The position numbers and the translations under genes are program-made. Shown in pieces: positions 1-64,000 of a DNA stretch of 64,000 bases. The notes under the pieces are model-generated. The model saw nothing but the letters and a program-made list of their open reading frames with translations. It ran no database searches and was not told the DNA's origin. How positions within the stretch are numbered: the first letter of the stretch is position 1; the number at the start of each line of letters is the position of its first letter. Origin of the DNA: an uncultured delta proteobacterium (lineage in GTDB: Bacteria; Myxococcota_A; UBA9160; SZUA-336); the NCBI GenBank assembly GCA_963704165.1, contig CAVPHD010000001.1:288001-352000 (forward strand), read 5' to 3'.

Positions 1-734
1 GTGGGCTCGAGACCGGAGAGATCCTCGGCGATCTCGACCCAGGCGACGACGCGCGGCGCGATCTCGAGCGAGAGCGCGCTCGGCGTCGGATCGAACGCCG
101 TGAGCTGCGTGAGCTGCCCGAAGAGCGCGAAGTCGCAAGCGGCGGGACGCGCACCGAGCACGAAACGCGAGTTCTCGAAAGCCGCGGCGAGAACCTTCAA
201 GAGCCGTCGGTAGCTCTCCTCGATCACCGGACCCGTCGTCGGGTTCGAGCCAACGACGCCGAGCCGGCCGATCTGGCGCTCGGCGAACATCTTTCCCATC
301 GCGAGCGCCTCGCTCTCCGGCTGATCCGTCTTGCGCCAGCGCGGCAGGATCGCGGACGCCTTCGCGATGTCGGCCGCGTACGCCCAGCGGTAGTGGAACA
401 TCGCCTTGGTGAGCCACTCGTCCGCGAAATCTTCGATCAACGAATCGAGGTAGGCGACGACGGGATCGGACGGGATCACCGATCGGCCCGCGTGGAGTGA
501 CTCGAGCTCGCGAATCAGAGGCGTGGAATCGGTTCGCGCCTCGAGTGCCCCGTCCTTGCCCGGCAGGATCAGCTGTGGGAGCAGCTCGACGCGCGGTCTC
601 GGCAGCATGCGCGCGTCCGCGCCGCCGGCCTGCACCCAGACGTACGGAATGCGCCGGTAGCGCAGAACCGCTCGCAGCTTTCGGCTGTACGGCGAACCGG
701 GCGCCCCGACCATGGTGAGTGTTCCCGAGTCCAT
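1..734 (-). CDS. Glutathione S-transferase-like protein (3' end runs off the window)
   Basis: Manual translation from ATG at 734: MDSGTLTMVGAPGSPYSRKLRAVLRYRRIPYVW...DSTPLIRELE...IEDFADEWLTKAMFHYRW. Same motifs as the GST at 7784. Absent from the ORF track because there is no stop in the window. Confidence 0.85.
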   Translation of the reverse strand, partial: MDSGTLTMVGAPGSPYSRKLRAVLRYRRIPYVWVQAGGADARMLPRPRVELLPQLILPGKDGALEARTDSTPLIRELESLHAGRSVIPSDPVVAYLDSLIEDFADEWLTKAMFHYRWAYAADIAKASAILPRWRKTDQPESEALAMGKMFAERQIGRLGVVGSNPTTGPVIEESYRRLLKVLAAAFENSRFVLGARPAACDFALFGQLTQLTAFDPTPSALSLEIAPRVVAWVEIAEDLSGLEP

Positions 735-747
735 TCCGCTTCTCCCG

Positions 748-1374
748 TCAGCCCTTTCCAAGGCTGTTCACGAGTGTGAGTGCGATCCGCTCGATCGCCG
801 CCTTCGCGCGTTCCCTTCCGAGTCGCTGATCGACGCGCAGGCGGTCCCAGATCTCGAACGACGCGGCGGCATCGAGTGCCTCGACGAGGTCCGCGGGCGC
901 GCGTCGAAGCTCCGGCAGCCAGCCGAGCAGGTCCGCCCGCAGCGCGCGCACGAACTGTGCGTGTCGTCGGGCGACGAACGCCGACCTCCAGCGCTGCAGA
1001 TTCCCGGAACGCTTGTACGGAGCGATCTGCTCGAAGAGGCGGGTTCGCCGCTCGACGAGACCGTGCACACGTTCTTCGCGAGTGCCGCCGGGATGCTCCT
1101 CTCGAAGCAGCGGCAGGGCCTGCGTCTGCACGCGCTCGTCGATCTCGGCGAGCAGACTGTCCATGTCGGAGAAGTGCCGGAAGACGGTGCGAATCCCGAC
1201 CTTCGCGCGCGCGGCGACCTGCTGCGCCGTGGGTTGCAGAATTCCGGCTCCAACCAGATCGAAGAGCGCCTGCACCATCGCGGCCCGGCTTCTCTCGCTG
1301 CGCCGGACGCGGCCATCCGCGGCTTCGCCCTCGGGCTTGGCCGCGCGCGCGCGCGTGCGACTCAGCTCTCGCAC
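748..1374 (-). CDS. TetR/AcrR family transcriptional regulator
   Basis: HTH PTAQQVAARAKVGIRTVFRHFSDMDSL in the C-terminal part of ORF 748..2364. Start placed at GTG 1374, overlapping the upstream stop (start uncertain). Confidence 0.85.
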   Translation of the reverse strand: MRELSRTRARAAKPEGEAADGRVRRSERSRAAMVQALFDLVGAGILQPTAQQVAARAKVGIRTVFRHFSDMDSLLAEIDERVQTQALPLLREEHPGGTREERVHGLVERRTRLFEQIAPYKRSGNLQRWRSAFVARRHAQFVRALRADLLGWLPELRRAPADLVEALDAAASFEIWDRLRVDQRLGRERAKAAIERIALTLVNSLGKG

Positions 1375-2702
1375 GAGAAGATCCTGCCGCCGACCTTTCG
1401 CACGCGGCAGCCGTCGAGAGCGGCGTCGAGTCCGAGCAGCTCGGTTCCGTTCGCGAAGGCCCCGAGCAAGCTCTCGATCTCCACGCGCCCCGTGTCCTTG
1501 GCGACGCAGTCTCGGATCACGTCGGCGAGGCGCTGGAGCATCCAGACATGATACGCGACGACCATTCGCCGCTCGCGCAGGCCGCCGAGCTCGAATTCGT
1601 GGGTCAACGGGCCATCGCCGGTCTGAAGCGCCTCGAACCCGGGAGTCGGCGTGAACGTCTTGCCCGGCAGCTCGGCGCCCGGCGCGTGCTGCCCGCTCGC
1701 GAGGTACGCGCGCAGCGTCGCGAGCGTGCTCTTCAGCATCGGCCACATCTCGCTGAAGAACACCTCGAGCACGGGAAGGAGCGTCGGCGCGATCCGATCG
1801 TCGCCGAGCCACTCCCCGCCGTCGCTCGTCGCAGGCCGCCCGACGAGCGTTCCGTCCGGACCGAGGGAGTAGAGCTTCTGTCCGTAGCTTCGCGCGTTGA
1901 GGTCGCAGGTGTGGTTCGTGCGCTCGACCCACTCGCTGACCAGCGGAAAGCGCGTACGCAGCCGGAAGCCCGCGACCGGATCGCGGTAGAGGTGCGCGTA
2001 GAGCGGACCGAGCAGGCCGAAGTCGGCGAGCGACGGAAGCCCGCCGAGGGCGAAGTCGTGCACGGAGAAGTGCGCCTCGAGCCGCTCGAGCAGTCGCGTG
2101 TTGCTCGCTTCCCAGGCCGGGATCATCCGCTCCGTGGCGCCGAGCGCGACGAGCCCCGCGAAGATGCCGTGTGGATTCGAGTACCCGAGGTTTACGCCCA
2201 AGCCCGTCGCGAACATCCGCTGCGCGGCCTGTCTTCGCGTCGCGCCGTCGGCACCGGCGGCGAAGAATGCCCCCCACTGCTGCTCGTTGAACGCGGCATG
2301 GTTCGGCTCGACGCCCTCGAGCGAGTGAACCCAGCGCTCGAGAAACCCGTAGACCACCATCCACTCGTCGGCGAGAAGCTCGATCAGATGACTCACGAGC
2401 CGCTGCTTCGGCGCGGCGTCGGCGGGCGGAATGACTGCGGGCAACGGGTGCGCGCGTTCGCAGTAGTCGAGGATCTCACTCGAGTCCTGCACCCACGTTC
2501 CGTCGGGCGCGAGAAGCTGCGGGACGACGTTCGACTGCGTGGCGGGAACCAGGAGACCGAAGATCAGCTCCGGCGTCGCGAGGATGTCTTCGTACTCGAG
2601 TGCGCCCCCGTGTGCCTTGTAGCGCAGAAACGCCCGGACCTTTCCAGAGAAGTAACTGTGCTCCCAGGAGAACAGGCGGTAGGGCGAAGTCGGAACGTGC
2701 AC
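1362..2702 (-). CDS. Extended GST-like protein (about 446 aa)
   Basis: SYFSGKVRAFLRYK, VPQL...VQDSSEI, ELLADEW and GGLPSLADFGLLGPLYAHLYRDP motifs. Start GTG 2702 (alternative ATG 2723). Confidence 0.8.
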   Translation of the reverse strand: MHVPTSPYRLFSWEHSYFSGKVRAFLRYKAHGGALEYEDILATPELIFGLLVPATQSNVVPQLLAPDGTWVQDSSEILDYCERAHPLPAVIPPADAAPKQRLVSHLIELLADEWMVVYGFLERWVHSLEGVEPNHAAFNEQQWGAFFAAGADGATRRQAAQRMFATGLGVNLGYSNPHGIFAGLVALGATERMIPAWEASNTRLLERLEAHFSVHDFALGGLPSLADFGLLGPLYAHLYRDPVAGFRLRTRFPLVSEWVERTNHTCDLNARSYGQKLYSLGPDGTLVGRPATSDGGEWLGDDRIAPTLLPVLEVFFSEMWPMLKSTLATLRAYLASGQHAPGAELPGKTFTPTPGFEALQTGDGPLTHEFELGGLRERRMVVAYHVWMLQRLADVIRDCVAKDTGRVEIESLLGAFANGTELLGLDAALDGCRVRKVGGRIFSCES

Positions 2703-2708
2703 TTTTGT

Positions 2709-2733
2709 ATTTTGGCACTTCATATGCCACGAT
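2709..2733. promoter_or_regulatory. Back-to-back divergent extended -10 elements around a TGGCA-N7-TGCCA palindrome (candidate TetR operator)
   Basis: TGGCACTTCATATGCCA at 2713-2729. The minus strand reads TGcCAAAAT 6 nt before GTG 2702; the plus strand reads TGcCACGAT 8 nt before GTG 2742. Confidence 0.5.
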
Positions 2734-2741
2734 GTAAAGCC

Positions 2742-4070
2742 GTGGACACAGGCCTCGTCCGGTTGATCTCGCCGCTCCTGGTGCGGACTCTCACCAGCCC
2801 CCGCACGCGCGACGCGCGACGCTGGCTCGCCGAGCGCAGACGCCGACTTCGCTCCGAACCGCACCGGATCGACTACTTCCACCAGGTCGACGATCCGTAC
2901 GGCCAGCTCGCCGCGCAGGTCCTGGCGCCGCTGGTCGAACGCTACGACGTCGAGATCGCGCCGCACCTCGTCGGAAAGCCACCCGACGCCGCGGCTCCCG
3001 ATCGCGTGCGCCTCGAGGCCTTCGCCCTGCGCGACGCGGCCGACGTCGCGCCCGGCTACGGGCTCGTCTTTCCGTCGAAGGCCACGGCACCGGATGCGAC
3101 CTCGCTCGAACGAGCGTCCTCGATCCTCGCGCGCGCGATCTCGTCGGGTGGGTTCACGAACGCCGCCGCTCGCGTCGGCTCCGCGCTCTTCGGTGGCGAC
3201 GCGAGCGCGCTCGAAGGTCTCGCACGAGAGCTCGGCGAGGCTGGCGAATCAGAGGTTCGTGGACAGACGGAGACGGGCGACCGCCTTCGCGCGCGACTCG
3301 GTCACTATCTCGGAGCGATGTTCCACTACGGCGGCGAGTGGTACTGGGGCGTCGATCGGCTCTGGCACCTCGAGCGGCGACTGCAGTCTCTCGGATTGTT
3401 GCGATCTGGAATGAGTGCGGAGCCGATCGCGAGGCGCCCGGAGCTGCAGAGCCGGCCGACCGAGGCCGCACCGCGCTCCTTCGCGCTCGAGTTCTACCCA
3501 TCGCTGCGCAGCCCGTACACGGCGATCGTCATGGAACGCGTCTACGAGCTCGCGCGCCGGACCTCGGTCGAGCTCGTTCTTCGTCCGGTGCTGCCGATGG
3601 TGATGCGCGGCCTGCCCGTGCCGCGCGCGAAGCAGGTCTACATCATGCTCGACACCAAGCGCGAGGCCGAAGACGCCGGCGTCTCGTTTGGAAACGTCTG
3701 CGATCCCGTCGGCGCGCCGGTCGAACGCGGATTCTCGCTCTATCCATGGGCGCGGGAGCGAGGACGCGCCGCGGAGTACCTGGGCGCGTTCACGCGCGCC
3801 GCGTTTGCCGAGGGCGTCGATACCGGTCGCGACACGGGTTTGCGTCACGTCGTCGAGCGCGCGGGCCTCGACTGGGAGGACGCCAAGCCGCACCTCGACG
3901 GCGACACGTGGCGCGCCGAGCTCGAGGAGAACCGGATCGCGCTCCTCGCGCTCGGGCTCTGGGGCGTGCCGAGCTTCTGCCTGCGCGCGAGCTCCGGCGA
4001 GGCGCTCTACTCGACCTGGGGCCAGGACCGCCTCTTCCGTGTCGAGCAGGAGATCCGAGCACGCCTCTGA
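2742..4070 (+). CDS. Tandem two-domain DsbA / 2-hydroxychromene-2-carboxylate isomerase (kappa-GST) family protein
   Basis: Two thioredoxin-like modules: YFHQVDDPYG...YWGVDRL and FYPSLRSPYT...GLWGVPSF...WGQDRL. Confidence 0.8.
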   Translation: MDTGLVRLISPLLVRTLTSPRTRDARRWLAERRRRLRSEPHRIDYFHQVDDPYGQLAAQVLAPLVERYDVEIAPHLVGKPPDAAAPDRVRLEAFALRDAADVAPGYGLVFPSKATAPDATSLERASSILARAISSGGFTNAAARVGSALFGGDASALEGLARELGEAGESEVRGQTETGDRLRARLGHYLGAMFHYGGEWYWGVDRLWHLERRLQSLGLLRSGMSAEPIARRPELQSRPTEAAPRSFALEFYPSLRSPYTAIVMERVYELARRTSVELVLRPVLPMVMRGLPVPRAKQVYIMLDTKREAEDAGVSFGNVCDPVGAPVERGFSLYPWARERGRAAEYLGAFTRAAFAEGVDTGRDTGLRHVVERAGLDWEDAKPHLDGDTWRAELEENRIALLALGLWGVPSFCLRASSGEALYSTWGQDRLFRVEQEIRARL

Positions 4071-4076
4071 CGCCGA

Positions 4077-5441
4077 TCAGCGTCCCTTGTTGAGCCGCCC
4101 GATGTCGACGAGGCGCCGGATGTCGCCCTTGCTTCCCGGCGGTCCGCCGCGGTTGTTCCAGACCTCGATGCGGTTTCCGGTTCCGCTCTGCACGTTGACG
4201 ATGATCTGCGACGCGAGGCGCAACGTCCGCACTTCGTCCACGCCTTCCCACGTCGGATTGTAGACGCCGGTGCTGGACATCGGATCTTTCGACTCCGGTG
4301 TCTTCCCGAGCCAGTCCTCGGTCCAGCGGAAGTTGTGCCAGATCAGCTTCCACAGCTCCTTCTTTCGATCGTACGCGGAGCTGTAGAGCGGCTGATAGGT
4401 CTGCTTGTCGATCCAGATGTCCTTGTGATCGTACGGGTGATCCTCGTTCTTCGGGTCGAAGCGGATCAGGAAGGCGTCGCGTAGCTCCCAGCGGTCGTTC
4501 GCGTACGAGAACCCGTACGGACCGTAGTTGTAGTCGTCGGAATAGGGGTACCCGAGCTTCGTCGCGTTCACCGGATGGATCATTCGGCGCTCATCGAGGC
4601 AGGTCCACTCGTACTGCGGCGGGACGCCGGCGAAGCTGCGCAGGTCGTCCATCGTGAAGTCGGTGCCCTGGATCGAGTCGGTGCGCTGGGCCTGCGAGAT
4701 CCTGCGCACGCGACGCAGGTCGGGGATGTAGACCCAGAGGTCGTCGTTGCGCGCCTGGTCGAGCGGACCGTCGGAGGCCTTGTAGCGGTACGAGAGCGTC
4801 ATGATCCCGCGGGCGTCGAACGGCTCCATGACCGTCACGCCGCCGCCCGACAGGCGCTTCTCCTTCTCGAAGACGTCGCCACGCGATTCGATGTACTGCG
4901 GCTCGACGCGCTGCGAGAGCGCGACTCCCTCCGACATGCCTTTGTAGAAGAGAGGAAGCTGCTCGCCGCGATCCCAGTAGCTGTAGAAGAAGTTGGTCTT
5001 CCAACCGCTCCCACCCCAGGACTTGATGAAATTCCAGATGACCTTGAGCCCTGCCTCGGGATCGCCCTTGCAGTCGATCTTCTCCGTCGCAAAGGGCCGG
5101 CCCGCGGTGAATCCGACCAGCGCGCCGTCGCGTCCGATCTTCACGTCTTTCTGCCAGCGTTTCGTCGCCTCGACGAAAACCGACGACTCGCTGTAGTCGC
5201 GGTTCGTCGGGCCGATCGAAATCTGCATTCCCTCGTAGAAGAAGAACTCGCGGTTCTCCCAGAACTGCGGGGGCAGGTAGTCCTTCAGCTTGTCGACCTG
5301 CTCGAAGCCGAGGACGTCGCCTTCCTGGAAGCCGGGCTGTGGAATCGCGTCCTGAGTGCGCTCCTCGGCGCGCGCGCCGAACGCGACGACGTTCGACAGG
5401 ACGAGAGCGAGAAGCGCCGATCTGACGATGGACGAACTCAC
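4077..5441 (-). CDS. DUF1329 domain / outer-membrane lipoprotein-sorting-like secreted protein
   Basis: Signal peptide ending ARA. Family-typical WVYIPDLRRVRRIS...RTDSIQGTDFTMDD and YDRKKELWK segments. Confidence 0.75.
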   Translation of the reverse strand: MSSSIVRSALLALVLSNVVAFGARAEERTQDAIPQPGFQEGDVLGFEQVDKLKDYLPPQFWENREFFFYEGMQISIGPTNRDYSESSVFVEATKRWQKDVKIGRDGALVGFTAGRPFATEKIDCKGDPEAGLKVIWNFIKSWGGSGWKTNFFYSYWDRGEQLPLFYKGMSEGVALSQRVEPQYIESRGDVFEKEKRLSGGGVTVMEPFDARGIMTLSYRYKASDGPLDQARNDDLWVYIPDLRRVRRISQAQRTDSIQGTDFTMDDLRSFAGVPPQYEWTCLDERRMIHPVNATKLGYPYSDDYNYGPYGFSYANDRWELRDAFLIRFDPKNEDHPYDHKDIWIDKQTYQPLYSSAYDRKKELWKLIWHNFRWTEDWLGKTPESKDPMSSTGVYNPTWEGVDEVRTLRLASQIIVNVQSGTGNRIEVWNNRGGPPGSKGDIRRLVDIGRLNKGR

Positions 5442-5444
5442 GAT

Positions 5445-5837
5445 TCAGATGACTCCCTGGGTCGTTGCGATCAGCCACTGGCTCTCGAGGCCTGCGGCGC
5501 GGTGCACGCCGATCCCGGCGACCTCCGCGCTGGTGGCGATCTCGACGAACTTCGCGCGCGACGGATACTCGACCAGCGCCACCATGTGATAGCCGGGATC
5601 CTCGTCGGCGATCACCATCGAATCGACCCGGCCCGCGAAGAGGAACCGGCCCCCGTTCGCCTCGACGATCTTTCGCATGGCCGATCCGTAGCGGTTGTAC
5701 GCCTCGACGCCGGAGACGCCCTCGTCCGGTGCGTCGGCGCGCTCCTTGAACCGAAGCAGATTCACCATCACGATCGGCGTTCCCGGCGGACCCTCGAGCA
5801 GGGCCTTGAGTTGTTCGGGCTTCGGATAGATCGGCAT
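5445..5837 (-). CDS. DUF1330 domain protein
   Basis: PIVMVNLLRFKERA...AYNRYG...LVEYPSR...HRAAGL; GGAGG SD before ATG 5837. Confidence 0.8.
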   Translation of the reverse strand: MPIYPKPEQLKALLEGPPGTPIVMVNLLRFKERADAPDEGVSGVEAYNRYGSAMRKIVEANGGRFLFAGRVDSMVIADEDPGYHMVALVEYPSRAKFVEIATSAEVAGIGVHRAAGLESQWLIATTQGVI

Positions 5838-5887
5838 GCGTACCTCCACGGAGCGAATTGCGCCGCATTTTGGCACGTGAACTGTCA

Positions 5888-7663
5888 CTAGGGGAAGGGC
5901 GGCCGGGCGAAGCGGCGCCACAGCACGCGAGAGAGCCACGCCAGGACGAGAAGCAGCCCCGCGCCGATCGCGACGATGGCGACGGCGTAGCGCCGGATCA
6001 GGACCCAGGTCGTGTTCGCGGCGAGCTGGTCGAAGGTCGTGTAGCCCGCCGGAACCTCGAGCACTCCGACCGTCGTGGCGAAGCGGCGGTAGTCGTCGAG
6101 GAGCTCCGCGAAGCGCTCCGGCTCGAACGGGTCGAGGGCGCGCGTCTCGCCGGGATCGCTCTCGATGTCGTACAGATGAAACCGGCCGTCGCCGTAGGGC
6201 GGAAGGTCCTTCACGAGCTTGTACGAGCCCTTCCAGAGCGCGGCGTGGCCCGCCGCCTCCATGCCGACCGGCTCGTCGTCCGCGTACACGCGCTCGACGC
6301 GATCCCGCAGGACCGGAACGAGGCTGTGTCCGGTGATCGGTGCAAAAGCGGCGGGCACCTTCGCCGTGGCGGCTTCGAGGATCGTCGGCGTGATGTCGGT
6401 GACGTACGAGAACGCGCGCTCGGTCTGCCCGGGCACGACACCCGGGCCGGCGATCACGAGCGGTACGCGCACGCCTCCCTCGGCGGCGTGGAACTTGAAG
6501 AGCGCGCTCGGCGCGACGTTCGCGTTGGCCGCTTCCGCTCCGATCGCGGCGAACGTTCCCTTCTCGCCCAGACGCTCGATGTCGAGCGAGTAGCCGACGC
6601 TATCGAGCCAGTGGCGGAAGCCGACGTTCGCGACGGGATCGCCGGACTCTGCGCCGTTGTCGGAGAGAACGATGAAGAGCGTGTTCTCGTAAGCGCCGCT
6701 CTCACGGAGGTACGCGATCAACCGACCGAGGTGGTGATCCATCGCCTCGAGCATCCCCGCGTTCACCGCCATGTTCTTCGCCTGGAAGCGGCGCTCCTCC
6801 GCCGAGAGCGCGTTCCAATCGCGAAACGACTCGGGCGGCGGACGAAGCGGAGCCTCCGGCGAGACCAGACCGGTCGCGATCGCGCCGCGGTGTCGCCGTT
6901 CGCGCTGGGCCGGCCAGCCCCCGTCGTAGACGCCGTCGTAACGCTCGACGAACTCGCGCGGCGCCTGAATCGGAATGTGGATCGCCAGGAACGGCAGATA
7001 GGCGAAGAACGGCTGGCCGTCGCTCTTCGCAGCGTCGATGTACTCGATCATCCGATCGACGAGGAACTCGGACGAGTAGAAGTTCTCGGGCAGCCGCACG
7101 GGTCTTCCGTCTTCGAACCAGTCGGCGTCCTCGTAGATCGGCAGATACGGACGCTGCTCCCAGTTGTCTGCACCCGTGGCGTCGAGCGCGAACGAGCGCT
7201 CGAATCCCTGCCCGTCCGGGAGCGCACCGGGTGTGTGCCCCAGGTGCCACTTGCCCGTCATGTACGTGTGGTAGCCCGCACGGCGCAGGACTTCCGCGAC
7301 GGTGACGACGTTCTCCGCGAAGTGCCCGAGATAGCCCGGGCGCCCCTCGTGCTCGGGCGGGACGGTCTCGGGAAGATTTGCGACCCCGGCCGTGTGGCTG
7401 TCGAGTCCGGTCAGGAGCATCGCGCGAGACGGCGCGCACATCGGCGAGACGTGGAAGTTCGAGAAGCGCGCCCCGCGCGCCGCCAGCGCGTCGATGTTCG
7501 GCGTCGCGATCTCGCTGCCGTACGCGCCGAAATCGGTGTAGCCCGCATCGTCGACCAGGACGAGGACGACGTTCGGTCTCGCCACCTCGGCCGCCCGAGC
7601 GGAAGCCGCGGCGAAGAGCGCCAGCAGCAGAGTGGCCACGGATCGGGTGCAGAGCCTCGACAT
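5888..7663 (-). CDS. Arylsulfatase (formylglycine/Cys type), signal peptide plus C-terminal TM anchor
   Basis: RPNVVLVLVDD, CAPSRAMLLTG, GKWHLG, SDNG; hydrophobic C-terminal helix YAVAIVAIGAGLLLVLAWL. Confidence 0.92.
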   Translation of the reverse strand: MSRLCTRSVATLLLALFAAASARAAEVARPNVVLVLVDDAGYTDFGAYGSEIATPNIDALAARGARFSNFHVSPMCAPSRAMLLTGLDSHTAGVANLPETVPPEHEGRPGYLGHFAENVVTVAEVLRRAGYHTYMTGKWHLGHTPGALPDGQGFERSFALDATGADNWEQRPYLPIYEDADWFEDGRPVRLPENFYSSEFLVDRMIEYIDAAKSDGQPFFAYLPFLAIHIPIQAPREFVERYDGVYDGGWPAQRERRHRGAIATGLVSPEAPLRPPPESFRDWNALSAEERRFQAKNMAVNAGMLEAMDHHLGRLIAYLRESGAYENTLFIVLSDNGAESGDPVANVGFRHWLDSVGYSLDIERLGEKGTFAAIGAEAANANVAPSALFKFHAAEGGVRVPLVIAGPGVVPGQTERAFSYVTDITPTILEAATAKVPAAFAPITGHSLVPVLRDRVERVYADDEPVGMEAAGHAALWKGSYKLVKDLPPYGDGRFHLYDIESDPGETRALDPFEPERFAELLDDYRRFATTVGVLEVPAGYTTFDQLAANTTWVLIRRYAVAIVAIGAGLLLVLAWLSRVLWRRFARPPFP

Positions 7664-7702
7664 GAAACTTCCTCGCGGGTGGACGCACCGAAATTGGCAC
7701 TG

Positions 7703-7720
7703 GGAATGATAAATTATTCC
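7703..7720. promoter_or_regulatory. AT-rich imperfect palindrome, candidate operator between divergent genes
   Basis: GGAATGAT-AA-ATTATTCC (7 of 8 pairs) between the sulfatase and the GST operon. Confidence 0.4.
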
Positions 7721-7783
7721 GGAGCCGATTCTGGCAGGATGTCGCGAACCGGAGCCCGCGTGACCCGCGACGAGAGGAGCGAG

Positions 7784-8782
7784 ATGAGCACCCCCCACCG
7801 GATCTTTGGCGGCGAGATGTCCCCCTACTCCGTGAAGGTACGTTCGTACTTTCGCTACAAGGGAATCCCGCACCGCTGGATCGTGCGCAACATGGAGAGC
7901 CAGGCCGAGTACGGCAAGTACGCGAAGATCCCGATCGTCCCTCTGGTCGTCACGCCGGCCGACGAGGGCATTCAGGATTCGACGCCGATCATCGAGCGGA
8001 TCGAGACCGAGCACCCCGCTCCGTCGATCCACCCCTCCGAGCCCGTCGCCGCCTTCGTCTCTGCGTTGCTCGAGGAGTTCGGCGACGAGTGGGGCAACAA
8101 GTGGATGTTCCACTACCGCTGGGCGCGCGAGGTCGACCAGATCGCGTCCGCTGGTCGGATCGCGCGGGGAATGATGCCCGCCGCGAGCGACGAGCAGATC
8201 GCGGTCATGACGAATCAGATCCGCGAACGCATGGTGAGTCGCGTCTTCTTCGTCGGCTCGAGCGCGCAGACCGCTCCGCAGATCGAATCGTCGTTTCGCG
8301 AAGCGATCACGCTTCTCGACGCACACCTCGCGAACCGCCCCTATCTGATGGGCGCTCGGCCGTCGTTTGGCGACTTCGGGGTCTGGGCACAGCTCTACGA
8401 GGCGTGGACCGATCCCACCGCGGGCGCGCTGATCGAGGGCGGTGCGCAGCGGGTGCTCGACTGGCTGCACCGGATGCTCTGGCCGCGCGCCGAAGGCGAG
8501 TTCGAATCCTTCGCCGACCTCGAGCCGACGCTTCTGCCGCTGCTCTCGCGCCAGGTCGGGCGGCTCTTCCTGCCCTGGTCGGTCGCGAACGCGGCCGCGA
8601 TCGGCGCCGGGCGCGAGGAGTTCAGCGTCGAGCTCGACGGAAAGACCTGGACCCAGAAGCCGCAGAAGTACCACGCGAAGTCGCTGCAGGTGCTGCACGA
8701 GAAGTACGCATCGGTGCGCGACAAGGCCTCCCTCGACGCCGTGCTCGAGCGCGCCGGTTGTCTCGCGGGGCTGCGCGCTTGA
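7784..8782 (+). CDS. Glutathione S-transferase-like protein
   Basis: [63 protein letters not shown]. Confidence 0.88.
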
Positions 8783-9462
8783 TCGATCTCTACACGTCGC
8801 CGACGCCGAACGGACACAAGGCGTCCGTCACGCTCGAGGAGCTCGGGCTCCGCTACGAGACGCACGCGATCGACCTCTCGAAGAACGTCCAGAAGGAGCC
8901 GTGGTTCCTGGCGCTGAATCCGAACGGGCGGATCCCGGTGATCGTCGACCGCGATCTCGACGACCTCGCGGTCTTCGAGACCGGCGCGATCATGATTCAC
9001 CTCGCCGAGAAGACCGGGCGCTTGCTGCCGACCGCGCCGGCGCCGCGCGCGCGCGTGATCGAGTGGCTGATGTTCCAGATGGGCGGGATCGGCCCGATGA
9101 TGGGGCAGGCGAACGTCTTCTTCCGCTACTTCCCCGAGAAGATCCAACCCGCGATCGACCGCTACCAGAACGAGTCGAGAAGGCTCTTCGAGGTGCTCGA
9201 CCGGCGGCTCGGCGAGAGCGAATGGCTCGGCGACGACTTCTCGATCGCCGACATCGCGAACTGGTGTTGGGTTCGCACCTACAAGTGGTCGGGGGTCTCG
9301 ATCGACGGACTCGCGAGCCTGCGCCGCTGGCTCGACGCGATGAAGGCGCGGCCCGCGTGCCAGCGCGGAATCGACGTTCCCTTCGCCGTCAAGAGCCTGC
9401 TCGCCGACGAGAAGGCAACCCAGGAATTCGCAGAACGCGCGCGCAGTACGCTGCAGCGTTGA
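8779..9462 (+). CDS. GST, YfcG/YghU (Nu-class)-like disulfide oxidoreductase
   Basis: TTG start overlapping the upstream [43 protein letters not shown]. Confidence 0.9.
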
Positions 9463-9481
9463 TCCACAGAAAGGAATCGTG

Positions 9482-10533
<1,052 letters not shown>

Positions 10534-12186
10534 ATGAAGTGGTTGCTTCGCGGCGTGGCGATCGTCGCGCTGCTCGCGGGCGTGGCCTGGCTCTACCAGG
10601 TGGAGATCCTGCTCGCGGTGGTCGAGCGCCGTGCGCAGAGCCAGTTCACGGTCGGTCCGAACCAGCCGATCCAGTGGGCGACCGGCGCGGATCCGGCGGG
10701 GCGGGCGCCGACTGAGCGGCCGCCCAACATCGTCGTGATTCTCGCCGACGATCTCGGCTGGAACGACATCAGCTTGAACGGCGGTGGCGTCGCCGGCGGG
10801 AGCGTCACGACGCCGAACATCGACTCGCTCGCGAAGGCCGGCGTCAACTTCGAAGCCGGCTACGCGGCCAACGCCACCTGCGCGCCATCGCGCGCCGCGC
10901 TCCTCTCGGGGCGCTACGGCACGCGCTTCGGCTTCGAGTTCACGCCGACCCCCGCCGGCATGACGACGATCGTGCCGCGCATCGCGAACCGCACGCCCGG
11001 CATCCTCCGGCCCGTCATCGTCAACGAGGGCGAGCAGGTTCCGTTCGACAGCGTCGGCATGCCCCCATCGGAGATCACGATCGCGGAGCTGCTCAAGCAG
11101 GCGAACTACCACACCGTGCACATCGGCAAGTGGCACGTCGGCGGCGAGAACGGCATGGCCGCGGAGGATCAGGGCTTCGACGAGAGCCTCGACATGCGCA
11201 GCGGGCTCTACCTGCCCAAGGATCATCCCGACGTCGTGAACTCGATGCAGGATTTCGATCCCATCGACCGGTTCTTGTGGCGAGCGCTCCGCTTCGCGGC
11301 CAGGTTCAACGGTGGAGACGCGTTCGAGCCCGCGAAGTATCTGACCGACTACTACACCGATCAGGCGGTCGCGGTCATCGAGGCGAACCGGGACCGACCC
11401 TTCTTCCTGTACCTCGCCCACTGGGCACCGCACACGCCGCTCCAGGCGACGCGCGAGGACTACGACGCCGTCGCGCACATCTCCGATCACCGCCAACGGG
11501 TCTACGCCGCGATGATTCGTGCGCTCGACCGCGGCATCGGACGCGTGATCGAGGCGCTGCGCGCGAACGGGCTCGAGGAGAACACGCTCGTGTTCTTCAC
11601 CTCCGACAACGGCGCGCCGAACTACATCGGACTTCCCGAGGTGAACCAACCGTACCGCGGCTGGAAGATCACGTTCTTCGAGGGCGGCATTCACGTGCCG
11701 TATTTCCTGAAGTGGCCGGCGCGGATCCCCGCGGGCACGACCTACGACGCACCCGTCCAGGGCTTCGACATCTACGCGACCGCGGCCGCCGCCGCGGGCG
11801 TGCCGCTACCGACGGATCGTGTGATCGACGGCGTCGATCTCGTGCCGTTTGCGCGCGGCGAGCGCGAGGGCGTGCCGCACGAGCGGCTGTTCTGGCGCTC
11901 GGGACACAGCCAGGTCGCCCTCGTCGACGGATGGAAATTGCAGGTGAACGAGCGCCCGCCGGGAACCGAGTGGCTCTTCAATCTGCGCGAGGACCCGACC
12001 GAGCAGACCAACCTCGCGCCGAGCGAACCCGAGCGCGTGGCGGAGCTCCGGCGCGCCCTGATCGCGCACAACGCCGAGCAGGTGCCACCCGCCTGGCCGT
12101 CGCTGATCGAGATGTCGGTCAGCATCGACAAGACTCTGCTCGACGCCCAGGCCGCGGACGACGAGTACATCTACTGGCCGAACTGA
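10534..12186 (+). CDS. Sulfatase (formylglycine/Cys type) with N-terminal membrane anchor
   Basis: PPNIVVILADDLG, CAPSRAALLSG, GKWHVG, PFFLYLAHWAPHTP, TSDNG. Confidence 0.92.
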   Translation: MKWLLRGVAIVALLAGVAWLYQVEILLAVVERRAQSQFTVGPNQPIQWATGADPAGRAPTERPPNIVVILADDLGWNDISLNGGGVAGGSVTTPNIDSLAKAGVNFEAGYAANATCAPSRAALLSGRYGTRFGFEFTPTPAGMTTIVPRIANRTPGILRPVIVNEGEQVPFDSVGMPPSEITIAELLKQANYHTVHIGKWHVGGENGMAAEDQGFDESLDMRSGLYLPKDHPDVVNSMQDFDPIDRFLWRALRFAARFNGGDAFEPAKYLTDYYTDQAVAVIEANRDRPFFLYLAHWAPHTPLQATREDYDAVAHISDHRQRVYAAMIRALDRGIGRVIEALRANGLEENTLVFFTSDNGAPNYIGLPEVNQPYRGWKITFFEGGIHVPYFLKWPARIPAGTTYDAPVQGFDIYATAAAAAGVPLPTDRVIDGVDLVPFARGEREGVPHERLFWRSGHSQVALVDGWKLQVNERPPGTEWLFNLREDPTEQTNLAPSEPERVAELRRALIAHNAEQVPPAWPSLIEMSVSIDKTLLDAQAADDEYIYWPN

Positions 12187-12204
12187 GGCGCGCTCGGCTT
12201 CGGA

Positions 12205-13470
12205 TCAGCTCGCGCGGAGCAGGAGCAGGAGCGCTGCGGCTCCCGTGGCGGCGACCGCCATCAACGTCGTCGCGACGCGACGCGCGAAGGGGCTGCGCCC
12301 CACGACGAGAAGAATGCCGACCTTGCCGAGCGTCGTGAAGATCGCGACGACGACGACCGCGAGCGCCGCGGTCTCGATCGGGATCCGGCCGTCCACCGAG
12401 AGGCGAGCGAGCGAGAGGCTGGGCGCGTCGGCGCCGATCAGCGCGGAAACGGCCGAGACGCCGAAGACTCCCGGGTCGCCGAACGCGTCGCCCGTGGCCG
12501 CGAGCAGGAGCGTCACCGAAGCGTAGACGGCGGCGAACGTGATCGCGACGCGCATCGTCAGCGGATTCTCGAATGCGTGCCGCTCGGTCACGGAATCACT
12601 GCGCGCGTGACGCGCAAAGCCGAGCAGGAGCCCGACGGCGAGCATCGCAGCGAGGGGGAAGGCGACGCGCCGGGCGAGCTCGGGCGAGATGATCCAGAGC
12701 ATCACGCCCATGCGAAGAAACGCGGTCGAAGCCGCGAGCGCGATCAGGACCTCGTAGTGGCGTGCGTGCGCAACCCCGCGCCCGGCGCGTGCGTAGGCGA
12801 GCGCCGCGGCCGTGCTCGAGACCAGGCCGCCGAGCAGACCCGTCAGCATGTGACTCGCGGCGCCGGCGCGCACGCGCATCAGCACGTACCCGACGAACGA
12901 GATGCCCGAGATCAGCACGACCATTCGCCAGACGTCGCGCGGGCGCAGGACTCCGTACCATGGATCGACGGCCGTATCGGGGAGCAGCGGAAAGACGATG
13001 CCGGTGATGACGAGGAAGCGGATCAGCGCCTCCATGTCGGTCGGCGAGAGCAGATCCGAGACACGGTGCAGGGTCCGCTTCGAGCGGAGCAGAACCACCA
13101 TCACGATCGTGACCACGGTCGCGACGAGTCCCTCTCCCGCCTGCGAGAGCGCGCCGACCGAGAACGTGCACAGGCTCGCGACCTCGGTCGTGTAGCCGGG
13201 GTCGAGATTCTTCTCGGTGTCGAAGCGATATCGCAGCACCAGGAAGACCGCGGACGCCGCGAAGAGCGCCACCGCCATCAGCGGATGCACCGAGTTCGCC
13301 ACCAGCACCGAGAGCGCGCCGAGCAAGGCCATGAACGCAAACGTGCGTACGCCGGGGAAGTCCTTCTTGTCCCCGCTCTCGCTCTGCGCGACCTGGCGTT
13401 CGAGTCCGACGAGCGCGCCGAGGCAGATCGCGACGAACGTCGGCAGGAGCGTGTGAAGCGTATCCGGGAT
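12205..13470 (-). CDS. MgtC/SapB-DUF4010 family membrane protein (probable non-canonical ATC start)
   Basis: The frame extends upstream of the tracked ORF through ICLGALVGLERQ and FPGVRTF; GYTTEVA and GGLVSSTA motifs; many TM helices. Confidence 0.82.
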   Translation of the reverse strand: MPDTLHTLLPTFVAICLGALVGLERQVAQSESGDKKDFPGVRTFAFMALLGALSVLVANSVHPLMAVALFAASAVFLVLRYRFDTEKNLDPGYTTEVASLCTFSVGALSQAGEGLVATVVTIVMVVLLRSKRTLHRVSDLLSPTDMEALIRFLVITGIVFPLLPDTAVDPWYGVLRPRDVWRMVVLISGISFVGYVLMRVRAGAASHMLTGLLGGLVSSTAAALAYARAGRGVAHARHYEVLIALAASTAFLRMGVMLWIISPELARRVAFPLAAMLAVGLLLGFARHARSDSVTERHAFENPLTMRVAITFAAVYASVTLLLAATGDAFGDPGVFGVSAVSALIGADAPSLSLARLSVDGRIPIETAALAVVVVAIFTTLGKVGILLVVGRSPFARRVATTLMAVAATGAAALLLLLRAS

Positions 13471-13517
13471 GGCTTGCCCTCCCCTAACTAATGGACCGGA
13501 TCGGCTACGCTAGCGCC

Positions 13518-14438
13518 ATGCTGGACCCATCGATTCGCGAGCGGAAGGTGCAGGCGAACGGTTTGCGCTTTCACGTGCTCGAGACGGGATCGGGTGATCG
13601 GCTCGCACTCTGTCTACACGGATTTCCCGAGCTCGGCTTCTCGTGGCGGCACCAGCTTCCGGTCCTGGCGGAGCTGGGCTTTCGCGCCTGGGCGCCAGAT
13701 CTCCGCGGATACGGCGGCACCGACCGCCCGCAGGGCCTGCACGAATACGCGATCGAGAAGTTGATGGACGACGTCGCCGGACTGATCGACGCATCGGGCG
13801 CGAAAGAGACGGTGCTCCTGGCGCACGACTGGGGCGGCGCGATCGCGTGGTCGTTCGCGCTGCGGCGCATCCGCCCGCTGGCGCGCCTGATCGTGATGAA
13901 CCTGCCCCATCCCGCCGTCTTCGAGCGCGTGATGCGGAGCGGCTGGCGACAACGTCTGCGCTCCTGGTACATGCTCTTCTTCCAGATCCCGTGGCTGCCC
14001 GAGCGGCTGCTCGCGATGCGTCGCGCCCGCGCGGTGACCGAGGCCTTCCGCGGCATGGCGGTCGACAAGAGTCAGTTCCCCGAAGAGGTGCTCGACGTCT
14101 ACCGCCGCGCCGCCCTCGAGCCGGGTGCGCTCACCGCGATGCTCAACTACTACCGCGCGATCGTGCGCGGCGGCGGCGGACGGCGCATGCGCAGCTTCGG
14201 CTACCCGATCATCGAGACGCCGACGCTGATGGTCTGGGGTGAGCAGGACACGGCGCTCGGCGTCGAGCTGACCCACGGCACGGAGGAATTCGTGCCGGAT
14301 CTTTCGCTGCGCCGTCTGCCGAACGCCTCGCACTGGGTGCAGCAGGACGCGCCCGATGCCGTGAACGCGATCCTGCGCGAGTGGCTGGCTACGGATTCTT
14401 CGACTGGTTCTTCGGCACGTCGCGAAACGGGCGCGTGA
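13518..14438 (+). CDS. Alpha/beta hydrolase, epoxide hydrolase-like
   Basis: LHGFPE, PDLRGYG, HDWGG nucleophile elbow, ASHWVQQD. Confidence 0.9.
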   Translation: MLDPSIRERKVQANGLRFHVLETGSGDRLALCLHGFPELGFSWRHQLPVLAELGFRAWAPDLRGYGGTDRPQGLHEYAIEKLMDDVAGLIDASGAKETVLLAHDWGGAIAWSFALRRIRPLARLIVMNLPHPAVFERVMRSGWRQRLRSWYMLFFQIPWLPERLLAMRRARAVTEAFRGMAVDKSQFPEEVLDVYRRAALEPGALTAMLNYYRAIVRGGGGRRMRSFGYPIIETPTLMVWGEQDTALGVELTHGTEEFVPDLSLRRLPNASHWVQQDAPDAVNAILREWLATDSSTGSSARRETGA

Positions 14439-15642
14439 CTTCGATCTGCGGATCCTTCGGAAGACCTAGAACGCGCTCCGAGACGATGTTGCGCTGGATC
14501 TCGTCGGTGCCGCCGGCGATCGAGACCGCGGGCACCGAGAGCAGGATCTCGGCGACGAGGCCATCGAGCGGTCCGTCGCTTCCCGCGAGCATCGCGTCGC
14601 TGCCGCTGATCAGCGTGTGCACGTGCGAGGCCGCGCGCGCGATCTCGCTCGCGTAGAGCTTTCCGAGCGAGCCCTCGGGACCGGGCGGCCGTCCGAGCAC
14701 GCGCGCGGCCTTGGCGCGGCGTCCCGTCCATTCCGCGGAACGCGCGAGCGAGAGCAGCGCGGCGATCGCCTGACGCACCGCCGGATCCGTGTTTCTACCG
14801 GTCGCCTTCGCGCGCTCGACGACGAGATCTACGCGTCCGGCGCGCTGCGGATACCACTTGTACGGCTCCATGAGCTCGGCGATCTCCGCGCGGTTCTCGT
14901 CGATCGCGCGACCCCGACCCTTCGGTGAGCGACCGCGCGCCTGGATCGCGTCGAACGAGCGGCGCTCGTGCGCGAGCGTGGCGAGCGCCACCGTCCAGCC
15001 GTTGCCGACCTCGCCGATCGCGTTCGCCGCCGGCACGCGCGCATCGTTGAAGAAGACCTCGTTGAACGACGCGTAGCCGTTCATCTGACGCAGTGGCCGG
15101 ACGACGACGCCGGGCTGGTGCATCTCGATCGCGAAGTAGCTGATGCCGTGGTGCTTCGGCACGTCCCAGTTCGTTCGCGCGAGCAGCATTCCGTAGCGCG
15201 CGTGGTGCGCGCTCGTGGTCCAGAGCTTCTGACCGTTGACGACCCACTCGTAGCCGTCGAGCTCGGCGCGCGTCGTGAGCCCGGCGAGATCGGATCCGCT
15301 GCCCGGCTCGCTGAAGAGCTGGCACCAGGTGTCCTCGCCGGTGACGATCGGCCGCAAGAGCCGCTCCTTCAGGTCGTCGGAGCCGTGCTCGAGGATCGTC
15401 GGCGCGGCCAGCGTCATGCCGCCACCGCTCGGTGTACCCACCGCGCCGATCCGGTCGAACTCCTCGGCCACCACGTCGCCGAGCGCGACCGGAAGCCCGC
15501 GGCCGTACCAGCGCGCCGGCCAGGTCGGGCAACCCCAGCCGGAGTCGGCGAGTCGATTGCGCCACTCGATGAGCGAGAGCTCCGGATCCCAGTTCGCTTC
15601 GAGCCAGGCGCGGACTTCGCGGCGCACGTCTTCGGCGTTCAT
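14389..15642 (-). CDS. Acyl-CoA dehydrogenase (FadE-like)
   Basis: WCQLFSEPGSGSDLA, NGQKLWTT, FNEVFF, SIAGGTDEIQRN; ATGA overlap with the upstream ACAD. Confidence 0.92.
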   Translation of the reverse strand: MNAEDVRREVRAWLEANWDPELSLIEWRNRLADSGWGCPTWPARWYGRGLPVALGDVVAEEFDRIGAVGTPSGGGMTLAAPTILEHGSDDLKERLLRPIVTGEDTWCQLFSEPGSGSDLAGLTTRAELDGYEWVVNGQKLWTTSAHHARYGMLLARTNWDVPKHHGISYFAIEMHQPGVVVRPLRQMNGYASFNEVFFNDARVPAANAIGEVGNGWTVALATLAHERRSFDAIQARGRSPKGRGRAIDENRAEIAELMEPYKWYPQRAGRVDLVVERAKATGRNTDPAVRQAIAALLSLARSAEWTGRRAKAARVLGRPPGPEGSLGKLYASEIARAASHVHTLISGSDAMLAGSDGPLDGLVAEILLSVPAVSIAGGTDEIQRNIVSERVLGLPKDPQIEVTRPFRDVPKNQSKNP

Positions 15643-16756
15643 CCCAGCCCCCAGTACTGCGCGAGGCGTTCGCGGTGGAAGACCGGATCGCCGAGGAAGA
15701 CCTCGCTCGCCTTCGCGCGTTTGAAATAGAGGTGGACGTCCTGCTCCCAGGTGAAGCCGAGCCCGCCGTGGATCTGGATCGCCTCGGCCGCGATCCGCAG
15801 GAACGCATCCGAGCCCTGCGCCTTCGCGAGCGACGCCGCCATCGGAAGTTCGGCCTCGGACTCGCTCGCAGCTTCTGCGGCGTAGTACGCCGACGAGCGC
15901 GCGAGCTCGAGCGCGAGCAGCATGTCGGCGCACTTGTGCTTGATCGCCTGGAACGAGCCGATCGGCCGGCCGAACTGAACGCGCGCCTTCGCGTAGTCGA
16001 CGGTCATCTCGAGAAGTCGCTGCGCGCTGCCGGCCATCTCGTTCGCGAGCGCCACGCACGCCTGATCGATCGTCTTCGCGAGCGCGGATTCCCCAGCGCC
16101 GACTTCGCCCAGGAGTTCCGCGCGCGCGCCGTCGAAGTCGATCCGCGCGAGCTTCCGCGTCGGATCGATCACCGCGAGCGGTCGGCGCGAGACGCCCCGA
16201 GCATCGGCGCGCAGGCTGAAGAAACCGAGCCCGGCCGGTGCGCGCGCGACGACGATCAGAAGCTCCGCGCCGCATCCGTCGAGCACGAAGGACTTCTCGC
16301 CGTGGAGTGTCCAGCCGGACCGTCGCTGCGCGCTTCGAGCCGGATTCCCGACGCGTCCCACGCGCCGCTCGACTCCGCGATCGCAAGCGTCGCGAGCGTC
16401 TCGCCGGAGGCGATCCCCGGCAGGAGCTTCTGCTTCTGCTCCTCGCTCGCCGCGTTCAGGATCGCGTTCGCGGCCATCACGACCGACGCGAAGAACGGCC
16501 CGCAGTACAGCGCCCGGCCCATCTCCTCGAGCACGATGCCGAGCTCGACGGTGCCGAATCCCTGACCGCCGTAGGTCTCGGGAATCTGCACGCCGGGAAG
16601 CGCGAGCTCCTGCGAGAGCTGCTTCCAGACGCCGGGCTCGTAGCCTTCGGCCGTCTCCATCAGGCGCCGCGCCTCGGCGATCGGCGACGTCGTCTCGAGG
16701 AACCGTCGCACGACGCGTCGGAGCTCCTCCTGTTCCTCGCTGAAGTGGAAACGCAT
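15639..16756 (-). CDS. Acyl-CoA dehydrogenase (partner-subunit type), one frameshift near 16320
   Basis: MRFHFSEEQEELR (ORF 16256..16756) joins GWTLHGEKSFV...RVQFGRPIGSFQAIKHKCAD...QIHGGLGFTWE (ORF 15639..16361). Confidence 0.88.
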
Positions 16757-16774
16757 GGGATCGCCTCGCGGGTG

Positions 16775-18656
16775 TCAGGGCTCGACGATCGCGAAGCCCG
16801 ATTGGAACGTGTCGAGATTCCCGAAGACGGTGACGAGAGCCGCTCCGTCGCCGTCGAGCTTCACGTCACCGGCTCGGAGCGCGTCCTCGAACGTCGCGTC
16901 CCCTGCGATGATCGAGAGGAAGCGCGCACGCGTGAGCGAGACGCTCGCGGCGGCGGCGGGCTCGTGACGACCCTTCACCGAGTGGAGCGTGCGATTCGAG
17001 AGCGCGAGCGCCCAGCGCTCGTCGATGTCGGTGAACGTGAAGTTGATCGCGAGCGAGGTGCCGCCGACGGCCTCGGCGCGGAGCCGGATCGCGATCGCAT
17101 CGAAGGCCTGCTCGATCGTCAGCGCCGCGACCAGGCCCGAACGCAGGATCGGACGAGCGGGCGGAGGGCCCCGCCGGAGCTCTTGCGCGCCGGTGAGGTA
17201 CGCGTTGCGGAACGTCGCCGACTCCGTCTGGTAGCCGAGCTGCTCGAGCGCGTCGGCCCCGAGCTCGCGCGCCTCCGAGTTCCGAGGCTCGGCGAAGACG
17301 AGGTGATTCACGACCTCGGCCACCCAGCGGTAGTCGCCCTGCTCGAACGACGCGCGCGCCTTCGCGAGCAGCGCCTTTGCACCGCCCATGAATTCGACGT
17401 ATCGCGAAGCGGCTTCGACCGGCGGGTGCGCGTGCAGACGCGACGGGTTTCCGTCGTACCAGCTCAGGTAGCGCTGATAGACGGCCTTCGCGTTGTGGAC
17501 CAGATCGCCGTAGTAGCCGCGCGTGTGACCGTGCGCGAGGAACTCGGGCGGAAGCTCGAGCTTCTCCGCGATCTCGGGCGCGGTCAGGCCGTGGTTCGCG
17601 AAGCGCAGCGTCTGATCGTGCATGAAACGGTACAGGTCGCGCTGCAGCGCGAGGTAGCCGCGCACGTCGTCTCCGCCCCAGCGCGGCCAGTGGTGCGACG
17701 CGAAGAAGAGCTCGGTGCGCGAGCCGAAGAGCTCGATCGCCTCGCCGATGTACTTCGACCAGTTCAGCGCGTTGCGCACCTGCGCGCCGCGGATCGGCAC
17801 CAGGTTGTGCATGGTGTGCGTGCAATTCTCCGCCATGCAGAGCCAGCCGTGGTCGGGAAAGAAGAAGTTCATCTCCGCCGGGGCTTCGGTTTCGGGCGTG
17901 AGCTGGAAGACGATGCGCACGCCGTCGACGACGAGCTCCTGTCCGGTTCTGCGTGATGTCCTCGGTGGGCGCGATCAGGCCCGGCGGATCGAACGGGATC
18001 GACTTGCCGAGCCCCGCATCGACCTGGCCGCGCGGACCCGGCGGAAGCAGCGGACCGAACTGGTAGGCCGCGCGGCGCGCCATCGCGGGACCCGCGAGCA
18101 AGTTCTCGGAAACCGCCTGGAACAGGAAACCTTCGGGTGCGATCACGCGACAGCGCCCGGCCGCCACCTCTTCCGCACGGGTCACGCCGAGCACGCCGCC
18201 GAAGTGGTCCGCGTGGGAGTGCGTGTAGATCACGGCCGTGACCGGCCGCGCGCCGAGCTTCTCGTTCGCGAGCTCGAGACACGCCTTCGCGCACGAGGCG
18301 CTCGTCAGCGGATCGATCACGACCCAGCCCTTTTCACCGGCGACGAACGAGACGTTCGAGATGTCGTAGCCGCGGGCCTGCCAGAGTCCCGGCGCAACCT
18401 CGAAGAGCCCGTCGATCGTGTTGAGTCGCGCCTGCCGCCAGAGACTCGGGTTCACGGTTTCGGGCGCGTCGCCGTCGATGAACGCGTAGCGCGCGAGATC
18501 CCAGGCGGGACCGAAGGGACCCTCGATCCGACCGGTCGGGTGGCGCGCGATGAGGCCGCGCGAGGCGCGCTCGAAGTCGCCCGGATCGAGGTCGAAGCGG
18601 ACGTCGGCGTTGGCGTTTCGGGTGTGCGAGGTCGCGGGTTTGGGCTCGGTGCTCAT
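16775..18656 (-). CDS. Alkyl sulfatase, SdsA1/BDS1 type (MBL + dimerisation + SCP2-like domains), one frameshift near 17945
   Basis: NPSLWRQA, RGYDISN, YTHSHADHFGG, TPETEAPAEM, HNLVPIRGAQVR, HHWPRWG, GYYG. Confidence 0.92.
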
Positions 18657-18688
18657 GGTCGCATTCTGAACCAAACCGGCGTTCGGCG

Positions 18689-20260
18689 TCAGAAGTCGCA
18701 GCAGGCGGGTGGCTCGGGCGAATTCACCGCCGCGTTGATCAGCGGGAACACCGCCGCGTCGTCGAGGCGGACGAAGGTCACGCCCGCCCCGCGAAGCGCC
18801 GCGATCAGCGCGGGGAGTTGCGCCGCGGTGTTGACCTGGCTGTCGTGCAGGATCGCGACGCCGCCGCCGTAGAGTGCGAGCCGGGTCAACGTCCAACCGA
18901 CCATGTCGCTCTGATACGCGGGCGGCAGCCAGCTCGCGTATGCCGGACTGCAGTACCCGTTCCCGATCGCGTAGCACCAGTCCAGCGTGTCGATGTGGAA
19001 GCCGACCATCGACAGGCCGTATTCGCGCACGATGCCAGCGCTCGCGCAGTTCGAGGCTGAGAACGGGATCCGGAAGAAGCGCGGATGGTGGCACGCGTCG
19101 CCGATCGCGAACCGGATGTTCTGGTTGGTCGCGTCGATCTCGCTTCGCATCTGCTCGACCGAGAGCGTCGTGAAGCGCGCGTGCGAGTAGGAGTGATTCG
19201 CGATCTCGAAGAGCGGGTCCGCGTGGATCTCGAGCGCGAGCGCCCGCGTCTCGGGACTCTCGAGCTTGTAGCCCACCATGAAGAACGTCGCGGGCACGCC
19301 CTCGTTGCGGAGCGTCTCGACGATCGCCGGCGTCGTGGCGAGGTTCGGTCCGTCGTCGAAGGTCAGCGCGACGCGGTACCCGAACGGGCCGGCATCGGGC
19401 GGGGGCTCCTGCGCGCACGAATACCCGCTGCCGGGATCGACCGTCGGCCAGTCGAGACAGACCGCCGGGCCGAAGAACGCGTCGATCCGCACGACCAGCC
19501 GCCCGCCGGCCTCGTCGACGAACGCGAACGCCGCGAGGATGTCGGCGCCTTCGGGCGCGTCTCCGGGCGGGTCGACCGCCACGAGCTCGCCCATCGACCA
19601 CTCGCGGAGCACTCCATCGCCGAGTCCGGCCCACGCAGGATCCGGGCTCGCGATGGCGACGAGGGCCGCGAGCGCGAGAGCGAAGCCGGCACGGTGCCTG
19701 CGGCGAGCGGCGAGCAGGGCGACACCGAGGAGTGTGAGTACGACCGGCGCCAGCGCCGGACCGGGAATCACCGGCACGGCCATCGAACGCAGCGCGATCG
19801 ACACCGCGGCTCCCTCCGCGGTCCCGGTCGTGGTCAGGAGCGCGTCATTCCCGGCCGGCGAATTCAGGGTGAAGTAGGCGTGGGCGACGGTCGCTGCTGG
19901 GATCTCCGCGAGCGGAAGCTGCGTCTCGATCAGCGTCGATCCCGCGATTCCATCGCCATCGATCACGGTCCACGGCGGCGACGGGTCGACGACGACCGGT
20001 GTCTCGGGTCCGAAGATGCCCGTGAGCGGTTCGACGCAGCTCGCGTGCGTCACCGAGATGACCTGCCTCGTGACGAGATCGACGATCGTCCGCAGAGACA
20101 GCTCGACGCCGGGCACCGTTCCGTCGGCGGTCACGATCGCGCAGCCGGTTTCGAGGTTTCGATCGAGATCGAGCCCGACGACGAGTTCGGCCTCGTCCGC
20201 GCGCACCTGGCCGGCAAGTGCAATTCCTACGACCAGAGCCCAACTCGCTGCGGTCTTCAG
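18689..20260 (-). CDS. Multi-module secreted/membrane polysaccharide deacetylase (NodB/CE4) with internal TM hairpin; probable CTG start
   Basis: CE4 motifs LTFDDGP, NHSYSH, FFRIPF, DTLDW, ILHD in the C-terminal half. Signal peptide (L/M)KTAASWALVVGIALAGQVRA lies upstream of the tracked GTG. Confidence 0.8.
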   Translation of the reverse strand: MKTAASWALVVGIALAGQVRADEAELVVGLDLDRNLETGCAIVTADGTVPGVELSLRTIVDLVTRQVISVTHASCVEPLTGIFGPETPVVVDPSPPWTVIDGDGIAGSTLIETQLPLAEIPAATVAHAYFTLNSPAGNDALLTTTGTAEGAAVSIALRSMAVPVIPGPALAPVVLTLLGVALLAARRRHRAGFALALAALVAIASPDPAWAGLGDGVLREWSMGELVAVDPPGDAPEGADILAAFAFVDEAGGRLVVRIDAFFGPAVCLDWPTVDPGSGYSCAQEPPPDAGPFGYRVALTFDDGPNLATTPAIVETLRNEGVPATFFMVGYKLESPETRALALEIHADPLFEIANHSYSHARFTTLSVEQMRSEIDATNQNIRFAIGDACHHPRFFRIPFSASNCASAGIVREYGLSMVGFHIDTLDWCYAIGNGYCSPAYASWLPPAYQSDMVGWTLTRLALYGGGVAILHDSQVNTAAQLPALIAALRGAGVTFVRLDDAAVFPLINAAVNSPEPPACCDF

Positions 20261-20541
20261 GTCGCCCTCATCGACGGCGGAATCGCGGACGAGTCGGATC
20301 GCGCCGAGTCGAAACTTGCCGGGTGCACAACGCTTCGCGCGTTCATCGCCAGCCTATCACGGCCGATTCACACGCCATCCAGGGAAAAGCGGCTGGAAAT
20401 GCCTCCCGCTCGGGCCTGCCTTGCTGCTAAGATGGGCCTCTGCAAGAGAGCTTGCGGTCAACATGTGTGGACGCAGGCAGGTTTCTCCCGATGTCGGGTT
20501 GAAGCTGGAATGTCGCGCCGATCCGAAGGCTGGAAACACGG

Positions 20542-20913
20542 ATGCTCACCCGCCGAATCGCTCGATGCGCGCTGCTCTTCGCGCTGATCTGCGGATCCGC
20601 ACACGCCGCGACGCTCGACCTGGGCTTCGAGGCGTCACCCTTTGGCAGGCAGCCGCCGTCGCCCTCGGGCCTCGCGTTGAATTCGCTCTGGCTTCCTCCG
20701 ACCGCGAAGCTCCTCCAGATGCGCACGCCACTCGGTGGGCCGAGCTTCCGCCTGGACTCGTTCGTTCACGTCGCCTCCGAGATCGAGCTCTCGAACATGT
20801 CGCCGCGGTTCGAGTCGATCTTCGAGCACGACGACCTGCCGGACCTCGGACGGATCGGCGACGGCGCGGGCGGGTCGCGCTTCTCCACGGATCTGCTGGA
20901 TCCAGGCCTGTAG
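20542..20913 (+). CDS. Hypothetical secreted protein
   Basis: Clear signal peptide MLTRRIARCALLFALICGSAHA; no recognisable domain. Confidence 0.5.
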   Translation: MLTRRIARCALLFALICGSAHAATLDLGFEASPFGRQPPSPSGLALNSLWLPPTAKLLQMRTPLGGPSFRLDSFVHVASEIELSNMSPRFESIFEHDDLPDLGRIGDGAGGSRFSTDLLDPGL

Positions 20914-20977
20914 CGGCCGATCGCCGCTTCGCCGATGGCGTGCTACCTAGGCAGCGCCATTTCCAGAGAGGGTTTCG

Positions 20978-21817
20978 ATGATTTCGTCTTTGCTGCGATC
21001 GGTGGGTTTCGGTTTTGCGTGCGCGGCGATTCTCGTGGCGGGGATCGCGTTGCAGCCCGACGCGGCGCGCGCCGCGGACGGTGACCAACCGAGCTACGAG
21101 ATCGGGCTCTACGTCTGGGGCACGTCGCTGGTCGGCGAGATCGACACGGACGAGGGCTCGGCGACCACCCGCATCCCCTTCTCGGACCTGATCAGGAACG
21201 TGAACGTGTCCGCCATGGTCCGCACGCGCGCGCAATTCGACAAATTTTCCATCGTCTTCGACGGCGAGTACTACGATCTCGAGAGCGATACCGAACGACG
21301 GACGATCCGGCTCGGCCCGCAGGGAAATGTCGAGGTCGAAGCGAGCGCGAAGGTCAAGCTCGTGCAGTACATCCTCGAGCTGAACGGCGGATACCAGGTC
21401 TTCGACATCGACGCGCCGTACTCGCTGGTCCCCGGCGACGAGCTTCGCACCCGCGGAGAAATGTACCTGGGCGCGCGCTACCTCTCGCTGAAGCCCGAGG
21501 TCGAGGTCGAAGTCGGCATGCTGAGCGCCGACATCGGCGAGTGGGAGAGCTGGGTCGACGGCGTCGTCGGCGCGCGGCTCGCATTCGACCTCTCCGAGAA
21601 CGTGGTGCTCGGCATCCAGGGCGACGTCGGCGGATTCAACGTCGGCCAATCCTCGAAGTTCACCTGGATGCAGATCACGTCGCTCTCCTGGCGTTGCTCC
21701 GAGAGCATGACGCTCGCGCTCGGCTACAAGTTCCTCGACATCGAGCGCGAGATCGGAGACACCACGATCGACCTGCAGCTCCGCGGCCCGTTCATCGCCT
21801 CGTTCGTGCGGTTCTAG
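20978..21817 (+). CDS. Outer-membrane beta-barrel protein of unknown function
   Basis: Signal peptide (ARA), alternating amphipathic strands, LGYKFL..GPF pattern and terminal Phe (FVRF). Confidence 0.75.
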   Translation: MISSLLRSVGFGFACAAILVAGIALQPDAARAADGDQPSYEIGLYVWGTSLVGEIDTDEGSATTRIPFSDLIRNVNVSAMVRTRAQFDKFSIVFDGEYYDLESDTERRTIRLGPQGNVEVEASAKVKLVQYILELNGGYQVFDIDAPYSLVPGDELRTRGEMYLGARYLSLKPEVEVEVGMLSADIGEWESWVDGVVGARLAFDLSENVVLGIQGDVGGFNVGQSSKFTWMQITSLSWRCSESMTLALGYKFLDIEREIGDTTIDLQLRGPFIASFVRF

Positions 21818-23364
21818 CGAACGAACGAGGCTGCGGCGTCGCTCGCGAGCTGGAGCAGGTTCACGTCGGCCATCTGCAGGAGCGACGCGACACCGGGCAG
21901 CGCGTTCTGCGGCAAGAGCCCGATGAGGATCACGGCGGCGGCGCAGCTGGCCAGCGCGAGGCCCTCGAAGAAGGTGGCCTTGCCGGGCGGCTGGGCGTCG
22001 TCGCGCGGCGGGTAGAAGTACATCGTGGCGGGGATGCGCAGGTAGTAGCCGAGCGAGATCGCCGAGTTCAGCACGGCGATCACGACGAGCCAGACGAGCG
22101 ACGAGCTGCCGGTCGCGAGGCCGTTCTGCACCGCGGCGCTGAAGATCAGGAACTTGCCGATGAAGCCCGCCGTGCCCGGCATGCCGAGCAGCGAGAACAT
22201 GCAGATCGACATCACGATCGCGAGCGCAGGACGGGTCTGCGCGAGGCCGGAGAGATCGTCGATGCGATCGAGCTCCTCGCCGTCGCGGGTCAGGACCGAG
22301 ACCACCGTGAACGCGCCGACCGTCATGAAGGTGTAGGCGAGCAGGTAGACGAGCACGGCCTGCATGCCGTGCTCGCCGCCGGCGATCACGCCGATCAGCA
22401 GATATCCGGCGTGGGCGATGCTCGAGTACGCGAGCATCCGCTTGGTGTTGCGCTGGATCAGCGCCATGACGTTTCCGACCGTCATCGAGAGCGCGGAGAG
22501 GACCCAGAGGATCCCGTACACGGACTCCGAGACGGGTGCGAGTCCGGAGTAGACGACGCGGAGCAGCGCGCCGAACGCCGCGACCTTCACCGCCGTCGCC
22601 ATGAACGCGGAGACCGTCGTCGGCGCGCCCTCGTAGGTGTCCGGCGCCCACTGGTGGAACGGCACCGACGAGATCTTGAAGCCGAGCCCGATCAGCACGA
22701 GCCCGGCGCCGACCAGGTCGATCGCGTTCTCGGGATCGAAGCTCGTGGCGATCTCCGAGAGCACGAGCGAACCCGTCGCGCCGTACAGGAGCGCCGAGCC
22801 GTAGAGCAGGATTCCCGAGGCGAACGAGCCGATCAGGAAGTACTTCACGGCCGATTCGTTCGAGCGCAGCGACGTCCGCCGGAAGCCCGCGAGCGCGTAC
22901 ACCGGAATGCTCATCAGCTCGAGCGCGAGGAAGAGCATGATCAGATCGGAAGCGGCGACGAGGAACATCATTCCCGTCACCGACGAGAGCACGAGCACGT
23001 AGAACTCGCCCCAGTTCGAGTGGATGTGCTCGAGGTACTTGGTCGAGGCGAGCACCGTCAGCATGGCGCCGATCAGCACGATCGACATCAGGAAGAGCGC
23101 CAGGCCGTCCATCCGCACCATTTCGAAGTCGGGATTGAAGACGCGCGGCGGCTCCGAGAAGGCATTCAACGTGAAGAGCAGCGAGACCGCGAGGAAGAAG
23201 ACGCTCGCGGTCGCCAGGTAGGTGCCGCGGCGCGCGGCCGAGACGCGTTGGCCGAGCAGAACCGGCGTTCCGCGCAGCGCCACGTCGAGAAGCGGCAGGC
23301 AGAGGACCCCGAGCGCGACGGGAATCATCGGCGCGACGGCGGCGAGATCGAGCTCCGGGATCAT
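21814..23364 (-). CDS. nuoN: NADH-quinone oxidoreductase subunit N
   Basis: LELMSIPVYALAG, SNESAVKYF, FKISSVPFHQWAPDTYEGAPT, KRMLAYSSIAHAGY. Confidence 0.95.
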   Translation of the reverse strand: MIPELDLAAVAPMIPVALGVLCLPLLDVALRGTPVLLGQRVSAARRGTYLATASVFFLAVSLLFTLNAFSEPPRVFNPDFEMVRMDGLALFLMSIVLIGAMLTVLASTKYLEHIHSNWGEFYVLVLSSVTGMMFLVAASDLIMLFLALELMSIPVYALAGFRRTSLRSNESAVKYFLIGSFASGILLYGSALLYGATGSLVLSEIATSFDPENAIDLVGAGLVLIGLGFKISSVPFHQWAPDTYEGAPTTVSAFMATAVKVAAFGALLRVVYSGLAPVSESVYGILWVLSALSMTVGNVMALIQRNTKRMLAYSSIAHAGYLLIGVIAGGEHGMQAVLVYLLAYTFMTVGAFTVVSVLTRDGEELDRIDDLSGLAQTRPALAIVMSICMFSLLGMPGTAGFIGKFLIFSAAVQNGLATGSSSLVWLVVIAVLNSAISLGYYLRIPATMYFYPPRDDAQPPGKATFFEGLALASCAAAVILIGLLPQNALPGVASLLQMADVNLLQLASDAAASFVR

Positions 23365-24995
23365 CGCGAGGTCTCCACGCCGACCTGCACCGTGATCGGA
23401 TCGTCGCGCGTCTCGAGGTTCTGCCAGCCGGCCAGGTCCGCACCGCGTCGGGTCATCGTCTCGAGCAGCTCCGTCACCGCGCGATCCATCGGGTTCGTGA
23501 ACGTCGACGGGTGAACCCCGATCCAGATCATCGGTATCACGAGCGCCGTCGCGACCAGCTTCTCGCGCAGGCCAAGGTCGAGCAGAACCTTGTTCGCGTC
23601 GTTCGTGAGCGGACCGAAGAAGACCCGGCGCATCGCCCAGAGCATGTAGACCGCCGAGAGGATCACGCCCGAGGTCGCGACCACCGTCGCTCCGGGCAGG
23701 CTCTTGAACGCGCCGAGCAGGATCAGGAACTCCCCGACGAAGCCGTTCAGGCCCGGCAGCCCGACCGAGCTCAGCGTGGCGATCGCGAAGAAGACCGCGA
23801 AGACCGGCATCACCGACGCGAGGCCGCCGAACGCGTCGAGCTCGCGCACGTGGCGGCGCTCGTAGAGCATGCCGACGAGGATGAAGAGCGCTCCCGTCGA
23901 GATGCCGTGGTTCACCATCTGCAGCACCGCGCCCGCGACCCCCTGCGGATTCAGGGCGAAGAGCCCCAGCACGATGAAGCCCATGTGCGAGACCGACGAG
24001 TACGCGACGAGCTTCTTCAGGTCGCTCTGCACCCAGGCGACGAGCGCCCCGTACACCACCCCGATGATCGCGAGGCCGACGATCCAGGGCGCGAAGTCGA
24101 GCGCGGCCTGCGGGAAGAGCGGCAGCGCGTAGCGCACGAAGCCGAAGGTTCCGAGCTTCAGCAGGACGCCCGCGAGCACGGCGGAGCCGGGCGTCGGTGC
24201 TTCGACGTGCGCGTCGGGAAGCCAGGTGTGGAACGGGAACATCGGCACCTTGATCGCGAACGCGAGCGCGAAGACCGCGAAGAGGAAGCCCTGCCGCTGC
24301 CACCACACGCCACCGACGTTCGGAATCGAGAGATCGAGGATCCCGGTGCCGCCGTTGCTGCCGTAGTACTCGAAGCTCGGCAAGCCGAACTGGACCTGGT
24401 GCAGCCACGCCAGAACGACGATGCCGACCAGCATCAGCAAGCTGCCGACCATCGTGTAGATGAAGAACTTCAGCGTCGCGTAGATGCGCCGCGGCCCGCC
24501 CCAGATGCCGATGATGAAGTACATCGGAATCAGCATCAGCTCCCAGAACACGTAGAAGAGGAAGAGGTTCAGAGCGAGGAACGCGCCGAGCATCCCGGTC
24601 TGGAGCGCGAGCATGAAGAACAGGTAGGAGCGCAAGCGCTCGTGGATGTCGTTCCACGAAGCGAGCAGCACGACCGGCAGCAGGAAGCTCGTCAGCGCCA
24701 CGAGCAGCAGCGCGATCCCGTCGATTCCGAGCGAGTAGTGGATGCCCAGGCTCGGCAGCCACTCCGCGCGCTCGACGAGCTGCATCCCGCTCGAAGCGGG
24801 ATCGAAGCGCTGCCAGAGCGCGATCGTCAGGACCATCCCCAGCAGCGACGACGCGAAGGCCGTGTACTTCCACACGACTTCGGGAAGGCGGAGGAAACCG
24901 TCGAGGAGCGCGAGCACGAGCACCGTCGCGATCGGCAGGAAGACGATCGTCGAGAGCAGGTGATCCGCCAGCAGCGTCTCGAGGCTCTGCATCAT
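23361..24995 (-). CDS. nuoM: NADH-quinone oxidoreductase subunit M
   Basis: FWELMLIPMY, IKVPMFPFHTWLPDAHVEAPT, KKLVAYSSVSHMG. Confidence 0.96.
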   Translation of the reverse strand: MMQSLETLLADHLLSTIVFLPIATVLVLALLDGFLRLPEVVWKYTAFASSLLGMVLTIALWQRFDPASSGMQLVERAEWLPSLGIHYSLGIDGIALLLVALTSFLLPVVLLASWNDIHERLRSYLFFMLALQTGMLGAFLALNLFLFYVFWELMLIPMYFIIGIWGGPRRIYATLKFFIYTMVGSLLMLVGIVVLAWLHQVQFGLPSFEYYGSNGGTGILDLSIPNVGGVWWQRQGFLFAVFALAFAIKVPMFPFHTWLPDAHVEAPTPGSAVLAGVLLKLGTFGFVRYALPLFPQAALDFAPWIVGLAIIGVVYGALVAWVQSDLKKLVAYSSVSHMGFIVLGLFALNPQGVAGAVLQMVNHGISTGALFILVGMLYERRHVRELDAFGGLASVMPVFAVFFAIATLSSVGLPGLNGFVGEFLILLGAFKSLPGATVVATSGVILSAVYMLWAMRRVFFGPLTNDANKVLLDLGLREKLVATALVIPMIWIGVHPSTFTNPMDRAVTELLETMTRRGADLAGWQNLETRDDPITVQVGVETSR

Positions 24996-27043
24996 CACGC
25001 GCCTCGCACCAGCCAGGCGACGAGTAGAACGCCACCGATCAGCATCGCGACCAGATACGACTGCGCGAGGCCCGTCTGCAGGTACTTGAGCGCGCCATCG
25101 GCGCTGGCGCGGACGAAGTTCGCGGTGCCGTTCACGCCGATGCCGTCGATCAAGCCCTGATCGACGCCGCGCGAGAGCAGCCCGCGCGAGATCGACTGGA
25201 GCGGACGGACGATCGCGAAGTCGTAGAGCTCGTCGATGCGGTACTTGTCGCGGACCAGGGCGTAGAGCGGACGGATCGCGGCGACGATTCCCGGGACGAG
25301 GTCACGGCGCCAGTAGTAGAGCAGCGTCGCGAGCCCGATCCCGGCCAGGCCGATCAGCGTCGTCAGCGCGGCGAGACCGTACTCCGTCGAGTGGGGAATC
25401 TCGTGCACGGCCGAGTTCACGACCGGCTGCAGGAAGTGGTGCAGGCTGTTCGACCGCTGCACTCCGAACAGCTCTCCGTACGCGTCGGGCAGGCCGAAGA
25501 ACCCTCCGATCACCGAGAAGACGGCGAGCACGGCGAGCGGGACGAGCACCCACTTCCCCGACTCGTGGATCCGCGCTTGCGTGTGGTGTCCCGCGCGGCT
25601 CTCGCCGCTGAACACCAGGAAGTAGAGTCGGAACATGTAGAAGGCGGTGAGGAACGCGGTCGCGAGTCCGATCGCCCAGAGGGCCTGGTGGCCCGGGATC
25701 GCGTGCGCCTGGTTCGCGGCGAGGAGGATCTCGTCCTTCGAGAAGAAGCCCGAGAACGGCGGCACTCCCGCGATCGCGATCACGCCGACGAGGAACGTCG
25801 CCCAGGTCACGGGCATGCGCCTTCGCAGTCCGCCCATCCGCGTGATGTCCTGCTCGTGATGCATTCCGAGAATCACCGAGCCCGCGCCCAGGAAGAGCAG
25901 CGCCTTGAAGAACGCGTGCGTCATCACGTGGAAGATCGCCGCGCTGTAGGCCGCGACTCCGGCCGCCAGGAACATGTAGCCGAGCTGGCTCACCGTCGAG
26001 TACGCGAGCACCTTCTTGATGTCGTTCTGCGCGAGTCCGACCGTGGCGGCGAAGAACGCCGTCAGCGCGCCCGTCCACGCGACCGTCGCCTGCGCGCCGG
26101 GCGCGAGCGAGTATGCGAACGACATGCGGCAGACCATGTACACGCCGGCCGTCACCATCGTCGCCGCGTGGATCAGCGCCGAAACGGGTGTCGGACCCGC
26201 CATCGCGTCCGGAAGCCAGACGTAGAGCGGAATCTGCGCGGACTTCCCGCACGCGCCGACGAACAGACACAGGCATGCGAGCGTGAGCAGACCCCAGGTC
26301 GGAAAGCCCGGCAGGAACGAGAGCCAGCCCGGAAGCTCGACGGTCTGATGGGCGAGCAGGCCGATGTTCGCGGACATCTCGCGGAACTCGACGGTCGGCA
26401 GACCCGCCTGCGCGAACGACCAGAACAGCAGGAAGATCCCCAGCAGGAAGCCGAAGTCGCCGATCCGGTTCACCACGAACGCCTTCTGTCCGCACTTGGC
26501 GTTGTGGTCGTCGAGGTACCAGAACCCGATCAGAAGATAGGAGCAGACGCCGACGCCCTCCCAACCGACGAACATCACCAGCAGGTTGTCGCCGAGGATC
26601 AGCATCAGCATCGAGAACATGAACAGGTTGAGGTAGGCGAAGAAGCGCTGGAAGCCGCGGTCGTCGCGGTGATCGTCGTCCATGTAGCCGACGGAGTAGA
26701 TGTGGATCAGCGAACCGACGCCCGTGACGACGAGCACCATCACTGAGGAGAGCGGGTCGAGCAGGAACGCGAGCTCCGCGTGGAAGTCACCCGCGGAAAT
26801 CCACGTGTACAGGTTGTCCGCGTAGTAGGCCGTGTCCGGAGGCAGCACGTTCTGGAGCGCGAGCTTGAAGACCTGAACGATCGCGATCGCGAACGAGGCG
26901 ATCGGCGCGCCGCAGGCGAGCGCGATCACCACGGCGCGCGGTAGCTGGCGGCGTGCGAAGACGAGCCAGGCCCCCGAGAGCACGGCCGCGATCAACGGCA
27001 GCAGGGGGATCCAGCGAAGCGCGGCGTTCTCGTGCTCGGTCAC
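24995..27043 (-). CDS. nuoL: NADH-quinone oxidoreductase subunit L
   Basis: GWEGVGVCSYLLIGFW, NRIGDFG, GKSAQIPLYVWLPDAMAGPTPVSALIHAATMV. Confidence 0.96.
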   Translation of the reverse strand: MTEHENAALRWIPLLPLIAAVLSGAWLVFARRQLPRAVVIALACGAPIASFAIAIVQVFKLALQNVLPPDTAYYADNLYTWISAGDFHAELAFLLDPLSSVMVLVVTGVGSLIHIYSVGYMDDDHRDDRGFQRFFAYLNLFMFSMLMLILGDNLLVMFVGWEGVGVCSYLLIGFWYLDDHNAKCGQKAFVVNRIGDFGFLLGIFLLFWSFAQAGLPTVEFREMSANIGLLAHQTVELPGWLSFLPGFPTWGLLTLACLCLFVGACGKSAQIPLYVWLPDAMAGPTPVSALIHAATMVTAGVYMVCRMSFAYSLAPGAQATVAWTGALTAFFAATVGLAQNDIKKVLAYSTVSQLGYMFLAAGVAAYSAAIFHVMTHAFFKALLFLGAGSVILGMHHEQDITRMGGLRRRMPVTWATFLVGVIAIAGVPPFSGFFSKDEILLAANQAHAIPGHQALWAIGLATAFLTAFYMFRLYFLVFSGESRAGHHTQARIHESGKWVLVPLAVLAVFSVIGGFFGLPDAYGELFGVQRSNSLHHFLQPVVNSAVHEIPHSTEYGLAALTTLIGLAGIGLATLLYYWRRDLVPGIVAAIRPLYALVRDKYRIDELYDFAIVRPLQSISRGLLSRGVDQGLIDGIGVNGTANFVRASADGALKYLQTGLAQSYLVAMLIGGVLLVAWLVRGA

Positions 27044-27050
27044 GTCTCTC

Positions 27051-27359
27051 CTACCACTTCATCTGACTGGAGTCTTCGATGTTCACGGTGTCGCGGTTGC
27101 GGACGAGGCTGATGATGATGGCGAGCCCGACGGCGACTTCGACCGCCGCCACGACCATGACCATGAAGGCCAGGATCTGTCCCTGATCGTTGCCGATCTC
27201 GCGGCTGAACGAGACGAGCGACAGATTCGCCGCATTGAGCATCAGCTCGATCGACATGAACATCACGATGATGTTCCTGCGCAGCAGCACCCCGAGCGCG
27301 CCGATCGCGAAGATCAGCGCGGCGACGATCTGGAAATGGAACGGCAGCACGTCGCCCAT
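27051..27359 (-). CDS. nuoK: NADH-quinone oxidoreductase subunit K
   Basis: [28 protein letters not shown]. Confidence 0.95.
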
Positions 27360-27859
27360 CAGTCGATCTTCTTCTTGGCGAGCACGACCGCCGCGACGAT
27401 GCCCGCGAGCAGGAGCACACCGGCGACCTGCACCGAGAGCACGTAGTCGGTGTAGAGCGCCTCTCCGATCGCGCGCGTCGTGCCGTAGCTCGGATCGACG
27501 TCGGGCCAGGCCGAACGGTTCCCGGCGAGGGCCCGGACGAGCCAGAGGACGGCGCCCGCGGCGACGATCGCGCCGACCGCTTTGGTGATCGGCTGGCTCT
27601 CCGCGCTGGCCGCGCCGCTCCCACGCAGGTTCAGGAGCATGATCACGAACAGGAACAGGACGACGATCGCGCCCGCGTAGACCATCACCTGGATCAGCCC
27701 GACGAACTGCGCTTCGAGCAGGACGTACAGACCGGCGAGCGAGAGCATCGACATGACGAGAGAGAGGGCCGAGTTGATCGGACTGCGCAGGTTTCCGATG
27801 ACGCCGAGCGACGACGCGACCGCGGCCACCGAGAAGACCCAGAACAGCGCCGTACGCAT
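27359..27859 (-). CDS. nuoJ: NADH-quinone oxidoreductase subunit J
   Basis: [21 protein letters not shown]; position between nuoH and nuoK. Confidence 0.93.
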
Positions 27860-29016
27860 CAGCGCGTGACCTCCTGGACGAGCAGGATCCCGAAAGCGGT
27901 GATCACGATGTTCGCGAGCGAGAGCGGCAGCAGGATCTTCCACCCCAGGTTCATGACCTGGTCGTAGCGGAAGCGCGGCATGCTCCAACGGATCAGCATC
28001 TGGAACCAGATCAGGACCACGACCTTGGTCAGGAAGACGATCACGGCGAGCAGCATCGCGGCCAGGTTCGCCAGGTTCTCGCCGAGCACGGGCGTCGCCG
28101 ACGAGATGATCCCCGCCTCGGGCAGCCACGGGATCGACCAACCGCCCAGGAACATCGCGGTCAGGAGCGCCGCGATCACGACGACCTCGATCCACTCCCC
28201 CATCATGTACAGGCCGAACTTCATGCCCGAGTACTCGATGAAGTAGCCGGCGATGATCTCGGATTCGCCCTCGGGCGTGTCGAACGGGGCCCGCTTGTTC
28301 TCGGCCATGAGCGCGGTGAGGAACATGAAGAACGGCAGCGGCTGCAGGACGATTCCCCACATCGGGATCGTGACCCATCCGATCCAGCCGGTGCCCTGCG
28401 CGACCCAGCCGAAGTGCTCGAGGAAGCCGAAGAGCCGGAACGTCTCCTGCTGCATCACGCCGATGTCGCTCAGCTTGAGCGTGCCGAAGATCATGAACAG
28501 ACCGACGACGGTGATCCCGAGCGCGACCTCGTACGAGATCATCTGCGCCGATACGCGGATCGAGCCGAGCATGCCGTAGTTGTTGTTGCCGGCCCAACCC
28601 GCGAGCATCGAGCCGTAGGTCGCGATCGAGCCGATCGCGAACACGTAGAGCACGCCGTAGTCGAGATCCGCGACGGTGAGCGAGACGTGCGCGCCCCACA
28701 TGTCGTAGGTCCCGCCGTAGGGGATCACCGCGAAGCTGATGATCGCCGGGACGACGGCGATGAACGGGCTCACCAGGTGGAGGAAGCGGTGCGCGCCGGT
28801 CGGCACCATGTCTTCCTTCAGGATCATCTTGAGCGCGTCGGCGAGCGGATGGATCAGGCCGAGGGCCCGGATGCCGAAGATCTCGGCGCGGTTCGCACCG
28901 ATGCGATTCTGCATCAGCGCGCTCTGCTTGCGCTCGACCCAGGTCATGATCGGTGCGAAGACCAGCAGGACGAGCGCGAAGAGGAAGAGCGCGACCCAGA
29001 CCGTGGACGTCGCCAT
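27859..29016 (-). CDS. nuoH: NADH-quinone oxidoreductase subunit H
   Basis: [51 protein letters not shown]. Confidence 0.95.
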
Positions 29017-30420
29017 CTACGAGATTCCCGCGGCGGCGGCGATCTGCGCGAGCGCGTCGGCCTCCGACCAGGCCTCGAAGGCGGGCTCGACGACGGCCGA
29101 GAACGATTGCACGAGCCCGCGCGAATTCGTGAACGTCCCCGACTTCTCGAGGAAGCTGCGCGCGGGCAACGCCACGACCGCGCGCGCCGAGAGGGCGGAC
29201 TCGTGGGTGTCGATCAGCACGATGTTCCGGACGTCGCCGAAGACCTCGGCGGTCGTCGTGTGTCCGAGCACGATGGCGAGATCCGCGCGGCCGAGCTGCT
29301 CGTTCGACTCGACCATGCCGAGCGCGCGGCAGCCGGCGGCGTTGGGCGACTTCTCCGCCTCGATCAGGATCGCGTCCGACTCGCCGCGCGGAACCGAGAA
29401 ACGCGCCGGTCCCGCACCGAGCGAAGCGAGCAGATCGCGGAACGCCTCGAGGTCGGCATTCGAAGCGAACGGAGACGCGACACCGATGATCTTCCCGTTC
29501 GCGTCGCGGGTCGCCCGCACGAGCTCGGCCGCGCGCTTGACCGCGTCGGTGTAGCTCGCGTCGCGCCCGTCGACGCGCGGCGACGTCAGCCGGCCGGTCG
29601 AGTTCTTCTTGTACGACATGCGGCCGTGGTCGCACATCCAGGTGTCGTTCACCGCGTCGTTCCTTCGCGGCACGAAGCGGTAGATCTTGTTGTTCGAGCG
29701 CGATGCGACGATGTTGCAGCCGCGCGAGCACTGGTTGCAGACGCTCTCGACGTCGTCCGTGAACCAGACGCGGACCTTGAAGCGGAAGTCCCGCGTCGTG
29801 AGTGCGCCGACCGGACAGATGTCGGCGACGTTCATCGAATACGGATTGTCGAGCTCGCTTCCCGGGAAGACCTCGAGCAGCGACTCGTCGCCGCGATTCA
29901 CGACCCCGAGCTCCCCCGTCTTCGGAATCTCTCGGCAGAATCGCACGCAGCGCCGGCACAGGATGCAGCGCTCCTGGTCGAAGACGATCGTCGGGCCGAG
30001 GTCCACCGACTTCTTCGCGGGGCGTCTCGGCTCGCGGGTGCGCGCCGCCGGCACGCCCCATTCGTAGGCGTAGTCCTGCAGCTTGCACTCGCCGGCCTGG
30101 TCGCAGATCGGGCAGTCGAGCGGATGATTGATGAGCAGGAGCTCCATCACGCCACGGCGCGCCGCGAGCACGCGATCGCTCTTCGTGTGGACCTTCATCG
30201 CGTTCATCACCGGCGTGTTGCAGGCGATCTGGAGCTTCGGCATGCCCTCGATCTCGACCTGACAGAGCCGGCACGATCCATCGACCGAGAGCTTGGGGTG
30301 CCAGCAGTAGTGCGGGATCTCGATGCCGTGCGCGAGCAGGCCGAGATCGTCGATCGCCTGCATGACGGTACGGCCCTCGGCCACTTCGTACTCGACTCCG
30401 TCGATCGTCAGCGTCGGCAT
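29017..30420 (-). CDS. nuoG: NADH-quinone oxidoreductase subunit G (short form, 467 aa)
   Basis: IPHYCWH...GSCRLC, NHPLDCPICDQAGECKLQ, CILCRRCVRFC...ICPVGAL, CNQCSRGC...MCD. Confidence 0.92.
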   Translation of the reverse strand: MPTLTIDGVEYEVAEGRTVMQAIDDLGLLAHGIEIPHYCWHPKLSVDGSCRLCQVEIEGMPKLQIACNTPVMNAMKVHTKSDRVLAARRGVMELLLINHPLDCPICDQAGECKLQDYAYEWGVPAARTREPRRPAKKSVDLGPTIVFDQERCILCRRCVRFCREIPKTGELGVVNRGDESLLEVFPGSELDNPYSMNVADICPVGALTTRDFRFKVRVWFTDDVESVCNQCSRGCNIVASRSNNKIYRFVPRRNDAVNDTWMCDHGRMSYKKNSTGRLTSPRVDGRDASYTDAVKRAAELVRATRDANGKIIGVASPFASNADLEAFRDLLASLGAGPARFSVPRGESDAILIEAEKSPNAAGCRALGMVESNEQLGRADLAIVLGHTTTAEVFGDVRNIVLIDTHESALSARAVVALPARSFLEKSGTFTNSRGLVQSFSAVVEPAFEAWSEADALAQIAAAAGIS

Positions 30421-30422
30421 CG

Positions 30423-31715
30423 CTAGAGCTCGAAGCTTTCGGGGAACGGGCACTTCTTGTCGCGCACGTGCGCTTCGAAGTCGTCGCGGAAGTGCCGCAG
30501 CAGTCCCTGGATCGGCCAGGCCGCGGCGTCGGCAAAGGCGCAGATCGTCTGTCCCTCCATCAACGACGGAACGTCGCCGAGCAGTGCGAGATCCTCGGCG
30601 CTGCCGCGACCCTGCTCGATCTTCTGACACAGCTTGTGCACCCAGGCCGTTCCCTCGCGGCACTGCGTGCACTGGCCGCAGGACTCGTCGCGGAAGAAGT
30701 ACGAGACGACCGTCGCGACGCGCACCATGCAGACGCTCTCGTCCATCACCATCACGCCACCGGTGCCCAGATGCGTACCCTTCTGCGAGAGGAACTCCTC
30801 GGCCATCGGAACCTCGAGCTCCGTCGGCGGAAGGATCGGCATCGACAACCCGCCGGGCATCACTCCCTTCAACCTGCGGCCGCCGCGAACGCCTCCCGCG
30901 TGCCCGAGCACCTCGCGAAGTGGCGTCCCGAGCGGAAGCTCGAAGAGGCCCGGCCGCTCGACGTGACCACTCACACCAAAGAGTGTCGTCCCCGGGCTCT
31001 TCTCCGTGCCGCGAGCCTTGAACCACTCGACCCCGCGGTCGAGGATGAACGGCACGTGCGCGAACGTCTCGATGTTGTTCACCGTCGTCGGCAGACCGAA
31101 CGCGCCGTGCTGCGCCGGAAACGGCGGCTTCTTTCGCGGCTGCCCCTTCTTGCCCTCGAGCGATTCGAGCAGGCCCGTCTCTTCGCCGCAGATGTACGCG
31201 CCCGCGCCCGAGTGCACGACGATGTCGAGATCGAATCCCTTCTTGCCGAGGATGTTCTTCCCCAGGAGCTTTCGCGCGTAGAGCGCCTTCACCGCCGTCT
31301 CGAGCGAGCGGATCGAGTCGCGGTACTCGCCGCGCACGTAGATGTACGCGCGCCGCGCGCCCATCGCCCACGCGCCGATCAGGATGCCCTCGAGCACCTC
31401 GAACGGTCCGCGCTCCATGATCATCCGGTCCTTGAACGAGCCGGGTTCGGATTCGTCGCCGTTCACGACGATGACCTTCGTGCGGTCGTTCGTCTTCGGC
31501 ATGAAGCTCCACTTCAGCCCGGTCGCGAAGCCCGCTCCTCCCCGGCCGCGCAGCCCCGACGCCTTCACCACGTCGGTGACCTGTTCCGGTGTCAGCGCGA
31601 TCGCCTTCGCGAGACCCGCGAGCCCGCCCTTCGCCTCGTAACCGGCGAGCGTCTGGAACCCGTCGTCGCCGTAGTTCTCGGAAAGGTAGTTCTTGATGAG
31701 CGGTTCGACGGCCAA
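30423..31715 (-). CDS. nuoF: NADH-quinone oxidoreductase subunit F
   Basis: GLRGRGGAGF, NGDESEPGSFKDR, GAGAYICGEET, ESCGQCTQCREG. Confidence 0.96.
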   Translation of the reverse strand: MAVEPLIKNYLSENYGDDGFQTLAGYEAKGGLAGLAKAIALTPEQVTDVVKASGLRGRGGAGFATGLKWSFMPKTNDRTKVIVVNGDESEPGSFKDRMIMERGPFEVLEGILIGAWAMGARRAYIYVRGEYRDSIRSLETAVKALYARKLLGKNILGKKGFDLDIVVHSGAGAYICGEETGLLESLEGKKGQPRKKPPFPAQHGAFGLPTTVNNIETFAHVPFILDRGVEWFKARGTEKSPGTTLFGVSGHVERPGLFELPLGTPLREVLGHAGGVRGGRRLKGVMPGGLSMPILPPTELEVPMAEEFLSQKGTHLGTGGVMVMDESVCMVRVATVVSYFFRDESCGQCTQCREGTAWVHKLCQKIEQGRGSAEDLALLGDVPSLMEGQTICAFADAAAWPIQGLLRHFRDDFEAHVRDKKCPFPESFEL

Positions 31716-31718
31716 CGC

Positions 31719-32181
31719 CTACTCCAGCTCGTCGATGATGCGGCGGGCCGCTTCCAGGTCGAGATTCTCGTGGTACACGCCATCGACGCGCATCATCGGC
31801 GCGGTACCGCAGGATCCGAGGCACTCTTCGTGGCCGATCGTGATGCGACCGTCCTTCGTCGTCTCACCCGCGTGCACGCCGAGATGCGCTTCGAGTTCCT
31901 TCAGAAGCGTGCGCGCACCGCGCAGACTGCAGGGCAGGTTCGTGCACACGTACACGTGGTGCCGACCCTGCGGCTCGGTGTAGAACATGTTGTAGAAGCT
32001 GAGCACTTCCCAGACCTGGACGGGCTCGAGGTCGAAGAGCGCGGCGAGTTCTCGCGCACCCTCCGCGTCGATGTGGCCCTTCTCCCGCTGCAAGACATAG
32101 ATCGGCGGGCAGGAGCGCGCCTCGCTTCTGCGGGTAGCGCTCGAAGAGCGACTCGATCTCGCTGCGGGTCTCGGACTTCAA
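31719..32181 (-). CDS. nuoE: NADH-quinone oxidoreductase subunit E, one frameshift near 32107
   Basis: RYPQKRGALLP in one frame joins IYVLQREKG...SFYNMF...CTNLPC...ECLGSC in another. Confidence 0.9.
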
Positions 32182-32185
32182 GCCA

Positions 32186-32539
32186 CTACTCCCAATCCAA
32201 CCCGCCGCGCAGCCACTCGTACGCGAGCCCGACCGCGAGAACGGCCAGGAAGGGAGTCATCACGGCCAGCCCGTACCAGCCGAGATCCTTGAAGACGACC
32301 GCCCACGGAAAGAGGAAGACCAGCTCGACGTCGAAGATGATGAACGACACGGCGACCATGTAGAACTTCACGCTGAAGCGGCGGTTCGGCGACACGAGTT
32401 GGTGTTCACCGCACTCGAACGGCTCCTGCTTCTCCGCGAAGACGAGCTTCGGGCCAAGCAGGGTCGTCGCAGCGAGGAAGGTGAGCACCCCGAGGGAGCC
32501 CAGCAGCGCGAAGAGCCCGAGACCGGCGTATTCCCCCAT
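32186..32539 (-). CDS. nuoA: NADH-quinone oxidoreductase subunit A
   Basis: PFECG, RFSVKFYMVA..FIIFDVE..FLFPWA, YEWLRGGLDW. Confidence 0.95.
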   Translation of the reverse strand: MGEYAGLGLFALLGSLGVLTFLAATTLLGPKLVFAEKQEPFECGEHQLVSPNRRFSVKFYMVAVSFIIFDVELVFLFPWAVVFKDLGWYGLAVMTPFLAVLAVGLAYEWLRGGLDWE

Positions 32540-32607
32540 CGGACCCCTCGAAACTCCCCCGCGAATTCCCGCGAAACTGCCTGTATTTCCTGGAAAAAGG
32601 CGGCGCA

Positions 32608-32636
32608 AACGTAGAAGGCGGCCCGCGCACTGTCAA
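32608..32636 (-). promoter_or_regulatory. Sigma70-type promoter of the nuo operon
   Basis: TTGACA-N17-TACGTT about 70 nt upstream of nuoA. Confidence 0.7.
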
Positions 32637-32665
32637 CCGGCGGTAGGCGCGTCTATGCTTGCTGA

Positions 32666-33685
32666 ATGAGCGTCGAGAATCCGGTTCGCTGCGCGGTGCT
32701 GGGTGCGGGCAGCTTCGGCACCTGCCTCGCGATCCTGCTCGCCGAGAAGGGACACCAGGTCGATCTCTGGGCCCGCGACGAACACCTGGTCGACGCGATC
32801 GCGACGGGCCGACGCAACCCGCGTTACCTCACCGACTTCGCACTGCCTGATGCGATTCGCCCCACCGCGTCGCTCGAGCAGGCGCTCGACGACAAGGAGC
32901 TCGTGATCTCCGTCGTGCCGAGCCACGCGGTGCGCGAGGTCTGGGGAAAGGGGTGTGAGCTCGTCCGCCCGGACGCGCTGATCGTCTCCGCGTCGAAGGG
33001 GATCGAGGTCGGATCCGGAAAGCTCGTCTCGGAGATCCTGATGGAGACGGTGCCGCGCGAGATGCACGACCGGCTCTGCTTTCTGTCGGGGCCGAGCTTC
33101 GCGAGAGAGATCGCGGAGCGAAGGCCGACGGCGGTCTCGCTGGCCGCGCGCAACGAGACCTACGCGATCGCCGCCCAGACCCTTCTCTCCTCGCCTCAGT
33201 TCCGCTGCTACACCACCAACGACGTGGTCGGAGTCGAGCTCGGGGGCGCGCTGAAGAACGTGATCGCGATCGCGGTCGGCGTCGCCGACGGTCTCGAGGC
33301 GGGACTGAACTCGCGGGCGGCGTTGATCACGCGGGGTCTGGCCGAGATCACCCGGCTCGGCGTCGAGCTCGGGGCGAATCCCGTCACCTTCCTCGGTCTC
33401 TCCGGTGTCGGCGATCTGGTGCTGACCTGCACGGGCGACCTGTCGCGAAATCGCCGCGTCGGCATCGAGATCGGGCGGGGCAAGACCGTCGACGAGGTGC
33501 TCGGCGGGCTCACCCAGGTCGCCGAGGGCGTGCGCACCGCGAAGTCCGCCTGGGAGCTCGCGCAGAAACTCGGCGTGGACATGCCGATCACGACGGGCGT
33601 CTACCTGATGCTCTTCGAGGGAAAGAACCCCGTCGAAGCGGGGATCGAGCTTCGCTCGCGCCAGCTGAAGAGCGAGTACGAGTAG
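32666..33685 (+). CDS. gpsA: NAD(P)H-dependent glycerol-3-phosphate dehydrogenase
   Basis: LGAGSFGT, SGPSFA, ELGGALKNVIAIA, GLSGVGDLVLTC..LSRNR. Confidence 0.96.
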   Translation: MSVENPVRCAVLGAGSFGTCLAILLAEKGHQVDLWARDEHLVDAIATGRRNPRYLTDFALPDAIRPTASLEQALDDKELVISVVPSHAVREVWGKGCELVRPDALIVSASKGIEVGSGKLVSEILMETVPREMHDRLCFLSGPSFAREIAERRPTAVSLAARNETYAIAAQTLLSSPQFRCYTTNDVVGVELGGALKNVIAIAVGVADGLEAGLNSRAALITRGLAEITRLGVELGANPVTFLGLSGVGDLVLTCTGDLSRNRRVGIEIGRGKTVDEVLGGLTQVAEGVRTAKSAWELAQKLGVDMPITTGVYLMLFEGKNPVEAGIELRSRQLKSEYE

Positions 33686-33690
33686 CTCGG

Positions 33691-34560
33691 ATGAGGACCT
33701 TGCCGCTGCGGATCTGCCTCGGTCTTCTCGTCGTCTGCGCGCTCGCCGGCTGCGGCCCGAAGCTCGTGCGCGAGCGCGTCTACGACAAGCCGACGGTGCG
33801 CGTCGAGCTGCGTCATCAGAAGGTCGATGGAGCGCCCGTCACGCGGGGATACTCCCACCCCGCGACGATCGCGGACGTGCGCATCGCCCACATCCTGGCG
33901 AGCCTCTCCTATCAGGACAAGGACGGAGAGCGGCAGCCGTCGATCCGGTCGCAGTTCGTCTACGACCTGGGAGACGGCATCTCGGCCGCGCTCGCGAAGG
34001 CCGGGCCGGACGACGAGATCGCCGCCGCCGTCTTCCCCGAGGACCGCCGGCTCGGGATCTTCACCGAGTCCCGCGTCACGGCGTTTCGGCTCTTCGTGCT
34101 GGGGGACGAGATGCGGATCGAGTTCTTCTCGATCGAAGCGCCACTCGAACGCGACTCCGGGCGATCCGCCACGCGCGGCTACGAGATCCCGACGGCTCTG
34201 CCGAGCCTCGCCCCCGGGTTCAAGCTCGTCGCGGGAGAGGCGCAGCGACGAGCCGGGCCGCGAAGCCTCGAGGTCGCCTGGCGCGATGCGTACTACCGCA
34301 GACCCGTCAGCCTCAGCTTCCGGGAGGGGCACGTGCGGCGCCGCACCGTACTGATGGAAATGCCGACGGAGGAGACGGCCGCGACGCCCGGCGAGACGCC
34401 GCTCCCGCCCGGTCTTTCCGATGCGCAGATCCGCGCGCTCGACGAGCTCGACGCCAGCCGCCGGAACGGACTCGTGACGGAGTCCGAGTACCAGCGTCGC
34501 CGCAAGCTCGTGCTCGAAAACCAGCTCGACGACGCCGGCTACGGCACGGGACCGCGATGA
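33691..34560 (+). CDS. Lipoprotein of unknown function with C-terminal SHOCT-like helix pair
   Basis: Lipobox LAG-C; C-terminal LDELDASRRNGLVTESEYQRRRKLVL. Confidence 0.75.
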   Translation: MRTLPLRICLGLLVVCALAGCGPKLVRERVYDKPTVRVELRHQKVDGAPVTRGYSHPATIADVRIAHILASLSYQDKDGERQPSIRSQFVYDLGDGISAALAKAGPDDEIAAAVFPEDRRLGIFTESRVTAFRLFVLGDEMRIEFFSIEAPLERDSGRSATRGYEIPTALPSLAPGFKLVAGEAQRRAGPRSLEVAWRDAYYRRPVSLSFREGHVRRRTVLMEMPTEETAATPGETPLPPGLSDAQIRALDELDASRRNGLVTESEYQRRRKLVLENQLDDAGYGTGPR

Positions 34561-35489
34561 GCGTGCTGCGCGTGCACATCGACACCGATCCCGGGCTCGA
34601 CGACCTGCTCGCGCTCGCGTTCGCCCTCGCCTCTCCCGAGCTCTCGGTCGAGGGCATCACCACGGTGGCCGGGAACGCGTCGCTCGCAACCGTGACCGAG
34701 AACGCGCTCCGCTTCGTCACGCTCGCCGGCGCCGCGATCCCGGTCGGCATCGGCGCCGACGGTCCGCTCGCGCTCTCCCGCGTGGATGCCGCGAGCTATC
34801 ACGGCGCGGATGGGCGGCGCGGCGTGCCGATCGCGGATCCATCGACGGCTCCGTTGACCTCCGCGCGGGAGCTGATGAAGCAGAACCTCGCAGAGCACCG
34901 AGTCGAGCGCGTGATCGCGCTCGGACCACTCACGAACGTCGCGTCACTCGTCCGAGAGGAGCCCGGGCTCTTCGCGGACACGGAAGTGGTGTGGATGGGC
35001 GGGACGCTCGGCCGGGGAAACGTGACGCGCGTCGCCGAGTTCAACTCGTTCGCGGATCCCCACGCGGTCCGCGTCGTGCTCGAATCAGGGGTTCGGCTGC
35101 GCGTGATCGGTCTCGAGGTGACCGAACGCGTCGCGCTTCGCGGCAGGGACCTGCCGAGCGACGGCTTCGGATCGACGCCGCGCGCGCGCACGGTCGAGGG
35201 AGCGCTTCGCGCGCTACTCCGCGCCGAGCAGGCGTTCTCGGGCGACGAGGCCGCGTACCTGCACGACCCCTGCGCGGTCGCCGCGGCGTTCGCGCCCGAA
35301 CTCTTCGATTTCTCGGAGACACGGCTTCGCGCGTTCGATGCGGAGGGCTCCGAACGAGGGAGGATCTGCGTCGACGACTCCGCGCGGCACGAGATCCACT
35401 ACGCGCTGGGCGCGCGCGAGCCCGCGCTCGTCTCGCTCTTCCTCGAGCGCGTCACGAAGTGGGCCGGCGAATCGGCGAGCGCGTCATGA
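34557..35489 (+). CDS. Nucleoside hydrolase (IUNH family)
   Basis: DTDPGLDD, LGPLTN, AEFNSFADP, LHDP. Confidence 0.92.
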   Translation: MSVLRVHIDTDPGLDDLLALAFALASPELSVEGITTVAGNASLATVTENALRFVTLAGAAIPVGIGADGPLALSRVDAASYHGADGRRGVPIADPSTAPLTSARELMKQNLAEHRVERVIALGPLTNVASLVREEPGLFADTEVVWMGGTLGRGNVTRVAEFNSFADPHAVRVVLESGVRLRVIGLEVTERVALRGRDLPSDGFGSTPRARTVEGALRALLRAEQAFSGDEAAYLHDPCAVAAAFAPELFDFSETRLRAFDAEGSERGRICVDDSARHEIHYALGAREPALVSLFLERVTKWAGESASAS

Positions 35490-35505
35490 ACGAGCGGGAT
35501 CTGCG

Positions 35506-36429
35506 TTGAGCGAGCGCTTCGACTTCCACACGCACACCCGGGCCTCGGACGGAGATCTGACACCGACGGAGCTGGTGCGCGCGGCCGCAGAGAATCGCGT
35601 GACGGCCTTCGCGCTCACCGACCACGACACGACGGATGGAATTGCCGAGGCGCAGCAGGAAGGACGGCGACTCGGAATCGAGGTGATCGCCGGAATCGAG
35701 CTCTCGGTGAACGATTCGGACGGCACGCGCTCGCTGCACGTGCTCGGACTCGGCATCTCGCCCGGGAATCCCCGCCTGCGCGCGCGGCTCGAGGTCGCGC
35801 GCCACGCACGGATCGGCCGGGCCGAGCGGATGGTCGCCCGGCTGCAAGCGCTCGGCATCGAGATCGGGCTCGAACGCGTCACAGAGATTGCCGCGGGCGG
35901 CTCGGTCGGCCGGCCGCACATCGCGCGCGCGCTCGTCGAGATCGGCGCCTGCAGCGACGCCGACGACGCGTTCGTGAAGTACCTGCGGCGCGGGCGTCCC
36001 GCCTATGAACCGTACGACACGCTGTCCGCGGCCGACGCGATCGCGCTGGTGCACGACGCGGGTGGCGTCGCCGTGCTCGCGCACCCGCCGCTCTCGGGCG
36101 GCGTGGACCGACCCGGCGGAATCGAAGCCTTCGTCGAGCGTCTGCTGCCCGACGGACTCGACGGCCTCGAGATCTGGCACCCCGGACACCGGCCGAACCA
36201 GATCCGGCGCCTCCGCCGGCTGGCGCGCGAACACCACCTGATCGAGACGGGCGGGAGCGACTTCCACGGCGAAGAGCGCCCGGACATCGAGATAGGTCGG
36301 GGACGTGCCGGCGGTCTGCGCATCGGTCGCCCCATTTACGATGCCCTGATCGACCGACTCTCCGCTCGAAGCGGCGACGCCGAATTGACCCTCTCCGGAG
36401 CCGAGAGTAACCTCGGCCGCCCCTCATGA
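35506..36429 (+). CDS. PHP-domain phosphoesterase (YciV/TrpH-like)
   Basis: DFHTHTRASDG, ALTDHD, GRPHIA, LAHP, GGSDFHG; TTG start. Confidence 0.9.
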   Translation: MSERFDFHTHTRASDGDLTPTELVRAAAENRVTAFALTDHDTTDGIAEAQQEGRRLGIEVIAGIELSVNDSDGTRSLHVLGLGISPGNPRLRARLEVARHARIGRAERMVARLQALGIEIGLERVTEIAAGGSVGRPHIARALVEIGACSDADDAFVKYLRRGRPAYEPYDTLSAADAIALVHDAGGVAVLAHPPLSGGVDRPGGIEAFVERLLPDGLDGLEIWHPGHRPNQIRRLRRLAREHHLIETGGSDFHGEERPDIEIGRGRAGGLRIGRPIYDALIDRLSARSGDAELTLSGAESNLGRPS

Positions 36430-37619
36430 GCAGTGAACGCGATAAGAGCGGGCAAAGCACGCGTGCGGTCCACGCAGGTGAACGGGGTGCGCGGCCGCGG
36501 ATCTCCGATTCGATCACGACGCCGATCGTGCAGAGCGCGACCTACTGGTTCCGCGACACGCAGGAAGTGATCGCGTACCAGGAGGGCCGGCACGCGAGCT
36601 TCGAGTACGGTCGCTACGGCAACCCGACGACGCGCGCGCTCGAGGAGAAGCTCACGGGACTCGAAGGTGGTGACGATTGCGTCGTCTCCGCGTCGGGGAT
36701 GAACTCGGTCACCACGCTGCTCTTCGCGCTCATGCCGCAGAACGGTCATCTGGTCACGACCCACGACTGCTATCGGCGCACGCGTCAGTTCCTGCAGACG
36801 CTTCTGCCGAAGATGGGCATCCGCACGACGGTGGTGGACCCTTCCGACCTCGAGGGCATCGAGCGCGCGCTCGACGCGGGCGCCAGTCTGTTCTTCTCCG
36901 AGTCCCCGACGAATCCGTACCTGCGCGTCGTCGACATTCCCCGGGTCGCCGAGCTGTGCCGGAAGCGCGGCGCGATCTCGGTGATCGACTCGACGTTCGC
37001 CACGCCGATCAATCAGCAGGCGCTCGCGCTGGGAGTGGACCTGGTCTTGCACTCTGCGACGAAGTACCTCGGCGGGCACAACGACGTGCTCGGAGGAGCG
37101 CTCGTCGGGCGGCGCGATCTGATCCGGTCGATCCGAGACCTGCACGGCGTGCTCGGCGGCGTGATGGACCCGCACACTGCTTATCTGATCCTGCGTGGCG
37201 TCAAGACATTGGCGCTTCGGGTCGAGCGTGCGAATCGCACCGCCGAGACGATCGCGCGCTATCTCGAACAACACCGTCGGATCGAGCGCGTCCACTACCC
37301 GGGTCTCGAGAGTCACCGCGATCACGAAGTCGCGAAGCGCCTGATGAAGGGCTTCGGGGGTGTGGTCAGCTTCGAGGTTCGCGGATCGCTCGAGACCGCG
37401 TCGAAGTTCATCGACGCGCTCCGCATCCCGTACATCGCGCCGAGCCTCGGCGGAGTCGAGTCGCTCGTCGAGCAGCCGACGGTGGTGTCGTACTGGGACA
37501 AGACCCCGGACGAGCGCGCGGCGCTCGGCATCCGCGACAACCTCGTGCGTTACTCCTGCGGCGTCGAAGACACCGACGACCTGGTCCGGGACATCGAGCA
37601 AGCGCTCGATCGGGCGTAG
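36426..37619 (+). CDS. metB: Cystathionine gamma-synthase (PLP trans-sulfuration family)
   Basis: YGRYGNPT, ESPTNP, DSTFATP, HSATKYLGGHNDV, SLGGVES. Confidence 0.85.
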   Translation: MSSERDKSGQSTRAVHAGERGARPRISDSITTPIVQSATYWFRDTQEVIAYQEGRHASFEYGRYGNPTTRALEEKLTGLEGGDDCVVSASGMNSVTTLLFALMPQNGHLVTTHDCYRRTRQFLQTLLPKMGIRTTVVDPSDLEGIERALDAGASLFFSESPTNPYLRVVDIPRVAELCRKRGAISVIDSTFATPINQQALALGVDLVLHSATKYLGGHNDVLGGALVGRRDLIRSIRDLHGVLGGVMDPHTAYLILRGVKTLALRVERANRTAETIARYLEQHRRIERVHYPGLESHRDHEVAKRLMKGFGGVVSFEVRGSLETASKFIDALRIPYIAPSLGGVESLVEQPTVVSYWDKTPDERAALGIRDNLVRYSCGVEDTDDLVRDIEQALDRA

Positions 37620-37623
37620 CCAG

Positions 37624-38166
37624 CTAGATCAGCAATCCGGTCGAAGCGCGCTCGAGCGCGAGCAGCCGACGTTTCGCGTCGAGGCCGCCCGAGAATCCAC
37701 CGAGCCGTCCCTGAGCGGCGATGACGCGGTGACAAGGGATCACGATCGGCACCGGGTTGTTGCCCGTCGCCGTTCCCGCGGCACGGACCGCGCGCGGTCG
37801 GCCGGCTCCGTTCGCGATCCCTCCGTAGGTGCGCGTCTCGCCGTAGGGGATCGCCGCGATCTCGCGCCAGACCGCGAGCTGGAAGTCGGTGCCGCGCAGT
37901 TCGAGCGGGACCGAGAACTCGCGACGTCGTCCGGCGAAGTACTCGGCGAGTTCCTGCGAGAGCTTGTCGACGAGGGGAAGCCAGGGAACACGCTCGCAAT
38001 CGGAGAACGTGTTCCGCAGCCAACCGGCGAAGCCGGGTCCGCTCGAGCGCGGCAATCCGATCCGCGCGACGCCGCTCTCGGTTACGGCGAGACGCAGGCT
38101 GCCGATCGGCGTCTCGACCACGGCGGTCGCGAGCTTCACCCCCATCGTCGTCGAGCCTACCACCAT
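37624..38166 (-). CDS. ogt: Methylated-DNA--protein-cysteine methyltransferase
   Basis: GTDFQ..VW, IPYGETRTY, RAAG, IPCHRVI (alternative start 38145). Confidence 0.93.
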   Translation of the reverse strand: MVVGSTTMGVKLATAVVETPIGSLRLAVTESGVARIGLPRSSGPGFAGWLRNTFSDCERVPWLPLVDKLSQELAEYFAGRRREFSVPLELRGTDFQLAVWREIAAIPYGETRTYGGIANGAGRPRAVRAAGTATGNNPVPIVIPCHRVIAAQGRLGGFSGGLDAKRRLLALERASTGLLI

Positions 38167-38208
38167 CCACTCGCGTCGGGCACGAAGTTTCAGCGCCCAG
38201 AAACAGGC

Positions 38209-38236
38209 CTGGGGGGCAGCGCGAGCTGCCCCCCAG
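38209..38236 (-). terminator. Strong GC hairpin downstream of the basic protein gene
   Basis: Perfect 12-bp stem CTGGGGGGCAGC/GCTGCCCCCCAG with a 4-nt loop; only a weak U-tract follows (gcctgtttc). Confidence 0.6.
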
Positions 38237-38273
38237 CCATTACGTCCAACCTCTGAACCGAGAATCGAGAACG

Positions 38274-38654
38274 CTAGCCGCGGCGGCGCGTCGTGCGACC
38301 CGTCTTCTTGCGGGCCGTTGCCCCGCGACGTGTCGCCTTCTTCGCGCGTGCCGTCGTCTTGCGCGCCGTGCTCCGTCGCCGAGGAGCGGCGCGTCGCGCG
38401 GTCTTCTTGCGGCGACCGGCTCCGCCTCGCCGCGCCATCTTCGTGCGGCAGACGTCGCCCTTCTTGTCGATGAAGTAGAGGAAGCCGTCCTCTCGCTTCA
38501 CTCCGGCCTTGGCGACCTTCTGCGGCTTGTTGCGCGCCTGACGTCCGCCGCCACGTGCCATCGCAACACGAGAAACATCGCCCTGCTTGTCGAGATAGTA
38601 GAGATAGCCGGATTCACGCTTGACTCCGACCGTTGCCACTTTACTTGCTGCCAT
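38274..38654 (-). CDS. Small basic tandem-repeat protein with K/R/A/T-rich tail; candidate nucleoid-associated protein
   Basis: Two copies of KVA..GVKRE.G.LY..DK.GDV.R..MAR.GG plus a 46-aa tail with 23 K/R and no acidic residue. Confidence 0.85.
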   Translation of the reverse strand: MAASKVATVGVKRESGYLYYLDKQGDVSRVAMARGGGRQARNKPQKVAKAGVKREDGFLYFIDKKGDVCRTKMARRGGAGRRKKTARRAAPRRRSTARKTTARAKKATRRGATARKKTGRTTRRRG

Positions 38655-38690
38655 CGTTCCCCCCACACGTTCCGGTTACGGAACTGCGAG

Positions 38691-38720
38691 AGGTTATGGA
38701 ACGAAATCCGAGCTTGTAAA
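38691..38720 (-). promoter_or_regulatory. Sigma70-type promoter of the basic protein gene
   Basis: TTTACA-N18-TAACCT about 36 nt upstream of ATG 38654. Confidence 0.5.
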
Positions 38721-38764
38721 GGCCTGAGGCTCGGAATTTGCACATTTTCTCGTCGCTGACCGGC

Positions 38765-39739
38765 CTACACCAATCGGAGGTTCCGCCGAATTCGAGCGAG
38801 CGGCTCGTCGGTGGACGGCTGGAATTCGCGACCGGTGATGCGCTCGAACGTCTCGATGTATCGACGTGCGGCTTCGCAGCGAACATCGTCGGGCAGCGTC
38901 GGTGGCGGACCGTCTCCGCGATAGCCCTGATCGACGAGCCAGCGTCGCACGTACTCCTTGTCGAGCGACTTCGGATCCTCTCCGCGCGAGAACGCGTCGG
39001 CATAGCCGTCGGCGTACCAGTATCGGGACGAATCGGGAGTGTGGATCTCGTCGATCACGACGATCCGACCGTCGGCGTCGAGACCCATCTCGTACTTCGT
39101 ATCGACGAGGATCAGGCCGCGCGTCGATGCCCACGTCTGGCCGGCGGTGAACAGCCGCGCCGCAATGCCCGCCGCCTCGTCGTAGTGCGCGGCCGAGATC
39201 ACCCCGGAGGCGATCAGCTCCTCGCGCGACGTGAGCGCGTCGTGCTCGCCCTGTTCGGCCTTCGTCGTCGGCGTGAGAAGTGGCTCGGGCAGGCGTTGGT
39301 GCTTGCGGAGGCCGTCCGGAAGTCGATGTCCGCAGTAGAGTCGTTCCCCGGCCTCGTACGCGCGCCAGATCGACGTGCTCGAGACGCCGGTCAGGTAGCC
39401 GCGGTAGACGAACTCGACCGGCAGCGGCCGACACTCGCGAGCGATGGTGACGCACGGATCGGGCACCGAGAGGACGTGGTTGGGTGCGATCGACGCGGTC
39501 TTCTCGAACCAGAACGCCGCGATCTGATTCAGCACCTGACCCTTGAAGGGGATCGTCCCGACGACGACGTCGAAGCAGCTGATCCGATCGCTCGCGACCA
39601 GCGTCCGCCGGTCGTCGGCGACGTAGCAGTCGCGGACCTTGCCCTCGATGCGTCGCCCGAGCTCGATGAAGTCCGTACGCCCGAGGGTACGCTCACACTG
39701 ACGGCCCAGAACGATCGGGTCGATCCCCATGCGTCTCAT
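38765..39739 (-). CDS. purC: SAICAR synthetase
   Basis: [55 protein letters not shown]. Confidence 0.95.
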
Positions 39740-40686
39740 CCCCCCGGAGCGCGAACGCGCCGCTCCACCGCGTCGAGCACCAACCTCTCCAGCACCACGC
39801 CGTCGAGGCGGTTGATCTCCTGAATTCCCGTCGGGCTCGTGACGTTGACCTCGGTGAGCCAGCTTCCGATCACGTCGATGCCCGCGAAGACGATCCCGAA
39901 CTCGCGCAGCGTCGGCCCGATGCGCGCGCAGATCTCGCGGTCGCGCGCCGTCAGCGCCGACTTCACCGCCGTCCCGCCGACGTGGAAGTTCGCGCGGGTC
40001 TCCCAGTGCAAGGGTGTGCGCAGGACCGCGCCGACGGGCTCCCCTTCGACCACGATGATGCGCTTGTCGCCGTCGCGGATCTCGGGCACGTAGCGCTGCG
40101 CGATCTGGAACGTGGTTCCGTGCCGGGTGCCGAGCTCGAGAATGGCCGAGACGTTCCGATCCTCTGGAGTCAGGTGGAAGACACCCTCGCCTCCGCACCC
40201 GTCGAGCGGCTTGATCACCATCTCGCCGCCGAGCTTGCGGCGGAACTCGAGCAGCTCGGGGATGCTCCGGCTCACCAGGCTCTCGGGGCAGAGCTCGGGA
40301 AAGCGCAGGATGAAGAGCTTTTCGGTCACCTCGCGCAGGCCGCGCGGCGCGTTCACGACCCGGGTCGTCGGCGGAACGAGATCGAGCAGGTGCGTGACGA
40401 AGAAGTAGTTCAGGTCGTACGGCGGGTCCTTGCGCATCCAGACCACGTCGAACTCGCCGAGCTCACCCGAGCTCGCCGCGCCGAGCTCGAACCAGTCGCG
40501 TCCCTCGCGCACGTGGGTCTCGACCCAGCGGGCACGTGCGGCGCCACCCGGCCCGATCGACAGCTCCGCCACGCCGCAGGTGGCCACGCGATGTCCACGG
40601 CGCGAGGCCTCGCGCATGAAGGCGATGCTGGTGTCTGCATCGGGGTTCAAACCGGGCACCGGATCGACGATAAAGAGGTGCCGCAT
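39736..40686 (-). CDS. gshB: Glutathione synthetase
   Basis: [41 protein letters not shown]. Confidence 0.95.
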
Positions 40687-40693
40687 GTGGCGG

Positions 40694-40723
40694 ATGCTAG
40701 GGTGGTCCGTCGCGCACTGTCAA
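40694..40723 (-). promoter_or_regulatory. Sigma70-type promoter, probably leaderless, of gshB-purC
   Basis: TTGACA-N18-TAGCAT-N7-ATG. Confidence 0.7.
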
Positions 40724-40791
40724 AGGTACGAGCCCTGCGGTAGGTTCGGCCGCCGGCGCCACGGCCTGCCTGTTCGAATCGAGGAGTGCGC

Positions 40792-43275
40792 TTGAGACGC
40801 CTCGCAAAGCTCGTCCTCGCTCTCTGCATTCTCGCCGCGCTCGGAGCTGCCGGCGGTGCGGTCGCGTTCTGGGTCCTGATCCTGAAGGATCTGCCCGAGA
40901 TCAAGAGCCTGCGCGACTACCGCCCGAATCTGATCACGCGCGTGCTCGACGTCGATGGCAACGAGGTCGCGAGCTTCGCCACCGAGCGGCGCATCATCAT
41001 CCCGATCGAGGAGGTTCCGCGGACGGTCGTCGATGCCTTCGTCGCCGCCGAGGACGGGGAGTTCTACGAACACCAGGGCCTCGACTACGCGGGCATCCTG
41101 CGCGCCGCCTTCACGAACCTGGTCGAGGGACGCAAGGCGCAGGGCGCGAGCACGATCACGCAACAGGTCGCGAAGACCTTCCTGCTCAGCTCCGAGCGCA
41201 GCTATACCCGCAAGCTCAAGGACATGGTGCTCGCGCGACGCATCGAGCAGTCGCTCTCGAAGAACGACATCCTCTATCTGTACCTGAACCAGATCTACAT
41301 GGGTTCGGGCGCGTACGGCCTCGAGGCCGCGGCGCAGACGTACTTCGGGAAGTCCGCACGCGATCTCCAGATCCACGAAGCGGCGGTGATTGCCGGACTC
41401 GTGCCGCGACCGGCCGAGTGGAATCCACACGCCAACGCCGAGATCGCTCGGCGCAAGCAGCTGCTCGTACTGAATCGCATGGTCGAGAAGAACTTCCTCG
41501 ACTCCGCGGCCGCCGAGTCCTGGGCGGCCCAGCCGCTCGTCTACGCGCGCGCGACCTGGCAGGAGCGCGAGTCCGCATCCGCGTTCTTCGTCGAGGAGGT
41601 GCGCCGGTACCTGATGAGCCGATTCGGGGGCGAGCAGGTGCTGACGGGCGGACTGACGGTGCACACGTCCCTCGACGTCGAAGATCAGATCGACGCCTGG
41701 CGCGCGGTTCGCAAAGGGCTGCGCGACCACGATCGGCGAATGGGGTATCGCGGACCGATCCGAAACGTGCCGAAGACGGATTGGCCCGCGGTCATGGACG
41801 AGATCGGCGCGACCAATGCCGCGATCGTTCCCGGCGAGGACTCGCTCCACCGCGGGCTCGTGATCTCGGTCGACGACACGGCACAGAGAATCGAGCTCGC
41901 TCTCGGACCCGAGGAGCGGACCTCGCTCGGGCTTGCCGATGTCGCGTGGGCCGGACCGGTGAACCCCGCGCGGGACGGCGTCGTCGCGCGGGTGTCTCGT
42001 GTCGGACAGGCGCTGCACGCGGGCGACCTGGTCGACCTCGAAGCCCTGAAGTCAGACGGTGAGGAAGCACGCTTCGCGCTGTATCAGCGCCCGCTCGCCG
42101 AAGGCGCACTGATCTCAGTCGATCTCGAGAAGGCGCAGCTCCGGGCGGTCGTCGGTGGCTACAGCTTCGCGCAGAGCGAGTTCAACCGCGCGCTGCAGTC
42201 GCGCCGTCAGCCCGGCTCCGCGTTCAAGCCGATCGTGTACGCCGCTGCGCTCGCGCGCGGGTACACGCCCGCGACGATCGTCCAGGACACCGCGATCGTG
42301 TACGAGGACTACTCGCGCGGGTTCTCCTGGAAGCCCGAGAACTACTCCGAGGATTTCCTCGGCCCGATCACGCTCCGCACGGCGCTCGCGAAGTCCCGGA
42401 ATGCCGCGACGATACGCATTCTCTCCGACATCGGGATCGCCCCGGTGCGCGACATGACGCGCACGCTCGGCATCGCTTCGAAGATGGAGATGAATCTCGG
42501 ACTCGCGCTCGGCAACAGCGAGGTGACGCTGGCCGAGATCGTGCGGGCGTATACCGCGTTCGCAGCCGGCGGGAAGCTGATCGACCCCGTGTTCATCCTC
42601 GAGGTTCGCGACCGCAGCGGACGCGTGATCGCGCGGGACGTTCCGCTTCTCGCGAGTCTCACGTCGACGGACGTGCCGGGTGTCGGACAGGGACTCGACG
42701 ACGTCGAGCGCGCCGAGAAGACGAGCGACGAGGTCGAGCGCGTCATGGAGAAGCTCCGGCGCGAGGCCGAGGCGAAGCAAGGCGAGGAGCTTCCCGCCGA
42801 CTACCAGCTCGATCCCGTCACCGCGTACCTGATGACGGAGATGCTTCGCGCGGTCGTGCAGGAGGGCACCGGATCGCGAGTGAAGGCGCTCGGGCGACCC
42901 GTCGCGGGAAAGACCGGCACCACGAACAATCTTCACGACGCCTGGTTCATCGGCTACTCGCCCGAGATCGCCGCGGGGGTCTGGGTCGGCTACGACACCG
43001 CGCACAGCCTCGGGACGAACGAGACGGGCGGCCGCGCATCGGCACCGATCTTCATCGACTACATGCAACACGCGCTGCGAGATCGGCCAATCCAGGACTT
43101 CGCGGTGCCCGAAGGAGTGGTCTTCGCGCGCGTCGACCGTGCGACCGGACTGCTGGCGCGGCCCGGCAACGGCAACTCCCTCTTCATGCCGTTCCGCGAG
43201 GGCACGGCACCGCTCGAATTGAGCCCCGAAGCCGACGCGCCGGGCAGCGCGCTGCGCCCGTTGCGAGTGGACTGA
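40792..43275 (+). CDS. mrcA: Class A penicillin-binding protein 1A
   Basis: Transglycosylase AAED..FY.H.G and GASTITQQ; OB-type insert; transpeptidase SAFK, SRN, KTG. SD GAGGAG precedes TTG 40792. Confidence 0.93.
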   Translation: MRRLAKLVLALCILAALGAAGGAVAFWVLILKDLPEIKSLRDYRPNLITRVLDVDGNEVASFATERRIIIPIEEVPRTVVDAFVAAEDGEFYEHQGLDYAGILRAAFTNLVEGRKAQGASTITQQVAKTFLLSSERSYTRKLKDMVLARRIEQSLSKNDILYLYLNQIYMGSGAYGLEAAAQTYFGKSARDLQIHEAAVIAGLVPRPAEWNPHANAEIARRKQLLVLNRMVEKNFLDSAAAESWAAQPLVYARATWQERESASAFFVEEVRRYLMSRFGGEQVLTGGLTVHTSLDVEDQIDAWRAVRKGLRDHDRRMGYRGPIRNVPKTDWPAVMDEIGATNAAIVPGEDSLHRGLVISVDDTAQRIELALGPEERTSLGLADVAWAGPVNPARDGVVARVSRVGQALHAGDLVDLEALKSDGEEARFALYQRPLAEGALISVDLEKAQLRAVVGGYSFAQSEFNRALQSRRQPGSAFKPIVYAAALARGYTPATIVQDTAIVYEDYSRGFSWKPENYSEDFLGPITLRTALAKSRNAATIRILSDIGIAPVRDMTRTLGIASKMEMNLGLALGNSEVTLAEIVRAYTAFAAGGKLIDPVFILEVRDRSGRVIARDVPLLASLTSTDVPGVGQGLDDVERAEKTSDEVERVMEKLRREAEAKQGEELPADYQLDPVTAYLMTEMLRAVVQEGTGSRVKALGRPVAGKTGTTNNLHDAWFIGYSPEIAAGVWVGYDTAHSLGTNETGGRASAPIFIDYMQHALRDRPIQDFAVPEGVVFARVDRATGLLARPGNGNSLFMPFREGTAPLELSPEADAPGSALRPLRVD

Positions 43276-43276
43276 T

Positions 43277-44848
43277 CTGTCCGACCGGGTCCTGATCATC
43301 GGAGGCGGACACAACGGGCTGGTCTGCGCGGCCTATCTCGCACGCGCGGGAATTCCCGTCACGCTCGTCGAACGCCGCGAGCTGTTCGGAGGAGCGTGCG
43401 TCACCGAGTCGCTCTGGCCCGGGTACCGCGTCTCGCGCGCCGCCTACGTGCTCTCGCTCTTCCGGCCCGCGATCGCTCGCGAGTTGGCGCTCGAACGCCA
43501 TGGGCTTCGGCTCCTGCCCAGGTCGCCGGCGTCGGTCACTCCGCTTCCGGACGGTCGCGCGCTCGTTCTCGGCGCGGGTACGGCAAGCGACGTCGAGGAG
43601 ATCGCGCGCTTCTCGACGCGCGATGCCGCACGCTGGCCCGAATTCGAGCGCTGGCTCGAACGCGTCGCGTCGGTCGTCGAGCCGCTTCTCGACGACGCAC
43701 CCCCGTCGTTCTCCGGGCTGGGACCACGGAACCTCGTGCGCTGGGGACGACTCGGCCGCGCGGCGCTCCGACTCGGCGGTCGCATTCCCGAGGCTTTGCG
43801 ACTTCTGCTCGGACCGGCGCGCGCGATCCTCGAGGACCACTTCGAATCCGAACCGCTGCGCTCGACGCTCGCGACCGATGCGATCATCGGCGCGTTCGCA
43901 TCGCCCTCGATGCCGGGCACCGGGTACGTCCTCTTTCACCACGTGATGGGAACGCTCGGCGGCCGGCGCGGCGTGTGGGCGTACGTGCAGGGAGGAATGG
44001 GCGCGCTCTCCGACGCGCTCGCGGATTCCGCGCGTGCGGCGGGAGCCGAGCTGCGTGCGAACTCCGAGGTCGTCGCGATCCGCTGCCGCGACGGACGGGT
44101 GCGCGGCGTCGCGCTCGCGAGTGGCGAGACGATCGACGCCGATCTCGTGGTCTCGGGGATGGACCTGCCGCGCACCGCCTCCCTCGTGGACGACGCCGAT
44201 CTCGCCCGGGAGTTCCCGCGCGCAGACTCGCGAAGCCCGGTCGTGAAGCTCAACCTCGCCCTCGGCTCGCTGCCGCGCTTCCGCGTGCGCGATCGCGAGT
44301 CGCTGCCGCTCTCCGGCACGATCCACATCGGCCCGACCGATCTCGACGGCATCGAGCGCGCGTTCGGTGACGCGGCGGCGGGCCGCGTCTCGGAGCTGCC
44401 CGTGGTGGAGCTGACGCTGCCCTCCACGCTCGACCGCACGCTCGCGCCACCCGGCAAGCACGTCGCGTCGATCTTCGCGCAGTACGCGCCGGTCCTTCCG
44501 GCGAACGACCCGCGTTGGCCGGAGCTGCGCGACGCGATGCGCGACCGCGCGATCGCGGCGATCGAGACACTCGCGCCCGGCTTCGCGGCCTCGATCGAGC
44601 AGATCGAGGTCCTCGCCGCGCCCGACCTCGAAGGCGTATTCGGCCTCACCGGCGGGAACATCTTCCACGGCGCGATGACACCCGATCGCCTGCTCTTCAT
44701 GCGGCCGAGCGGGTCGCTGGCGCCGTACCACACGCCGATCGACGGTCTCTGGCTCTGCGGCTCGGCTACACACCCCGGTGGCGGCGTCATGGGCGCACCC
44801 GGGCGCAATGCCGCACGCGAGATCCTGCGGGCGCGGGGCCGCTCCTAG
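43277..44848 (+). CDS. Phytoene dehydrogenase-like (PYROXD2-like) FAD oxidoreductase; probable CTG start
   Basis: The frame extends upstream of the tracked ORF through VLIIGGGHNGLVCAAYLA and GGACVTE; C-terminal GGNIFHG and CGSATHPGGGVMGAPGRNAA. Confidence 0.88.
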   Translation: MSDRVLIIGGGHNGLVCAAYLARAGIPVTLVERRELFGGACVTESLWPGYRVSRAAYVLSLFRPAIARELALERHGLRLLPRSPASVTPLPDGRALVLGAGTASDVEEIARFSTRDAARWPEFERWLERVASVVEPLLDDAPPSFSGLGPRNLVRWGRLGRAALRLGGRIPEALRLLLGPARAILEDHFESEPLRSTLATDAIIGAFASPSMPGTGYVLFHHVMGTLGGRRGVWAYVQGGMGALSDALADSARAAGAELRANSEVVAIRCRDGRVRGVALASGETIDADLVVSGMDLPRTASLVDDADLAREFPRADSRSPVVKLNLALGSLPRFRVRDRESLPLSGTIHIGPTDLDGIERAFGDAAAGRVSELPVVELTLPSTLDRTLAPPGKHVASIFAQYAPVLPANDPRWPELRDAMRDRAIAAIETLAPGFAASIEQIEVLAAPDLEGVFGLTGGNIFHGAMTPDRLLFMRPSGSLAPYHTPIDGLWLCGSATHPGGGVMGAPGRNAAREILRARGRS

Positions 44849-46032
44849 CGGAGCCCCGTGCCACTCGCCGCGAAGGCGCGCGCGACCTCGGCTCGCAGCT
44901 CCGCGTCGCAGAAGAAATCGAGCGCGGTCATCGCCAGCGCCTTCGCGCCGTCGAGCACGGCGCGATCTCCGGATTCCGAACCCGAGTACTTGGTGAACTC
45001 CGCGTTGTGGATGGTCACGTGCGGCGGCGAGACGGCGATCATCGGGTGGATCGACGGCACGCGATGACTGACGTTTCCCATGTCGGTGCTGCCCTGGACG
45101 CCGGGCGGCAGCTTCTCGTACGGAAAGAACTGAAGCCCCAGAGCCTCGGCATTCGCCTGGTAGCTCCGCGCGAGCGGCCACGAGGTGTTCAGATCGAGGT
45201 AATCGACATCGCCCCAGACGAGCTCGAGCGAGGCGCCGGTCGCTTCCGCGCCCGCGCGAAAGCAACCTTCGACGCGCGGCTTGAGTTCTGCGAGCTGCGG
45301 CGCGTTCGCGGCACGAACGTAGAAGCACCCGGCCGCGCGCTCCGGAACGATGTTCGGCGCTTGCCCGCCGTCGGTGATGATCCCGTGGAGTCGCTCCGTC
45401 GGACGGATGTGCTGGCGGAGCGCGGCGATCGCCTGGTATGCGATCACGAGCGCGTCGAGCGCGTTCACGCCGCGCTCGGGCATCGCCGAGGAATGTGCGG
45501 CCACGCCGCGATAACGCACCTCGAGCTCGGCGATCGCGATGCACGGCATGGTTGCGAGATTCACACCCGAGGGGTGCACCATCAGCGCGGCATCCACGCC
45601 TTCGAATGCGCCGTTGCGCGCCATGATCTCCTTGCCACCGCCGCGCTCCTCGGCCGGCGTGCCGAGCCAGCGCACGCGTCCGGGAAGTCGCGCGCCGAGC
45701 GACGCGAGCCCGAGCGCAGCGCCGAGCGCGGTGGTCGCGATGATGTTGTGGCCGCACGCGTGACCGATCCCGGGCAACGCGTCGTATTCGGAGAGCAGAG
45801 CCACCGTCGGTGAAGCTGCGCCGATCTCGGCGCAGATCGCGGTCTCGAGCCCGAACACGCCGAGCTTCGCCTCGACGCCGGCCTTCTGCGCCACCTCGGT
45901 CAGCAGACGCGAGGCCCTGACCTCCTCGAACGCGAGCTCGGGATGCGCGTGGATCGCGCGCGAGGCGGACACGAGCTCAGGGGCGAGGGCGTCGATCGCG
46001 GCGAGGACGTCCGACTTCAGCCGCTCCAACAT
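44845..46032 (-). CDS. M20 family amidohydrolase (ACY1L2-like)
   Basis: HPELAFEE, EYDALPGIGHACGHN, GTPAEERGGGK, GSTDMGNVS. Confidence 0.92.
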   Translation of the reverse strand: MLERLKSDVLAAIDALAPELVSASRAIHAHPELAFEEVRASRLLTEVAQKAGVEAKLGVFGLETAICAEIGAASPTVALLSEYDALPGIGHACGHNIIATTALGAALGLASLGARLPGRVRWLGTPAEERGGGKEIMARNGAFEGVDAALMVHPSGVNLATMPCIAIAELEVRYRGVAAHSSAMPERGVNALDALVIAYQAIAALRQHIRPTERLHGIITDGGQAPNIVPERAAGCFYVRAANAPQLAELKPRVEGCFRAGAEATGASLELVWGDVDYLDLNTSWPLARSYQANAEALGLQFFPYEKLPPGVQGSTDMGNVSHRVPSIHPMIAVSPPHVTIHNAEFTKYSGSESGDRAVLDGAKALAMTALDFFCDAELRAEVARAFAASGTGLR

Positions 46033-46129
46033 CGGGCAAGTATACGCGCGGAGTTGCCGCGGCGAGCTCGAACGAAACGGGCGGCGCGAATCGCTGGAAT
46101 GAGAAAAAATAGCGAAAGTCGCCGGCCAG

Positions 46130-46149
46130 AAAAAACCCGCCGAGGCGGG
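46130..46149 (-). terminator. Rho-independent terminator
   Basis: Minus strand reads CCCGC-CTCG-GCGGG-TTTTTT. Confidence 0.8.
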
Positions 46150-46167
46150 GTATGTCTTTGAACGTGA
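46130..46167 (-). ncRNA. Candidate very short sRNA (about 37 nt)
   Basis: TTGACG-N18-GAAAAT (with TG extension) at 46202-46173 lies just upstream of the terminator, with no ORF in between. Confidence 0.4.
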
Positions 46168-46296
46168 ACGGGATTTTCTCACGGCGGCTTCGGCTTCGTC
46201 AAGCTCTTTCTTTGACTTCGCCGCGATCTCGGGAAATCGCCCCGCAACCGGGGAAAACCCGCGCTGAACTCGAGCGGAAGGGCTCCGAAGTGCCGC

Positions 46297-46911
46297 TCAG
46301 ACGGCGCCGGTCGGGGCGGACCGGGGCGCCTCGAGCCCGGTGAGATGCTCGCAGCAGTTCAAGAGCGCGATCTCGTGCGGCGGAAGGGCGCCGATCACGG
46401 TGACCGAGGTGTTCCCCCAGGCCTCCGGGACCGGAACTCCCGTCGGGCGCGAGGCCAATCGCTCGACCACCGACCGGCAGACGAGGCCGTGGCTGATCAC
46501 CGCGAGATCGCCCGAAAGGCGCTCCGCGCGCGCGCGGAGCTTCTCCCATGCGCGCGCGACCCGCGCGTGGAACTCCGGCCAGCTCTCGCCGCCGGGCGGG
46601 GCAAAGTCGGGTGCGAAGATGTCGACGCCGATCTCCGCGTACGACCGACCGCGAAGATCGCCGAAGTTCCGCTCACGGAGCTCGGGCCAGAGTTCGAGCT
46701 TCGCGTTCGTCGCGGCTCGCACCTGCTCCGCGGTTCCACTCGCGCGCGCGTAGTCGCTCGCGACGATCTCGGCGACGTCGAGCTTTGCCAGCCGTGCCGC
46801 CACGAGCGCGGCCTGCGCCAGACCACGCTCGGAAAGCGGCGCATCCGGGAGCTGAACGACGCGCGCCGCATTCGCGGGAGTTTCTCCGTGTCGGACGAGC
46901 AGAATCGCCAT
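46297..46911 (-). CDS. Histidine phosphatase (PGM-like) family protein
   Basis: LVRHGET, SDYARA, LRERNFG, ISHG. Confidence 0.9.
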
Positions 46912-46948
46912 CGCGGGGAACCTAGCAGAGGTGGTAGTTTCTGCGGCG

Positions 46949-47743
46949 ATGCAGGCCTACCTCGATCTTCTCCGCCACGTCCGCGATCACGGCGTGCGCA
47001 AGCCGGACCGCACCGGCACGGGCACGCGAAGCGTCTTCGGCTGGCAGTCGCGGTATGACCTGCGCCGTGGGTTCCCCGCCGTCACGACCAAGCGCCTGCA
47101 CCTGCGCTCGATCTTCCACGAGCTGCTCTGGTTCCTGCGTGGCGACACGAACGTGCGTTACCTGCACGAGAACGGAGTCTCGATCTGGGACGAGTGGGCG
47201 GACGCGGACGGCGAGCTCGGTCCGATCTACGGCGCGCAGTGGCGAGCGTGGCGGACGGCCGACGGGCGCGTGCTCGACCAGCTTTCCGCCGTCGAGGAGC
47301 AGATCCGCCGCGATCCGGATTCACGGCGCCTGATCGTATCGGCCTGGAACGTCGGCGAGCTCGAGCGAATGGCGCTTCCGCCCTGCCACCTGCTCTTCCA
47401 GTTCTACGTGGCCGAAGGCCGGCTCTCGTGCCAGCTCTACCAGCGCAGCGCCGACGTCTTCCTCGGAGTTCCCTTCAACATCGCTTCGTACGCGCTGTTG
47501 ACTCACATGATGGCGCAGGTGACGGGCCTCGAGCCCGGCGAATTCGTGCACACGCTCGGCGACGCGCACCTCTACCTGAACCATCTCGAGCAGACGGACC
47601 TGCAGCTCTCGCGCGCTCCCTACGAGCTACCGCGGCTCGAGTTGCGGCCCGACGTGAAGTCGATCGCGGACTTCAGCTACGAAGACATCCGGCTCGTCGA
47701 CTATCGCGCACATCCCGCGATCGCCGCGCCGATCGCGGTCTAG
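46949..47743 (+). CDS. thyA: Thymidylate synthase
   Basis: [37 protein letters not shown]. Confidence 0.97.
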
Positions 47744-47751
47744 CGGACCCG

Positions 47752-48255
47752 ATGATTTCGCTGATCGTCGCCGTCGCCGAGAATCGCGTGATCGGTGCGC
47801 GCGGTGCGTTGCCGTGGCGTCTCCCCGACGATCTCGCGCACTTCAAACGCACGACACTCGGCAAGCCCGTACTGATGGGCCGACGCACCTGGGAGTCGCT
47901 CGGCCGGCCCCTGCCGGGCCGAGCGAACGTCGTTCTGTCTCGCGACCCCGGCTTCAAGGCGCACGGCGTGCTCATCGCGCGCGACCTCGACGAGGCGATC
48001 GGCATGAACGCGGCCGCACCCGAGCAGTTCGTGATCGGCGGCGCCTCGCTCTATGTTGAAGCGCTGCCCCGTGCCGAGCGGATCTACCTGACACGCGTGC
48101 ACGGTCGGCCGTCGGGCGACGTGTTCTTTCCCGAGCTCGAGTCGGGCGAATGGGGTGAATCCCTGATCGCGAAGCACCCGGCCGACGCGCGGCACGAGTT
48201 CGCGTTCTCCGTGCATCTGCTCATGCGCCGGAATCGGGCTCAGAGAAGCGCGTAG
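47752..48255 (+). CDS. folA: Dihydrofolate reductase
   Basis: LPWRLPDDLAHFK, MGRRTWES, PLPGRAN, VIGG, GDVFFP. Confidence 0.96.
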   Translation: MISLIVAVAENRVIGARGALPWRLPDDLAHFKRTTLGKPVLMGRRTWESLGRPLPGRANVVLSRDPGFKAHGVLIARDLDEAIGMNAAAPEQFVIGGASLYVEALPRAERIYLTRVHGRPSGDVFFPELESGEWGESLIAKHPADARHEFAFSVHLLMRRNRAQRSA

Positions 48256-48947
48256 CTGGCGGCGGCCTCGAGCGCCTCCTGGTCGAACAAGGTGATGATC
48301 CCGCGTTCCATCCGCAGCACGCCCGCCCGGGTCCAGGCGCGCATGTGCTTGTTCACGCTCTCGCGCGTCGCACCGACGAGCTCGCCAAGCGCGTGCTGCG
48401 GGAGCCGGAGGTCGATCCGCGTGCCCTCGGGTACGGGCTTTCCGTGATCCTGAGCGAGTGAGAGCAGCTTCTTCGCGAGCCGTCCGGAAATCGAGAGCAG
48501 CATCGCGTCCTCCATCGCATCCGAGAGCGCACGCAGCCGCTGCGCGAGGGCGGTCGCGAGCTGGATGGTCACCTTCGGGTGCTCTTCGAGGAACGGCAGC
48601 AGATCCCGGCGATGCAAGGTCAGAAGCTCCACCGGTTCGACGGCGGCGATCGTGGCGGAGCGCGGTTGCGAGTCGAGCAGGGCGATCTCCCCGAAAACCT
48701 CCCCCGGCTCGAGAAACCGGAAGATGACCTCCTTCGAATCCGCACCCGAAAAGACGCGCAGCCGGCCGCGCAACACGCCGTAGAGCGTCGACCCCTCGTC
48801 GCCCTTTCGGAAGAGCACCTCGCGCGTCCGCAGCCTTCGCGTGCCGGTGATCGCGTAGAGCAGGTCGAAGTCGCGTCGGGAGAGCCCCGCGAACACGGGA
48901 ATCCGCTCGATCAGGGCACGCCCGTCGATCGCACGAGAGAGCGTCAT
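48240..48947 (-). CDS. Crp/Fnr family transcriptional regulator
   Basis: cNMP pocket FGEIAL...PRSA; HTH LGELVGATRESVNK. Start placed at ATG 48947, 7 nt after TATGCT. Confidence 0.92.
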   Translation of the reverse strand: MTLSRAIDGRALIERIPVFAGLSRRDFDLLYAITGTRRLRTREVLFRKGDEGSTLYGVLRGRLRVFSGADSKEVIFRFLEPGEVFGEIALLDSQPRSATIAAVEPVELLTLHRRDLLPFLEEHPKVTIQLATALAQRLRALSDAMEDAMLLSISGRLAKKLLSLAQDHGKPVPEGTRIDLRLPQHALGELVGATRESVNKHMRAWTRAGVLRMERGIITLFDQEALEAAASYALL

Positions 48948-49018
48948 GCGCAGAAGCATAGTCCAAGCTGCCGGACCGCGATCTCGCACGCTCCGTCGCC
49001 GAGAAATCCCGGGGGTAC

Positions 49019-49034
49019 AGTGAAACACTTCACA
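49019..49034. promoter_or_regulatory. Crp-box-like site
   Basis: AGTGA-AACACT-TCACA, 9/10 match to TGTGA-N6-TCACA, upstream of the crp-family gene. Confidence 0.65.
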
Positions 49035-49103
49035 GCCCGCCCGACTCGTAAGAACGATGCTCTCGTCGAAGGCAGTGAACTGCGCAGTCAGGGAGGACGT
49101 GAA

Positions 49104-49370
49104 GTGGACATCCGATTCGGTACCGCTCGACGCCTCTCGGACCTGCCGATCCGTTCCAAGGCAAGCGCAGGCAACGAGGGCGAGCAGCCCACCCCCGCCC
49201 CGGTCGTGGCCACCGTTGGCGTAGACACGGACCCCCTCCCCGTCTACCCGCCAGCGCGTCGAGCCGCACCGTGGGCGATGGTGAGCGGACCTCCGCGCGG
49301 TACGCGCGGAGGTCCGATGCGGCTCGCCCTCGTGCCTGCGCACGTCTCTCCGACCGTCACGCGCTGCTGA
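49104..49370 (+). CDS. Possible small Pro-rich hypothetical protein (88 aa); may instead be a structured RNA
   Basis: GGGAGG SD 7 nt before GTG 49104; the open frame fills the intergenic gap; no recognisable domain. Confidence 0.3.
   Translation: MDIRFGTARRLSDLPIRSKASAGNEGEQPTPAPVVATVGVDTDPLPVYPPARRAAPWAMVSGPPRGTRGGPMRLALVPAHVSPTVTRC
49286..49316. repeat. Perfect 14-bp inverted repeat (hairpin)
   Basis: CGGACCTCCGCGCG-GTA-CGCGCGGAGGTCCG. Confidence 0.85.
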
Positions 49371-49402
49371 CCGACGAACGCGGTTGCGCGAGAATCGAGC
49401 CC

Positions 49403-50350
49403 ATGTCCGTACAGCTCGGCGCGCACCTCGGTCAGCAGAACCTTCCGATCGACGAGATCCGCGGGCTCTGGCGCCGCTTCGACGCTTCGGGGCTCGACTG
49501 GATCTCGATCTGGGATCACTTCTACGAAGCCCCACCGGCCGGCGGCACGCTGCCGCACTTCGAAGCGATCTCGCTGCTCGGTGCGCTGGCGGTCGAGACC
49601 ACGCGCGCGCGGATCGGTTGCCTCGTCTTCTACCCGGGCTATCGCAATCCCGCCTCGCTCGCGAAGGCCGCCACGACGCTCGACCATCTCTCCGGCGGAC
49701 GCTTCGTGCTCGGACTCGGAGGCGGCTGGCACGAGTGGGAAGCGCGCGCGTACGGCTACGAGTTCCCACCGATCGCCGCCCGGCTCTCGCAGCTCGAGGA
49801 GGCCTGCCAGATCATCCGAGGACTGCTGACGCAGCCGCGAACGTCCTTCGCCGGTAAACACTTCCGTGTCGATGACGCGTCCTGCCTGCCGGCCCCGGTT
49901 CAGCCACGCCTGCCGATCTGGATCGGTGGCATCGGTGAGAAGCGCACCTTGCAGATCGCCGCGCGCCACGCCGACGGCTGGAACGCGGCCTACACCTCAC
50001 CGGGGGAGTTCGCGCGGCTCTCGGGCGTGCTCGACGATTGGTGCACGAAGGTGGGGCGGGACCCAGCCGAGGTCACGCGTACCGTGAACCTCTCGTTCCA
50101 TCTCTCGCTCGACGAGAAGGGCGCCGCTCGTGCCGAGGCAGAGCTTCGCGCAACGTGGGGTCCGGCGGCCGATCGCATGCTCTCCGGGTCGCTGATCGGC
50201 ACGCCCGCCCGAGCCGTCGAGACGCTGGCCGCCTACGTCGACGCGGGCGCCCAGGGCATCAACATCGCACTTCGCGCGCCCTGGGATGAGGAAGCGCTCG
50301 ACGCATACCTCGACGACGTCGTCCCCGCTCTGCGTCGCCGGACGGGATGA
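49403..50350 (+). CDS. LLM-class (probably F420-dependent) oxidoreductase
   Basis: [57 protein letters not shown]. Confidence 0.9.
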   Translation: MSVQLGAHLGQQNLPIDEIRGLWRRFDASGLDWISIWDHFYEAPPAGGTLPHFEAISLLGALAVETTRARIGCLVFYPGYRNPASLAKAATTLDHLSGGRFVLGLGGGWHEWEARAYGYEFPPIAARLSQLEEACQIIRGLLTQPRTSFAGKHFRVDDASCLPAPVQPRLPIWIGGIGEKRTLQIAARHADGWNAAYTSPGEFARLSGVLDDWCTKVGRDPAEVTRTVNLSFHLSLDEKGAARAEAELRATWGPAADRMLSGSLIGTPARAVETLAAYVDAGAQGINIALRAPWDEEALDAYLDDVVPALRRRTG

Positions 50351-50844
50351 CGGCGATGCGATTCCGGGTCGCGCTCTGCAACGTCGGCGCGCTGCTCCTG
50401 CTCGGAGCAGCGGAACCCGCTCGCGCGCAGGTCGCCGACGCGAAACCGCCTGCGTCGAAAATCTGCACGATTCCCGACGTTCCGCCGCTTCCGAGCCAGC
50501 CGACCGCGCGCGACGTCCAAGACCAGAGCTTGCGGCACCGCCTGCGGAGCGTGGAGTGCGAGCTCGAAGCGCGAAGACGAATCGATCCCGAGGGAATGGA
50601 GAGCTGCTACTTCGGACCGGAGTTCGTACGAATCAGCAATGAACGCTACGAGGAGATCCGGCAAGCCCACAAGGCCGATCCCGTCGAGCTCTGGCATGCG
50701 CTCCTGTCCGAGCCCGAAGATCCCAATCTGCCCGCGATCGAGATCCGCATCACCTCGAAGAGCGGACCGACCTGCAAGAGCGATCACGACCGAAAACTCG
50801 AGGACGAAATCGACGCGCTCACGAAGGAGCTGAACGTCCGCTGA
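50347..50844 (+). CDS. Hypothetical secreted protein
   Basis: Signal peptide ending ARA; four Cys in the mature part; ATGA-coupled to the upstream gene. Confidence 0.65.
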   Translation: MTAMRFRVALCNVGALLLLGAAEPARAQVADAKPPASKICTIPDVPPLPSQPTARDVQDQSLRHRLRSVECELEARRRIDPEGMESCYFGPEFVRISNERYEEIRQAHKADPVELWHALLSEPEDPNLPAIEIRITSKSGPTCKSDHDRKLEDEIDALTKELNVR

Positions 50845-50853
50845 GCGGGGAGG

Positions 50854-52464
50854 TCACGCGACGCCGGTCGCCACGGCCTTCGCCCAGCGATAGTCGGGCT
50901 TGCCCGATGGCGAGCGCTCGATCTTCGCGACCGGATGGATCTCGCGCGGCAGCTTGTAGCCGGCGATCTTCGTGCGGCAGTGCGCCTGAATCGAGTCGAG
51001 CGTGAGCGTGCGACCTTCGCGCGCCTGCACCACGGCGGCGACACGCGAACCAAATCGCTCGTCGGGCACACCGACGACGACCGCGTCGTAGCAGTCGGGG
51101 TGGGACTTGATCGCGGACTCGACCTCTTCGGGGTAGATCTTCTCGCCGCCCGAGTTGATCGAGACCGATCCGCGGCCGAGCAGCGTGATCGAGCCGTCCG
51201 CCTCGACGGTCGCGAAGTCGCCGGGGATCGAGTAGCGCCGCCCGTTCTTGTCGGTGACGAATACCTGCCGGGTCTTCTCGGGGTCCTTGTAGTACTCGAC
51301 CGGGATGTTCCCGCCGCACGCGACCTTGCCGACGACGCCGGAGCCCGGCTTCACGGGCTCGAGGTTCTCGTCGAGCACCACCGACTCGGCCACCGCGCGC
51401 ACGGTCGGGCCACCGCCCTTCATCGCGGTTTCGCCCTTCTTCACCATCAGGATTCCGTTCGTGCCCGACTCGGACGCACCGATCGCGTCGCTCATGATCA
51501 GGTTCGGGAAGTGTCGGAAGAAGTCATCCTTGACCGAGGGCGAGAACACCGCCGCGCTCGACGAGAGCACGATCAGCGACGAGACGTCGTACGACGCTCC
51601 CGGTTCGTCGAGCACCTCGATCAGCGGCCGCGCCATCGCGTCGCCCGTGATCATCATCCCGTTCACCCGCTCCTGCTCGACCAGGCGCCAGACCTGCCGG
51701 GGGTCGAACTTCGCAACGAGCACGTTCTTGCGGCCGACGAAGCTTCCGCCCATCACCGCCCATTGCGTCGCGCCGTGCATGAGCGGTGCGATCGGCAGGA
51801 AGACCACTGCACCGGCCTTGCCTCGCTCGGCCATCTCCTCGGGACGCGAAGCGCGCAGTCCCGAGATCGGATCGACTCCGCCCCCGAACGCGAAGAACAC
51901 ATCCTCGTGTCGCCACACCACGCCCTTCGGCATCCCGGTCGTGCCGCCCGTGTACACGATGTACCGGTCGCTGCCCGAACGTGGACCGAAGTCGCGGTCC
52001 GGGGAGCCTGCGGCGAGGACCCGCTCGTACTCGAGAGAGCCGAGCGAGCCGTAGTCGGCGGCGCTTCCGTCGTCGATCACGAGCGAGAAGCGGAGCTTCG
52101 GCAGCGCGCCCCGAACCGCGGCGATGCGTGGAGCGAACTCGCGCGCGTAGATCACGCCGACCAGATCGGCGTTGTCGAGCAGGTAGCGGAGTTCGTCCTC
52201 GACGTAGCGGTAGTTGATGTTGATCCAGACGGCGCGCAGCTTGAAGATCGCCCAGAGCGACTCGACCCACTCCGCGGAGTTGTACGCGTAGATGCCGACG
52301 TGGTCGCCGGGCCGAACACCCTGCGCGGCGAGACCGTGCGCGAGCTGATTGGCGCGCGCCTCCATCTCTGCGTACGTGCGGCGCTGGCCTTCGGCGACCA
52401 GGTATTCGCGCTCCGGGAACGTATCGACCGCGCTCTCGAACAGGTCTGCGAGGTTGAACTCCAT
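50854..52464 (-). CDS. Acyl-CoA synthetase (FadD19-like)
   Basis: FNLADLFE, NINYRYVEDEL, YTGGTTGMPKGVVWRH, GRGSVSINSGGEKIYPEEVE, RSPSGKPDY. Confidence 0.92.
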   Translation of the reverse strand: MEFNLADLFESAVDTFPEREYLVAEGQRRTYAEMEARANQLAHGLAAQGVRPGDHVGIYAYNSAEWVESLWAIFKLRAVWININYRYVEDELRYLLDNADLVGVIYAREFAPRIAAVRGALPKLRFSLVIDDGSAADYGSLGSLEYERVLAAGSPDRDFGPRSGSDRYIVYTGGTTGMPKGVVWRHEDVFFAFGGGVDPISGLRASRPEEMAERGKAGAVVFLPIAPLMHGATQWAVMGGSFVGRKNVLVAKFDPRQVWRLVEQERVNGMMITGDAMARPLIEVLDEPGASYDVSSLIVLSSSAAVFSPSVKDDFFRHFPNLIMSDAIGASESGTNGILMVKKGETAMKGGGPTVRAVAESVVLDENLEPVKPGSGVVGKVACGGNIPVEYYKDPEKTRQVFVTDKNGRRYSIPGDFATVEADGSITLLGRGSVSINSGGEKIYPEEVESAIKSHPDCYDAVVVGVPDERFGSRVAAVVQAREGRTLTLDSIQAHCRTKIAGYKLPREIHPVAKIERSPSGKPDYRWAKAVATGVA

Positions 52465-52507
52465 GGTCAAAGCTTACACACGAGCGTGCTGTCGTGTCCT
52501 TGCTGCA

Positions 52508-52536
52508 TTGACGGCCTCTGGAGCCCGAGCCACGAT
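52508..52536 (+). promoter_or_regulatory. Sigma70-type promoter
   Basis: TTGACG-N17-CACGAT upstream of the CDS at 52611. Confidence 0.55.
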
Positions 52537-52610
52537 CGAAGAGCGCGAGGCATTTCGCCCGCGTGGATGCCCCGCGGGGAGCGTGTCCGCCCCCGCGAGA
52601 GGAGAAGACG

Positions 52611-53105
52611 ATGCGCAGACATCAATTTCGGGGTTCCCGACGGCACGGCCTCTGCTTCGAGCTGGATCCCGCGCTCGCTTGGGCCGGTCGCGGCCGGCGC
52701 GAGGTGTTGCGCTCCGCGGACCTGCATTTCTCGGTCGGCGGCAGCGAGGACGATGGCGGGGGCGCGGGGCTCGGTGTGCGCCGGCCGCTGCGATTCCTGG
52801 CCTGGAAGCTCGACCTCACGCCCGATCAGCTCGCGAGCGCGGCGCGAATTCTCGAGCGGCTCAAGATCGAGCGCGCGCAGGCCTCGGTCGATCAGCGTCG
52901 CTCGGCTGCGGACCTCGCCGACGCCGTCGAGGCCATCGACTTCGACCCTGCGCAGGCGGATGCGGCCACCGAGACACGCGTCTCCGCCGCGCTCGCGGTC
53001 CAGCGAGCGGTCGCGTCCGCGCTCGGCGAGCTGCACGCGATCCTCGAGCCCGATCAGCGCCGCCGACTCGCGATGCTGATCCGCACGCGGGCGATCGCAT
53101 TCTGA
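52611..53105 (+). CDS. Spy/CpxP (LTXXQ)-like helical protein without a signal peptide
   Basis: KLDLTPDQ and ILEPDQR motifs flanking a helical core; SD GAGGAG. Confidence 0.65.
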   Translation: MRRHQFRGSRRHGLCFELDPALAWAGRGRREVLRSADLHFSVGGSEDDGGGAGLGVRRPLRFLAWKLDLTPDQLASAARILERLKIERAQASVDQRRSAADLADAVEAIDFDPAQADAATETRVSAALAVQRAVASALGELHAILEPDQRRRLAMLIRTRAIAF

Positions 53106-53109
53106 GCGG

Positions 53110-53937
53110 CTAGTCGAGCGCCCAGTCCGCGAATGCGGCGTCGAGCCGTTCGGCTCGGCGCCGCAGGATCTCGCGCTGCTCGGGATGGGTGAGGATGTAG
53201 AGCTCGTTGCGCTCGATCCCGCGCACGACCCGGCGCGCGAGCTCCTCGGTCGAGATCGTACTGCCGACGAGCGGCGGGCCGTCTCCGCTCGCTCGTGGAA
53301 GATCGACGTGGTCGGGGTTCCGGAGCTCGAGCGGCCGCATCCGCAGCGAGTTCTCGTTGATCGCGGTCTGCACGATCATCGGACACAGAACGGAGACACC
53401 GATCTCGTGCGGGCGCAGCTCGCGTTGCAGGGACTCGGTCAACCCGACGACGGCGAACTTCGACGCGCAGTACACGCCGAGCCAGTTCATGCCGGTGAGG
53501 CCCGCCATCGACGCGGTGTTCACGATGTGACCGCCCTGCTTCTGGGCGATCAGGCGCGGAACGAACGCCTGCACGCCGTGTACGACACCCCAGAAGTTCA
53601 CGTTCATCGTGAACTCCCAGTCCTTGCTCGTGGACGTCGCGATCGGCCCGAACGTGGCGACGCCCGCGTTGTTGCAGACGACGTGGACGGCGCCGAAATG
53701 CGAGAGCGTCGCATCGGCCAGTGCATCGACGCTCTCCCGCTCGGTCACGTCGGTCGGAACGGCGAGCACGTTCGCACCCTCGGTCTCGAGGTGCTTCGCG
53801 ACGACCTCGAGGTTCGAAGCGTCGAGATCGGCGAGCACGATCTTTGCGCCGCGCGCCGCCAGGACCCGCGCCAGCGCCGAGCCGATTCCACCCGCACCGC
53901 CGGTCACCACCGCCACGCGATTCTCGAAGGGATCCAT
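53110..53937 (-). CDS. Short-chain dehydrogenase/reductase
   Basis: VTGGAGGIG, NNAG, NTASMAG, YCASK. Confidence 0.93.
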   Translation of the reverse strand: MDPFENRVAVVTGGAGGIGSALARVLAARGAKIVLADLDASNLEVVAKHLETEGANVLAVPTDVTERESVDALADATLSHFGAVHVVCNNAGVATFGPIATSTSKDWEFTMNVNFWGVVHGVQAFVPRLIAQKQGGHIVNTASMAGLTGMNWLGVYCASKFAVVGLTESLQRELRPHEIGVSVLCPMIVQTAINENSLRMRPLELRNPDHVDLPRASGDGPPLVGSTISTEELARRVVRGIERNELYILTHPEQREILRRRAERLDAAFADWALD

Positions 53938-53944
53938 CGCTCGA

Positions 53945-54862
53945 TCATACCTCCGCGGTCGCGTCGAATCCGTCGGCGAAGACGACGTCGTCGCCGCGCA
54001 CCCGCGACCAGTCGAACTCGCGGAGCAGCTCGCGTGGGGTCGTGGGTCGCGCATCCGCGCGCAGGCCGGAGAGCGCGGCGAGGATTCCGCACGCCGCCGG
54101 CCCGTCGTGTCTCGCGCGGAGCTCCCGCCAGCCGACCGAGCCGTGCAGCTTCGCGAGCTTGCCGCCCGTCTCCTCGAGCAGCAGGAAGTGGTGGCGGTAC
54201 GCGGGCGTCGACAGGCCGAGCGCTCGCTGCAAGACGACGTGCAGGGCGGTCGAGGTCGCCAGATCGCGCCCGCGGACGATGCGGGTGACGCCCGCGGTCG
54301 CATCGTCGACGACCACGGCCAGGTGATAGGCGATCGCGGAGTCGCGCCTGCGGAGCACGGGATCCCCCATCGCGGCCCATGGATCCTGCGAAAGATCGAG
54401 GCCGGACTCGTCGCGAAGCACGATCCGGCCCGCGGGCAAGCGCAGCCGGACCGTTCCGTCGACGGCCCGCCAGCCACCGGGGGGAAGCTCGAGTTCGCGA
54501 CAGCGACCGGTGTAGCGCCAGCCGCCGTCGGCCGCGCGCACGCCCGCCCGAGCGATCTCGCTGCGCGAGCAGGAGCACGGGTAGAGCAGGCCCAAGCCCG
54601 CCAGGCGGTCGAGAGCGGCCTCGTGTGAAGCGCGGCTCTCGCTCTGCACCGACTCGCCATCCCAATCGAGTCCGAGCCAAGCCAGGGCCTCGCGCATCTC
54701 GCGCGCGTGCTCGGGCGTGCAGCGCTCCGGATCGATGTCCTCGAGGCGGAGCATGAACGTCGCGCCGCGCCCGCGCGCGTCGAGCCAGGCGAGCAAACCT
54801 GCGACGAGCGTGCCCGGGTGCGCGGGCCCGGACGTCGTCGGTGCGAATCGGCAGCGGTCCAC
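53945..54862 (-). CDS. gluQ: Glutamyl-Q tRNA(Asp) synthetase-like protein (GluRS catalytic domain only)
   Basis: [39 protein letters not shown]; about 305 aa with no anticodon domain. Confidence 0.82.
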
Positions 54863-54928
54863 CGGCCTCGCATCTTGACGCATCGATCGAATTCCTCAAC
54901 CTCGGGATCGCCCCCCCGGGAGTACCGC

Positions 54929-56779
54929 ATGGCCGCGGATCAATCCGCCCGAAAGAGCTCCGAGCGAAAGCCCGTCGTCTACGACGAGAGCACGATCCAG
55001 ACCCTCGACGCGCTCGAGCACATCCGACTGCGCACCGGCATGTACATCGGCCGGATCGGAGACGGCACGCATCCGCTCGACGGCGTCTACGTGATGCTGA
55101 AGGAGGTCGTCGACAACGCCGTCGACGAGTTCATCATGGGCCACGGCAAGAAGATCGAGATCACGCGCGAGGGCGACGAGCTCTGCGTGCGCGATTTCGG
55201 CCGCGGCATCCCGCTCGGCAAGGTGGTCGAGTGCGTTTCGCAGATCAACACGGGCGGCAAGTACAACGACGACGTCTTCCAGTTCTCGGTCGGCTTGAAC
55301 GGCGTCGGCACCAAGGCCGTGAACGCGCTCTCGGCCGACTTCGAGGTCGTCTCGTTCCGCGAAGGCAAGTACCGCCGAGCCACCTTCAAGCAGGGCAAGA
55401 TCAAGAGCGACAAACAGGGGAAGGACGCGAAGGAGCCCGACGGAACGTTGGTCCGGTTCACGCCCGACCCGGTGATCTTCAGGACCTGGTCCTGGAACGA
55501 GGAGTTCATCGCCCACCGGCTCTGGTACTACGCGTACCTGAACGCGGGGTTGTCGCTCAGCTACAACGGAAAGGCGTTCCACAGCAAGGGCGGCCTCTCC
55601 GACCTGCTCGTGAAGGAGATCGGCGACGAGCCGCCGCTCTACGAGATCGTGCACGGAAAACTCGATCGGCTCGAGTTCGCGTTCACCCACACGCACCAGT
55701 ACGGCGAGACGTACTTCAGCTTCGTGAACGGCCAGTTCACGAACGACGGCGGCACGCACCAGGCGGCGTTCCGCGAAGGATTGCTGCGCGGGGTGAACGA
55801 GTTCTCGAGCAAGGACTTCGCGGGCGAGGACGTGCGCGACGGCATCGTCGGCGCGGTCGCGGTCAAGATCCAGGATCCGGTCTTCGAGAGCCAGACGAAG
55901 AACAAGCTCGGCTCCACCGACGTGAAGCCGTGGATCACCAAGGAAGTGAAGGAGCAGGTGATCCTCTGGCTGCACCGGAATCCCGAGGCCGCCGAGGCGC
56001 TGCTCGAGAAGGTGCGCACGAACGAGCGCATCCGAAAGGAGCTCGCGTCGATCAAGAAGCAGGCGCGAGAGCGCGCGAAGACGGTCGCGATCCGGATCCC
56101 GAAGCTGATCGACTGCAAGGTCCACTACGACGAGGTCGCGGACCTGCGCCGGGACGAGACGACCATCTTCCTGACCGAGGGGAACTCCGCGGGTGGCGCG
56201 ATGATCAAGTCGCGCGACGTCTTCACGCAGGCGATCTACACGCTGAAGGGCAAGCCGCTGAACTGCTACGGCCTGCAGCGCGACGCGGTGTACAAGAACG
56301 AAGAGCTCTACAACATCATGCGCGCGCTCGGGATCGAGGACGGCCTCGACGGCCTGCGCTACAGCCGCGTGGTGATCGCCACCGACGCCGACGTCGATGG
56401 CATGCACATCCGCAACCTCCTGCTCACCTACTTCCTGCGCTATTTCGAGGAACTCGTGCTGAAGGGGCACCTCTACATTCTCGAGACGCCGCTCTTCCGC
56501 GTGCGCAACAAGAAGCAGACTCATTACTGCTACAGCGAGAAGGAGCGCGACGAGGCGATCGAGGCCCTCGGCGGAAAGCCCGAGATCACGCGCTTCAAGG
56601 GGCTCGGCGAGATCTCGCCCGACGAGTTCGGCCAGTTCATCGGCGCCGACATCCGCCTCGTGCCCGTTTCACTCGGGTCGCTCGGCGAGGCGTCGGCGAG
56701 CCTCGAGTTCTGCATGGGCAAGAACACGCCCGCGCGACGCGTCTACATCGTCGACAATCTGATCTACGACGTGAGCTGA
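54929..56779 (+). CDS. parE: Type IIA topoisomerase subunit B (topo IV-like)
   Basis: EHIRLRTGMYIG, EVVDNAVDE, DFGRGIP, GLNGVG, TEGNSAG, TDADVDGMHI, RFKGLGE. Confidence 0.88.
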   Translation: MAADQSARKSSERKPVVYDESTIQTLDALEHIRLRTGMYIGRIGDGTHPLDGVYVMLKEVVDNAVDEFIMGHGKKIEITREGDELCVRDFGRGIPLGKVVECVSQINTGGKYNDDVFQFSVGLNGVGTKAVNALSADFEVVSFREGKYRRATFKQGKIKSDKQGKDAKEPDGTLVRFTPDPVIFRTWSWNEEFIAHRLWYYAYLNAGLSLSYNGKAFHSKGGLSDLLVKEIGDEPPLYEIVHGKLDRLEFAFTHTHQYGETYFSFVNGQFTNDGGTHQAAFREGLLRGVNEFSSKDFAGEDVRDGIVGAVAVKIQDPVFESQTKNKLGSTDVKPWITKEVKEQVILWLHRNPEAAEALLEKVRTNERIRKELASIKKQARERAKTVAIRIPKLIDCKVHYDEVADLRRDETTIFLTEGNSAGGAMIKSRDVFTQAIYTLKGKPLNCYGLQRDAVYKNEELYNIMRALGIEDGLDGLRYSRVVIATDADVDGMHIRNLLLTYFLRYFEELVLKGHLYILETPLFRVRNKKQTHYCYSEKERDEAIEALGGKPEITRFKGLGEISPDEFGQFIGADIRLVPVSLGSLGEASASLEFCMGKNTPARRVYIVDNLIYDVS

Positions 56780-56780
56780 C

Positions 56781-58694
56781 GTGGCGAACCTCGAGCCGCT
56801 GATGCGGCGCAATTTCCTCGAGTACGCCAGCTACACGATTCTGGATCGCGCGCTGCCGGATCTGCGCGACGGCTGCAAGCCGGTGCAGCGACGGCTTCTG
56901 CACACGCTGTTCACGATGGACGACGGCCTTTTCCACAAGGTCGCGAACGTGATCGGCGAAACGATGAAGCTGCATCCGCACGGAGACGTGTCGATCGGCG
57001 ACGCGCTCGTCGTTCTCGCGAACAAGGACTACTTCGTCGAGCGGCAGGGAAACTTCGGAAACCCCGTCACCGGCCACCCCGCGGCGGCCGCGCGTTACAT
57101 CGAGTGCCGGCTGACGCCGCTCGCACGCGAGACGCTCTTCAATCCGAACCTGACCGAGTACTCGCCGAGCTACGACGGACGCCGCGCGGAGCCGGTCTTC
57201 CTGCCCGCGAAGCTCCCGGTCACGCTTCTCCTCGGCATCGAAGGCATCGCCGTCGGCATGGCCACGCGAATCCTGCCGCACAACTTCGTCGAGCTCCTGC
57301 GTGCGCAGATCGCGATCCTTTCGGGCCAGAAATACAAGGTCGTGCCCGACTTCCCGACCGGCGGCTTGATGGACGTGTCGGAGTACGACAAGGGCCGCGG
57401 CAAGGTGAAGGTGCGCGCGAGGATCGAGGCGCACGGCGAGAAGAAGGTCGTGATCCGCGAGATCCCCTTCGGCACGACGACCGAGTCGTTGATCTCGTCG
57501 ATCGAGGACGCCTCGCAGAAGGGCCGCGTGAAGATCACCGGCATCGACGACTTCACCACCGACAAGGTCGAGATCGAGCTCTCACTCGCTCGCGGCGTCT
57601 ACGCCGACGAGGTGATTCCGCAGCTCTACGCGTACACCGAGTGCGAGGTCTCGCTCTCGTCGTCGGTGCTCGCGATCCGCGACCAGAAGCCGGTCGAGCT
57701 GACGGTGAACGAGGTGCTCGAGGATGCGACCGCGCGACTCCGCGAGCAGATCAAGGCCGAGCTCGAATGGGACGAATCCCGTCTCGTCGATCGCCAGCAC
57801 TGGATGACGCTCGAGCGCGTCTTCATCGAGAACCGCGTCTACAAGAAGATCGAGACCGCGAGGACCGAGGAGAAGGTCTTCGAAGCCGTGCACAAGGGCA
57901 TGGGCGAATTCCGCCGCCAGTTCGTACGCGACATGACGGACGACGACGTGAAGCGCCTACTCGAGATCCGCATCCGCCGGATCTCCGCCTACGACATCGA
58001 GAAGCACAAGAGCGAGCTCGAGGAAGTCCTCGCCGAGCTCGCCGGCGTGCGCAAGAAGCTGAAGCAGCTCACCAAGACCGTGATCGCCTGGATCGAGGGC
58101 CTGGTCGAGACGTACGGCGAGAAGTACACGCGCCGGACCAAGGTCACGTCGATCGACGAGATCGACAAGAAGGCGGTCGCCACCGCGAATCTGCGCGTGA
58201 CCTACGACGAAGAGACCGGATTCTTCGGATCCGACGTGCGCGCCGCCGAGTTCGCGTTGAACGTGTCGGAGTACGATCGCATCCTCGCGATCTCGAGCGA
58301 CGGCACCTATCGGATCATGCAGGCGCCCAAGAAGGTGCTCCTGCCGCGCAAGGTCCTGTACGTCGGCGTCTTCGACCCCGAACAGGGACGGGACTTCACG
58401 CTGGTCTGGCGCGACGGCAGCAAGAACGCGTTCGGAAAGCGCGTGCACATCTCGAGCTTCATCCGCGACAAGGAATACCGGTTCTTCAAGGACGAGAAGG
58501 GCAAGCTCGATCTGCTGCTCGAAGACGACGTGAAGCCCGGTCGCGTGCACCTGCAGTTCGTGGCGGCCAAACGCCAACGCCAGAAGGAATGCGACTTCGA
58601 CCTCGGTGACCTCGAGTTCGCCGGCCTGACCGCTCGCGGGCAGAGACTCGCGCCCAAGCCGGTCGCACGAGTGAAACACATTCCCTCGAAGTAG
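56781..58694 (+). CDS. parC: Type IIA topoisomerase subunit A (topo IV-like, short)
   Basis: DRALPDLRDGCKPVQRR, HPHGD, QGNFG, AAARY (catalytic Tyr), GIAVGMAT. Confidence 0.88.
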   Translation: MANLEPLMRRNFLEYASYTILDRALPDLRDGCKPVQRRLLHTLFTMDDGLFHKVANVIGETMKLHPHGDVSIGDALVVLANKDYFVERQGNFGNPVTGHPAAAARYIECRLTPLARETLFNPNLTEYSPSYDGRRAEPVFLPAKLPVTLLLGIEGIAVGMATRILPHNFVELLRAQIAILSGQKYKVVPDFPTGGLMDVSEYDKGRGKVKVRARIEAHGEKKVVIREIPFGTTTESLISSIEDASQKGRVKITGIDDFTTDKVEIELSLARGVYADEVIPQLYAYTECEVSLSSSVLAIRDQKPVELTVNEVLEDATARLREQIKAELEWDESRLVDRQHWMTLERVFIENRVYKKIETARTEEKVFEAVHKGMGEFRRQFVRDMTDDDVKRLLEIRIRRISAYDIEKHKSELEEVLAELAGVRKKLKQLTKTVIAWIEGLVETYGEKYTRRTKVTSIDEIDKKAVATANLRVTYDEETGFFGSDVRAAEFALNVSEYDRILAISSDGTYRIMQAPKKVLLPRKVLYVGVFDPEQGRDFTLVWRDGSKNAFGKRVHISSFIRDKEYRFFKDEKGKLDLLLEDDVKPGRVHLQFVAAKRQRQKECDFDLGDLEFAGLTARGQRLAPKPVARVKHIPSK

Positions 58695-58720
58695 CTCCTG
58701 GGATTACACTGCGCCGGATC

Positions 58721-59680
58721 ATGGCGCGAAGAATCCTCATCGTTCTCGGTGCGCTCGCAGCCCTCGGCTTCGCCTTCGTCTGCCTCGGGCTGCTTCTCGC
58801 CCATCGACAGATCCGCGGGCTCGAGCCGGAGCTGCCCACGGTCGATGCGATTCTCGGTTTCGATACCGATGCGGATCTGCCTGTGAGTATCTCGTGGCTC
58901 AACACCGCGAGCCAGAAGATGCCGCGATCCGCAGTGCTCGTGCCGTCGCTCGATCCCACTCCCGAAGCACCCTATGTGATGAGTCACGCCGTCTTCGTGC
59001 TCGAATGGTCGGATGGGCGGATCTTCCTGGTCGATTCCGGGATGGAGCCCGAATCCGCGCGAGCCTTCGGCAAGCCGGTCGAGACGTTCTCCGGGGCCGA
59101 CCCGATCGTTCCGCTCGGCTCGATGGCCGAGAGGCTCGGCCTCTCGCTCCGCCGCGTGGGAGGAATCGCTTTCACCCACGAACACACCGACCACACCGAT
59201 GGCGTCGCCGCTCTGTGTCGGCTTCTCGACCGAAAGACCCGGCTGGTCCAGGGCCGACTGCAGATCGACGAGTCGAACTACACGACGCGACCGAGCCAGG
59301 CGCAGCTCACCGACGCGCGTTGTCTCGTGCGCGAGGTCGCCGAAGAGGGCCCGCTCTTCGAGGTGCACGGATTCCCGGGCCTCGCCTTCTTCGCGGCGGC
59401 CGGACACACGCCCGGTTCTCAGGTCTTCGTCGCGCACGTGCGCGGAACCGACGGCGTGCGCACGTATCTCCTCACCGGAGACATCGTGAACCAGATCGAC
59501 GGTGTGCGAGGGAACGTCCCGAAACCGCGCCTGTACAGCCTGCTCGTCGTGCCCGAGTCGCCCGCCCGCCTCGACTCGGTCCGCCGCCTGCTCGCCGAGC
59601 TCGAGCGCGACCACGGTGCCACGCTGCTCGTCTCGCACGATCAGCTCTCGCTCGAGGCGAGCGGCGTCCGCGCCCGGTAG
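58721..59680 (+). CDS. Membrane-anchored MBL-fold metallo-hydrolase
   Basis: N-terminal TM; LVDSG, THEHTDH, GHTPGS, LTGD, SHD. Confidence 0.85.
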   Translation: MARRILIVLGALAALGFAFVCLGLLLAHRQIRGLEPELPTVDAILGFDTDADLPVSISWLNTASQKMPRSAVLVPSLDPTPEAPYVMSHAVFVLEWSDGRIFLVDSGMEPESARAFGKPVETFSGADPIVPLGSMAERLGLSLRRVGGIAFTHEHTDHTDGVAALCRLLDRKTRLVQGRLQIDESNYTTRPSQAQLTDARCLVREVAEEGPLFEVHGFPGLAFFAAAGHTPGSQVFVAHVRGTDGVRTYLLTGDIVNQIDGVRGNVPKPRLYSLLVVPESPARLDSVRRLLAELERDHGATLLVSHDQLSLEASGVRAR

Positions 59681-59701
59681 CGCGCGGTATCCTGCGCGCG
59701 G

Positions 59702-60580
59702 ATGTCCCTCCAGGTTCTTCTCGTAGCCATGCTGGCGCAGACGTGCGGCGGCCTCGCGCCGATGCTGACCAAGCTCGCGCTCGCGGGCATGGGGCCGTGG
59801 ACGATGGTCGCGGCGCGCCAGATCTGCGGCGTGCTGGCGCTGCTCGCACTCGACCGCGTGACGCGCACCGAGTCCCGAAAGCGCGAGCCGTTCACGCGCC
59901 GCGACTGGGGGCTGCTCCTCCTGCTCTCGTGGGCTGGCTTCGCGCTTCCCCAGGTGCTGCTCGCGAACGGGATCGAGCTGTCGACGGCGACGAGCGGCGC
60001 CCTGCTCTCACCACTCGAGCCGATCGGCATTCTCGCGGGCGGATGGCTCTTCCTGCGCGAACGGCTGACGCCGGTTCGGATCGCTTCCGTCGCGATCGGA
60101 ACGCTCGGCGCGTTGCTCATCATCGCGCAGAGCAGCGTTCGACCCGAGCTCGGCAATCCGCTCGGCGACGGCCTGATCGCCGCCGGTCATCTGGCTTGGG
60201 CGATCTACACGCTCGCGGCCAAGCCTCTGCTCGTCCGACACGATGCGTTGCGCGTCTCGGTAGCCGCGGTGCTGCTCTCGATCCCGCCGCTCCTGCTGCT
60301 CGCGCTCGGTGAGGAGTTCTCCTGGGAACGCGCGCTGCCCGCGCTCGGCTGGGTGATCGCGCTCGCGATCCTGGGCAGCGCGATCGGCTCGTGGGCGTGG
60401 AACTGGGCGTTGCACCGCATGAGCGCGGGAACCATGGCCGCGTTCATCTTCGTGCAGCCGGTCGTCGGACTCGCGGCCGGCCATCTCGCGCTCGACGAAC
60501 CCGTTGGCGCGCTCGCGCTCGCCGGCGCGGGCGTGATCCTCGCGGGTGTCCTGCTCGAGGCCGTGCGCGGACGCTCCTGA
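59702..60580 (+). CDS. EamA/DMT family transporter
   Basis: About 10 TM helices, two repeats ending FLRERL and ALDEPV. Confidence 0.9.
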   Translation: MSLQVLLVAMLAQTCGGLAPMLTKLALAGMGPWTMVAARQICGVLALLALDRVTRTESRKREPFTRRDWGLLLLLSWAGFALPQVLLANGIELSTATSGALLSPLEPIGILAGGWLFLRERLTPVRIASVAIGTLGALLIIAQSSVRPELGNPLGDGLIAAGHLAWAIYTLAAKPLLVRHDALRVSVAAVLLSIPPLLLLALGEEFSWERALPALGWVIALAILGSAIGSWAWNWALHRMSAGTMAAFIFVQPVVGLAAGHLALDEPVGALALAGAGVILAGVLLEAVRGRS

Positions 60581-60598
60581 TTTCCGAACGCGCGTCGG

Positions 60599-62029
60599 TC
60601 AGTTCCAGATCACCGGCTTCCTCGCACGCCAGGGTCGGGCCGCCTCGAGCTGCGCGGCGACACGGAAGAGCGTCGTCTCGTCGCCGTAGCGGGCCGCGAA
60701 CTGCATGCCGATCGGAAGTCCGGTGCCGGACCACGCGAGCGGGACCGACATCGCCGGCTGGCCGGTGAAGTTGAACGGGGGCGTGAAGGGGAACGCGACC
60801 GACTGGCGCTTTCCGACCTCGCGCGGCGCGAGCGTCACCGGATCGATGTGCCCGATCCGGGGCGGAGGTGTGCCCATGACGGGTGTCAGGTACACGTCGC
60901 AGCTCTCGAAGAAGCGCAGGATCTCGTGCGTCATGCGGCGCAGGTCGCGAAACGCGCGCATCACGGCCTCGCCCGAGAGCTTGCGCCCGCTGCGAATTCC
61001 CGCCCAGGTGAGCGGCTCGAGCTCGTCCTCGCGCGGCTCGCGACCGAGCCGCTCGACGGTCTCCGCGAGGCCCGCGGCGGCGCCCGCCGCGCCGAGCACG
61101 CCCTGCGTGCGGTAGAGCGCGCGGTAGTCGATTCCGAGGTCCCGCTCCTCGACGTCGTGACCGAGCTCGACCAGAAGATCCGCGCTGTCCTCGAGCGCCC
61201 GGCGGATCTCGGGATCGATGGGCCGGCCGCTCGGCGTCACCGATGAGAACGCGACGCGAAGCCGCCCCGGTGGCACGCGCAGCTCTTCCAGGTACGACGC
61301 GGGTCGCGGCGGTGCGGCGAACGGCATCGCGGCCTCCGCGTGACCCGTGGCGTCGAGCATCGCCGCGCTGTCGCGCACGCTTCGCGAGACGACGTGACTC
61401 ACGCCGAATCCGAGCACGTTCGCGCCCACGTCGAGTCCGCCGGGATTCCGGTCGCGCGTGACCTTCAGACCGAAGAGACCGCAGCACGCGGCGGGAATCC
61501 GGATCGAGCCGAGACCGTCCGACGCGTGCGCGAGCGGCACGATTCCCGCGGCGACCGCCGACGCCGCGCCCCCGCTCGAACCACCGGAGATGTGATCGGG
61601 GTTCCAGGGGTTCCGGCACGGGCCGAGCCGGCGCGACTCGGTCGTGCCGGTGATGCCGAGCTCGGGCGTATTCGTCTTGCCCAGGATCACGAGCCCGGCC
61701 GCGCGGTGGCGCTTCACCAGCTCGCTGTCCTCGCTCGAGATCTCGTCACCCGCGAAGACGCTGCCATCGGTCATCGGCATGCCCGCGACCTGCATGCGCA
61801 GATCCTTGATCAGGAACGGAACGCCGCGGAATGCGCCTTCGCGGAGCGCACCGCGCGCCTCGCGTCGCGCTTCCTCGTAGCCTTTGTAGACGATCGCATT
61901 CAACACAGGATTGTGACGCTCGATGCGCGTGATCGCCTCTTCGACGAGCTCGGCCGCCGAGACTTCGCCGCGCCGCACCAGCTCCGCCAGTCCCAGACCG
62001 TCGTATTCGCAGTACTCGGTCAACGCCAC
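60599..62029 (-). CDS. Amidase (amidase-signature family)
   Basis: [35 protein letters not shown]. Confidence 0.94.
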
Positions 62030-62083
62030 GGGTCATCCTCCTTCGCGTATTCTACGCGCCTGCGGGGGAACGAAGGGAAGTCG

Positions 62084-63106
<1,023 letters not shown>

Positions 63107-63147
63107 AGACCGACGCCCTGCGGAGCGCGGGCAACGACTCGCCGATC

Positions 63148-64000
63148 TCACCCCGGCGCGGGGAGCCCGATCTCCTTCGCGAGCATCTGCGTGACCGAGT
63201 TGTGGGTCTCGAACTTCGAGTCCTCGGGCAGGACGCCGTAGTGGACCATCTGCTGCGCGATGCGGCTCATGATCACCGCGAAGCGGAAGCCCGCGAACAC
63301 GGTGTAGAACTTCTGCCAGCGGACCGCGCGACCGGTGAGCTCCTCGTAGCGCGCGATCGTCTCATCGTAGCTCGGAAATCCCGGCAGCTTCGGCACGCCG
63401 ATGCCCTCGCTGTGATGGCGGTCGAGGAAGATCGCCCACGCCAGATCCTGCTCGCCGTTTCCGTGCGCGGCCATCTCCCAGTCGAGCACGGCGAGCGGCT
63501 GCGTGCCGTCGGACGCGAAGATGATGTTCCCGATCCGTGCGTCGCCCCAGAGGAGTGAATCGGGCTCGTCGCCCGGCTTGTTCTGCTCGAGCCACGCCCA
63601 CGCCGCCTCGACCGTCGGCTGCGGCTTGCCCCGCGCGGCTAAGCGCATGTAGCGCTCGTAGTAGGTCATCTGCTGGTCGAGTCCGGTGCGTCCGAGCTCG
63701 GGTCGGTCGAGGAAGCCGAAGCCGAGCGCACGCCAGTCGAGGCCGTGGATCGTCGCCATCGACTCGATCCCGCCCCACCAGATGCGCGCCTGATCCGCGG
63801 GCGCGAGATCCCGCACCCATCCTTCCGCCGGGTACGGCGGACGATCCGACGGAACCCGGCCCTCGACGCGACCCATCACGTAGAACGGCGCGCCGAAGAC
63901 GCTCAGGTCGTCGGTCTCGAGCCAGTACATGCGCGGCACCGGCACGCCCGTCGGCGCGAGCAGCCGCATGCAGTCGTACTGGAGCCTCATGTCGTACTCG
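63148..64000 (-). CDS. Phosphotransferase (APH/ACAD10-like) family protein, 5' end outside the window
   Basis: VPVP, GAPFYVM, LLWGDARIGN, VLDWEMA. Confidence 0.88.
   Translation of the reverse strand, partial: EYDMRLQYDCMRLLAPTGVPVPRMYWLETDDLSVFGAPFYVMGRVEGRVPSDRPPYPAEGWVRDLAPADQARIWWGGIESMATIHGLDWRALGFGFLDRPELGRTGLDQQMTYYERYMRLAARGKPQPTVEAAWAWLEQNKPGDEPDSLLWGDARIGNIIFASDGTQPLAVLDWEMAAHGNGEQDLAWAIFLDRHHSEGIGVPKLPGFPSYDETIARYEELTGRAVRWQKFYTVFAGFRFAVIMSRIAQQMVHYGVLPEDSKFETHNSVTQMLAKEIGLPAPG

Follow-up and report, generated by a model that had tools for sequence, protein, structure and literature searches.

An internal IPTL-CTERM-like tag and a second signal-peptide-like helix within a predicted split N-terminal domain of a bacterial polysaccharide deacetylase

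Introduction

C-terminal sorting normally fixes a protein by its tail and excludes cargo that needs a free distal C-terminus, such as the tips of long adhesins or RHS proteins. In the IPTL-CTERM/exosortase H system (TIGR04174, PF18203, TIGR04177) the tag consists of a motif, a transmembrane (TM) helix and a basic cluster, and the accessible part of one paper describes an S-layer protein that ends in an IPTL tag (PMC8671808). Tags of C-terminal type have also been reported from the middle of proteins. For Haloferax HVO_0405, a substrate of ArtA, central cleavage was shown and linked to lipid anchoring (PMC7157517), and for Myxococcus MXAN_5598, which carries an internal MYXO-CTERM, cleavage was proposed and such tags were said to work mid-protein (PMC11980579), as far as the available sections of both papers go. 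Transpeptidation by exosortases is suspected and not demonstrated according to the accessible part of a preprint (bioRxiv 10.1101/2023.06.07.544157). The NCBIfam collection further contains a family named 'midcut-by-XrtH protein' (midcut_by_XrtH, NF033207; 175 positions, cut-off 45 bits). In the literature searched we found no paper on midcut-by-XrtH proteins, on exosortases under the name XrtH, or on an exosortase with an internal tag followed by a second signal peptide.

We analysed a window of 64,000 nucleotides from the genome of an uncultured delta proteobacterium (contig CAVPHD010000001.1, positions 288,001 to 352,000), which encodes a polysaccharide deacetylase with such an internal tag. 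The deacetylase shares with HVO_0405 and MXAN_5598 a C-terminal-type tag in the middle of the protein. Those two proteins are two-gene fusions, as described in the accessible parts of the papers, whereas the tag found here appears to split one domain and recurs in hundreds of protein clusters with interchangeable cargo. The likeness to the IPTL-CTERM/exosortase H system lies in the order motif, TM helix and basic cluster, in the family consensus IPTLSxWG and in a co-occurring XrtH-like gene, but here about 160 residues precede the tag, a second signal and up to 3,400 further residues come after it, and the copy studied here stayed under all cut-offs.

Layout and reading frame of the deacetylase gene

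The region 18689-20260 on the minus strand of the window was translated as one stop-free frame of 523 codons, in which we distinguished the following features:

20198..20260, minus strand: signal peptide 1, residues 1-21, ending in VRA; start codon uncertain
19778..20197, minus strand: domain A, residues 22-161, all-beta, with invariant Cys40 and Cys75
19706..19777, minus strand: internal IPTL-CTERM-like tag, VP motif and TM helix 1, residues 162-185
19691..19705, minus strand: Arg cluster, residues 186-190; predicted to form a turn in the cytoplasm and the n-region of the signal that follows
19628..19690, minus strand: residues 191-211, a second helix that resembles a signal peptide and has AWA at its end
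19475..19627, minus strand: module B, residues 212-262, with the pattern D-G-x4-W, D-P-x-G-D, D-I, R-x-D
19376..19474, minus strand: Cys/Pro linker, residues 263-295, with Cys268 and Cys282
18689..19375, minus strand: CE4/NodB-type polysaccharide deacetylase cargo with six further Cys and a free C-terminus without terminal anchor

A first-pass annotation had placed these elements in one frame, and the positions held on re-examination: the VP motif began at residue 162 (19777), the Arg cluster occupied 19705-19691 and AWA ended at residue 211 (19628). The hydropathy profile showed a strong stretch at residues 159-187 and a shorter one from 191. With 333 residues following the Arg cluster, the tag was not C-terminal, as it would be in an IPTL-CTERM protein. 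The CE4 deacetylase was intact, as had been claimed, with a PF01522 match at residues 296-419 (E 5.7e-25, 88.1 bits against a cut-off of 23.1), and five patterns that we take to be the CE4 motifs were all found, at 300, 356, 397, 424 and 471. Despite this likeness to CE4/NodB enzymes, the deacetylase scored under every NCBIfam equivalog cut-off.

Third-position GC ranged from 0.70 to 0.97 across the frame and the hairpin region showed no break. To include signal peptide 1 in frame, the gene requires either a CTG start at 20260, where GAGGG is found 4 bases 5', or an ATG start 11 bases 5' of 20260 in another frame, which needs a one-base slip in the assembly. Such a slip is possible at the gene start, since two downstream genes are frame-broken in the same assembly. 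An alkyl-sulfatase-like gene changes frame at about 17946 and an acyl-CoA dehydrogenase-like gene at about 16320 (both on the minus strand and labelled from their translations), each compared with a single-frame orthologue in genome G021, and both changes are probably assembly indels. The database gene call (P0002, 505 aa) starts from GTG at 20206 and has no signal peptide. Homologues carried a signal peptide matching signal peptide 1, and a hydrophobic 8-mer preceded the cassette in 135 of the 137 relatives with enough upstream sequence. The deacetylase gene aligned with its same-genus orthologue in a single frame. The observed layout is real and not an artefact of the assembly.

A portable N-terminal cassette with variable cargo

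Residues 1 to ~245 make up an N-terminal cassette that is portable and has 904 relatives when sequences are clustered at 50%. A 17-sequence profile searched against 1.84 billion representatives gave these 904 matches at E<=1e-3, of which 234 reached E<=1e-30. We analysed 149 of 150 listed matches, leaving out the fragment P0008; after five partial rows were dropped, 144 full relatives remained, which together with the copy studied here make up the 145 full copies used for the counts below. All 145 retained both A and B, whatever their cargo. Among the 149 listed matches the cassette started at residue 29 (median), was followed by up to 3,408 residues of cargo and preceded a CE4 motif in just four. 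The whole layout was kept in six database homologues. Within the class, the profile matched 22 of 225 genomes, and translated loci showed CE4 behind the cassette, in the same single frame, at 13 other loci of 13 genomes. Other cargo in these genomes comprised Ig/cadherin with beta-helix, Big_5-like repeats, tyrosinase and frames of 570-1,630 residues without assignment. A random draw of 29 from the 98 matches longer than 600 residues consisted mostly of Ig/cadherin stalks, with RHS/teneurin in four proteins and no Pfam match in three.

The question of whether the cargo varies, which the first-pass annotation had raised, was thus answered by Ig/cadherin, RHS/teneurin, beta-helix and tyrosinase alongside CE4. 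The layout is not particular to the deacetylase, and tags in the middle of proteins have been recorded before (NF033207; PMC11980579 and PMC7157517 in their accessible parts). Word-based searches, which returned only CE4 relatives, had given the impression of a fixed CE4 cargo, and this was overturned by the full HMM search. Named members came from a Burkholderiales MAG and from Sulfidibacter corallicola and were labelled only as Ig-like or tandem-repeat proteins; the latter is a cultured carrier (WP_237381874.1). The ESM Atlas returned just unnamed or CTERM-bearing clusters at 0.88-0.90, which serve as leads only.

Several copies deviated from the common plan. In L070 (G105:C12) and L071 (G148:C17) repeats rich in Cys, Asp and Gly came after the cassette, and L070 also had a tyrosinase domain. 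P0102 carried an extra secreted domain of ~250 residues ahead of the cassette, an arrangement in which cargo can sit N-terminally too. Fragments of A only were seen at two class loci: in L027 (G118:C82:22314-25586) part of domain A was fused straight to the C-terminal end of CE4, and in L030 (G155:C10:3489-6725) the frame stopped within domain A.

The membrane hairpin: sorting tag, basic cluster and second signal

Across the 145 full copies the hairpin spanned 47-63 aa from the tag to B. The tag consensus was IPTLSxWG with Pro in 99%; [VIL]P occurred in 139 copies and [IV]P[TA]L in 87. Helix 1 was of TM grade in 144/145, a second hydrophobic stretch was equally frequent (144/145), and at least two basic residues lay between the helices in 138. 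The proposal that the Arg cluster doubles as the n-region of a second signal peptide was supported: the cluster leads into a second hydrophobic helix that is closed by [AVG]WA in 71/145, compared with 1/145 at the end of helix 1. A pattern test by Sec/signal peptidase I criteria found a basic n-region, a hydrophobic h-region and an AxA c-region all present. The broader AxA pattern discriminated less, with 96 copies at helix 2 against 49 at the end of helix 1. Of the two motifs whose lack of conservation the first-pass annotation had named as counting against it, [VIL]P was conserved and the cleavage site only in part, strict AxA missing from helix 2 in 49/145.

The claim that the internal segment is IPTL-CTERM-like was supported, by the profile scores of relatives and not by those of this copy. 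The tag of this protein gave no score on TIGR04174 or NF033207 and no match to the Pfam sorting models, PF18203 included. The cut-off of PF18203 was passed at the internal site by at least 6 of 29 relatives (among the matches shown, E<=1e-5) and that of TIGR04174 by 4 of 18. Judged by these profiles, the internal segment is a tag of IPTL-CTERM type; this copy diverges from the consensus of the family, which has the canonical IPTL form. The terminal tags of this genome are likewise divergent VP types, and the CE4 subfamily as a whole departs from IPTLSxWG. In the closest relatives (P0004 and L015) helix 2 is ~13 residues shorter, and several CE4-bearing copies have weak basic clusters. A terminal TM tag was found in 0/144 cassette matches, some of which are probably incomplete, and in 0/21 closed ORFs, compared with 5 of 15 proteins carrying the intact domain described below. 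A lipo-invert tail (invert_tail, NF058595) was rejected at 12.6-18.7 bits, reached in the hairpin region alone and under the cut-off of 37.

What the cassette has in common with the midcut-by-XrtH family is an internal tag of IPTL type with another hydrophobic stretch behind it. Thirteen of 18 relatives matched NF033207 over the hairpin at E<=0.01, and in a separate set 6 of 17 did so at E<=0.1. None of the 18 reached 45 bits, however (best 43.5), and this protein gave no match; the relatives' matches spanned positions ~20-117 of the 175, leaving the A and B flanks and the cargo outside. Since the matches cover the hairpin only and none passes, the cassette seems to work like midcut-by-XrtH proteins without being a member, a comparison based on the name, length, cut-off and matched positions of the family.

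Domain A and module B as predicted halves of one domain

An AlphaFold2 model of the 244-residue cassette (113 sequences; pLDDT 91.9, pTM 0.83) placed strands in A and B, with pLDDT 96-97 in module B, and between them two helices that form a helical hairpin. Mean-field covariation was supportive only at its depth of ~139 effective sequences over 230 columns; of the top 21 pairs, 8 joined A to B and 1 joined A to the similarly sized hairpin. Covarying pairs included D139-D230 between A and B as well as D230-D240 and D234-D240 within B, which suggests a metal site common to A and B. Three relatives (P0141, P0149 and P0154) lacked the D-P-x-G-D acidic loop of B and kept the flanking strands, and offer a natural test of the need for such a site.

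In this genome the B profile matched one other protein (G000:C2:113155-114831; L006, L078), which is secreted and consists of an intact DOMON/CBM9-like domain for which no Pfam model exists, an M23 peptidase and a VP-type tag at the C-terminus. The intact-domain family occurred in 16 of the 225 genomes of the class, its members differing in their C-termini, and 15 members were aligned. B matched residues 8-57 of the intact domain (hhalign probability 96, E 1.2e-9), and A gave a weak match to its later part (P 0.033, probability 1.5) that lay above all 40 shuffled profiles. The model of the intact domain (pLDDT 88.5) had Sas6, BACUNI_03838, CBM9, EbdC, glucodextranase and an Nxr subunit as its top six structural neighbours (Z 10.8-8.0), led by Sas6 7uwu (Z 10.8, rmsd 5.5, 163 aligned) and BACUNI_03838 4jpq (Z 10.4, rmsd 3.8, 157 aligned). 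Domain A alone aligned with residues 307-543 of Sas6 7uwu (Z 4.5, rmsd 3.9, 125 aligned). The Sas6 alignment started at 253 for the intact domain and at 307 for A, an offset equal to the length of B.

Each of these lines is modest. Taken together, the homology of B, the alignment of A, the offset, the model and the covariation favour a circular permutation: A and B resemble the two halves of a single DOMON/CBM9-like sandwich in permuted order, in which A is predicted to be the C-terminal part and B to supply the N-terminal strands. The fold of B's intact relative is that of DOMON/CBM9-like sandwiches (Sas6 7uwu, BACUNI_03838 4jpq, CBM9 1i82, EbdC 2ivf_C, glucodextranase 1ulv), from which the cassette differs in its reversed order, with A ahead of B, and in the membrane hairpin that interrupts it. 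Searches with the whole cassette returned no PDB sequence at E<=10 from the profile and no Foldseek match at E<=0.001 from the model. A wide VIA structural search gave only generic helical hairpins (Z<6), being dominated by the hairpin and leaving the beta part unprobed. The internal tag is already catalogued, but the literature searched contained no description of a permuted domain that is split by such a hairpin, or of the proposed split-domain N-terminal anchor.

Exosortase and export genes

A search of the genome for exosortases, suggested in the first-pass annotation, yielded three exosortase-family genes, including an XrtH-like one whose best NCBIfam match was XrtH at 74.2 bits, under the cut-off of 86; genomes of the same genus scored up to 88. 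One of the three exosortases carries a long C-terminal extension. An XrtH-like gene was present in 21 of 22 cassette genomes, the exception being 82% complete, compared with 127 of 225 genomes of the class. All cassette genomes belong to three families (f1, f10 and f11), in which 121 of 143 other genomes also have the gene. The co-occurrence is consistent with a role of XrtH and not independent of kinship, as these families mostly have XrtH anyway. The type II secretin (gspD) scored over its cut-off in this genome, which also encodes at least 12 PEP-CTERM-like proteins and about seven VP/IPTL-like terminal tags.

Proposed mechanism and alternatives

Our preferred reading, to which we give a rough probability of 0.55, is that of a cargo-swappable cassette in which A and B would form one domain over an excised hairpin, with the deacetylase tethered to the surface by its N-terminus. 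Signal peptide 1 would export domain A, and the invariant Cys pair fits such an export; conserved paired Cys on both the A and the B side suggest that both are exported. The IPTL-type helix would then halt transfer with the Arg cluster inside and helix 2 would restart export of B and cargo, a topology drawn from the positive-inside rule and from the helical hairpin in the model. Outside, the strands of B are predicted to complete the A sandwich, probably round an Asp/Ca2+ site divided between the pieces. Signal peptidase I would cut after AWA, and an XrtH-type exosortase would cut at the VP tag and give A a C-terminal anchor, probably lipid, by analogy with archaeosortase substrates. The resulting two-chain complex may cross the outer membrane via the type II system, given the gspD gene. 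The net effect would be that C-terminal anchoring is turned into N-terminal anchoring and the cargo keeps a free C-terminus. The cassette probably arose when two 'signal-domain-CTERM' genes fused in tandem and the outer half-domains were then lost. Generalized, the cassette could be an 'anchor inverter', a widespread split and permuted DOMON-like domain from which two proteases excise the hairpin and whose halves lock or are ligated by the exosortase; we consider the odds of this broader proposal to be even.

Other fates of the hairpin have to be weighed against this reading. Signal peptidase might cut after helix 2 and the exosortase spare the divergent tag, so that A would be held in the inner membrane with B and the enzyme bound non-covalently in the periplasm. 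The degenerate tag of this copy and the drift of the CE4 subfamily off the consensus speak for such a single cut, and CE4 enzymes acting on periplasmic substrates do not need surface export. Given that the tag Pro is 99% conserved, that terminal tags elsewhere in this genome diverge just as far and that an XrtH-like gene is present, we regard this as unlikely. It is less likely again that neither cut occurs and the hairpin serves as a permanent two-helix membrane anchor inside the permuted domain of one chain. The single-chain model is confident with the hairpin in place and strict AxA is missing in 49/145, but distant relatives carry protease-type motifs on both helices (IPTL; [AVG]WA 71 vs 1), and the second hydrophobic stretch, which is short, terminates in residues that are small or break helices.

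Both putative cut sites are found at one end of the helical hairpin, which would hold B adjacent, and a reaction resembling trans protein splicing is conceivable, in which the exosortase joins A to the new N-terminus of B and one soluble chain results from which the hairpin has been removed. Suspected transpeptidase activity of exosortases (bioRxiv 10.1101/2023.06.07.544157, accessible part) would fit, but related known enzymes attach lipid (PMC7157517, likewise in part) and the absence of any other anchor would be left unexplained, and such a ligation appears improbable. A shade less probable still is the model of the first-pass annotation, in which a single gene gives rise to a piece that is anchored and an enzyme that is set free. 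The conservation of both processing signals and known gene fusions with a tag inside (PMC11980579, accessible part) speak for it, but B covaries with A and supplies just three or four of the strands in a larger domain, and A and B occur together in 145/145 full copies irrespective of cargo. By prediction the N-terminal piece needs the ~55-aa module B for a complete fold, so the enzyme would most likely remain docked on the anchored part, and separate release was not supported. That the layout arose as an artefact, or as a recent chance fusion of two genes by sequencing error, has a negligible probability. The frame breaks in two neighbouring genes would allow for it; against it stand the same frame at 13 further loci with CE4, from 13 genomes, and in database proteins, the single-frame alignment with the same-genus orthologue and the 904 relatives, and the homologues with the same frame rule out the fusion error that had been considered at first.

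Under the preferred reading of an N-terminal tether, a cassette that reverses the anchored end would account for the retention of giant surface proteins, in their hundreds, that lack a terminal anchor. If the anchor inverter proposal is true, the cassette would display enzymes, adhesins of 2,000-3,600 residues and RHS proteins N-terminus-in, in several phyla. The cassette would also give an easy reporter for the exosortase H reaction, with a central cut and a large size shift, as HVO_0405 does for archaeosortase, and a natural high-affinity split domain could serve surface display.

Gene neighbourhood

A scan for promoters and terminators found none. The gene neighbourhood was kept in just one of five relatives looked at, a same-genus genome, so that a function based on an operon is not derivable, and no conserved polysaccharide operon was found around the CE4 gene among the five. 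Elsewhere in the window, the gene at 9670-10533 is split by appearance. A small ORF at 20542-20913 on the plus strand, divergent from the deacetylase gene, begins with a signal-peptide-like start.

Follow-up and report, generated by a model that had tools for sequence, protein, structure and literature searches.

The crenarchaeal 7-kDa chromatin proteins Sul7d (Sso7d/Sac7d) and Cren7 wedge Tyr and Met residues against DNA, the tails of histone H1, of chlamydial Hc1/Hc2 and of mycobacterial HupB, an HU protein with a tail, act in condensation, and H-NS and Lsr2 join an oligomerization domain to a C-terminal domain that carries a hook motif of the form (Q/R)GR. Very few families of chromatin proteins span both bacteria and archaea. 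Here we examine a gene from the window (the entire 64,000-nucleotide stretch of DNA that was analyzed) coding for a small basic protein of such a distribution, and propose that it is probably a sequence-independent nucleoid-associated protein (NAP) that binds and compacts chromosomal DNA and represents a candidate new NAP family.

With Sul7d and Cren7 this protein shares small size, basic character, a predicted all-beta make-up and a stand-alone gene, as well as Lys-rich ends and a beta surface that carries aromatic and Met residues. It differs in that it shows no Pfam match to them, in that neither is among the structure matches listed by Foldseek and VIA-align, which does not exclude a shared SH3-like beta fold, and in having an internal two-fold repeat with natural single-module forms in bacteria and DPANN archaea. 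HU/IHF, inclusive of the tailed HupB, likewise combine a small basic core and dimer-like symmetry with an optional K/A-rich tail, but the candidate lacks a PF00216 match in the Pfam and NCBIfam scans and has no predicted helices. The resemblance to the H1 C-terminal domain, the protamines and Hc1/Hc2 lies in a disordered tail that is rich in K/R/A/T, free of acidic residues and marked by KKTAR-type repeats; it is compositional only, the tail being an optional extension of a predicted all-beta core that bears no relation to the winged helix of H1, and no H1-like or Hc1/Hc2 profile was matched in Pfam or NCBIfam. Prokaryotic histones are, like it, patchily distributed over some of the same taxa (Myxococcota_A, Elusimicrobiota and DPANN) and encoded by small, conserved, stand-alone genes, whereas the predicted all-beta structure of the candidate sets it apart and co-occurrence of the two is not obligatory. 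H-NS and Lsr2 gave no Pfam match, and the ARGG/ARGR stretches of the candidate are only loosely like their hook. The original prediction had separated the protein from HU/IHF and from the histone fold, and at the level of profile HMMs this separation holds, as the PF00216 and PF00808 profiles match other genes of the source genome.

According to Hocher 2022 (PMC7613761), known NAPs are usually encoded by single-gene operons, and a candidate NAP of about 74 aa is described (WP_019177984.1/AGI86273.1) that is lysine-rich, has a pI of 9.6-9.9 and is predicted to adopt a novel fold. Our protein resembles it, as characterized there, in being small, basic and lysine-rich, with a single-gene operon and a predicted novel fold. 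That candidate is reported from Methanomassiliicoccales, Sphingomonadales and Rhodobacterales; the 80 titled loci here include no member of these groups, and, judged by this distribution, it appears to be another family. With 126 aa and a pI of 11.98, the present protein falls within the size limit of 290 aa and the usually basic range given for NAPs in the same paper, and its own promoter-like site, Shine-Dalgarno (SD) site and terminator give it the single-gene layout named there; the other marks of a NAP by those criteria are high cellular abundance and low-specificity DNA binding with enrichment in the nucleoid.

Gene structure and untranslated regions

The 126-aa open reading frame contains the two 33-aa repeats originally predicted, identical at 22 of 33 positions and recurring here with a period of about 41 aa, linker counted, and ends in the 46-aa tail described as 50% Lys/Arg and free of Asp and Glu, both of which are borne out (Table 1). 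The net charge of the protein is about +34, and its core has a pI of 10.4. The mechanical list of reading frames starts the gene at a GTG 12 nt upstream of the ATG; the ATG appears to be the preferable start, judging from the position of the GGGGGGA site and the agreement with the starts of relatives. The gene is single-copy in the source genome and lies between a downstream O6-methylguanine methyltransferase gene and the upstream genes purC, gshB and PBP1A. When five same-genus copies are compared in 10 pairs, each pair differs at 15-32 synonymous but just 2-11 non-synonymous codons; the gene is therefore real and under purifying selection. Its codon score ranks at the 99th percentile among 834 genes, on a measure whose controls failed (groEL 16th, groES 40th).

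Table 1. Features of the gene and its flanking elements, in window coordinates
Feature	Position	Strand	Remarks
Terminator-like hairpin, 12-bp and GC-rich, then a T-rich tail	38209..38236	minus	relatives have hairpins at the same place
Conserved 13-nt 3' UTR motif	38242..38254	minus	directly before the terminator
Open reading frame, 126 aa plus stop	38274..38654	minus	encodes the small, basic protein with its two modules and H1-like tail
K/R/A/T tail, 46 aa	38277..38414	minus	23 K/R, 0 acidic residues; predicted disordered (pLDDT 51-59)
Module 2, residues 46-78	38421..38519	minus	predicted strands 45-48, 58-62, 68-72
Module 1, residues 5-37	38544..38642	minus	predicted strands 4-7, 17-21, 27-31
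G-rich Shine-Dalgarno-like site GGGGGGA	38658..38664	minus
5' UTR hairpin	38669..38684	minus	stems differ in sequence and length among relatives (alignment read by eye)
Putative -10 box TAACCT (TAnnnT)	38691..38696	minus	18 nt from the -35 box
Putative -35 box TTTACA	38715..38720	minus	kept in 10/12 same-genus loci; TTGACA in locus L106

The gene had also been credited with its own promoter-like sequence, a G-rich SD and a 12-bp hairpin, and hence with the layout of a stand-alone transcript. The latter two elements were located. A strict sigma-70 scan gave 0 promoters, the putative boxes falling below the threshold of the scanner (TTTACA-N18-TAACCT, 38720-38691, scores 8/12), yet the pattern TT[T/G]ACA-N17/18-TAnnnT is kept in 10 of 12 same-genus loci, a count that includes the locus itself, and in one other genus. 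The stand-alone layout agrees with that of the family at large: by rough calling of reading frames 70 of 79 loci stand alone; an SD-like word is present in 74 of 79, and in 52 of 79 the 3' hairpin outdoes every one of 10 shuffles.

The 13-nt motif of the 3' UTR recurs with at most two mismatches in 19/20 family-level loci (L088-L105, L107, L032, L071), flanked by variable sequence. Its first 11 nt occur three times in the genome against a shuffled mean of 1.0, one copy lying in an intergenic 3' region of contig C9 near position 9140. An Rfam search of the UTR elements, this motif included, returned no match; possibly it is the site of a regulator or the seed of a 3'-UTR small RNA.

Predicted fold, modules and tails

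AlphaFold2 predicts a six-stranded, helix-free core, which reaches a pLDDT of 87 and a pTM of 0.72 when modeled alone. This agrees with the small beta modules that had been expected from the sequence, and the AlphaFold and Foldseek comparison that had been proposed along with them yields a confident beta core with no matching solved structure: Foldseek against PDB and BFVD gave no match at E 0.001, and VIA-align reached a best Z of 3.2 with the full model and of 2.4 with the core, the latter over 54 aligned positions at an rmsd of 3.1. The model makes a new fold plausible, though the absence of a structural match does not prove it. In the model the two modules of about 40 aa are predicted to form one pseudo-symmetric beta core.

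Across 34 close sequences G16, L18, Y19, D22, G25 and M32 are invariant, together with the repeat-2 partners G57, Y60, D63, G66 and M73; in 84 more divergent sequences only Y60 and G66 remain so, and the Met positions vary. Natural genes for a single module, 40-80 aa long (L128:1532-1657 is one example), were present in 11 of 15 regions retrieved and in 4 viral loci; they belong to Omnitrophota, Nanobdellota and phages, and in two Omnitrophota they lie behind the same aspartate-dehydrogenase-like gene as the tandem forms, with reading-frame starts placed by eye. Because such genes exist, the unit is the 40-aa module, which likely pairs; the single-module forms would homodimerize into the same core. 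At the other extreme, some proteins hold up to 4-7 module copies. Accordingly, the repeats of the original prediction stand, and the 33-aa unit assigned to them is refined to an autonomous module of about 40 aa.

The likeness of the tail to H1 also stands as regards composition, but the tail is not a fixed part of the protein. While 19 of 20 family-level relatives have an acid-free tail of 38-96 aa, an acid-free K/R tail is found in only 11 of the 81 members drawn from mixed phyla (those of Myxococcota type, from Endomicrobia and Woesearchaeota, and at two unplaced loci). As read from these sequences, the H1-like tails are add-ons that recur in separate lineages. A different extension, a conserved basic C-terminal domain of about 90 aa fused to two modules, is found in proteins of about 172 aa (P0096, P0173, P0215, P0223, P0235 and P0236); it had no match in Pfam, nor in NCBIfam or PHROGs for those scanned.

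Extent and distribution of the family

The protein had been said to belong to no characterized family, and database searches are in keeping with this. Scans against Pfam, NCBIfam and PHROGs gave nothing above cut-off, the sole Pfam row being DotY, whose E of 0.023 falls short of its cut-off; the PDB, queried with the sequence and with a profile, returned nothing below E 0.06; and the ESM Atlas returned only clusters of 'hypothetical protein' with no Pfam family in common. PF27482 is annotated on 4 of 120 among the relatives listed and is not common in the ESM Atlas clusters; it may be a marginal match. The name '20S proteasome subunit' on one JGI member was rejected as a local motif match because the other names listed are 'hypothetical protein'. 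No description of the family was found in the published literature, with subscription papers and bioRxiv supplements outside the scope of the search, nor was a paper found for the name 'Cnap1'.

The family counts 645 of 1004 candidates as members and 1376 clusters at 50% identity; a profile of the single module accepted 6409 of 7995 scored candidates, among which may be low-complexity matches. The dominant form is a stand-alone protein of 73-85 aa, and the median pI is 10.4 (n=243 short members). At least 569 of 599 stretches from GTDB genomes carry the family, as do 7 of 199 stretches from viral contigs; collections of isolate phages and plasmids gave no match. The mapping across bacteria and archaea that had been suggested at the outset thus finds it in several bacterial phyla and in Nanobdellota. 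In whole-genome tallies, each of which counts a seed genome picked for having the gene and takes its phylum name from the titles of seed loci, the family occurs in 34/41 genomes of the class of the source genome, 90/91 Elusimicrobiota (87 single-copy, down to genomes of 1.0 Mb), 54/71 Nanobdellota, 24/71 Omnitrophota and 1/81 Nitrospirota sampled. All 24 other genomes of the source genome's own family carry the gene, and where the family is present its copy number is nearly always one. Elusimicrobiota include cultured species, and these very likely carry it too.

The nearest relatives of the window's protein bear the titles Myxococcota or delta proteobacterium, so that its host is likely Myxococcota-related. 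Its core shares 63-73% identity with three Woesearchaeota members and 65-75% with five members from bacteria; the family tree, of 81 columns, cannot give a donor or a direction of transfer. A cross-domain identity of about 65-70%, together with near-universal presence in Elusimicrobiota inclusive of their smallest genomes, probably points to a basic role. Taken as a whole, this is a real, large, unnamed cross-domain family of small basic proteins, outside every family tested. Several loci titled Planctomycetia, Methanosarcinales or Deltaproteobacteria (L001-L003, L034, L037, L028, L030, L042 and L078) have the gene order of Omnitrophota or Woesearchaeota, and their titles are probably loose labels.

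Gene neighborhoods and domain fusions

The neighbors of the gene vary by lineage and define no common pathway. Among 87 loci, an HTH_17 gene lies upstream in 20, mostly from Elusimicrobiota, while in Omnitrophota-type loci an aspartate dehydrogenase gene is the neighbor in 17 and uvrA in 10; archaeal loci have oapABC or herA/mre11 neighbors in 4-5 cases. In four archaeal loci (L042:4554-6072, L059, L067 and L068) the gene adjoins the origin-associated oapA-oapB-oapC, with herA and/or mre11 near in three of them. Viral copies (L083:2995-3261, L084:3001-3129, L086:3001-3135 and L087:3001-3150) sit among genes for primases, helicases, exonucleases and methylases, and one viral copy comes after a gene with a partial Tad2-like match. 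Linkage to tRNA genes was considered and ruled out, a tRNA being present in only 6 of 60 loci.

These neighborhoods bear on whether the protein might act on RNA, as a lineage-specific ribosomal protein, a ribosome hibernation or assembly factor, or an RNA chaperone, with the ARGG stretches and basic tail binding rRNA or mRNA. We regard this as unlikely, while acknowledging that RGG-like motifs are present, that the family is single-copy and near-universal in Elusimicrobiota with the size, charge and conservation of a ribosomal protein, that one member is fused to ASCH (P0253), an RNA-binding domain, and that a divergent rpsF-ssb-rpsR-rplI operon lies nearby in 8 of 87 loci. However, that operon runs on the other strand, in most cases behind an HTH_17 gene, and among the neighbor clusters of the 87 loci the gene never lies inside a ribosomal operon. 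Furthermore, no ribosomal protein family or chain was matched by sequence (the best ribosomal row in the PDB sequence search is uL14 at E 0.91), the family is missing from 47/71 Omnitrophota and 80/81 of the sampled Nitrospirota, and it occurs on the 7 viral contigs. Were the protein ribosomal after all, it would be an unrecognized cross-domain ribosome factor.

Fusions provide mixed evidence, because the partners span nucleic-acid and other domains and some of the fused forms look chimeric. Besides ASCH, the nucleic-acid domains comprise HNH (P0175), an HNH-like domain (P0262) and a D5-like regulator (P0216); equally common are OmpA (P0186), DoxX (P0200), zinc ribbons with GAF, HIT (L140) and a membrane S-layer-like protein (L139). 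Most of the 68 longer relatives have no identified partner domain, and several look like frameshift or assembly chimeras. The attachment of the module to membrane or envelope proteins and to enzymes, along with its multiplication within single proteins, would suit a small adaptor for protein interactions or polyanion binding (its target being polyphosphate, a membrane surface or a partner protein), in which the basic character is incidental. We consider such a role improbable, as several of the long forms may be the chimeras just mentioned, the dominant form is a short stand-alone protein with its own transcript, and acid-free K/R tails that arose independently fit nucleic-acid binding better.

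Relation to HU/IHF and to prokaryotic histones

A role overlapping with that of HU is possible. The only PF00216 genes of the source genome, which is 84% complete, are those for IHF-alpha and IHF-beta, each of which passes its NCBIfam cut-off (G000:C2:27503-27817 and G000:C11:12906-13259). Since exactly two PF00216 genes are found in 36/41 genomes of the class, the class may lack HU, the typing having covered the two genes of the source genome and one other. In Omnitrophota a PF00216 gene is present in 71/71 genomes, and a second one occurs in 0/24 family-positive versus 28/47 family-negative genomes (raw Fisher p 2e-7). The single copies that were read in family-positive genomes (20 of 24) are all IHF-like, and of the 28 second copies 27 were read and are HU-type (22 canonical and 5 divergent), so that the family and HU-type genes never occur together in the 71 genomes. 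The five divergent copies, all from family-negative genomes, have an insertion before the beta-arm region (L176:669-950, L179, L182, L261 and L268). A kinship-aware test, which used a tree built from 90 columns for 49 of the 71 genomes, leaves 2-3 independent pairs, none opposite, with a sign test p of 0.25-0.5. Exchange with HU in Omnitrophota is hence a lead and not a significant result.

Strict replacement of HU as a general rule is unsupported. The family and an extra HU gene are both missing from 19/71 Omnitrophota and from the six genomes of family f5 of the source genome's class. Conversely, one Nitrospirota genome has the protein family together with an HU-type gene, and 91/91 Elusimicrobiota keep 1-3 divergent genes of the HU/IHF family, some of them HU-like (50 read).

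The source genome additionally codes for a 70-aa bacterial histone next to the groES-groEL region (G000:C4:271336-271545; L108:137-346), a gene present in 34/41 genomes of the class. Here the protein family and the histone are concordant in 39 of 41 genomes (both in 33, neither in 6, discordant in 2), and in Nanobdellota the link is weak: both occur in 45 genomes, the family only in 9, the histone only in 10 and neither in 7 (Fisher p 0.048, which ignores kinship and genome incompleteness). These patterns could be taken to mean that the protein is a dedicated partner of prokaryotic histones, as a linker-histone-like factor or a histone chaperone. Yet the six double absences in the class are likely a single event, because all belong to f5, and the single histone-bearing genome among 71 Omnitrophota is without the protein family. 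In Elusimicrobiota PF00808 was detected in 0/91 genomes and the bacterial-histone profile in 0/5. The profiles used here may miss histones of this phylum, because Schwab 2024 (PMC11390915) and Hocher 2023 (PMC10627809) report them. With histones rare or undetected in the sampled Omnitrophota and Elusimicrobiota, an obligatory partnership was rejected, and we consider even a dedicated partnership very improbable.

Proposed function

The reading as a DNA-compacting NAP is favored by the size of the family, its behavior as a core gene, the identity to archaeal members, the single-gene layout, the basic pI and the acid-free K/R tails. Some of the fusions (those to nucleic-acid domains), the upstream HTH_17 genes and the Omnitrophota HU pattern would point the same way. 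Counting against it are the equally common fusions to other domains, the weak independent contrasts for HU, the genomes that have neither the family nor a further HU gene, the coexistence with HU, the RNA-binding nature of ASCH and the Met positions that are not invariant. By analogy with Sul7d and Cren7, the conserved Tyr and Met may wedge or pack against DNA, while the basic, Gly-rich M-A-R-G-G stretches and the Lys/Arg residues of the strands may contact the backbone or the minor groove. Where present, the acid-free K/R tail could add charge neutralization and condensation in the manner of the tails of H1, Hc1/Hc2 and HupB. In lineages without canonical HU, among them that of the source genome, the candidate would likely cover part of HU's general role in coating DNA.

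A bolder form of this proposal, which we put forward only tentatively and with more doubt than conviction, is that of an undescribed chromatin family with a new fold, almost the same in bacteria and DPANN archaea and built as a dimer or pseudo-dimer of the 40-residue beta module. It would serve as a principal DNA packager of Elusimicrobiota, part of Omnitrophota, the Myxococcota-related class and Nanobdellota, having replaced a lost HU and gained H1-like tails several times. A nucleoid protein of this kind would name a missing chromatin component of uncultured lineages in which HU is absent or diverged, and would provide a minimal new DNA-binding scaffold. The source genome also contains another small and very basic reading frame, of 82 aa (G000:C3:509152-509397), whose start is coiled-coil-like and which contains an RKPGRG stretch; it is possibly a further nucleoid protein.
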